Positions 1 through 64,000 of a DNA stretch of 64,000 nt are shown one piece after another. Every line of letters begins with the position of its first letter. Within the stretch, counting starts at the first letter, position 1. The translations under genes and the position numbers were made by a program. The stretch comes from Heptranchias perlo (lineage: Eukaryota), in assembly GCF_035084215.1 (NCBI RefSeq), contig NC_090363.1:6448001-6512000 (forward strand). The letters are read 5' to 3'. The notes below the pieces were generated by a model. It worked only from the letters and a program-made list of their open reading frames with translations, did no database searches and was not told where the DNA came from.

Positions 1-1041
1 AAATCCTTATTTAAATGTATTTCTAATCATTTTAAAAGCTTTTTCCTTGGGTTATTTGTCTTTCTCGTCTGGTCCCAACGTTGGGTGAGCAGAGCCGGCC
101 GCTAGTGAACCAGAGCAATGTCAGACTGGGGTTTTAACTGGTGTGATCGGGGGACTCGGCGTGCAGATAATGCCGTTGGTGGCCGAACAGATAATTCAAC
201 AGAGGAACGCCAGGATATAATAGATCGCACAGCTTCTTTAAACCAGAGAAACAGCAGCAAATGCATAGAAACAGAGAGGGAGTTTCCTTCACATTTGCGC
301 CCAGATACACAAGTAAACCTGGGCGCAAAAACAATTATGTGGCTTAAAAGAGCGTGGGATTTCTGGGCGTAAGTGAGTTACGCACCTAATTACAATATTC
401 CAAGTCTCCTCAATCTTTTACCATCCAGTAAACCTTCCCTTCCAACCAATCTCCGCCAGCAAAACTGGTCCACGTCCCAGACTCTCAAATGCGAATATCC
501 TCCGGTTGCTCGTGTCGGTCCAGATTTTCAGGTCCAACAGGAGACAGTCATGTTGCTTTATTTTTAATTGCAATTTTTTAAACCTTTTAGAAAATATTAT
601 CACTGAGACCCGCACTGTATTATCTGTTTCTTATAATGCACATTTATGGCAAATATCAGTCACATTAATAATTGAAAAGCTTCCCCAATTGTAGGTTCCC
701 CAATTGCCCGAGGTGCATGAATGATGGGTGAATGAATTGAAACTTTTAATTTTAAGACTCAAGGAAGAAATATCCTGGTTTGGAGTTTCCTTGTGCCTCG
801 ATTGTTTACATCCATTTTAAGATGGGGCATATTCCAATGACATTGGGAGGATACTTGGCCGTAACTTGACATGGACATAATGAGCAAAGCTTCGGATGTA
901 ATTTTAGGGATGCATCCAAGGAGGAAATTCCTATGCTGATTGGCTTTCACCTTCACAGTTGCAATGGCATTTGTTGTTTTCTGGCCTCATCTGCTTACTT
1001 GGTGTCTTGTCTAATTTGTTTGTCCATCCACTGCAGGAAAA

Positions 1042-1084
1042 ATGCACCCAAGCCCCATCCTGTGGATATTTGCTGTCTTTTCCG
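1042..1084 (+). CDS. Gene A signal-peptide exon (MHPSPILWIFAVFS)
   Basis: ctgcag|gaaaaATG...TCC G|gtaagt. 43 nt, phase 1, same length as and homologous to the leader exons of genes B and C. Confidence 0.85.
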
Positions 1085-4000
1085 GTAAGTGGACATTCCA
1101 TTGTTTCTTAAGGATATAAGTCCGCCATGAGTGGTAGCTCATAAACGGGCGATGCCTCCTCCCTCCCTACTTCATCTCATCCTATCAGCATATCCTTCTA
1201 TTCCTTTCTCCCTCATGTGTTTATCTAGCTTCTCCTTAAAGGCATCAATCCAATCTCCTCAACTACTCCTTGTGGGAGCGAGTTCCACATTCTAACCACT
1301 CTCTGAGTAAAGAAGTTTCTCCTGAATTCCCTATTGGATTTATTAGTGATTATCTTATATTTATAGCCCCTAGTTCTGGTCTCCCCCCACAAGTGGAATA
1401 ATCTTCCCTACGTCTTCCCTAACAAACCCTTCCATTATCTTAAAGACCTCGATCAGGTCACCCCTCAGCCTTCTCTTTTCTAGAGAAAAGAGCCCCAGCC
1501 TGTTCGATCTTTCCTGATAGGTTCTGGTATCGCCCTTGTAAATGTTTGTTGCACCTTCTCCAGTGCCTCTGGATGCTTTTTATAATATGGAGTCCAGAAC
1601 TGTGCACAGTACTCTTAAGTGTGATCCAACCAAGATTCTATACAAGTTAAAGGTTAAGAAATTCTGCCAGGGCTAATAATTGAATGGACACTCTGTCTTA
1701 ATGATTGGTTCTGCGTATGCGACAGAGACGTGGATGTAGATTTTCAACTTGCCATCTGGTAAATCGACCAGTCAATCAGCAAGGCCAGTTTTAGGCCCAA
1801 CCAGCAAGCTATAGAATCAAACCGCTGGGGATCAGATTTGTTATTTGAATGAACTTCAGTAATGAGCACTAATGTATCACAGGTTGATGTACCATTACAA
1901 TTTTTTTTATATTCGTTCATGGGATGTGGCGAGGCCGGCATTTATTGCCCATCCCTAATTGCCCTTGAGAAGGTGGTGGTGAGCCGCCTTCTTGACAACT
2001 GAGTGGCCACATTTCAGAGAGCGATTAAGAATCAACCACATTTATGTGCGTCTGGAGTCACATATAGGCCAGACCGGGTAAGGACGGCAGGTTTCCTTCC
2101 CTAAAGGACATTAGTGAACCAGATGGGTTTTTACAAAAATCTGGTAGTTTCATGGCCACCATTACTGATACTAGTTTTTTTTAAAATGCAGATTTTATTT
2201 TTAATTAAATTAAAATTCCCAGTGACTATAGTGGGATTTGAACTCATAACTCTAGATTACCAATCCAGTAACATAACCACTATGCTACCAGACCCTTTTA
2301 ATGTAGATGCCTTTATGTGTTATTTTTATATTATTAAGGAGCTTAAGAAGTACATTCTACAGGGGAGGAAACTGTGAAAAGGTTGAGAGAGATGAGACCA
2401 ATTAAGTAATGCTTAGTTGAGGTAAATATTAGATTTTGAGAGTCTATCAATTATAAGAAGACAAGGAGGTGAGGAGCTATGAAGTCCGAGGAGAGAATGG
2501 GGTCGGGCAGGAGACAGCGCTGAATCCTGATTTCAACACAGGGAGGATACAGGGAGCCGGAACCACTCTCGTTTGCCTGGCCTCTCGACCATGAGGATGT
2601 CCTGCATATGGTCGGGGTGTTGAACTGCAAGTGAAGGGACTCTTAGTCAAGGGTAAAGGATCGATGAAATCCACTGATCGTAGAATGATACAGCACGGAG
2701 GAGGCCATTTGGCCCATCGTTCCTGTGCTGGCTGTTTGAAAGAGCTATCCAATTAGTCCCACTCCCCCTGCTGTTCCCCATAACCCTGCACTTTTTATTC
2801 CTTTTCAAGTATTTATCCAATTCCCTTTTGAAAGTTACTATTGAATCTGCTTCCACCGCCCTTTCAGGCAGTGCGTTCCGGATCATTACAACTCACTGTG
2901 TGAAAACACTTCTCCTCATCCCCACCCCCTGTGTTTTTTTAAACTCGTACACTTCATAACCATTGCTGCAAGACTATCTCCCAAATTTCCAACTTCCAGC
3001 TGCCAGAATGGCTTCCCTATGGGAAACTCCGATGGGAGAATCAACCCCTCAGCTGCAGAGAGGAGATTATTTAACCATTTTAAATAACTGGTTACTGACT
3101 GGGGGGTGAACTCGGACATGGGTGAGGGGACGTAAAACAGATGGAATCGCATTTGCTGCCTGCTATACCACACATCGGATATTCAATGTTATTATGGCAA
3201 TGGAACTTAATATCGGTGCAGCTTTTAACCATTTCTGCAAGACTGTCTCTCAAATGTGGAACTTCTAATCAGGTAAAATCGACTTTTATTGTTTGATTTC
3301 CAGGATTTAACGCTGAGAAGTTCACAGTTGTTCAAAAGGTGCCCAGTATTCTCGCAGAGGAAGGGCAGACAGTGCACCTCCCCTGTACCCACACACCCAA
3401 TGTCTCTGGGACAATATGGGCTTATTCCTGGTACAAGGACGCCAGAAATGGAACAGAAGTTTCCAACGGAACAGCAGGGTTCAGAGGTCGGATCTCCAGG
3501 CCTAAAGAAGATGATTTTTTTCATACCGGAGACGCTGCCATTCTAATAAAGGAGGTGAGACCGAACGATTCCGGGGTGTATTACTGCAAAGTGGCAATTA
3601 TGCAACACGGAGAGGAATATGGACCAGGAACAAATCTCACTGTGAGGGGTAAGTGATTCGCCTGCCTGCAACATCGTGCGACCAACGGGTGGGAGAATCG
3701 GCGCCACAATACTGTGTCCCTATCCCCGACTGGCGCCTCTGCCAGAATGGCTTCCCTATGGGGAACTCCAATGGCGGACTCGCCCCTCAGCTGCAGGGAG
3801 GAGACTATTTAACCATTTTGAATAACTGGTTACTGACTGGGGGGTGAACTCGGACACGGGCGGGGGGGGACGCAAAACAGATGGAATCGCGTTTGTCGCA
3901 CACCCGATATTCAAAGCTATTGATGGCAATGGATGTTAATATCGGGCGCAGCGTGTAACGGGCGACCGATGCCAGAGCGCCTGTTTTTGCATCCACGCTG

Positions 4001-7000
4001 GTGGCCAATCTCACGGCCACGGGGTCCAAACAGCGCGGAGAAATTTAATGGGAAGGTATTAACAGCTGAGTTAAAAATAACACACGACAGAAATCAAGTC
4101 TATTGGTTGGTACCATGGTTATAAAGACGGGGACGGGCCTGACAAAAACAAGCCCATATTGGACTTCGAACCAATATCCGACTCACTGCCCTGCTCTGCC
4201 CTCTGACCGAGGGCGGGTCGTGCCTTTTGGTGGCCGGTGAGTGTTGTCGCTAATCAGGACTGCGCCCTGAAAGTTGGCCCCTCGTAACCGTTTCTGCAAG
4301 ACTGTCTCTCAAAGTTCCAACTTCCAATCAGGGTAAGATCGACTTTTATTGTTTGATTTCCAGGATTTAACCCTGAGAAGTTCACAGTTGTTCAAAAGGT
4401 GCCCAGTATTCTCGCAGAGGAAGGGCAGACAGTGCACCTCCCCTGTACCCACACATCCAATGTCTCTGGGACAATATGGGCTTATTCCTGGTACAAGGAC
4501 TCCAGAAATGGAACAGAAGTTTCCAACGGAACAGCAGGGTTCAGAGGTCGGATCTCCAGGCCTAAAGAAGATTATTTTTTTCATACCGGAGACGCTTCCA
4601 TTCTAATAAAGGAGGTGAGACCGAACGATTCCGGGGTGTATTACTGCAAAGTGGAAATTGTTAAACACGGAGAGGAATATGGACCAGGAACAAATCTCAC
4701 TGTGAGGGGTAAGTGATTCGCCTGCCTGCAATATCGTGCGACCAACGGGTGGGAGAATTGGCGCCACAATACTGTGTCCCTATCCCCGACTGGCGCCTCT
4801 GCCAGAATGGCTTCCCTATGGGGAATTCCAATGGCGGACTCGCCCCTCAGCTGCAGGGAGGAGATTATTTAACCATTTTAAATAACTGGTTACTGACTGG
4901 GGGGTGAACTCGGACACGGGCGGGGGGACGCAAAACAGATGGAATTGCGTTTGCCGCCCGCGATACCACACACCCGATATTCAAAGCTATTGATGGCAAT
5001 GGTGATGATCCGGATTCTTTCCCCTCAGTCTGGTTCAGTAAAAACTGAGTCGAGTACATTTTAAAGTTCATCACAACTTTAATAGCAGGGTTCTTAGTCT
5101 GCAGCATTGATTTGGACTCCTGATAAAGTCCCTCTATGCTGGCAGAGCAAGAACAAGAAACATACAGAAATCCACACGTTTTTATACAGATCAGTAGGGG
5201 TTGGAACATACTTAACGAGGGTCAACACCAATCATAAGCCGGGCATAGGTTGCCATGCGAGGTTACATTATTGCCGGCCAATCATAGATCGTCCATGTGC
5301 TGATCATGCTGCTGTTAGACATCAAAGGGGATAACTTCCTCACCTTCCAACCTGGAATGTTCTTTCCTGTTCCTTCTGTTCCTTATCTCCCAACTTGGAA
5401 TGTCTTTCAACTTTGGCTAAGCTCGTTACCTATATTGATCTTCCATAAACATGGAGACATTCAGACCAGTCCTTGAATCACATCAAAGACTCTACATTGA
5501 TAAGACAATGCAAACCTGCTGACTACGCAAACATATGGCCCAGCAGGAGGCCAGGCCACCTGTACCAATCTCAGTTACTAACTAATTAACCCTTTCTAAC
5601 CATTTTGCATTCTGCTTCTTTGCCACGTAGGCATCTTAATATTTTACCGAAAACTGACCACGTTGGGATTCTCATTGGATGTTAATATCGGGCGCAGCGT
5701 GTAACGGGCGACCGATGCCAGAGCGCCTGTTTTGCGTCCATGCTGGTGGCCAATCTCACGGCCACGGGGTCTAAACAGCGTGGAGAAATTTAATGGGAAG
5801 GTATTAACAGCTGAGTTAAAAATAAGACACGTCAGAAATCAAATCTGTTGGTTGGTACCATGGTTATAAAGACGGGGACGGGCCTGACAAAAACAAGCCC
5901 ATATTGGACTTCGAACCAATATCCGACTCACTGCCCTGCTCTGCCCTCTGACCGAGGGCGGGTCGTGCCTTTTGGTGGCCGGTGAGTGTTGTCGCTAATC
6001 GGGACTGCGCCCTGAAAGTTGGCCCCTCGTAACCGTTTCTGCAAGACTGTCTCTCAACGTTCCAACTCCCAATCGGGTTAAGACTGACTTTTATTGTTTG
6101 ATTTCCAGGATTTAACCCTGAAAAGTTCACAGTTGTTCAAAACGTGCCCAGTATTCTCGCAGAGGAAGGGCAGACAGTGCACCTCCCCTGCTCCCACACA
6201 TCCAATGTCTCTGGGACAATATGGGCTTATTCCTGGTACAAGGACTCCAGAAATGGAACAGAAGTTTCCAACGGAACAGCAGGGTTCAGAGGTCGGATCT
6301 CCAGGCCTAAAGAAGATGATTTTTTTCATACCGGAGACGCTTCCATTCTAATAAAGGATGTGAGAGTGAGCGATTCCGGGGTGTATTACTGCAAAGTGGC
6401 AATTATGCAACACGGAGAGGAATATGGACCAGGAACAAATCTCACTGTGAGGGGTAAGTGATTCGCCTGCCTGCAATATCGTGCGACCAACGGGTGGGAG
6501 AATCAGCGCCACAATACTGTGTCCCTATCCCCGACTGGCGCCTCTGCCAGAATGGCTTCCCTATGGGGAACTCCAATGGCGGACTCGCCCCTCAGCTACA
6601 GGGAGGAGAATATTTAACCATTTTAAATAACTGGTTACTGATCAGAGGTGAAATTGGACTTAGCGGCGACGCAAAACAGGCAGAATCGCTTTTGCGGACT
6701 GTCGTACCACACCCCCGATAGTCAATGCTATTGATGTCTAAGAAAATTAATATCAGCAGGAGAGAATAACCGGCTTCTGATGCGATGCTGCCTGTTTTGC
6801 GCCCCCCCAAGTAGGTCAGACAGTGCCCTTTCATAATGGGGTGGATCATACAAGGGGTTCGACACTGTCCTTTCCCCCTCTGGGACTGGGTGGTACAGTG
6901 GGTCAGACACTGTCCTTTCCCCCTCTGGGACTGGGTGGTACAGTGGGTCACACACTGTCCTTTCCCCTCTGGGACTGGGCGGTACAGTGGGTCAGACACT

Positions 7001-10000
7001 GTCCTTTCCCCCTCTGGGACTGGGTGGTACAGTGGGTCACACACTGTCCTTTCCCCTCTGGGACTGGGCGGTACAGTGGGTCAGACACTGACCTTTCCCC
7101 CTCTGGGACTGGGTGGTACAGTGGGTCACACACTGTCCTTTCCCCCTCTGGGACTGGGTGGTGCAGTGGGTCAGACACTGTCCTTTCCCCCTCTGGGACT
7201 GGGTGGTACAGTGGGTCAGACACTGTCCTTTCCCCCTCTGGGACAGGGCGGGGTGGATTCTAACTTGTTCTGCCCATTATAAATGGGGTAGTTGCAGCAT
7301 TAAGATAGCGTTTACCAGTTAATGCCCGCTCTCCCACCGACATGCCGAGTGTCCGCCTGTTTCAGTTAGTAGGAACTTTAAATATGCAAATTAGAGTGTT
7401 ATACCCTGCACAGGATCCTGATTACCATTTTGGGAGGCAACTGTGCAGTTTATTCTAAAATCACCAAAAGCAAGTGGACAGGTACGAAACATAATCTAAA
7501 AAGCTTATGGAATGTTGGCCTTTATTGCAAAGGGGGCATCAATACAAAGGGGTTGTAATTATGTTACAGGTCAATAAAGCCCTGGTTAGACCGCACCTGG
7601 AATAATGTGATCAGCTCTGGGCACCACACCTCAGGGAGGATATATTGGCCTTGGAGGGAGTGCAGTGTGTGGATTCACCAGAATATGGTTAAATAATGAG
7701 GACAGGCTGCACAGACTAGTCTCGTATTCCCTTGATTATAGAAGATTAAGGGGTGATCTAATTGAGGTGCTTAAGATGGTTAAAGGGTTTTACAGGGTGC
7801 ATAAAGAAAAACTATTCCCTCTGTTGCGGGGAGTGCAGAACAAGGGGGCGTAACCTTTAAATTAGAGCCAGGCCGTTTGGGGGTGATGTCAGGAAGCGTT
7901 TCTTCACACAAAGGGGAGTGGAAATCTGGAACTCTCTCCCCCAAAAAGCTGTTGAGGCCGGAGGGGATCAATAGCAAATTTCAAAACTGCGATTGATAGA
8001 TTTTTGTTAGGTAAAGGGTATTCCGGGCTCTGGAACGGAGGCGGGTAGCTGGAGTTAAGATACAGATCAGCCATGATCTAATTAAATGGGGAACAGGCTC
8101 GAGGGGCTGAGTGGCCTGCTCCTGGTCCTGTGTTCTGATCTGATTTGCTTTCTCCTCCACAGAGAAAACAAAATCAATCCCGGCTGTATTGTTAATCCTG
8201 TTCATCAGTGTAGGGGTGGAAGCGAGTGTCCTTCTAATCGTTGTACTCCTCTGCCTGAAGTTCCAAAGAATGAAAGGTAAGGGTGGTCATCATTTGCTGT
8301 TTGAAAAACGCTAGGGCCTTGAAACTGTGCGGAGGGAACATTGACAGCTGAATACTTAAGGCAGAAGTATCTAATCTGCAGCCCTAGCGGTACGGTGGCA
8401 AGTGGGTATGTTGGTGTAGTGGTGTTGGCACTGGACCAGTGAGCCAGTGGCCGCGAGTTAGAACCACACCATCGCTGGCTGTGAGGTTAAATTTAATAAA
8501 TGGGTTAAATTAGCAGCAGGGGAAAATGGCGTTGAAAGTTACGAGATTTTTGTACAAACCCAGTTGGGAATGTGTCATGGCGTCCTGGACTACAAGTAAC
8601 ATCAGTTGACACTTGGTGCTGTCTCAAGTACGAGCGACTTAGTTATAACAGCAACTGCTTCGAGAAAAGGCCCACCACCTTCTCAGGGAAACGAAAGAGG
8701 GGTAATAAAGGTCACCTACACGAACAAATAAAAAGGGTCATTTTAAACTAACTCGCTGGGCGGGAGTCCCAAGGGATCGGGTGGATCGCTAGTTTTAGAC
8801 CCAGGCCAATATTACTTCCTGTTGGCTTCAATGGAGAGTAAAATCGAGTGGGATGTCAAACCAGCGTTGCCCCCCCCCCAATCCGGTCAGTTTCCAGACG
8901 GGCGGGTTAGGTTAAAATTGCCCCCATGTTCGTCCTGAGAGCCAGTAACGCAACCTTTGTAGCCAACGAAACGTAACGCCATTTTGTGTGTAATGGGGCA
9001 GAAATCCATCTCGTGCAGGTCGACTTAAATGGGCAGGACGTTCAGCAGGCGGCCAATGCGATACTGTGCAAGGTGAATTTCTACGATGTTTCTCAGTTTG
9101 GTGGGTCTCGAGTTTTTTTTTGAAAAGAGCTGATTTTTAAAAAAAACTTACTGTTGTTTGGTTGCTGGATAAATCCTTAATCACCAACATCTGTCCGTAG
9201 GAGCAAGTTGAGACAATTGCAAATTAATGGGTCGTGGATTTAGACTTTACATGGGAGTCCCCTCCCCAAGTCGCAGTGGTACACACCTGTGTGGACCAGG
9301 AGGACTAAAGCTTGGACACCCTCTGCTCTGTGTCCATATTACATTTCTTATGCTTGACACTATGCTGTCAAAAACAGGTGTATGAAGGTTTAATGGGTTT
9401 GTGTGAAGTTGTTTTCTCCATTAGCATAACATAAAGCATAGTTGTCCAATGAACAGATTAACCCCTCCCTCAAAATAGCAGACTAGGGAATTTAGTTAGA
9501 ACCTATTGAACAATTGCATAGTGATAAGCCCTAAGACATTCCCTTTGATTTAGAATATTAATAATTGCGTACAAATTACAGCACAGAAACATAGGAACTT
9601 AGGAACAGGAGTAGGTCATTTAGCCCCTCGAGCCTATTCCTCCATTCAATGAGATCATGGTTGATCTGTGACCTAACTCCATTTACCCGCCTTAGCCCCA
9701 TATCCCTTAATACCTTTGGTTAACAACAATCTACCAATCTCAGATTTAAAATTAACAATTGAGCTAGCATCAACTGCCATTTGCGGAAGAGCGTTCCAAA
9801 CCTCTACCACCCTTTGTGTGTAGAAGTGTTTTCTAATCTCACTCCTGAAGGTCCTGGATCTAATTTTTATGCTACGTCCCCTAGTCCTAGAATCCCCAAC
9901 CAGCGGAAATAGTTTCTTTCTTGCCACCTTATTAGTTCCCTTAATGTCTTGAAAACTTCGATCAAATCACCCCTTAATCTTCTAAATTCCTGGGAACACA

Positions 10001-13000
10001 ACCCTAGTTTGTGCAACCCCTCCTTGTTAATTAACCCTTGGAATCCAGGTATCATTCTGATAAATCTACGCTGCACTCCCTCCAAGGCCAATATATCCTT
10101 CCTAAGGTGTGAACACAGTACTCCAGGCGTGGTCTAACCAGGGCTTTGTATAGCTGTAGCATAACTTCTACCCTTAGTCCTCGAGATATAAAGGCCATTA
10201 GCCTTTTTGATTATTTTCTGTACCTGGCCATTCAGCCCAACTGGCTTATGCCGGTGTTTATGCTGCACACGAGCCTTCTATCACCCTGCTTTATATCACC
10301 CTATCAGCAGAACCTGCTATTCTTGGGTACTTATCTAGCTTCCCCTTAAATGCATCTATGCTATTCGCCTCAACTACTCCATGTGGTAGCAAGTTCCACA
10401 TTCTAACCACTCTCTGGGTAAAGATGTTTCTCCTGAATTCCTTATTAGTTTTATTAGTGACTATCTTATATTTATGACCTCTAGTTTTGGATTTCCCCCA
10501 TATGCAGAAACATCTTCTCAATGTCTACCCTATCAAATTTTCAAGACTTCTATTAGGTCACCCCTCAGCCTTCTCTTTTCTAGAAATACATTTTAAAATT
10601 AAATAGATTTTAAAGAATAAAAGAAACAACATGCATTGATGCAGTACTTTATCACGTCTCTCATACATGTTGAACCGCTTCACACAATGGATTATTTTGA
10701 AGTGAATTCACTATTTTTACCTGGGCAAGAATGGCAATGATAAGAAATAAGAGAGAAGAAATGTCAAGTATTTCACAATCCACTTTTCTTTCTTATCTCC
10801 CTTTTCATTAGGCATTCGACAGGCTCAAAGGTGGGTAGTTGTCAGCAAACATACATTCATATGATAAGAAATGGGCAGTCAACACATGTCAGCACAGGCC
10901 GTTCACCTCTTTCATTTCCTTGCTCTGCAGACAAGGAACTGTTTTTCCAGAAGTCACTTACGTGCCGGGTAAGTACAGCTGGTTTTGATTCCTGGGACAA
11001 ACAATATAAGTTTCTATGGGGATATTTTTTAGAATCATACAGTGCACAAGGAGGCCATTCATGCCCATGCCGCCTCCTTGAAAAGGCTTTCCAATTAGTC
11101 CCACTCCCCTGCTCTTTCCCCGTAGCCCTGTAATTTTCCCCCTTCAAGGATTTATCCAATTCCCTTTTGAAAGTTACTATTGAATCTGCTTCCACCGCCC
11201 TTTCAGGCAGTGCATTCCAGATCAGAACAACTCGCTGTGTAAAAACATTCTCCTCATCTCCCCTCTGCTACTTTTGCCAATTACCTTAAATCCGTGTCCT
11301 CTGGTTACCGACCCTCCTGAGAGTGGAAACAGTTTCTCCTTATTTACTTTATCAAAGCCGCTCATAATTTTGAACACCTCGATTAAATCTCCCATTAACC
11401 TTCTCTGCTCTAAGGAGAACAACCCCAGCTTCTCCAGTCTCGCCACATAACTGAAGTCTCTCATCCCTGGTACCGTTCTAATAAATCTCCCCTGCACCCC
11501 TCTCCAAGGCCTTGACATCCTTCCTAAAGTGTGGTGCCCAGAATTGGACACAATGCTCCAACTGAGACCTAACCAGTGATTAGAGCCCAGTTATTACTAT
11601 TTGTGATATCAGTGTATGAATACCTGGGACATTGGGCGTTGGATAGATTAAGTAGAATGGGCCTATACTCACAGGAGTTTAGAAGAATGAGAGGTAATCT
11701 TATTGAAACATATAAGATTCTGAGGGGGCTTGACAGGGTAGATGATTATAGGTTGTTTTCCCTGGCTGACGAGTCTAGAACTAGGGGGCATAGTCTCAGG
11801 ATAAGGGGTCGGCCATCTAAGACTGAAATGAGAAGGAATTTCTTCACTCAGAGGATTGTGAATCTTTGGAATTCTCTACCCCAGAGGGCTGTGGATGCTG
11901 AGTCATTGAATATATTCAAGACTGAGATAGATTTTTGAACTCTAAGGGAATCAAGGGATATGGGGATCGGGCGGGAAAGTGGATTTGAGGCCGAAGATCA
12001 GCCATGATCTTATTGAATGGCGGAGCAGGCTCGAGGGGCCGTATGGCCTACTCCTGCTCCTATTGCTTATGTTCTTATTGTTCTGTCTGCTCTTTTAAGA
12101 GATATTGAGGGCGAAATTTAGACATGGGTGGGGAAACAAAATAAGTGAAATCGGATTTGCTGACCATTGTGAGCCAGACCAGATAGTCAGTTCTATTGAA
12201 GTCTGTGCAACTGAATATTGGGTGTGTTTTATATATAAAACGGGTGACCCACATGATACCGCCTGGTTTGTGTTCATGTTCATGTCTAATCTCACCCTCC
12301 CACATTGAGGAAAACCATTTGTCGGGCAATCGGAAAGACGTTCTTTTTGAGTGTGTTTATTTACTGCACGTAGTGAACAGAATAAATCTTCGTCATTTAT
12401 TTCACACGGGCTATTTCTCCTTTTGATACAACAGACACAGGAATTTGTTAACAATATGTTACGTGTTCATATACGGACTGTAAGTTCGAGGCTATTTTTC
12501 CCCAATGTTTCAACTGCAAATGAGAGAAAACATTAAATTATCGCTCGAGTTTTAACTTACACTTGAATTGACCGAGTGCAACTACAGCCTTATAGCATTT
12601 TTTTGAAGTTGGATTTTTGTAGTTTTAAAGCAACTCAGTCAGACACTCCAGGATGCCTCAGTGGTTCGGATTTTGGGGGTAATTTTAACCTAACTCGCCA
12701 GGCGAGAATCCCATGGGATCAGGTGGAATGGCGATTCTACCCCACGCCAAATATTACTTTCCGTTTACTTGATTGGAGCGTTAAATTGGGCAGGGTGTAA
12801 AACCAACGTTTCATCCAATCCAGTCAGCTTTCCAATGGGCGGGTTAATTTAAAATTGTTCCCCCAATTGCCTTTTTTGAAATGTATAATTCACTTTGTTT
12901 TTGTAAAATGCGGTCAGTTGCTTTGCCAAACATTATCTGCTGAAAGCATTTCTTAAAATGCAAGGTTTACAATGAAACTTAATTAAAAAAAAACACGTCC

Positions 13001-25000: not shown

Positions 25001-26329
25001 GAAATACACACAGATAGAGTGATATAGGACCTTAGCTGTGGTCTTTGCTCTCCCCTTATCTACATCGAGAGAGCTTAGGTGCAGATTGGCAGGGCTAAGG
25101 CCACAGGGCTACTGCTGGTGTTTAGCTAGTTCAAAGAAAGGGCAAAGCAATTTCCACTACGAGGGGCTGAATGGCCTACTCCTGTTCCTATGTTCCTATG
25201 AGTGTGGCAATCTACTGCAACACTCAGTAACGCCGATGATTTTGCTAAAAAGTAGAATGGAACGCATTGTCCCTGGTAAGGTGATCCTGGCTAAACAAGA
25301 GTGCAGTAGTGTAGTGGTTATGTTACTAGACTAGTAATCTAGATGCCTGGACTAATAATCCAGAGAATGACCCACCACAGCAGTTGCGGAATTTGAATTC
25401 AGTTGAAAAAAATCTGGAAATAAAAAGCTGGTTTCAGCATAAAATGACCATGAAGTTATCAGATTGTCATAATAACCCAACTGGTTCACTAATGTCCTTT
25501 AGGGAAGGAAACCTACCGTCCTTACCCAGTCTGGGCCTATATGTGACTCCAGTCCCACACCAATGGGGTTGACTTTTAACTTCTCTCTGAAGTGGCCGAC
25601 CAAACCACTCAGTTGGGGAAACTAGGGAATGGGCATTAAATTCTCGGCTTGCCAGCGACGCCCACATCCCGAGAATGAATTTTAAAAACGGATATTAAGG
25701 TATTAGCTTACAGGGTTACCTGGTGCAGAAGCGGGAAAGATTCTTCACTGTTATGTGACAGGTCTGCCCCTTCGGGTCCCATTGATGAGCCAGCCTGGCT
25801 GATAAATCATCAACAGTCCTCTGGAACACAGCAGACCTGCCTGTACGACCATGATTACAATAAAGAATCAATTATCGACCTGCTGTTGAAGTTTGTGATT
25901 AAAATAAACTATTTGATGCACTGCGTTAACCTTGATAGTTATAATGTGGAGATGCCGGTGATGGACTGGGGTGGACAAAAGTAAGGAGTCTTACAACACC
26001 AGGTTATAGTCCAACAGTTTTATAACTGTTATTTTATAACTGTTATTTTATAACTGTTATTTTATAACAACAGGACTATAACCTGGTGTTGTAAGACTCC
26101 TTATATTTGATAGTTATACACTGATATTTAAGTGGGACACTCTAGTCTTTACCAGTGTTCAGGATGTACTGTTTAACCCAGTTGAATGTAATATACTTTT
26201 GTATCTTCATAATTTAAGCAGGAAAATGGAGCAGATTCCGACCAGTGCCCTTGGGTGGCGAATGACGATCGCAAAGACAAAAATCTGTCTAAAGGCCCAT
26301 CTTCTACTGTGTACACAGAAGTGCAGTAG
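1042..26329 (+). CDS. Gene A: NKp30/NCR3-like receptor with three tandem VJ-type Ig domains and a long ITIM/ITSM tail (about 578 aa, 16 exons)
   Basis: Exons 1042-1084, 3304-3648, 4364-4708, 6109-6453, 8163-8276, 10812-10830, 10931-10968, 13840-13880, 15879-15920, 16009-16052, 18462-18499 (GC donor), 19568-19608, 20294-20391, 22388-22422, 24518-24558, 26222-26329. All have AG acceptors and GT donors (one GC) and are phase-compatible. They total 1737 nt, open to TAG, with AATAAA at 26668. Confidence 0.75.
1155..1650 (-). mobile_element. CR1-type LINE 3' fragment
   Basis: Degenerate RRLRGDLIEV...FFTQRVVRMWNSL coding on the minus strand. Confidence 0.75.
1910..2290 (-). mobile_element. tRNA-derived SINE with LINE-derived 3' tail
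   Basis: tRNA-like head (tagtggttatg...gagttcaaatcc). The 3' end is shared with the LINE at 44130-44755. Confidence 0.7.
2681..2916 (-). mobile_element. CR1-type LINE 3' fragment
   Basis: NALPERAVEADSIVTFKRELDKYL plus 3' tail. Confidence 0.8.
3304..3648 (+). CDS. Gene A V exon 1 (NKp30-like VJ-type Ig domain)
   Basis: tttccag|...G|gtaagt, 345 nt, phase 1/1. Motifs LPC, W, EVSNGTAGFRGRI (human NKp30 recalled as EVRNGTPEFRGRL), DSGVYYC and J-like YGPGTNLTV. Confidence 0.93.
4364..4708 (+). CDS. Gene A V exon 2
   Basis: Intact 345-nt copy with the same splice sites, 1060 bp after V1. Confidence 0.92.
5003..5674. mobile_element. Solo LTR-like insertion (672 bp) between V2 and V3
   Basis: Absent from the homologous site after V1 (ggcaatgg/atgttaat). 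TG...CA ends, short imperfect terminal inverted repeat, 4-bp TSD atgg/ttgg (one mismatch). Confidence 0.7.
6109..6453 (+). CDS. Gene A V exon 3
   Basis: Intact 345-nt copy with the same splice sites, 1745 bp after V2. Confidence 0.92.
6861..7250. repeat. Minisatellite, 44-45 bp unit, about 8.5 copies
   Basis: Unit cactgtcctttccccctctgggactgggtggtacagtgggtcaga. Confidence 0.95.
7455..8137 (+). mobile_element. CR1-type LINE 3' fragment ending just before the gene A TM acceptor
   Basis: LVRPHLE...RRLRGDLIEV...FFTQR plus tail. Confidence 0.85.
8163..8276 (+). CDS. Gene A stalk/transmembrane exon (EKTKSIPAVLLILFISVGVEASVLLIVVLLCLKFQRMK)
   Basis: ttctcctccacag|...AAA G|gtaagg, 114 nt, phase 1/1. 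A hydrophobic stretch is followed by basic stop-transfer residues. Confidence 0.88.
9586..10585 (-). mobile_element. Two adjacent CR1-type LINE 3' fragments
   Basis: ORF-track peptides 9673-10091 and 10291-10521 match the CR1 ORF2 C-terminus. Confidence 0.85.
10812..19608 (+). CDS. Gene A proximal cytoplasmic micro-exons (7 exons of 19-44 nt; VTYVP, SIYIPM)
   Basis: Exons 10812-10830, 10931-10968, 13840-13880, 15879-15920, 16009-16052, 18462-18499, 19568-19608. Each has a pyrimidine-rich acceptor and a donor; the phases chain 1-2-1-0-0-2-1-0. Confidence 0.65.
11029..11580 (-). mobile_element. CR1-type LINE 3' fragment
   Basis: LEKLGLFSLEQRRLMGDLIEVFKI. Confidence 0.85.
11640..12076 (+). mobile_element. 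CR1-type LINE 3' fragment
   Basis: GLYSQEFRRMRGNLIETYKI...FFTQRIVNLWNSLP plus tail. Confidence 0.85.
13248..13465. mobile_element. Penelope-type short element forming a perfect 186-bp palindrome with hammerhead motifs
   Basis: 13280-13372 is the exact reverse complement of 13373-13465. TSD taacatctcactga lies on both sides. A CTGAGGA...GAAA core is present in each arm. Confidence 0.75.
13374..13412 (+). ncRNA. Minimal type I hammerhead ribozyme motif (mirror copy on the - strand at about 13333-13371)
   Basis: ttcac-CTGAGGA-a-ggagg(aag)cctcc-GAAA-gc-tt-gtgaa: stem I, core, stem II and the palindromic mini stem III typical of Penelope-associated hammerheads. Confidence 0.55.
14866..15014. repeat. 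Degenerate tandem repeat, about 50 bp x3
   Basis: cccaatgtgttggttac...atagtgggaagatttc occurs three times. Confidence 0.7.
15015..15616 (+). mobile_element. Solo LTR (602 bp)
   Basis: TGTGGAAA...TTTCGACA termini, perfect 4-bp TSD cttt, TATAAA at 15448 and AATAAA at 15533. Confidence 0.8.
16206..17165 (-). mobile_element. Possible solo LTR (about 960 bp)
   Basis: TGTGA...TCACA termini and a minus-strand TATA at about 16563. The TSD is poor. Confidence 0.35.
20294..20391 (+). CDS. Gene A cytoplasmic exon with ITIM IQYASL
   Basis: ccattcaaacag|KTATGSIQYASLQKSYLKKRPSLNLIVEYCDS|gtgagt, 98 nt, phase 0/2. Confidence 0.75.
20888..20957. repeat. 22-bp tandem repeat, 3.2 copies
   Basis: gtgcaggtcgtacccctggcct, three perfect copies. 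Confidence 0.95.
22388..24558 (+). CDS. Gene A cytoplasmic micro-exons 22388-22422 (EHDYEYDELNVI) and 24518-24558 (ARHDLNPQGMLVNP)
   Basis: Strong polypyrimidine acceptors, gtaaat and gtaaga donors, phases 2/1 and 1/0. Confidence 0.7.
23176..23550 (-). mobile_element. CR1-type LINE 3' fragment
   Basis: Same subfamily sequence as 11029-11580. Confidence 0.8.
25303..25682 (+). mobile_element. tRNA-derived SINE, same family as 1910-2290
   Basis: Shares the ctggttcactaatgtcctttagggaaggaaacc core and the gcccacatccc..gaatgaat tail. Confidence 0.7.
25944..26106. mobile_element. Second Penelope-type inverted element, centre replaced by a 14-bp tandem repeat
   Basis: Same tgtggagatgccggtgatggactgggg start as 13248, 31-bp inverted arms, TSD ttgatagttata. 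Confidence 0.7.
26222..26329 (+). CDS. Gene A terminal exon with ITSM (...GPSSTVYTEVQ*)
   Basis: Acceptor aatttaagcag|GAA, phase 0, open to TAG at 26327-26329. TxYxxV consensus at the extreme C-terminus. Confidence 0.8.
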   Translation, partial: ENGADSDQCPWVANDDRKDKNLSKGPSSTVYTEVQ

Positions 26330-26667
26330 CAAATGTGTAATGTTGTCAATCCTTCTAATGCAGTTCCAGTTTTATTTTCTGTCCTTTTGTAAAGCAAAGA
26401 AGGAAAGAATTTTTATATAGCACCTTTCACGACCTCAGGACGTCCAAAAGCACTTTGCAGCCAATGAAGCGGCCGTAAAGTGGCCGCTTAGGGACGCCCC
26501 GCGGACTTGAAAGGCATGCAAATCTTTCTCTTTGCTAACATTAAAGATGTAACAGCTATCTGTGCTTCTAATTAAACTGAGCTCTGTACATCAGTGTGTG
26601 ATTTGTAATATATAAGTGTTTTGGTGAATTTTTGCACTTATCGTGCCCAAAAGTGTTAGCGCTGTCA

Positions 26668-26673
26668 AATAAA
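26668..26673 (+). terminator. Candidate poly(A) signal of gene A
   Basis: AATAAA about 340 nt after the stop codon. Confidence 0.45.
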
Positions 26674-26995
26674 GCAGTTTCCCATTTTAGATAGCTAAGA
26701 TGAGAACCAAATAGGCCAGTTCGGGTGCTTTAGCTGCAAGCTCAGATGTGTGTCTACTAATGCACAAGTGCAGCATCTCCGTTCCTGACAATGAACCGTC
26801 CGTGTGGCGTCTCTGGGTGAGTCCATTTGCAATAAGTTGTGGGTAGCTTGTTCTGTTGACCCACCCTCCGTAGGAACTGGGTTTTAACCGCCCATGCCCA
26901 CTCTTGGCAAAGGACCGCTACAGCCATGATAGAGGTGGAGGGAGAGTGGACCTTCATCCTAGGAGTCTGCTGGATTTTTAATCCGCCTCCCAAAA

Positions 26996-27466
26996 TAGAA
27001 TGATACCCGGACTTCAAGGGTTAAGTTACGAGGAGAGGTTACACAAATTGGGGTTGTATTCTCTAGAGTTTAGAAGGTTAAGGGGTGATCTGATCGAAGT
27101 TTATAAGATATTAAGGGGAACAGATAGGGTGGATAGAGAGAAACTATTTCCGCTGGTTGGGGATTCTAGGAGTAGGGGGCACAGTCTAAAAATTAGAGCC
27201 AGACCTTTCAGGAGTGAGATTAGAAAACATTTCTACACACAAAGGGTTGTAGAAGTTTGGAACTCTCTTCCACAAACGGCAATTGATACTAGCTCAATTT
27301 ATAAATTTAAATGTGAGATAGATAGCTTTTTGGCAACCAAAGGCATTAAGGGATATGGGCCAAAGGCAGGTATATGGAGTTAGATCACAGATCAGCCATG
27401 ATCTTATCAAATGGCGGAGCAGGCACGAGGGGCTGAATGGCCTACTCCTGTTCCTATGTTCCTATG
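26996..27466 (+). mobile_element. CR1-type LINE 3' fragment
   Basis: ORF 27000-27383 is an intact CR1 C-terminus, followed by a ttcctatg repeat tail. Confidence 0.88.
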
Positions 27467-28494
27467 AGTGTGGTAATCTACTCAGTAACGCCTATGATTT
27501 TGCTAAAAAGTACAGTGGAACGCATTGTCCCTGGTATTCTAATATAGCCTCTTGAAACTGCCAAGTGTGATTACGTGCCACTCTCAAACCTGTGATTTTA
27601 ACTTCGATGGAGAGTAAAATACTCGTCAGTTTCCCGGGAGTTTGGTTAAAAATGTTGCCTTAATTATCCACCACATAAAATTAAAGTTCAGATTTCAGCC
27701 CAAAGAGTAACAGCGAAGGGGGCAATGCTGTAGGATTGGTGGTCCAGTAGAATAACGAGCCAATCAGAATGCAGAAGTTGGGTGTGGTAACTTAATGACA
27801 CCATAAAACGTCCTGCCCATCCAAAGAAGTCTCACCAACTTGTGGGTTACGCCTGCACAGTTGAATTTTCACCGTAAACACTCAAAGTCTTGCTGAACTT
27901 CAGACTAAGAAGATATCTGACTGGCTCATATTAATAAACAACAAGCAATAATCAGAGGTAAACATGAATCGTAAAATAACACTGCTAAGAATCTTTTGTA
28001 AGTTTAAGGACCAAATGGATGAAGAGTACACGGCTCGAGATAATGTGAAGTTATTCTGTTATAACACCTCTTCAACTTCAACCAAGGGTAAGGTGTAAAC
28101 TGGGTGATCCAGATAGGAGTTCAAACAGTAGATCCGAGGAGTGATTCATTGAGTTTGCCCTATCAGGTAATTATAAGGTTGTTTCCAAAGGTGTGAGAGG
28201 ATGAGCAACAGATTGGAGGAACATGTCCAAAAAGTGCGAATTAGTAAATCAACAGTTTCATGCAAGACAGCTATGTGGGAACTTTGGGGTCTTTTAGCGA
28301 TAAGAATGGTAGAAAGTAAAAGATTGAATGCTGGAAATCTGAAAGAGTCAGTTAGCATCTGAAGGACAAAGATATTGGCTTAAACTTCATCCCTTCATGA
28401 AAGATCCCGCACAAAACCTTAATTTGTTTTTCTCTCTTTCAGATGCTGACTGACCAGCTATGCATTTCCAGCACTTTCTGTCCTTAATTAAAAA

Positions 28495-29645
28495 AGGCGT
28501 TTGATAAAATGCCGCAAAATTGAATCCCATGGGATTAAAGGGGCGGTGGCAGCATGGATACGAAATCACTATGATATTCCGAAAGCAGAGGATAGTGTTG
28601 AGCGGTTGTTTTTCAGACAGGAGGGAAGTATTCGGTGGTGCCCCCTAGGAGTCAGTATTAGGATCACAGCTCTTTTTCATATATATTAATGACCAGGACT
28701 TGAGTATAGGGGGCATAATTTCAAAGTTTGAAGCTATACACAAAACTTGGAAATGTAGTAAACAGTGAGTAGGATAGTTTCAGACTTCAGAGGGCATAGA
28801 TTGGTGAATTGGGCAGATATATGATACATGAATTTTAGTGCAGATATGCGTGGTGTGACGCACTTTGGGAGAACAAATGAAAAGAGGCAATATAAACTAA
28901 ACGGTACAATTTTAAATTAAGTGCAGGAGCAGAGAGTCCAGAGGGTTCGTACACACGAATCTTTGAAGGTGACAGGATAAGTTGATTCATGCTGCTTGGC
29001 TTTATAAATTGAGTGCAAGAATACAAAAGCAAGGGCGGTGAGCTGAACCTTTATAGTTAGGCCTCAGCTGGAGTATTGTGTCCAATTCAGGGCACCACAC
29101 TTCAGGAAGGATTTGAATTCGTGTCGCGTGTGGAAACTGAACTTTAAAAAAAACATTTAAAAGTAATTGGCCTGGAGAGGGTGCAGAGGAGACATACTGA
29201 GTGGTACTGGGGGTGAGTGACCCCAGTTACGTGGAGACTCTATAGCAGCTGGGGTTGTGCTCCTTAGAGAAGAGAAGGTTAAGGGGAGATTTAGTAGAGC
29301 TGTTCAAAATTATGAGGGGATTTGATAGAGTAAATGAGGAGAAACTGTTTCCAGTGGCAGGAGTGCCAGTGACCAGAGGACATAGATTTAAGATAATTGG
29401 CAAAAGAGCCAGAGGGGGAGATGAGGAGAATTTTATTTAAAGCAGCGAGTTGTTATGATCTGGAACGCGCTGCCTGAAAGGGCAGAGGAAGCAGATTCAA
29501 TAGTAACTTTCAAAAGGGAATTGGATAAATATTTAATAAGGAAAAATATGCAGGGCTGTGGGAATAAGCAGGGGAGTGGGACGAATTGGGTAGCTCCTCC
29601 AAAGAGCCAGCACAGGTACCATTGGCTGAATGGCCTCCTTCTGTG
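28495..29645 (+). mobile_element. Older CR1-type LINE fragment (RT to 3' end)
   Basis: HGIKGAVAAWIRN, degenerate RT motifs, RRLRGDLVELFKI. Confidence 0.8.
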
Positions 29646-31124
29646 CTTAGCAACACTTGGTGGAAATTTATGTGGGCTTCGTTAGCAGATGTGACCGTTT
29701 TAGCAACACTAGAATAACTGACCTCTGAAACTAATACCCACCACAATAGTTTTGTTAGCAACCGATGCAACACCTAAACAAGTGTGAATGAACGATAGCA
29801 CTTTGTCTAAAAATGCAAATAAAAATAAGACAGGTTCAGTATTTTCGGGAAATAGTTTTATTCTGCAAACGTACACTGTCGACCCAGAATTCAGGTCTCC
29901 ACCCACCGGCATTGTCACGAATGGGGTTTCAACCCTGCACCTTCATCTCCGAGGTAGGTGGTACCACTAAGCCAAAGGCTCATTTCATCTATCACAAGGC
30001 CAATTCATCTAACCTTGGAATTGTGGACTGGTTGTCCGAAAGTCGTAATTGTTTTTATCTGTACATTTCTTCAGAAGTTAATTTTTGTTGGTGAGTTAGA
30101 AGTTAATAAATATCTTTAGCAATTGTTCACGATATAAAATGTCTACGGTTTATGGCATTTTCGTCTGATATTCAACATGTTGCTTCTAGAGCAGCATCAG
30201 TTTCATTATTCATCATAATGGGTCATTAAGGTACTAACATATCCCATTGTGTAGTGAGATATTAACAGCCAGGTACTGCAGGGCACCCCATGCTCACAAA
30301 TGTAATTTGCAGAAGAAACTATGAAGCAATTTAACATGAGGCTGTGCAACGGAGCGAAAAGCCTGTTAAAATGATTGGAACAAATTATATCTTAATGAGA
30401 GATTTATTTAAACCTTTATTGAATAGAATATTGAGCTGTAATATATCGTTTTATGTGTCGTATCTCTTCTGGGCACCCTCACTGCATTCAAATCAACATT
30501 CATCGCATCGTCACCCGTACTAACTCATTCTTTCGCGAAACTGTGGAGCTAACCTACTGCCTAGACTCTTCCCTTCCTCCTAAAATGGACCAACATTTGT
30601 AGCTCATGCCTTGGTTTACTTTTTGGTTTGACTGATCTTCTGGCTTACTGTGCGAGCCTACTAGTTTGCCGCACTGTAGAGCTTAGGTCTTCCTATCGAT
30701 TGCTCAGATAAAAAATGCAAGTATTCTCCACCATCTGGAACTGATTAACATGTAGGGAATTAAGAGTATTACATCGGTTCAGTTGCTCCATACTTGGACA
30801 GGGAGCAGCCAGTGTGCCTATTGAAGAGTAAGAAACTTATTAAAAGGTAACATCAACACAAAAAAAGATGGAAACTATTTTTCCAGGAGAGTCACTGAAT
30901 AAATTAAAGGAGATGGTATCATGAAGCAAAGAGAACAATTTGAAAAACTCATTTATGCTGTCTAAACCTACCGAATATATCGGGAGACGAACTCTAAACG
31001 ATTCAAACAATATAGAAATGATGTATAAGGATTTATTTGATAATGATTATGTTGTACCATGCACATTAAGGGAACCTAGAGGTACTATTAAATCAACTAA
31101 AAGGATAATGGAAAAGAGGATAAT

Positions 31125-32390
31125 GGACTAAACTTTTATAAAACACTGGTTAGGCCTCAGCTGGAGTATTGGGTTCAATTCTGGGCACCACACTTTAGGA
31201 AGGACGTCAAGGCTTTTGAGAGGGTGCAGAAGGGATTTACTAGAATGGTGCCAGGGATGAGGGACTTCAGTTATGTGGAGAGATTGGAGAAGCTGGGGTT
31301 GTTCTCATTAGAGCAGTAAAGGTTAAGGGGAGATTTGATAGAGATCTTCAAAATCATCAAGGGTTTTGATAGGGTAAATAAGGAGAAACTGTTTCCAGAA
31401 GGGTCGGTAACCAGAGGACACAGATTTAAGGTGATTGGCAAAAGAGCCAGAGGCGACATGAGGAAAGATTTTTTTACGCAGCGAGTTGTTGTGATCTGGA
31501 ATGCGCTGCCTGAAAGGGCGGTGGAAGCAGATTCAATAGTAACTTTCAAACGGGAATGGGATAAGTAGTTGAAGGGAAAAATTTACAGGGCTATGGGGAA
31601 AGAGCAGGGGAATGGGACTAATTGGATAGCTCTTTCAAAGAGCCGGCACAGGTATGATGGGCTGAATGGCCTCCTCCTGTGCCCACTATGATATTATGAA
31701 TTGTGGTAATAATGGGAATTGTTTTTTATCTACGTTAAGAGTCTGAGGACCATCAAAGACTGTATTGGGTCATTAAAAATTCTTTAGGACAGATTAGAAG
31801 GGGGTCTCAGCGCATGGCAGAGATAATAAACAAGTACTCTGCATCAGTCTTCATTTGTGAAGACAATGCACAACTAACAGCAATAAGTTGTGTTGTTAAC
31901 AGTAGAATTGTTAATATTAAAATAGACGAGGGTAACATAGATAGAATAATGAAGCTTAAAATAGATCGGGCTGCCAGCCCAGAAGAAATCCACCTGAGGG
32001 TCCTTAAAGAAACGGGGACAGGTGCAATGCGAGCACCCTGCCTGTAAATTTAATAGCTCATTAGAGTTGGGGATTGTTCCCTCACACTGGAAGGATTTGA
32101 AAGTTTTGAAAGTTACTATTGAATCTGCCTCCACCGCCCTTTCAGGCAGTGCATTCCAGATCATAACAACTCGCTGCGTAAAAAAAATCTTTCCTCATGT
32201 CGCCTCTGGCTCTTTTGCCGATCACCTTAAATCTGTGTCCTCCGGTTACTGACCCTTCTGCCTCTGCAAACAGTTTCTCCTTATTTACTCTATCAAAACC
32301 CTTTGTGATTTTGAAGATCTCTATCAAACGTCCCCTTAACCTTTACTGCTCTAAGGAGAACAACCCCAGCTTTTGCAAAATCTCCACATA
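31125..32390. mobile_element. Cluster of CR1-type fragments (+ 31125-31695, + 31720-32095, - 32105-32390)
   Basis: ORF-track peptides match CR1 ORF2. Confidence 0.8.
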
Positions 32391-35300
32391 CCTTATCCAA
32401 TTTTTTAAAAAAGGTGATAAGGCAGAGCTGGGTAATGAAGAAGTAATCACGGTGCGATGCAGTCCACATAAGGCGTGTGATTATGTGGGCGTGCACGCAG
32501 CAGGAGGCAGCTTAGCGGAAATGGTGGGATACTGCCTCTCTATTTTCCGATTATGGACATTAATGGATGGAAAATCAGGGCCGAAACCTCGCAGTTGGCT
32601 TCGAAAATTCCCTCCACCCACATGACTTTATGACATGACACAGGTGGTTCCGCACCAAGTTGTCTTTATTGTACTGTTGTTTATTTTTTAGCGAAGCCAG
32701 CCCATAATACGCTCGGATGTTTCATACCGTGCTACTGTAGAGATGGTCCTGATTTTCTTCCCGAAACACTAGGAGCTGGCTAGTGAAAGTCTGGAGTAGT
32801 GTTTGAACCGCCCTCTTGGGATTAATGGAGTTGAAGAATGGGGACCAGGTCTCAACAAATGCTTCCAGCTTCCCCATAATGCGATTATTTTGATATATCA
32901 CATATCGGCCACTAATTTCGGGGTTATTCCCTGAGTGCTGTCTGCGAGAAATATTCAGGAAGCCACGAAAATACAGGTTTCACCCACTTAAGTGCTGGGC
33001 GACTAAGAGATTAGCAAACACACCGTCTTGTTATAATTATATACTTTGCTTTGTTTTTTTTAATCGAAAAATCAGTGCAAAAGGCCAATGAATGTAATGC
33101 AGGAAACCTTCAAAGTTCAAAAAAGAGTTGAGACAACAAGCAAGATAAATCAATAAGTCACCTCAGATGATCCCAAACTTGGGCTCTACCAGATCGTAGA
33201 TTGTAGGGGGATGGCAAGACTGAGAAACGTGAGTTTTTTTTCGGGGGGGGGGGGGCGGTGGGGGAGTGGGAGGGGTTGACCTTTAACCAAGTGTCTAGTG
33301 CGCAGATCAATCATCAAGCTTAAGAATCTACAAGCTGAACTACTGAGAAATCCATATAAACAGGGTTCTGTCTGAGAATTGAGGAGTGCACACTCTGTCT
33401 CCATTGGAACGCATTCTGATTAGCCAAATGCAAATTGGCAAGAGCCAAGGTTTAGTGACCTCCAAGTGTGTGCAGTGGTGTTGCTGTGCTAAGTGATCTA
33501 AAACCATACCCAATCACAGTGCATTGACAAGCTCCTTGCTGACTATCCAACCGGAACCACCTTGTCCATTGTGACAATCGGTTTGTAGGATTCTTGAAGC
33601 ACACGGTAGGGAGAGTCCCAACTCCCAGTATCAGATCTATTCGCCCTCCCAGCTTAAACTAATGAACACATAATATAGTCTCGGTTCCAATCTTCCTTGG
33701 CAAGGCATGTCAACATGGAGGCACCATGAAGTGAAACAGTTCCCTCTTCAAGGAGAATGATCACCAGCTGGTCCTGAGCATGACTGAAACAAAGTAGGAG
33801 ACAATATAATGAGTCTCGATAGCAAAGCAATGAGTACGTACGATTGTAAATATGCGTTTCTCCAATATACATAATTACCATGATCTACTAAGAAAACCTT
33901 ATATAAGAAATGGCCAAATTAGGCACAAAGCTTAAGGTTTAGATAAATGTACGTTTTAAGGTGCGTATAAAGAAGAATGAAACTGAAATAAAACAGGCAT
34001 TCATTATTTATGTTTAATTGGATTTTTAAAATAATTTCCCGTGGCATTTAACAATTCATATCATGTAAAGCTAATTGTCACTTTTCCTTCTGTCCAGATG
34101 TGCCTGGAAATAGTATTGAGTTGCATCTAAACTGGGACTTTTACCAAATCGCTAGACTATCTTCGCTCTAAATCACATTTTTTCGGACTAATTTCGCAGA
34201 TCATGTTTGACTAAGTAGATTCGTGACTTAACAGTGAATAGAAAAATTTAGCCAAATTGGAAGTAAAAGAAAGAAAGACTTGCATTTATATATCACCTTT
34301 CACAACCTCCCAAAGCACTTTACAGCCAATGAAGTACTTTTGAAGTGTAGTCACTGTTGTAATAAAGGAAACGTGGCAGCCAATTTCTACTGTATGGAAA
34401 TAACACCTCCCTTACGTTTATCCTCTTGGCTGACTTTGCTTTTTGCTTCCTCTCCATCTCCTCGATGTTCTCAAGCCCCACATACTCCAGTCCCTGCTCC
34501 ACAATGCTCTTCCATTTTCCCCTATGTCCCAGCCTGTTCACATCAGACTCATGACCTCCATGAAATTTACCATCTACTCTTCAGAGTCCCTATCCTTCAT
34601 CATCTGTAGCTATCAACACAGTTGATCACTATGTCGTCCACTGCCTCTTATCTGTGGTTCACCCCTGTGGCACTGTCTATGTTGGTTACACTCCCAGATT
34701 CGCCAATGCCTTTTCTTCCTGTTTCCCTATGATCAATCCCAGTGAGAAGCAATGGTTCGTATTTAACTGGCTACTTATCCTCAACTACATGCCAATCCTC
34801 CATGACTTCATCCATAAACATAGACCCAACGTTGATAGGTATTCTGAGAAGACCCAGTGTTAATGACTCACACTGCACCGCCATCCAATGCCGTCTGACT
34901 ACCTATTGGGCATCATGTCCTGCAAGTCCCCGAACCTTCTGTAACTCAACATCAGTAAGATGGCAGTCATCCTTTTTGACTCCCAATAGAAAGTTAGTGC
35001 TCCAGGCACTGGTCCTCCTTCCTGACTGTTCATGTGTGCCGAACCTCCAGGCGGCAAACTGTACAAAGCAAAGGAGAGGTTAAAGAGGATACATGGGATA
35101 GCGCATAAAGGTCACAGTCACATAAGGCACCATTGGTAACTTTGATCTGAGATGAACTCGAAACCCCACATTATGTTCATGGGACTTAGGGGAGAGAGCT
35201 CCACTCTGCACCTGGCAGGGTATGGTTATGACTTTTAGTGCACCCCCAAATAAAAGCAAATTATAAATGGCACCTCTGTTTATCTTTAAGACCACTATTG

Positions 35301-36004
35301 TTTTCCAGAGCATTTCATTCACCCCCAACTCACACATCAAGGACTAACACACATGATAATCTAATTCTTTGAAGTCTATAAGATAGTTAATTTTGCATCA
35401 ATATTGCACGATAAAAAATAACATCAATTAACAAATATTAAAACTGTTGTGCTACGAACCTGATTCATCATTCCAATTGAAGAACAAATGTTGCGAATTC
35501 CTGCAAATATAATTTAAGAAACAAAATTATTATTATTATGTAGTTTCATACAGTTTTCCTATGCAGTTGATATTTGCCCCCTTGCGTCTTTTTCGTTTTA
35601 TTTCTGATTCTTGCTGGAATAATCTTCCATGGACATCTCGCCATTACCTTATCCAGACCATTATGTTTCCTGCATGAGGTCAGACAGTGAGTGTGAGTTA
35701 AGGCAGGGGCACAATTATAGAATTGTGGAAATATTTCCATAAGGAAACAGGAAGAAAATGCATTGGGTAACCTGTACCGTTACATTGGGAGTGTAACCAA
35801 ATTAGACAGTGCCACAGCAGTGAACCACAGATGAGACGCAGTGGGCAATAGAGTGGTGAACTGTGTTCATAGTTCAATGCAGGTTATAAAATCAGTAACT
35901 GATTATTTGTGAAATACTCAGTGTGTTTGTACCCTGCCTTTTTGCTATTATTATTACCTTTGCACCATTTTCTAGTTTTACAATGCGGCCTCTTACATGT
36001 TAAT

Positions 36005-37103
36005 CATAGCATCATAGAATCATGCAGTACAGAAGGAGGCCTTTCGGTCCATTGTGCCTGTGCCAGCTCTCAGAAAGAGCCAACCAATTAGTCCCACTCT
36101 CCTGCTTTATCCCCACAGCTTGTGCGATTTTTTCCTTTTCAAGTATTTATCCAATTCCCTTTTGAGAGTTGCTACTGAATCTGCTTCTGCCATCCTTTCA
36201 GGCAGTGCATTCCAGATCATAACAACTCACCGAGTAAAAGAATTCTTCTCATTCCTCCCCACTCCGCCCTGGTTTTTTTGTCTATTATCTTAAATCTGTG
36301 TCCTGTGGTTTCCTCCTGCCAGTGGAAACAATTTCTCCCTATCTGCCCTATCAAAATTTTGAACACCTCTATAAAATCTCGCCTTAACCTTCTTTGCTCT
36401 AACGAGATTACTAATTAGTTAATTATTAATAATCCCGAGATTATTAATCAACTAACAAAAATCTTTCAGAAAGTGATTAAAATTCCCTTACACTTAAGTG
36501 TATGCCATGCACTGAGGGCTAATTTGAAACAAAAATCTAAGAAATCAAAAATTCAAAATAGTAAAACAAACAAAAAGATTTCTTTACACTTGTGGCTGAG
36601 ACATTCACAATATTAAAACTTGTGCTGTTTACCAGACTGATTCCTGGGATGGCAGGACTGACGTATAAGGAGAGATTGGGTCGACTAGGCCTATATTCAC
36701 TCGAGTTTAGAAGAATGAGAGGTGATCGTATCGAAACATATAAAATTCTAACAGGACTAGACAGACTAGATGCAGGGAGGATGTTCCCGATGGCTGGGGA
36801 GTCCAGAACCAGGGGTCACAGTCTCAGGATACGGGGAATGCCATTTAGAACCGAGATGAGGAGAAATTTCTTCACTCAGAGGGTGGTGAACCTGTGGAAT
36901 TCTCTACCACAGGAGGCAGTGGAGGCCAAGTCATTAGATGTATTCAAGAAGGAGATAGATATATTTCTTAATGCTAAAGGGATATGGGGAAAAAGCGGGA
37001 ACAGGGTACTGAGTTAGATGATCAGCCATGATCATTTTGAATGGCGGAGCAGGCCCGAAGGGCCGAATGGCCTACTCTTGCTCCTATTTTCTATGTTTCT
37101 ATG
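36005..37103. mobile_element. CR1-type fragments (- 36005-36400; + 36629-37103)
   Basis: LGLYSLEFRRMRGDRIETYKI...WNSLP. Confidence 0.85.
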
Positions 37104-37473
37104 TAAAATAGGTGAAATTTAAAAAAAATTATAATTATTTTAACCATAGTGTTTCAAATGTTTTAAATATCCCATAACATAAAATGACTCTGAATTTGAA
37201 ATGTTTTAAACACTAAATAATTAAATGGCTTCTAATTTGGCACCAAGTTGTCAATGTGACCCAGACAGACTGGAACGATAGCTGACGTGGGAAATGGAAA
37301 AGCCACATCAAAACAACAGACGGTCTTCTTCTGAGGTTGCAGCTGAAGTGCATTATTTGGGCTGGATAAAGCTGTGGGAGCTTTACGTACAACTGGGAGT
37401 GATTCCAGACTGAACGCTTAATGTGTTCGTCTGAAATTCCTTCCTCCGCTATTTTACCGGAAGTGTTAACCCA

Positions 37474-37479
37474 TTTATT
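37474..37479 (-). terminator. Candidate poly(A) signal of gene B
   Basis: tttatt on + reads AATAAA on -, shortly after the TGA stop. Confidence 0.5.
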
Positions 37480-37542
37480 GTAAATTGGGTAACATCGCCG
37501 CTAAAATAGGGGTGAAGGAGTTTCAGACAAGTGCGAACACAT

Positions 37543-40500
37543 TCATGTGTCGTTATCCGATGGTGCACCTGTAGCGTCGTTCTGCCTAGTGTTACCTGGA
37601 TGATGACAATATTCAGAGAGAACATTATCAAGGCAAAACTTTAGACTATTTGCTCAATAGATATTCAATAATCTTACCTCCCAGTCTCCAGAAGACTGCG
37701 CCGACAATCAATGTGATGACGACCACTCCTCTGACAATATACAGAATCGCGTTTGCGTTTATGCCTGTGTTCAGGTCAACCACCGCCGAACCTACGGAGA
37801 ACAAGTCAAAATTCGGTTTCCCTATTAGTCTTATTCTCTCCTTCTGTCGCCAGTCTATGGGGTAGAAATCCGCCTTAGGCAGTAGGGCAAGACGGGCGAT
37901 ATCGAATCGGCAATGGTGAACACGGGGCAATTTGAAACTAACCCGCGGGTCGGGAAATTGACGGGATTGGGTGCAACGCTGGTTTTACAGCCTGTCGGAT
38001 TTTACTCTCCATTGAAGTCGGGGGGAGAGTAAGATTGGGCGAGCAAACCCAGTGTTCCAATGGAACTCTTCGGTTTCCCACCCTGACGGTTAGGTTAAAC
38101 TCCCAAAAAGACGAAGTCTGCAATAGAATGTTGATGAACACCTTGTCCGTTTTTTTAAAGTACCCGTCAATGTACAAGTTAATTAACATCTACATAAAAT
38201 TACATATAATTTACAGCACAGAAAAAGGCCGTTCAGCTCAACTGGTCTGTGCCCGTGAATATGCTCCACACGAAACTCCTCCCACCTCACTTTATCTAAG
38301 TCTGTCTCTATTTCTTTCTCACTCATGTACTTATCTAGCCTTCGCTTAAATGCATCTGTGCTATTCGCCTCAACCACTCCATGTGGTAGCCAGTTCCACA
38401 TTCTCACCACTCTCTGGGTAAAGGTGTTTTTGCTGAATTCTATATTGGATTTACTAGTGAGTAACTTATACTTACTTTTGGTCTCCTCCGCGAGTGCAAA
38501 CATCTTCTCTATGTTTACCCTATCAAACACTTTCATAAGCTTAAAGGCCTCTATCAGTTCACCTCTCAGTCTTCACTTTTCTGGAGAAAAGAGCCCCGGC
38601 CTCTTCAGTCTTTCCTGATAGTTCTAACCTCTCAGTTCTGGTATCATCCTTGACAATCTTTTTTACATCTTCTCCGGTGTGTCTTTATCATGTTCAGTGA
38701 TTCCATATTCGTTTTATTGTCTCTATATGCTTTCTGGTGCCTCTTTATCCTTTTCTTTTTACTTTGAATGTTTTCAAAGCTCAGAGGAACAATCCTGGAA
38801 AACCAAAGAAGCTGAACACGTTTTCCTGGAAACGATGCCACGTTGCAAAAGAAGAGAAATGGCTTTGTAGAATCTTTATCAACGACGGTGAACTGAGACT
38901 GGATCGGCCTCTGGAAAGCTTCACAAGCTTACAGGCAGATGATACCGCCAGATATTAAAGTGAATTTATGGGCAGTTATTAATAGGAAAATCATGTAAAC
39001 TGCGGTACCGACCGGTTTAACTCCAAATGGAACATTTGGCTCACTGGCCGGCATGTGGTGGGCCAACCATGCTTTCTGAATATTACTTTCACTCGAAAAG
39101 GAATAAAATTAACTCTATTGCTCTGGTCTCCCCCAGGCAAAGTACTACCCCAGCTGAAGAGAGAAGGCAGATGGCTGATGTCCTCACTAGCTCTCCCCAG
39201 CGTCACAATGGAAACACTGGGAACCACTGCCTTCGTCCTATATCTTCCGCCATGTACAAGAATGCTTGTTTATTGTCCCAGTGTAGAGGGGTCCTTGTGA
39301 CTACCGCGGACTTGGGCTGACTGAACGGTCCAATTTCACCTTCAGTCAGTAACCAAGTTATTTAAAATGATGAAATAGTCTCCTCCCTGCAGCTGAGGGG
39401 TGATTCCATCATCATAGTTCCCCATTGAGAAGTCAAGCTGGCAGACGCACAAGCCGATGATAGGGACTCAGCATTGTGGCACCGATTCTTCCACTCATTG
39501 CTCACATGATATTGCAGGCAGACGAATCACTTACCCCTCACAATGAGATTTGTTCCTGGTCCATATTCCTCGCCAAGATGCAACATTGCCACTTTGCAGT
39601 AATACACCCCGGAATCGTTCGGTCTCACCTCCTTTACTAGAATGGAAGCATCTCTGGCATTAAAAAAATCATCTTCTTTGGGTCTGGAGATCCGACCTCT
39701 GAACCCTGCTGTTCCGTTGGAAACTTCTGTTCCATTTCTGTCATCCTTGTACCAGGAATAAGCCCCTATTGTCCCAGAGACATTGGGTGTGTAGGTACAG
39801 GGGAGGTGCACTGTCTGCCCTTCCTCTGCGAGAATACTGGGCACCTTTTGAACAACTGTGAACTTCCCAGCGAAAATTCCTGGAAACGAAGAAAGTTCTT
39901 GCTATCTCATTCGAAGTTGTAACTTTGAGAGACAGTCCTACTTAGACTGTTATGGAATGGCTGTGTTTACAACGGGTGGAGTTTGAATAAGCGTGAACTT
40001 CTGAGCAACAATTGCTGGAAATTGTACGACTGGGCTAGACTCTCAATTTTTAAATCTATACCGGGCGGCAGATCTGCAACTCCAGTTTTACACCCCGGCT
40101 GCAAGTTGCCATTCTATCCCAATATCCTGGCTTGCCAAGCAGTCTTTTTACAGCGCATTAATCTGTATTGTTTGGCTATCATGTTAAAATTTCAACATTA
40201 AAGGTTAACGAATAGACTGCCCAAGTACACTGGTATATCCAGTTTTCCGGATTATTGAGCTATAATTTTTATGTTCGCTGCCTGGTGGAGCGAATCCTTC
40301 ACCATTGGGTGAAATTCCTTTTTGGGCAGCATATTTTCTTTTCCATTGAATCCCATGCGAAATAAAATCGGGTACGATGTGAAACTGGCTGCCTATCGCC
40401 TATTTTGCACTACTGCCCAAGATCTATTTCACCGCCATTGTGTTCAATGCGATTGAAAATCAGGTGGGTTTTTTTTTACAATGGGCGGCCAGTTTTATGC

Positions 40501-40823
40501 CCCAGTAGCAAGTTGAAAATCCACCCTAATATGATTTGCTTCTTAGTACTCAGATGGTTTTAGCACATCCGAACATCAAAAAAGGACAACTCTAATTGGT
40601 ATAATTGGTTACTGCCCGTTTGCTTCAGTGAGCCTGGGTGACATGTAAAATCAATGCATATGATGCCCTTGCATAGTTAGTCCTGAATTCCAATTGGCAC
40701 ATTAACGGATGTTTATAAATGTTAGGCGGAATCGTCCAGCTGATAAATGAGGAATGGAAATCAATGAGGTGTCTACTTACCAGACAGAGGAATTAATATC
40801 CACAGAACGCAGCTTGGATTCAT
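37543..40823 (-). CDS. NCR3: Gene B: activating NKp30/NCR3-like receptor (184 aa; leader, V, TM with Arg, short tail)
   Basis: Exons 40823-40781 (MNPSCVLWILIPLS), 39879-39535 (V), 37791-37678 (GSAVVDLNTGINANAILYIVRGVVVITLIVGAVFWRLG) and 37595-37543 (GNTRQNDATGAPSDNDT*). 555 nt in frame, with AATAAA about 65 nt past the stop. The four-exon layout and TM Arg match NCR3, but one-to-one orthology is not established. Confidence 0.85.
37678..37791 (-). CDS. Gene B TM exon with intramembrane Arg
   Basis: ttctccgtag|...GGA G|gtaaga, 114 nt. The AGA (Arg) codon at 37732-37730 lies inside the hydrophobic stretch. Confidence 0.88.
38200..38690 (-). mobile_element. CR1-type LINE 3' fragment in a gene B intron
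   Basis: FTQRVVRMWNWLPHGVVEA. Confidence 0.8.
39535..39879 (-). CDS. Gene B V exon
   Basis: 345 nt, phase 1/1. Differs from gene A V1 at 16 of 115 aa. Confidence 0.93.
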
Positions 40824-43800
40824 TTTTCCTACATTAACGAAATTAGAGAACGAGATGAAATAAATGGGCAGGACTAGAAAACGATAAATTACATTCTAAC
40901 TATGAAAGTGAACGTTATTCCCAATGTCATGCACATATCTGTGTCTCTTCGATATATGGTTATAGAATATCAGGGGGCTCAGCGATTGTGAAATGACAGA
41001 TAAATAAATGGGTCAGCACAGAGCAGAAGGACGAGATTGTGATGAGTCTGACCTGCCTATTTTGAAATGTCATCAGCCCAGAATAACGCCAGTATTAATG
41101 TAATAGCCGATTAATTCAAGCAGTTAATACTTGAAATCAAGGTTGCAAAAATGAAGGGACATGCACCTACTTTACATTTAAACACGGAGGGAATCTTTTT
41201 CACCTTCGGCCCTCGGGTGGTAAACTCATGGGAGTGATTTTGACTTTGGGCGCAAAACGGGCGCTAGCGAAGTGGCACCCATCAGCCTGCTTTCCCTTCC
41301 CATTGACTAAAATAGCAAGGAAAATCGGGTGTTGTGTACAACGGGCGACTATTTTTAACACTGCCCCGGTATGGAAACCGACTGATTTTCATTCCCATTG
41401 CTGTCAGTGATAATGAATATCAGGCGGGATCTATAACAGACGCCTGATCTGCAAGGTCAGTTTTTAGTCCAGGTGACAAGTTGAAAATATACCGGGCTAA
41501 CTCTATCCCACTCCCTCGGTTAGTGCGCCAGTCATTGTAGTAGATTCCTGGCTCTGTATGGTAACTTTTCAGAGTCTTTAGTCTGCGTTTATTATGACCC
41601 ATGTTCATTAATTTCACATTTCTATCTATATTTAAGTGATATGTGTTGTAATGATTTTTTTTGCTTTATATAACGTTTCATTTTCTCATTCAGAGAAATT
41701 TGACCTTGAAGAGAGTGATAGTAACAAAAATAGGACGGGCGGAGGGGTCTTTGCAGAGGCGGGTCAATGCAAAGGAAATTCGTGTACGATGGCAGTTGGA
41801 TACCGCCAGTTTCCTGTCCCCACCGAAGTTGGATGTTACTCTCACGGTGTCCTGTCGATGTTATCTGGATAACACATTCATTGTAAAAGTGGTTACTTGT
41901 TGTTTTTATGTAGGTATAAAACTTTTCAGATTTTAATGTAACCTGCCCGAGAACCGAGCGGTTTTGGGTCGGATACCCGCTTTATACCGGCCCGATTTTA
42001 TGCTCCAGAGAAACTTGGCGAACTATGTACTTTCCACTTATGTTTAATCAGAAGTTTGCAGGCATATTCTGTGAAACCATTGCACGTTTCATTGATCGGC
42101 GCTTCGCGTCCAAACTCAATGCTGCAATGGTCGAAGTTTGTGGTTCAATAGTATTTCTGAACAACCAATTTAATGGCACTGTCTAGGTCGACTGTCGAGC
42201 GGTGAGAAAATGCCATTGTTTGGATGAGCCGTTAAAGCTATAATAAGTAAACTGTGAGCCTGGAAGAACGAAATAAATCCAATTGGTTTTCTTCATCCTG
42301 ACTTTTAAAAAGACAGAGGTTTAACTGTCCCAAATCGCAAAGGGACACTTTTAACTTGGACACATCAAGCAGTTTATCTTAGATTAAATTATAAATGAAA
42401 CGATGCTCTGTCATTCAATATTACCTGATAACATCGGTAGTGTGTGTTATCTAAACTAGTGTCACTAGTTATTATCAATTAAAGCATATCCTTCGAGACT
42501 TCGAGCTGGAGGAAGTATACACTGACATATTTAGTTTCAAATTTTGGTTACTTGTCATTTTATGATCTGAGGGAATGTTCCTAATTTTCTAATGCATAAT
42601 TATTTTTATCACGATTTTCAGAATGGAATTTTTTTGACTTGCTGTTCGCCATGAATGAGTTTCCAGGTAGCTGAAAGCCTGGAATCATTGATAGTTGAGT
42701 GTTTTGATAAAAGGATCTCAGGACTGTTTGAATGATTGAGGGTCAATGGGTTTCAACTGCCTTCCTCATTGGTATCTCTCATGCGATGCTGGGAATCGCT
42801 CACAAGAGGTGGATTGACTCAAAATTATTCCTTAGTTCTCGCAGTCAGTCCTCAAATCTTGAATGAATTACTTTGTAAATTAATTCGGTTAAATCGATCG
42901 CAAGGTTAATATTCTACTTAAATAGAAGTGAGAACAGGACCTTCATGAACCAAGAATATCTAGCTTTTTTAAAAAAAACTCTCGTGTCTTTTTCTTTGCA
43001 GTACATCTCAGATTTCCTGAAGATAAGTAATTAGATCAGTGCTGCACTACTGAAACCTTCCACTTAGCTGCAGCTTTTGTTTCAGTTTGCAGTTGAATGC
43101 GATTTTTGCTGCTGCGATATCTAAGATCGGCGGCTAGCGCGTGTAATTTTAGTGCGTATGAAAAATGCGCTATAAATAATCCAGGGGGAAATTTTTAAAA
43201 ATCGCAGATGCTAGAAAGTTGAAGCAACTTTATGGACAGTTCGGTAAATTACTTGCACATATTCGCAAGGGAATAACTCAGGGGATTATTGTAATTTTGG
43301 GCGGCGGTGTGAAGATCTGAATTGGCCGTCCAGTTTGCACTTCGCCAGGAAAGGAAAATCGGGAGTTGTGTATAATGGGCGGCTGATTCATTATCGCCGG
43401 TTTTACACCGCCACCAAAATTAAAATCCCCCTTCCCCCCCTTGCAGCAATAAACCTATGAAAACTGAAGTTACCCACTGGGGTGCGATTTTAACTTTTCG
43501 TGTAAAACAGGCGATAGTGGGTCGGCCGCACATTATACAGCTCTCACCATTTTTCGTCCTGTTCAAGTCAATGGAGAGGAGAATTGTGGAGATGTGTGTA
43601 ACGTCGGCCGATCCGAAATCGCCTGTTCGACGCAATCGTCAGAAGTTAAAATTACCCCCACTGAGTTTCAAATGGACGGTCCTACCTGAAATCCTAATCT
43701 GTCTTTCTCTCGAAATGTTCGCTGTGTAATTTGTAGCATTTTCTTGTTTCAGCTTTTCAGCATTAGCGATTTTTCTTTATCCTTGGGGAATGTTGGGCGC

Positions 43801-44129
43801 TGTCGGACTCACCAAGCTACGCAGTCCTGCGATTTTGCCGGTGTTTATAGTAGGAAGCATCTCTTCATTTGAGCTTCTCTTCTATAGCGTAACTGGCAAC
43901 TACGAAAATCTGAAACACCAAAACCAGTAGAAACACTGACCACGCCTGAGCCTCACTGTGCTGGGAGAGAAAGAGTTAGCGTGATATTTTTTCCACTGCG
44001 TCACATCCTGTCTGTTCCACCATAATAAAATGATTGAAGTGTAGTCTTCTCCCATTAGTGTTCCGTTAATTATTTCATGAATAATTTCATTGCATTTACA
44101 CCGCAGAAAGAATAATTTCCAGTCCCAGC

Positions 44130-44755
44130 CATATAAATACTGTGGCTACAAGAGCAGGCCAGAGGCTGGGTATTCTGTGGCGAGTGACTCACCTCCTGAC
44201 TCCCCAAAGCCTTTCCACCATCTACACGCCACAAGTCAGGAGTGTTTATGGAATGCTCTCCACTTGCCTGGATGAGTGCAGCTCCAACAACACTTAAGAA
44301 GCTCGACACCATCCAGGACAAAGCAGCCCGCTTGATTGGCACCCCATCCACCACCCTAAACATTCACTCCCTTCACCACTGGCGCACAGTGGTTGCAGTG
44401 TGTACCATCCACAGGATGCACTGCAGCAACTCGCCAAGGCTTCTTCGACAGCACCTCCCAAACCCACGACCTCTACCACCTAAAAGGACAAGAGCAGCAG
44501 GTACATGGGAACACCACCACCTGCATGTTCCCCTCCAAGTCACACACCATCCCGACTTGGAAATATATCACCGTTCCTTCATCGTCACTGGGTCAAAATC
44601 CTGGAACTCCCTCCCTAACAGCACTGTGGGAGAACCTTCACCACACGGACTGCAGCGGTTCAAGAAGGTGGCTCACCACCACCTTCTCAAGGGCAATTAG
44701 GGATGGGCAATAAATGCCGGCCTCGCCAGCGATGCCCACATCCCATGAACGAATA
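44130..44755 (+). mobile_element. Non-LTR retrotransposon 3' end, second LINE family
   Basis: LDTIQDKAARLIG...LHHWRTVVAVCTIHRMHC. Other copies at 54180-54390 (-), 56755-56885 (+) and 58790-59135 (-). Confidence 0.8.
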
Positions 44756-45012
44756 ATAAAAAATAATCTAGATTCTTAATCTTGTCTTTGGCAAGTAGTT
44801 TCACATTGCTTCTCTTGTTGATATAAAGCAGAACGCATGATAACCCGTGCATTTTATTACAGTTATTGACATAGAAAAGATAATTTTGTCTCTGCAATTT
44901 ATTACAGGTTGTAATTTTACCCTTTCAGCTATTATCCTTTCCTTCCATTAAGTGTTGGATGTGTTACTGTATCTAAGTGTCCATCATTTCCCTTTGAGCA
45001 CAGACAGTAGGA

Positions 45013-45228
45013 GGGTGATTTTAACCCCCAAGAACGGGTGGGTTGGGGGCGGGTGGGAGTTGAAAATAGTTGTTTTTTGGGCCCGTGTGTAACTTGGGCA
45101 TGTGAAAGTCCAGGCTTCCCACTGGGAATGCAAAGTCCGAAAATTTTGCAGTTGCGTCCCAAAAAAACAATTATTTTCAACTCCCACCCGCCCGCAACCC
45201 ACCTGTTCATGGGGGTTAAACTCGCCCC
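45013..45228. mobile_element. MITE-like element with about 65-bp terminal inverted repeats
   Basis: ttaaccccc...gcgggtgggagttgaaaatagttgttttttggg and cccaaaaaaacaattattttcaactcccacccgc...gggggttaa. Confidence 0.7.
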
Positions 45229-46319
45229 ACCCCCAAGTGTCCGACTTGAGGGGCATCATAGCCCAGCTCGATTGGTCGTCACCAGAGGGTCACACAAGTA
45301 TATCTTAGCAGAAGTCATTTAAGTGAGAGGGAGTGGGTTTTCGAGGCCAATTGTCCATCCCTGGCAACAAGGCGGATGAGAACATCTAACTCAGCCAAAA
45401 TAGAAAGTTGAGGTAGGGATCTTGTAATCTGTACGGTGCAGTGATAAACTGCCATTACCAATTGATGAATGGCTCTGTATTATCTACTTTAAGCCCTAAA
45501 TAAAATACTATCTCATGCGATTTAGCAGAAAAATGGGAAACACCCACAACCATGATTATGCTTTGCCTATTTAATAAACATAATACAAAATCGGAGCAGT
45601 TTGTGCTTGACCGCAGTGAGAAGGATAGTGGGAGTAATTCTGCATGAACGTTTGGCAAAAAAAAACACAATCGAATGGGCGAGGGATAGTTGGAGTGTAC
45701 GACGGTTGTTCAACTTTGGGAGCGAACAAATGGTATCTTGGAGACCTCTACATTGTCTTCTTTCTGTTAATAGTGCGCACTTGATATTGTGCCCATCAGG
45801 TGGTTATTTACAATAATGGTGCATTTTCTATCAATTTGGAGGTAGCTCTTATAACCTCCTGTATTTACACCATGCGCTTGCAAAAATTCATATTCCGGGT
45901 ATAATTTCAAGTATATAACCATCTGGATTGTTATATGTGATGTTATTGCTCTCAATATGCCTATGGAAGGATTAAGTAATATATCATTTATTTTTAACTT
46001 AATTATTTCATGTCAGTCGCAATTTAATGATCACAAAGATTAAAATATTTTAAAAATCTCCTCCTGAACCTTCATTAAAATAATTACCAACTTTTATTCC
46101 TATATCTCAAAAAGCTGGAGCATTTGTACGACGTTTCTTGATCCGCTATTTTAGTGGCCGAGTTAATCACTTTATATTAATGCCTGTAATAGCGGAGGAG
46201 GGATTTGAGACAAGCGCATGTTAGTGTTGGTCCGCTGGTTCCCACTGCTTAATATTAGGACCGGAATTTCAAGCATAGATTTATGGCTTCAATGTTAAAA
46301 ATTACTTGTTCTTTTACAG

Positions 46320-46650
46320 CAGACAGCGTTGGGAACATCGCAATAGTTCAAAACCCGGCATCCCATAATGTAACTGAGGGGCAGACAGTTCTGTAGAGTA
46401 TCGCCGAAGGGGCCCCGGGAGTAGGTGTCTACAGTTGGCAAAGGAACAGTAAAGCCTGAAGTAAACTTTCCAGCCTTGTAGTGGAATACAGGAGGGGGGA
46501 TAATTGGTCCAAATAGGGAGCATGTCGACCGAACGATAGGCGCTTCGATTCAATTAACCAATGTATCAGTGTGCGATTCGGAGATCTATTATTGCCAAGT
46601 GAAATTTGCAACTCCTGGTGAACATTATGGGCAAGGGATGACACTTGTTG
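46320..46650 (+). pseudogene. Decayed NKp30-like V exon
   Basis: cttttacag|ADSVGNIAIVQNPASHNVTEGQTVL* (TAG at 46394), first Cys absent, then GVYSW, a further stop and frameshift, then ASIQLTNVSVCDSEIYYCQVKFATPGEHYGQGMTLV. Confidence 0.85.
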
Positions 46651-48938
46651 GTTATAAACATGAAATATCAAGTAATTGTAGCACAGGTTTCCAAGGGTAA
46701 GGGCAGATATAGAAGCAAAATATTAATGCACAGTCAGAGAGGTAAATTCGGGTCCCTAGTGGCTCAGTTTGTGAAGCAGGAGCCACCTGAGCCCTGCAAA
46801 CCAGAAGGCTCCAGGTTTGATGCTGTCTCAGTTGGCTGATCTCACTTGGTGGGGAATTGGAGGCGCTAGTATTGGTCTGTTGGGTCAGGCAGGCTTGGTG
46901 ATAGAATGAAAGGATCTATATCGTACCTCTCGGGTGGGGGGGGGGGGGGGGAAGTCAGCAGAAATGAAAATCGGGGAGGTGATTGGAGGACTTGGGTGAA
47001 GGGTTATGGACTGCAGATGCTTATGAATTAGTGGAGCTGGAAACAGTGTCAAAGGGGTGAGATTGAAACTATAAGTTAGAAGAACGATCAGAAGGGGGAG
47101 AGAGGAGAGAAGGTTCAGCTCAACCGGCTGAGACGTGCGTTCTTCTATAGCAAAATATATGTTGTAATCTCAGAGTTGGTTGTGACGATACGTTCATTTA
47201 ATCTCTAATAAATGAGTAAACTGTTTGACTCTGTGCCTGGCATATAGGCACAGGACTGCAGTGTTCGCCTATATTATTACAAAAATATACATCGTAACAG
47301 CAGGATGCAGCTGCTCACAAACCCTACAGAGATTATATAGTTAAACACAAGATTGTACTTTGAAGCAGATTGTGGTGTGTCAATTAGAAATATTGGAGCA
47401 AATTGTATCATTGATAAATATATATCTATAAATATTGACATATACCCAGTGACCCCCCCTGTATATATTGAAACACTCCTAGGGACCTCCTGTAAACACT
47501 GTTATTGGATAGAATATTATTGTATCAAGCCACCATCCTATATGGCCTTCCTTCTCTCAACACCTTCCCTCCATAGAAACCAAGGGGGTAATTTTAACTT
47601 TGGGTGATAGTGTAAAATGGCCGATATTGAATTAGTCACCCAATATTCACTTCACCCGACTTTCCTTTCCATTGGTGGGCGTATAATAAGCATCAAATTC
47701 GATATCACCCATCTCACACTATCGCCCAGAGTTACAAATACCCCCCACCATTCATCACACCATCGCTTCTGCTCTCGCATCCTTTTCTAGGACCTCAAAA
47801 ATGTGCAGCTCATTACCCCAGACAGCTTTCTCTTACTCTCACAATCTAAGGCAGTTATACCTGAAGCCTGACATTAGATAGCGTCTTGATTACTGATACT
47901 TGGGATGGGGGGTGATGGTGGTTGAGACTTGATAGTGAGTGATGAGACAAATATTCCCAGTGAGTACTGGACTATCCGTTGTGGAGCTGTTTTTAATCAT
48001 GCGAGGGTTGTCGATGTGCGGAAGATCCCCTAAAATATATTAATACTATTGACTAATTAGACCGAAAAATCTTCAAAACCACCAGCTTTAATAGTGAGAT
48101 AATGGAAATTTTTAAACAGAGGGGAAATGTTGTGCAAGCTACTTTGTGGAGTACAAAAATTCGGCAACAGCAGTTACTACAATGGAAATTAATTTAATTC
48201 TGCCAATCTATTAGAATTATGAGGAGGTTTTGGGGTAATTCCAACTTTGGGCGATAGTGTAAAATTAGTGATATTGAATTAGCCTGAAATCAATCGAAGG
48301 GAATCTCAGGCATGGTGTATAATGGGCGGCCAATTCCATATTGCCCATTTTGTTCTACCGCCCAAAGTTAAAATTACCCCCAACAGGAGAAAAGTATAGA
48401 AACTGGAGCGGGGGTAAAATTAAACGTTGGTGGGGGTGCCAAATGGGCGCCTATATTGTGCCCACCCAAAGCTGAATTTTTCCTCCGAGCACCCTAGCAT
48501 GTTTTGGGTCGGGCATTTGCTTAATGACATGGTTAGATGATGGCAGTGGTTAAGATTTTTGGAAGCACTGCGTTGTCTAGTCTTAAAAAATGAACTTACA
48601 CACTGCTTTTGGCAATTTAGCTGATTCCATGCCTTGGCAAAAAAAAGGAAAATGCCGCAGAAAGCGGGGTTTGATGCTATCATTCTAGATACAGATATCT
48701 GGGTCCATGGATAGTCTTTAGACTCAGATTGGACAAACTGAGGAACAATAGCAAAAAGTGACCGATGCAGCGATTAGGCTCCATTACCTTTCTCATATCC
48801 AGATTCATATCTGTCCACTTTAACGTTTTGCAATAAAGAGTACAGAATAGTGGGAAAGAAATCGGCAAACACATGTTTTCAGGGATGCTCTGCATTTAAA
48901 CAAAAACGTCATTGCACGTAAAAACATCTTGGTCAAAT

Positions 48939-49084
48939 GGGGTTCATTTTAACCTAACTCGACGGGCGGGAATCTCACGGGATCGGATGGAACACCGGAG
49001 AGTAAAATCGGGCGGAGTGTAAAACCAGCGTTTACACCCGATCCTGTCAATTCCCCGACGGGCGGGTTAGGTTAAAATTGCCCC
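48939..49084. mobile_element. Representative of an abundant 150-190 bp MITE family
   Basis: GGG(G)..ATTTTAACCTAAC...GGTTAGGTTAAAATTGCCCC termini. Similar copies at 8735-8925, 12675-12864, 48232-48381, 53360-53515 and elsewhere. Confidence 0.65.
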
Positions 49085-49319
49085 TCTCCAGCAACCACAC
49101 GTTTCCTCTGAAAAATATCTGTGTGTGTGCAAGAGAGAGAGGGTCACTAGATCAGGCCGGAGCTAATCCAGGAACATTTTAAATGCGATGTGATTTCTCA
49201 CATAGCTGCAGTAGTTCGGTTTGTTGCTATTTTAATTGGTGATCACTTTGGTCGAAACAAAAACAGCCAAAATAATCCAACAAAATGGATGTATAATGAT
49301 GGATTCATTGCCGATCATA

Positions 49320-49732
49320 GAAAATTGGGTTGACTAGGCCTATATTCACTAGAGTTTAGAAGAATGAGAGGTGATCTCATCGAAACATATAAAATTCTAA
49401 CAGGACTAGACAGACTAGATGCAGGGAGGATGTTCCCAATGGCTGGGGAGTCCAAAACTAGGGGAATGCCATTTAGAACCGAGATGAGGAGAAATTTCTT
49501 CACTCAGAGGGTGGTGAACCTGTGGAATTCTCTACCACAGAAGGCAGTGGAGGCCAAGTCATTAGATGTATTCAAGAAGGAGATAGATATATTTCTTAAT
49601 GCTAAAGGGATATGGGGAAAAAGCGGGAACAGGGTACTGAGTTAGATGATCAGCCATGATCATTTTGAATGGGAGAGTAGGCCCGAAGGGCCAAATGGCC
49701 TACTCTTGCTCCTATTTTCTATGTTTCTATGT
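49320..49732 (+). mobile_element. CR1-type LINE 3' fragment
   Basis: Near-identical to 36680-37103. Confidence 0.85.
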
Positions 49733-62208: not shown

Positions 62209-63734
62209 AACTGTGCTGAAACCCAGAGGCAGAAATGCTGCTGTGTCGTGCCTCACGCCACCAACACTGGTGACAAAGTTACACTCCCCATCATTTCTCC
62301 GGGGGGCCGGAGTTAAGGCCCGAGGAACTTTTGTTCTTTGCACTCTGTGCTGTTAACTGCAAACTTAAGCTGAGGTATGTGTGTTTTTTTTTGTCTGCTG
62401 GCTACAATTAAGCGATTGCAACGAACCAGCGACAAGTTTCAACGGTAAATTTAGCTTTACCATTTGGCAGCCTCATTTCTCAGCAGGGTATTTAAAGAAC
62501 GCCGGATTTAGGCTTTAATACTCAGTGATGGTCATACGCTCGGTCCTTCTGCGAAATTCGAAGCGCTTGCATAGCTGTAGTGTCAGTGCGAATCCAGCTG
62601 AACGAAGCCACAGAAATACGTGCAAAATAATACACCATGGTATTTTGTACAGGAAATACAACGAAAGAAAGTGTAATGAGGAAACTTTCTAATACAAATT
62701 AGGTAACAGTGTGTAGCCTAACCTGAACGGAATGAATATTATAGCAAGTCCAAAGAAAAAATCTTGGGTGTCTTTAAATTTACATGGGACTGTTAAATTA
62801 AGGAAAATAGCCCGAAAAGACCAAGAGGTGTGTCAGTCCCACGGATTCTATCCCATATCTTTAATCCCCTGAGAGAGAGAGAGTTCGATATAAATCATCT
62901 TTATTCCCCATAAAATTGAAGAACATTTAACCATCTTCGTACCCTCATTCTGACCTGGTGAACTCACCAGCAACTCCCACTAGCACATGAACTAAAGTGT
63001 CCACTTCCAGCTTCCAAACAGCTGGCAGTCTTTACATTAGTCTGAACGTTAGAGTCGTCAAGAATAACTGGAGATAAATGCAATTTGCTCTCATGTTTTG
63101 CCATTTGGATTTTATTTTTTACAGCAAGGATTTTAGGTCTGAATTGTGTTTAAGTGTTATGTTTTGAAATAAACGGGGCTTGCCCCGAACTTGTGCCAAA
63201 GTTATGACTAAATTCTCCAAGTGGGAGAACACCCGCGGGGGTCTCCCAGTCTCCCGCCGTAACTTCGGCGGAAAATCGGCTTAAGCTCTGGAGAAATGGC
63301 GCGTTCTGTTTATAGCCTTTTTCGCTATTTGTGAGGTTGTGGGAGGAAGAAGAGATTTTACAAGTTCACCATGATATTATGGTTTGAATAGAGATGAAAA
63401 GGTAGTAAGGGATAGGTTGGAGAATAAAATGAGGAATCAGGTGTAGGATAATGTATAATATAACAGGAAAAATATCTTAACAATAAGTCAGTATTAATAG
63501 CTTTGTATTATGAGAAGGCATTCTGTGTGATAGAGGCTAAAGCCTGGTTTAGATCAGGTCGTTAGGATTCCACAGGAGAGTGCTAAGTAAGCAGGAGGTG
63601 TCAGGTTAGTGCAATTTAAGAAGCATTAAAGTGTTTGCAGAAGAATTATAGCTAGTTTCGAGTCAACTTGTCCAGAATCCAACTGTTAAGGTGTGATGGA
63701 AATATAAGCAGGAAAAATTTCCTTATCATCTACA

Positions 63735-64000
63735 AAAACTTGGAAGGGTAGTGAACAGTGAGGAGGATAGTGATATGTTTCAAGAGGATACAGACACTCT
63801 GGTGGCATGGGCAAACTCATGGCAGATGAAGTTTAACGCAGAAAAATGCGAGGTGATGCATTTCGGTAGGAAAAATGAGGAGAGGTAATGTAAACTAGAG
63901 GGCACAATTCTAAAAAGGGTACAGGAACAGAGAGATCTCGGGGTATATGTGCACAAATCGTTGAAGGTGGCAGGGCAGGTTGAGAAAGTGGTTAAAAAAG
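63735..64000 (+). mobile_element. CR1-type LINE fragment running off the window edge
   Basis: WQMKFNAEKCEVMHFGRKN motif. Confidence 0.8.

Follow-up and report, generated by a model that had tools for sequence, protein, structure and literature searches.

Three tandem V exons in a predicted inhibitory gene of the NKp30/NCR3 family in Heptranchias perlo

NKp30 serves as a model of the unsplit VJ gene type that existed before antibodies and T-cell receptors and is, to our knowledge, the one NK-receptor family that has been traced from sharks to mammals. Tandem copies of Ig exons within one gene are known from Dscam1-type genes, where they form mutually exclusive arrays. In mammals, NKp30 has one V domain and a transmembrane arginine, according to the accessible part of PMC6514059. 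The nurse shark NCR3 family (GenBank MT914154-161) is described in the available sections of PMC12227049, from which the definition of a VJ domain is also taken, as a multigene family of non-rearranging VJ receptors. The paired CEACAMs of Xenopus lie in opposite orientation and show conversion limited to the ligand exon (PMC5112662, as excerpted). None of the papers listed in a literature search describes a multi-V NCR3 gene as far as its listing shows; Kinlein 2021, Flajnik 2012 and Ohta and Flajnik 2015 may contain such a description.

The three-V gene and its family

The window, that is the whole stretch of 64,000 nucleotides of H. perlo DNA that was analysed, contains a gene (gene A) that begins with the following exons:

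1042-1084, plus strand: leader exon, 14 codons and 1 nt
3304-3648, plus strand: V1, a VJ-type exon of phase 1/1 (unit 1, about 3226-4284)
4364-4708, plus strand: V2 (unit 2, about 4285-6029), with the private changes D70Y, A97E, M99V and Q100K
6109-6453, plus strand: V3 (unit 3, about 6030-6798)
8163-8276, plus strand: transmembrane exon, whose membrane span has one Glu and lacks Arg and Lys; the genome search gave a single copy

The arrangement given in the preliminary description, three 345-nt exons of phase 1/1 served by one leader and one transmembrane exon, is confirmed and forms a single open frame. The last 22 acceptor bases are the same in the three V exons, the donor is GTAAGT in all of them, and the introns between them are 715 and 1400 nt long. 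The exon pairs differ by 9, 12 and 13 nt at 17 variable sites, with no indels; at the protein level the identity is 92-93% and the copies are 8-9 residues apart. The repeat covers 720-1069 nt at 94-95% identity, which is far above chance expectation. Each V exon closes with YGPGTNLTVR, so that a J-like G strand lies within the exon, as in a non-rearranging VJ gene. A tblastn search with leader and transmembrane peptides gave no match between the V exons, in agreement with the earlier statement that neither exon type was found there. The most hydrophobic 19-residue windows of the two introns reach 1.43 and 1.96, against 2.77 for the transmembrane segment of gene A, and the sole leader-shaped candidate between the V exons (at 5136, within an insertion) is hydrophilic. 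Three separate mini-genes were rejected because no leader or transmembrane exon lies between the V exons.

The assignment to the NKp30/NCR3 family is backed by sequence, fold and orthologue models. Human NKp30 is the top sequence match (E 1.5e-14) and the top fold match (E 1.2e-12, TM 0.80). As in the human protein (PDB 3NOI, 3PV6, 6YJP), a single VJ-type exon codes for each domain, a sequon is present at the position of Asn68, and Ile50 and Phe85 are kept; by sequence mapping, 3 of 11 human contact positions for B7-H6 count as identical in V1, of which Ile50 and Phe85 are strictly so, with similar residues besides. The differences are three V domains and no transmembrane Arg or Lys, compared with one V and an arginine in human NKp30 (PMC6514059, accessible part), a long tail with tyrosine motifs, and Trp at the position of Gly51. 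The earlier premise that NKp30 has a single V domain holds for mammals, as far as that source goes, but not for the elasmobranch and frog models. The nurse shark protein QTT61904.1 is 43% identical to V1 and differs by its one V domain and short tail. With regard to linkage to MHC class III, a PRRC2 (BAT2_N) gene, one of three paralogues and untyped, lies about 380 kb off on the same contig; class I and class II alpha matches were all on other contigs and a class II beta search gave no match, so that the class I and II genes are uninformative for MHC linkage.

The three V domains carry 5, 5 and 4 N-x-S/T sequons, as had been counted. Heavy glycosylation as a special trait was nevertheless rejected: the V domain of the neighbouring gene B also has 4 sequons, so the glycan density per domain is unremarkable, and relatives have 2-5.

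Predicted signalling parts and the partner gene

Downstream of the transmembrane exon are the predicted tail of gene A and a second gene:

10812-10830, 10931-10968, 13840-13880, 15879-15920, 16009-16052, 18462-18499 (GC donor) and 19568-19608, plus strand: predicted tail exons, in frame; four match horn shark proteins
20294-20391, plus strand: tail exon with the ITIM IQYASL, conserved in orthologue models
22388-22422 (YEYDEL), 24518-24558 and 26222-26329 (TVYTEV, ITSM-like; stop), plus strand: last predicted tail exons
37678-40823, minus strand: gene B, with leader 40823-40781, single V exon 39879-39535 and transmembrane exon 37791-37678 with Arg

The whole model of gene A has 16 coding exons and 578 amino acids, and the predicted tail accounts for 11 exons including the ITIM. 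When its transmembrane part and tail were compared by blastp with nine proteins, the seven long-tailed ones matched (E 1e-57 to 7e-22) and the two of B type did not. Gene A shares with the long-tailed, inhibitory-type NCR3-like class of elasmobranchs a homologous uncharged transmembrane segment, a multi-exon tail and a conserved ITIM. The mammalian activating pattern, one V domain with a transmembrane Arg for CD3zeta/FcRgamma, is found in gene B and not in gene A. Gene A is predicted to be the inhibitory partner of a pair, which the preliminary description had overlooked, and its three V exons together with the predicted tail make a three-domain inhibitory receptor the likely product. Gene B is likely the activating partner. 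The earlier contrast between the two genes was that of three domains and one; the more telling difference is in signalling, a predicted inhibitory tail in A against a transmembrane arginine in B. Four RNA runs of the same sample over 901-20800 were swamped by repeats, with no gene A joint among the 15 of 125 joints listed. Two of these runs were also compared with 2950-4990, where one yielded a single repeat match and the other no match; both comparisons are uninformative on expression.

Genes A and B share about 616 nt around the V exon at 85-87% identity; in the leader region 61 of 84 columns agree, and the transmembrane exons are not alignable. Alike ligand domains, opposite predicted signalling parts and likeness confined to the ligand exon are the marks of paired receptors. 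Because only this segment is shared, conversion between A and B is suggested. In the Xenopus CEACAMs, too, the inhibitory and the activating genes are oppositely oriented and alike only in the V exon region; they belong to another family, and intragenic tandem copies of the inhibitory ligand exon are not among the features described in the excerpted text (PMC5112662). Such homogenisation is not general, since the A-type V domain of the white shark is only 61% identical to its B-type counterpart, against 81-86% here. V1-V3 have Trp at the NKp30 contact position Gly51, where 37 of 41 aligned V domains, and gene B, have Gly; a ligand common to both genes is for this reason uncertain.

Copies of the V unit in the window and in relatives

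Three further features belong to the array:

2955-3229, plus strand: relic fourth unit V0, in which the alignment has the V-upstream flank fused straight to the V-downstream flank, the V exon being deleted
3960-4284, plus strand: spacer X between V1 and V2; its sole other copy in the genome search, X', lies at 5706-6029 (97%)
4996-5672, plus strand: insertion of 677 nt within unit 2, present once in the window and probably a high-copy repeat; no ORF runs through it

The alignments indicate that the V array arose through recent, local tandem copying of a unit of about 1.06 kb. The relic sits upstream of the three V units, and its segment 3000-3229 is 80-89% identical to the flanks downstream of V1, V2 and V3.

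Units that are 94-95% identical could be alleles or haplotypes written in tandem by the assembly, and the array is spanned by no contig among those listed, its side from the insertion to V3 being outside the compared region. However, contigs assembled from DNA of the same sample, probably that behind the genome assembly, back three V copies over the compared region 2950-4990. The V sequences are three distinct ones, more than two alleles; one contig links the V-downstream flank, by way of the spacer, to the following V exon, and the unit junction and both spacer types are present in contigs. By contig depth, a rough measure, the collapsed V contig stands at 129.5, compared with upstream-flank values of 36.7 and 45 (X1), and at 63-65 against 16.8 (X4), about three times the flank, while a V2-specific contig without differences is at flank depth (54.1 and 21.7) and not at half of it. 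The transmembrane exon is single and the spacer occurs exactly twice in the genome. Misassembly of the V array is unlikely, and we regard tandem-written alleles as very improbable.

Among 12 elasmobranch species for which orthologue-type automatic gene models were retrieved, nine have several V domains. The other three have one-V forms of the gene A receptor type, as do three paralogue models of the horn shark, and more than one V domain is therefore no requirement. The V number among relatives ranges from 1 to 5. The architecture is not unique to this gene and is a variation on known themes, namely multi-Ig paired receptors and exon duplication. The horn shark proteins XP_067865770-775 (three V) and XP_067865370-391 (one V, long tail) have the closest V domains (67-72%) and transmembrane and tail exons homologous to those of gene A. 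The three-V model differs in its old, divergent domains (58-73%) and is without the IQY-type ITIM exon; its single-sequence fold, at pLDDT 44, was unusable. White shark LOC121291130 (XP_041068137-141) and basking shark LOC144695540, both 'uncharacterized' in RefSeq, have the same type of transmembrane part and tail. The white shark gene also has three near-identical V domains (92-95%) and the ITIM IQYASI, and over 201 residues after the V domains it is 44% identical to gene A; its V domains, however, are about 60% identical to V1-V3, form their own clade and keep Gly at the Gly51 position.

In both V trees, the first of which left out own_L013, V1-V3 and the V domain of gene B form one clade (99/94; 96/87) and the white shark triplet stands apart (98/92). 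In the second tree horn shark V3 groups with catshark V2 (99/96). Position-by-position orthology with the horn or white shark triplets is seen in neither tree. Because of this separation of the two clades, the triplets are read from the trees as rebuilt or homogenised in each lineage, the copies clustering by species.

The array could be real, and maybe translated, without any selected function for its V number, with gain and loss driven by phase symmetry and local repeats. Among the copies pN (0.032-0.040) is about equal to pS (0.006-0.032); the replacement excess is not significant (P 0.22-0.43), nor is the enrichment of changes at contact sites (3/13, P 0.11), and positive selection among the V copies was rejected on this ground. 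The chance of zero stop codons over the 17 variable sites is 0.49, which makes intactness weak evidence of use. The relic without a V exon and the spread of V number among relatives also fit neutral turnover. On the other side, multi-V models recur in most of the species, and some copies are old yet open: besides the horn shark domains and their grouping with catshark V2, the identity between domains is 48% in the catshark and 43-49% in rays. Neutral turnover is doubtful, although it carries some weight. As a separate observation, three private changes of V2 fall at positions matching the NKp30 contacts Glu111, Leu113 and Gly114, within 9 nt, and one event is possible.

Splicing and the preferred reading

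The preliminary description had offered two outcomes, a three-domain ectodomain or cassette splicing giving up to seven V combinations. The first is supported by sequence, fold and orthologue models. For the second, a small germline repertoire with V sets differing by cell or state, the phase 1/1 exons with equal splice sites and the V2 contact changes are suitable, and there is indirect evidence in the white shark, where two of five RefSeq isoforms skip one V (X3 is without V2, X4 without V3). These isoforms may, however, reflect mis-placed reads on exons 92-95% identical, and none of the five has a single V; the copies in H. perlo are only 8-9 residues apart, and the V2 changes are perhaps one event. 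Of 12 tests for docking-site pairing, 11 gave nothing beyond shuffles, and the energy in the remaining one equals that of its non-significant twins. The seven-form repertoire is unsupported, and regulated cassette splicing is on balance unlikely. Dscam-like pairing was rejected, the docking-site signal not being found against shuffles. Gene A resembles Dscam1-type arrays in its tandem Ig exon copies but has three whole-domain exons only, and with symmetric phase and introns of 715 and 1400 nt neither frame nor steric hindrance bars their joint inclusion.

It is also conceivable that splicing normally uses only one of the three exons and that the others are young, unused spares. Chance can account for intact frames in copies this young, the regions around the branch points are not alike, and a donor-like sequence lies 28 nt ahead of the V2 acceptor. 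The identical acceptor ends and donors, and the inclusion of all domains in orthologue models, make this very unlikely; all three V are present in three of three isoforms of the horn shark three-V gene and in three of five of the white shark gene.

We consider it probable, though by no means assured, that gene A codes for a mostly constitutive three-V, predicted inhibitory receptor of the NKp30/NCR3 family with occasional V skipping, that its V exon multiplied within the gene under repeated exon birth and death, and that its partner is gene B, which has one V and is likely activating. V units would be gained and lost by unequal crossing-over, harmless to the frame because the V exon is phase symmetric. 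Most mRNA would carry all three V exons, with one V left out in a minority. A longer ectodomain with higher avidity would result from the extra domains, and it is proposed that the inhibitory signal, through phosphatase recruitment by the ITIM, would for that reason outweigh that of gene B on a common ligand; gene conversion would keep the V domains of A and B alike. In the accessible part of PMC7409301, avidity strengthens the binding of human NKp30 ectodomain oligomers to B7-H6 in surface assays, a gain that is absent in solution by ITC.

A bolder and unlikely extension is that sharks and rays repeatedly rebuild a pre-RAG-type VJ exon array within a single inhibitory NKp30 gene and use it for combinatorial splicing. 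This would give a small germline repertoire of domains with varied ligand faces (the FG loop of V2; position Gly51, which is Trp in the inhibitory copies but Gly in the activating partner), as would be expected from a pathogen-driven chase between an inhibitory receptor and its activating decoy. The multi-V architecture was already latent in unnamed RefSeq models. If the preferred reading of a mostly constitutive three-V receptor is true, the inhibitory NKp30 branch of elasmobranchs repeatedly changes its domain number, from 1 to 5, through exon duplication. The gene A locus would be this process caught in action, showing three V copies of young age, another that has been deleted, and conversion with the activating gene next to it, and the relatives would offer a natural series for testing whether the balance of paired receptors depends on valency or on reach.

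The V exons of gene A and their repeat units

The preliminary description placed three tandem, intact V exons of the NKp30/NCR3-like gene A between a single leader and a single transmembrane (TM) exon, and this arrangement is borne out. V1, V2 and V3 lie in one frame from the leader to the TM exon, and the introns between them yielded neither a leader nor a TM exon. The acceptor end and the donor are the same in the three exons, which differ pairwise by 9, 12 and 13 nt (8-9 residues) with no indels. Self-comparison gives a repeat unit of about 1.06 kb in the V region.

Exons of gene A and repeat units (units from self-comparison)
1042-1084, plus strand, leader exon, in frame with the V exons
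3226-4284, plus strand, unit 1
3304-3648, plus strand, V1, 345 nt, phase 1/1
4285-6029, plus strand, unit 2, with a 677-nt insertion at 4996-5672
4364-4708, plus strand, V2, 345 nt, phase 1/1
6030 to about 6798, plus strand, unit 3
6109-6453, plus strand, V3, 345 nt, phase 1/1
8163-8276, plus strand, TM exon, in frame with the V exons

The segment at about 2955-3229, 5' of V1, aligns to the V-upstream flank and then directly to the V-downstream flank; judged by this alignment, it is probably the relic of a fourth unit that has lost its V exon. Directly 3' of unit 3 is a 45-nt minisatellite of about nine copies (6810-7251).

Each V exon matches the Pfam V-set domain. The best solved relative of the V domain by sequence is human NKp30 (four of five hits at E ≤1e-6, best 1.5e-14), which also provides the top three Foldseek hits for the predicted model of V1 (pLDDT 90, confident). 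Read-through of the V donors (3649-3657, 4709-4717, 6454-6462) gives Gly-Lys-stop in each case, so intron retention would give a secreted form; no AATAAA is present in the V-V introns. A donor-like sequence (4331-4340) lies about 28 nt upstream of the V2 acceptor, with a weaker counterpart at V1 and V3.

Copy number in the sequencing runs

Two DNA runs (X1 and X4) of the same sample, which is probably the one used for the assembly, supplied contigs for a comparison over 2950-4990. The collapsed V contig has a depth of 129.5 in X1 vs 36.7 and 45 for flank contigs, and of 63-65 in X4 vs 16.8, contig depth not being equal to copy number; a V depth of three to four times is expected because gene B, the neighbouring NCR3-like gene, has some words in common with the V exons of gene A. 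A V2-specific contig of 64 nt with no differences has depths of 54.1 and 21.7, near flank depth and not half of it. One contig (3827-4367) links the V-downstream flank across the spacer to the V exon that follows, and another bears the 10 changes and one gap of the second spacer type. In the genome search the V-V spacer has exactly two copies and the TM exon one. Three distinct V copies cannot be two alleles. Misassembly of the array is very improbable, even though no listed contig crosses it whole and the V3 side lies outside the compared interval.

The tail of gene A and the NCR3-like neighbours

Splice sites and homology with horn shark guided a hand model of gene A, which comprises 16 coding exons and encodes 578 residues; its final exons are the least certain. 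One tail exon ends at 18499 with a GC donor, which the frame with the horn shark homologues requires. The TM span contains Glu and no Arg or Lys. The tail carries IQYASL, which fits the ITIM consensus, YEYDEL and a terminal, ITSM-like TVYTEV.

Gene B, on the opposite strand, has one V exon and a TM Arg; its TM is 56% identical to those of lamniform B-type (TM-Arg) receptors. A probable tail exon of gene B (34906-35064, minus strand) matches the white shark B-type tail. The two genes match at 85-87% over about 616 nt around V (81-86% in V protein) and agree in 61 of 84 columns of the leader region; the remaining matches are short, scattered and probably repeats. In both trees V1-V3 and the gene B V form a clade of their own, separate from every other species (99/94; 96/87). 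Site patterns are patchy, two sites being common to V1 and gene B against V2 and V3. Similarity around V together with a joint clade is what has been described for paired receptors that gene conversion adjusts to each other (PMC5112662, in excerpt).

The V1 genome search found 14 places, 13 of them on this contig. Among these places is a second cluster, 0.5-0.65 Mb from the window (5.79-5.96 Mb; L005, L007-L011, L013, L014), with eight V exons of NCR3-like type. A PRRC2 gene that lies between this cluster and the window hints at a possible MHC linkage.

Other NCR3-like V exons in the window
46331-46649, plus strand, interrupted by stop codons and a frameshift; best match a two-V model from bamboo shark
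56907-57236, minus strand, gene C, intact and more distant; matches V1 at 44% and a catshark domain at 61%

Relatives in other species and use of the V copies

Models of the gene A receptor type were collected from 12 elasmobranch species; like the further multi-V models given below, they are all automatic and mostly named 'uncharacterized'. More than one V was found in nine of the 12, which is no unbiased rate since the searches favour multi-domain hits. V numbers are three in horn shark and white shark, two plus a partial in basking shark, two in catshark, one plus a partial in zebra shark, two and five in a devil ray, at least two in another devil ray, three in one stingray and two in another. 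One V is present in two bamboo sharks and the whale shark, and also in three paralogue models of the horn shark. Multi-V NKp30-like models also occur in five frogs, bichir, sawshark and a bamboo shark paralogue. The catshark model LOC119975535 (P0010) has two V and a tail and misses the TM exon, being either a real soluble form or a model error. The white shark B-type, TM-Arg gene LOC121291272 (P0163) has two V domains, 96% identical, and V doubling is therefore not confined to the inhibitory gene.

Gene A can be counted as a member of the shark NCR3 family and differs from mammalian-type activating NKp30 in its three V and its TM without Arg/Lys. No description of a multi-V NCR3 was found in the literature covered, partly as excerpts (including PMC12227049, PMC10751288, PMC12272517 and PMC6514059), the key shark NCR3 papers lying outside this coverage.

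All V exons are included in three of three horn shark three-V isoforms and in three of five white shark isoforms (LOC121291130), X3 being without V2 and X4 without V3. These two isoforms, each skipping one V, speak for a regulated cassette repertoire. However, no RNA-pairing device for exclusive choice was found in the V array, in which gene A also differs from a Dscam-type array, and such a repertoire is rather doubtful. Use of one V exon only is highly unlikely.

The human NKp30-B7-H6 contact comprises 11 residues (PMC3135353, Table II, in excerpt). On the NKp30 alignment, private changes of V2 fall on three contact positions, Glu111, Leu113 and Gly114, all within 9 nt; the contact-site enrichment among all 13 variable residues does not reach significance (P 0.11). 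V1, V2 and V3 all carry Trp at the position of NKp30 Gly51, where 37 of 41 aligned V domains, gene B among them, have Gly and several ray first domains have Trp. This suggests that gene A may not bind B7-H6 the way NKp30 does. The replacement excess among V1-V3 is not significant (pN 0.032-0.040, pS 0.006-0.032), as would fit neutral turnover of V copies, an unlikely reading, if less so than the cassette repertoire.

We consider it probable that gene A is a real, young three-V receptor of the NCR3 family, predicted to be inhibitory and mostly spliced whole. An avidity gain from the extra V domains is plausible, because NKp30 oligomers bind tighter in surface assays, though not in solution (PMC7409301, in excerpt). 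The grouping of horn shark V3 with catshark V2 (99/96) is a sign that there was also an older state with two domains. Among themselves the three white shark V share 92-95% identity, and with the gene A copies about 60%; near-identical triplets therefore exist in at least two lineages, either by separate duplication or by homogenisation.

What the first reader, a model, noticed from the sequence alone, without database searches (positions are those of the whole stretch)
10812..26329. Hidden 11-exon tail combining YxxM, ITIM and ITSM, built from a thrice-repeated exon module
Seen: the ORF track does not show this tail. Exon sizes and phases recur as [38, 41, 42+44], [38, 41, 98], [35, 41, 108], and the three 41-nt exons end GATCCG, AATCGG and AATCCG before gtaag. 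Motifs are VTYVP, SIYIPM (YxxM at 16036), IQYASL (20312), YEYDEL and TVYTEV (26306). Established: YxxM binds PI3K p85 (CD28/ICOS), ITIM+ITSM is the PD-1/BTLA-type SHP-recruiting pair, and ITSMs can also bind SAP. Inference: a switchable checkpoint-like receptor with an NKp30 ectodomain.
Basis: partly seen in the sequence, partly recalled or inferred. Interest (0 to 1): 0.8.

Follow-up and report, generated by a model that had tools for sequence, protein, structure and literature searches.

The report
Shark NKp30-like receptor's micro-exon signalling tail
The eleven tiny exons are real: they encode the long tyrosine-motif tail of an inhibitory-type shark relative of the NK-cell receptor NKp30, a tail shared with other sharks and a ray, but the claimed PD-1-like ITIM+ITSM "switch" is only partly borne out.

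Summary
Observation confirmed. Eleven exons (19-111 nt) between 10812 and 26329 follow the leader, three V exons and the TM exon of one + strand gene. All have AG acceptors and GT donors (one GC donor). The frame stays open to TAG at 26327-26329, and every motif sits at the stated coordinate.

The tail is not chance. RefSeq models from Heterodontus francisci, Scyliorhinus canicula, Chiloscyllium punctatum and the ray Mobula hypostoma carry the same segments in the same order. tblastn of their tails lands on T2-T11, and one Heterodontus model holds all eleven equivalents.

- **Conserved:** Y-x-P-M, a canonical ITIM, and Y-[DE]-E-L-N 28-30 residues after the ITIM.
- **Not conserved:** the VTYVP tyrosine and the terminal ITSM. 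The ITSM lies 81 residues from the ITIM, unlike PD-1/BTLA.
- **"Thrice-repeated module":** real in sizes and phases, but sequence similarity is detectable only for T7/T10.

No transcript evidence could be obtained for this species. The V domain's best solved relatives are human NKp30.

Verdict: a new member of a known kind, the elasmobranch NCR3 family. The scan also noted NKp30-like clusters 437-625 kb upstream in this genome.

The parts
1042..1084 (+). Leader exon of gene A (ATG at 1042; ends in phase 1)
   Evidence: hydrophobic signal peptide, donor gtaagt
3304..3648 (+). V exon a (345 nt, phase 1-1), NKp30-like VJ-type V-set domain
   Evidence: best PDB hits are human NKp30 at E 1.5e-14; Pfam V-set at 1.3e-13
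4364..4708 (+). V exon b (345 nt, phase 1-1), 97% identical to exon a
6109..6453 (+). V exon c (345 nt, phase 1-1), 96.5% identical to exon a
8163..8276 (+). Stalk/transmembrane exon with a mid-membrane Glu; ends in phase 1
   Evidence: 21/37 identical to the Heterodontus TM segment, which has Glu at the same place
10812..10830 (+). T1, 19 nt, phase 1 to 2. With T2 it forms a 57-nt (19-residue) unit
   Evidence: The unit is repeated 3x (P0007/P0151) or 2x (P0156) in Heterodontus models. T1 alone is too short to score
10931..10968 (+). T2, 38 nt, phase 2 to 1; VTYVP (Tyr not conserved)
13840..13880 (+). T3, 41 nt, phase 1 to 0
14151..14188 (+). Candidate extra exon (38 nt, AG/gtaatg). In phase 0 it gives a stop at its third codon, so it could be a truncating alternative exon or a decayed one
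   Evidence: No homology hit. Heterodontus has truncated-tail isoforms (P0154)
15879..15920 (+). T4, 42 nt, phase 0 to 0; Leu-Leu segment; a cassette exon in Heterodontus isoforms
   Evidence: (E 1.5e-4); absent from P0007 but present in P0151
16009..16052 (+). T5, 44 nt, phase 0 to 2; SIYIPM = conserved Y-x-P-M (Tyr codon at 16036)
18462..18499 (+). T6, 38 nt, phase 2 to 1; GC donor (gcaagt)
   Evidence: Mobula HSP at 18460-18492. The GT 4 nt downstream would break the frame
19568..19608 (+). T7, 41 nt, phase 1 to 0. An alternative in-frame acceptor would start it at 19574 (35 nt)
20294..20391 (+). T8, 98 nt, phase 0 to 2; canonical ITIM IQYASL (from 20312), plus two further Tyr
   Evidence: E 8e-5; score 80, 0/500 shuffles
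22388..22422 (+). T9, 35 nt, phase 2 to 1; YEYDEL = conserved Y-[DE]-E-L-N, 29 residues after the ITIM Tyr
24518..24558 (+). T10, 41 nt, phase 1 to 0
   Evidence: HSP at 24514-24546 against P0153
26219..26329 (+). T11, last coding exon (108 nt + TAG at 26327-26329); TVYTEV ITSM-type motif from 26306, specific to this gene
   Evidence: The first 10 residues are conserved in Heterodontus; the end is not
26668..26673 (+). AATAAA, a likely polyadenylation signal about 340 nt after the stop
   Evidence: read; not otherwise tested

Best explanation
Gene A (1042-26329, + strand) is an inhibitory-type member of the cartilaginous-fish NCR3/NKp30-like receptor family. It encodes a signal peptide, three near-identical NKp30-like V domains and a transmembrane helix with a buried Glu. 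Its intrinsically unstructured cytoplasmic tail of about 188 residues is spread over eleven micro-exons.

**Shown**
- The exon chain is open, and it is collinear with annotated tails in four other elasmobranch species.
- Three motifs are conserved: Y-x-P-M (T5), a canonical ITIM (T8), and Y-[DE]-E-L-N (T9) at a fixed 28-30 residues after the ITIM.

**Inferred**
- After ligand binding, Src-family kinases phosphorylate these tyrosines.
- The ITIM and the Y-[DE]-E-L pair, spaced like the tandem ITIMs of KIR, LAIR-1 and PECAM-1, dock the tandem SH2 domains of SHP-1/SHP-2. This damps signals from activating partners such as the Arg-TM, short-tail gene B in the same window.
- The Y-x-P-M site, which resembles the IRS-1 YMPM and the CD28 type, can bind PI3K p85.
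- The terminal TVYTEV is a lineage-specific extra site of uncertain use.

Because T4 (42 nt) and T6-T8 (177 nt) are frame-preserving, alternative splicing can add or remove the di-leucine segment and the ITIM. Heterodontus RefSeq isoforms do exactly this, which is how PECAM-1 tunes SHP-2 binding.
For: - Splice sites, phases and open frame.
- V domain closest to human NKp30.
- Relatives with the same tail. They are RefSeq models named uncharacterized protein, turtle-like or SIRP-beta-like, from H. francisci, S. canicula, C. punctatum and M. hypostoma.
- Per-exon collinear alignments.
- Unbiased tblastn of the relatives' tails onto the window hits T2-T11 only, in order.
- Conserved motif trio and spacing: with my codon arithmetic (YxxM to ITIM 40 residues, ITIM to YDEL 29, YDEL to ITSM 52).
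- Cassette behaviour: P0007 against P0151 (T4 with extra exons), and P0153 (T5 joined to T9).
- Gene B with Arg in its TM and a short tail.
- PECAM-1 precedent, with eight alternatively spliced cytoplasmic exons and loss of exon 14 abolishing SHP-2 binding: PMC5664058.
- ITIM/ITSM consensus: PMC11460946.
Against: - There is no transcript evidence for this species. The only runs offered (three 'RNA?' contig sets from the same sample) cover only interspersed repeats in 20330-26329 and none of T8, T9 or T11.
- RefSeq relatives are computed models.
- Y-[DE]-E-L-N is not a canonical ITIM. Position -2 is Tyr, Phe or Asp, and it equally resembles the Src-family SH2 optimum pYEEI.
- No binding partner was tested.
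- Motif counts alone are only weakly above chance.
Confidence: 0.75

Rival explanations
1. The gene is real, but the tail acts mainly as a positive or dual signalling platform. Y-x-P-M would recruit PI3K as in CD28, ICOS or DAP10. Y-[DE]-E-L would dock Src-family kinase SH2 domains. The terminal TxYxxV would recruit SAP/EAT-2 as in the SLAM family. The ITIM would only modulate.
For: - Y-x-P-M is conserved as strongly as the ITIM.
- Y-[DE]-E-L is close to the pYEEI optimum (established knowledge).
- Heterodontus isoform P0153 drops the ITIM cassette but keeps Y-E-E-L-N.
- ITSMs can relay activating signals (PMC11460946).
Against: - The ITSM is not conserved.
- A canonical ITIM with a fixed-distance second YxxL is the hallmark of SHP-recruiting receptors.
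- A neighbouring Arg-TM short-tail paralogue fits the usual activating/inhibitory pairing.
Confidence: 0.2
2. The exon model is partly wrong for this species, so the real motif set differs. Possible errors are: T7 uses the downstream AG (35 nt); the 14151-14188 exon is included and truncates the protein after T3; or the transcript ends before T11, so the ITSM is never made.
For: - Tandem AGs at T7, with relatives having the shorter form.
- Good splice signals at 14151-14188 with an in-phase stop.
- Heterodontus isoforms that stop early (P0002, P0154).
- No reads on the exons.
Against: - All eleven exons keep one frame.
- All but the 5-residue T1 have a positional homologue.
- T11 starts with a conserved 10-residue block and is followed by AATAAA.
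Confidence: 0.15
3. Gene A is a silent or decaying recent duplicate, or an assembly artefact of the V-exon triplication, and the tail is a relic.
For: - Three V exons are 96-97% identical.
- No expression was seen in the runs offered.
Against: - All 16 exons are intact with good splice sites.
- A Heterodontus relative also has three V domains.
- The runs were small, of unknown tissue, and only guessed to be RNA.
Confidence: 0.05

Closest known systems
Long-tail NCR3/NKp30-like genes of other elasmobranchs. These are RefSeq models from Heterodontus francisci (e.g. XP_067865770-5), Scyliorhinus canicula XP_038671255, Chiloscyllium punctatum XP_072406317 and Mobula hypostoma XP_062903900. The shark NCR3 family was described by Kinlein et al. 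2021 (Immunogenetics 73:333), a paper not held here and recalled only from its abstract.
   Same: - V domain 50-71% identical.
- A polar residue in the middle of the TM helix.
- The same order of tail segments T1-T11.
- The conserved Y-x-P-M, ITIM and Y-[DE]-E-L-N trio.
- One Heterodontus gene also has three V domains.
   Different: - This gene adds a terminal TxYxxV, a Tyr in T2 and one in T8 (VEYC). The VEYC tyrosine is shared with only one Heterodontus gene.
- It has a single copy of the T1+T2 unit, which is doubled or tripled in Heterodontus.
- Its three V exons are a very recent triplication.
Human NKp30 (NCR3)
   Same: The VJ-type V-set ectodomain is the best match among all solved structures.
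   Different: Human NKp30 has one Ig domain, an Arg in the TM helix for CD3-zeta/FcR-gamma, and a short tail without motifs. Here there are three V exons, a Glu in the TM helix and a tail of about 188 residues with tyrosine motifs.
PECAM-1 (CD31)
   Same: - The cytoplasmic domain is split over many short exons that are alternatively spliced.
- It has an ITIM plus a second Tyr motif that recruit SHP-2.
- Loss of one exon removes SHP-2 binding (PMC5664058).
   Different: The ectodomain is unrelated (six Ig C2 domains). No sequence homology of the tails was detected, and this gene has no Pfam hit in its tail.
PD-1 / BTLA (ITIM + ITSM checkpoint receptors)
   Same: A single-pass IgV receptor with an ITIM and a TxYxxV/I motif. 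From memory, BTLA also has a third, Grb2/PI3K-type motif.
   Different: The ITIM-ITSM distance here is 81 residues against about 25. The ITSM is not conserved in relatives, and the conserved partner is a YxxL. The ectodomain belongs to a different V family.
LST1 (neighbour of NCR3 in the mammalian MHC class III region)
   Same: A small ITIM-bearing, SHP-1/2-binding protein with extensive alternative splicing, encoded in MHC class III (PMC8111073). From memory, its first ITIM resembles the xxYASLQ of T8.
   Different: It has no Ig domain. No Pfam match of any family, LST1 included, to the Heterodontus tail or to T8 and T11 even at E up to 10, so any relationship is unproven.

Membership tests
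NKp30/NCR3 (mammalian type) | VJ-type V-set Ig domain closest to NKp30 | tested here: met
   four NKp30 PDB entries at E 1.5e-14 to 2e-14, next family (butyrophilin) at 3e-7. Pfam V-set.
NKp30/NCR3 (mammalian type) | Single Ig domain | tested here: inconclusive
   There are three intact phase 1-1 V exons, and a Heterodontus relative has three V domains. No transcript shows how many are included here.
NKp30/NCR3 (mammalian type) | Basic (Arg) residue in the TM helix for ITAM adaptor pairing | tested here: not met
   the TM exon has a Glu and no Arg or Lys within the helix. Gene B in the window has the Arg.
NKp30/NCR3 (mammalian type) | Short cytoplasmic tail without signalling motifs | tested here: not met
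   T1-T11 encode 182 residues with 8 Tyr.
NKp30/NCR3 (mammalian type) | Binds B7-H6 | not testable with these tools
   Needs a binding assay.
Elasmobranch long-tail NCR3-like subfamily | Collinear tail segments T1-T11 | tested here: met
   P0156 carries all of them in one model.
Elasmobranch long-tail NCR3-like subfamily | Conserved Y-x-P-M, ITIM and Y-[DE]-E-L-N with 28-30 residue ITIM-YxxL spacing | tested here: met
   (four species). In the window the spacing is 29 residues, from the coordinates.
ITIM/ITSM checkpoint receptors (PD-1/BTLA type) | Cytoplasmic (S/I/V/L)xYxx(I/V/L) | tested here: met
   IQYASL in T8. Consensus from PMC11460946.
ITIM/ITSM checkpoint receptors (PD-1/BTLA type) | TxYxx(V/I) about 25 residues after the ITIM, conserved | tested here: not met
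   TVYTEV is present but lies 81 residues downstream. It is absent from all relatives found.
ITIM/ITSM checkpoint receptors (PD-1/BTLA type) | Recruits SHP-1/SHP-2 (or SAP) on phosphorylation | not testable with these tools
   Needs pull-down or reporter assays.
YxxM PI3K-coupled receptors (CD28/ICOS/DAP10 type) | Cytoplasmic YxxM | tested here: met
   YIPM in T5. Y-x-P-M is found in four other species, and lost in one Heterodontus gene.
YxxM PI3K-coupled receptors (CD28/ICOS/DAP10 type) | p85 SH2 binding | not testable with these tools
   Needs a binding assay.

The most novel reading that the evidence does not exclude
The Y-x-P-M / ITIM / Y-[DE]-E-L-N tail is an ancient signalling cassette of the NKp30 family, shared by sharks and rays. 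Its output would be set by splicing: skipping the 177-nt T6-T8 block removes the ITIM and leaves the PI3K-type and Src-SH2-type sites. On this reading the ancestral NKp30 was a splice-tunable inhibitory/co-stimulatory receptor, and mammals kept only the tail-less activating form. The ITIM-bearing, heavily spliced LST1 next to NCR3 could then be a remnant of such a tail.
Probability: 0.15. Interest if true: 0.65.

Novelty: new member of a known kind. Interest (0 to 1): 0.4.

Why it matters
It gives a full, homology-backed exon map for an inhibitory-type NKp30-family receptor that ORF-based annotation would miss.

It also separates the tyrosine motifs under long-term conservation across sharks and a ray from the lineage-specific ones. 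The conserved set is Y-x-P-M, the ITIM, and Y-[DE]-E-L-N at fixed spacing. The lineage-specific set is the ITSM and VTYVP.

That sharpens the picture of NKp30 as an anciently paired activating/inhibitory family. It also names the peptides and the cassette exons (T4, T6-T8) worth testing for phosphatase or PI3K binding and for splice-regulated signalling.

Tried and rejected
1. **RNA evidence.** The single sequencing-run run gave only three 'RNA?' contig sets from the assembly's own sample. Laid on 20330-26329, they cover only interspersed repeats and none of T8, T9 or T11.
3. **Joined spliced model.** All searches and alignments were exon by exon, or used relatives' database proteins.
4. I stopped that step, so gene C's exon sizes are read by eye only. 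The earlier script had also used typed anchors, and later scripts used coordinates only.
5. **Nucleotide similarity.** blastn-short found none among the tail exons or to genes B and C.
6. **Family and look-alike searches on the tail.** Pfam at E up to 10 and the ESM Atlas found nothing, and no LST1 match.
7. **Key papers not held.** These are Kinlein 2021 (PMC8273117) and Flajnik 2012 (PMC3709836). I therefore could not check whether this tail type is already described.
8. **Rejected readings.** A chance ORF chain is excluded. A PD-1-type ITIM/ITSM pair is excluded by spacing and lack of conservation.
Full report
**What is in the sequence**

The window's first 26 kb hold one + strand gene. Its upstream parts are:
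- a leader exon at 1042-1084;
- three 345-nt V exons at 3304-3648, 4364-4708 and 6109-6453, all phase 1-1 and 96-97% identical to each other;
- a stalk/TM exon at 8163-8276.

| Exon | Coordinates | Size (nt) |
|---|---|---|
| T1 | 10812-10830 | 19 |
| T2 | 10931-10968 | 38 |
| T3 | 13840-13880 | 41 |
| T4 | 15879-15920 | 42 |
| T5 | 16009-16052 | 44 |
| T6 | 18462-18499 | 38 |
| T7 | 19568-19608 | 41 |
| T8 | 20294-20391 | 98 |
| T9 | 22388-22422 | 35 |
| T10 | 24518-24558 | 41 |
| T11 | 26219-26329 | 108 + TAG |

Every exon follows a pyrimidine-rich AG. Every exon is followed by a GT donor, except T6, which has the GC-AG type donor gcaagt. Starting from the phase-1 end of the TM exon, the frame stays open through all eleven exons, with entry phases 1,2,1,0,0,2,1,0,2,1,0. 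Translation was done exon by exon, with split codons handled separately.

VTYVP is in T2. SIYIPM is in T5, with its Tyr codon at 16036. IQYASL in T8 starts at 20312. YEYDEL is in T9. TVYTEV in T11 starts at 26306. T1-T11 encode 182 residues with 8 Tyr. An AATAAA lies about 340 nt after the stop. No in-frame ORF of 60 aa or more covers these exons, so 'hidden from the ORF track' is correct.

**Is it more than chance?**

Motifs alone are weak evidence. I used the permutation test of PMC11460946 on this tail's composition. Shuffles contain 2 or more ITIM/ITSM in 9%, at least one YxxM in 16%, and both in 1.3%.

The decisive evidence is comparative. A phmmer search of V exon a against 1.84 billion representatives returned relatives whose C-terminal parts carry the same tail segments in the same order. 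According to these are RefSeq models from four species:
- Heterodontus francisci (several genes and isoforms);
- Scyliorhinus canicula XP_038671255;
- Chiloscyllium punctatum XP_072406317;
- the ray Mobula hypostoma XP_062903900.

A tail-restricted word search added a Heterodontus model (P0156, 365 aa) that contains equivalents of all of T1-T11 in one protein.

Per-exon local alignments are collinear. Against P0156, none of 500 shuffles reached the observed score for T4, T5, T7 and T8. One, 2, 5 and 7 shuffles did for T9, T11, T3 and T10 respectively. T1, T2 and T6 are too short to score alone, but they sit at the expected positions.

As a check that did not depend on my exon picks, I ran tblastn of the relatives' tails against the whole window. 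It gives hits at 10929-10958, 13836-13883, 15879-15920, 16009-16050, 18460-18492, 19567-19608, 20291-20392, 22389-22427, 24514-24546 and 26219-26311. That is T2 to T11, in order, on the + strand.

**What is conserved and what is not**

Three motifs recur in all four other species:
- Y-x-P-M;
- a canonical ITIM of the form [IV]-[QH]-Y-[AT]-x-[LI];
- Y-[DE]-E-L-N, whose Tyr lies 28-30 residues after the ITIM Tyr. In the window the distance is 29.

Not conserved:
- The T2 tyrosine is Ser or Thr in relatives.
- The terminal ITSM is missing everywhere else. Two Heterodontus genes have a clearly homologous last exon, with the same first ten residues, but end without any Tyr. The Scyliorhinus, Chiloscyllium and Mobula models end differently.

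In the window the ITSM Tyr is 81 residues after the ITIM Tyr (29 + 52). This is far from the roughly 25 residues of PD-1 or BTLA, a figure I give from memory. The functional pair suggested by conservation is therefore ITIM + Y-[DE]-E-L, not ITIM + ITSM.

**The 'thrice-repeated module'**

The size and phase periodicity is real. Without T4, which is a 0-0 cassette absent from Heterodontus isoform P0007 but present in P0151, the chain reads [38,41,44], [38,41,98], [35,41,108], with phases 2 to 1 to 0 to 2. The three 41-mers end as quoted.

Sequence similarity is thin:
- Ungapped identity is 20/41 for T7 against T10 (p about 0.0004 by shuffling).
- It is 15/38 for T2 against T6 (p about 0.03).
- T3 against T7 or T10 is not significant.
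- blastn-short finds nothing.

Segment lengths in relatives imply about 35 nt for the T7 equivalent and about 38 nt for the T10 equivalent. In the window T7 itself has a second in-frame AG 6 nt downstream that would give 35 nt. The '41' recurrence is therefore not a conserved feature.

What the family demonstrably does is duplicate micro-exon units. The 57-nt T1+T2 unit (19 residues) is present three times in Heterodontus P0007/P0151 and twice in P0156. Gene C in this window, read by eye, appears to be built from 22-nt + 35/38-nt doublets. An old triplication is plausible but only partly supported.

**What it is**

The V domain's best matches among all solved structures are the four human NKp30 entries at E about 1.5e-14. 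That is seven orders of magnitude better than the next family. Pfam sees only V-set.

The tail has no Pfam match even at E up to 10, and no look-alike in the ESM Atlas. This is expected for a disordered signalling tail.

The window also holds two paralogues on the minus strand:
- Gene B has its V exon at 39880-39535 and an Arg-containing TM exon near 37790-37665, with a stop soon after. This is the activating design.
- Gene C has its own micro-exon tail.

Gene A is thus the long-tail, inhibitory-type member of a paired NKp30-like cluster. The scan's other notes place more such clusters 437-625 kb upstream, near an MHC class III block (unchecked).

**How it most likely works**

Shown: the anatomy and the conservation.

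Inferred from established SH2 biology:
- Tyrosine phosphorylation of the ITIM and of the YxxL 29 residues later creates a bidentate site for the tandem SH2 domains of SHP-1/SHP-2.
- Y-x-P-M matches the p85 SH2 consensus, as in IRS-1 YMPM and CD28 YMNM.
- Y-[DE]-E-L also resembles the Src-family SH2 optimum, so a dual role cannot be excluded.

Frame-preserving cassettes exist. T4 is 42 nt and T6-T8 total 177 nt. Heterodontus RefSeq isoforms omit exactly these: P0007 lacks T4, and P0153 joins T5 to T9. Others stop early (P0002, P0154). This parallels PECAM-1. Its eight cytoplasmic exons are alternatively spliced, and its exon-14-less form cannot bind SHP-2 (PMC5664058).

**Limits**
- No transcript evidence was obtained for this species. 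The three runs offered are small contig sets only guessed to be RNA. They cover only repeats in 20330-26329. None was listed that holds the exons, which is not the same as none existing.
- The joined spliced protein was deliberately not searched.
- The two papers most likely to describe this family's tails are not held. My statement that the shark NCR3 family is known rests on memory of the abstract of Kinlein et al. 2021 and on citations seen.

**Verdict**

The NKp30-like ectodomain, the ITIM and the YxxM are sound. The ITSM 'switch' and the PD-1/BTLA analogy are not.

This is a new member of a known kind. It is of moderate interest for the conserved three-motif cassette and its splice-cassette architecture.

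Noticed in passing
window 13233-13478 and 25932-26118: Two intronic insertions share an identical 27-nt head (13248-13274 and 25945-25971; none expected by chance). Each head is followed by a hairpin: one has 93-nt arms, 100% complementary and with no loop; the other has 50-nt arms at 84%. Each insertion is flanked by 12-15-nt direct repeats that look like target-site duplications. In the 'RNA?' runs the bin 25930-26129 has a summed contig depth above 100,000, and loose ends pile up at 25944. It looks like a mobile snap-back element of unknown type.
   Followed up: partly
window 14151-14188: A 38-nt candidate exon with a good acceptor and a gtaatg donor lies between T3 and T4. In phase 0 it gives a stop at its third codon, so inclusion would yield a tail without any conserved Tyr motif. 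Heterodontus has comparable early-stop isoforms.
   Followed up: partly
window 19566-19574: Tandem acceptors 6 nt apart at T7 give a 41-nt or a 35-nt exon, both in frame. Relatives have the shorter, 12-residue form.
   Followed up: partly
window 3304-6453: Three intact, phase-symmetric V exons are 96-97% identical. A Heterodontus relative (XP_067865770) has three much more diverged V domains in one model, so multi-V NKp30-like receptors exist and seem to arise repeatedly.
   Followed up: partly
window 8163-8276: There is a Glu in the middle of the TM helix of this long-tail gene. The same position is Glu, Thr, Gln, His or Asn in relatives, so it is always polar.
   Followed up: partly
window 39880-37545 (minus strand): Gene B has a V exon 94% identical to gene A's, an Arg-containing TM exon and a very short tail. 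This is the activating counterpart, in inverted orientation.
   Followed up: partly
window 57240-50420 (minus strand): Gene C has a diverged V exon and a TM exon. Read by eye, its tail consists of 22-nt + 35/38-nt exon doublets and ends in a TxYxxV motif.
   Followed up: no
window 6880-7250: A tandem repeat of about 72 nt (about five copies) lies in the intron between V exon c and the TM exon.
   Followed up: no
window 15879-15920: T4 carries an acidic di-leucine-like segment. The Leu-Leu is conserved in relatives, and the exon is optional in Heterodontus isoforms. It may be a splice-regulated sorting or internalisation signal.
   Followed up: no
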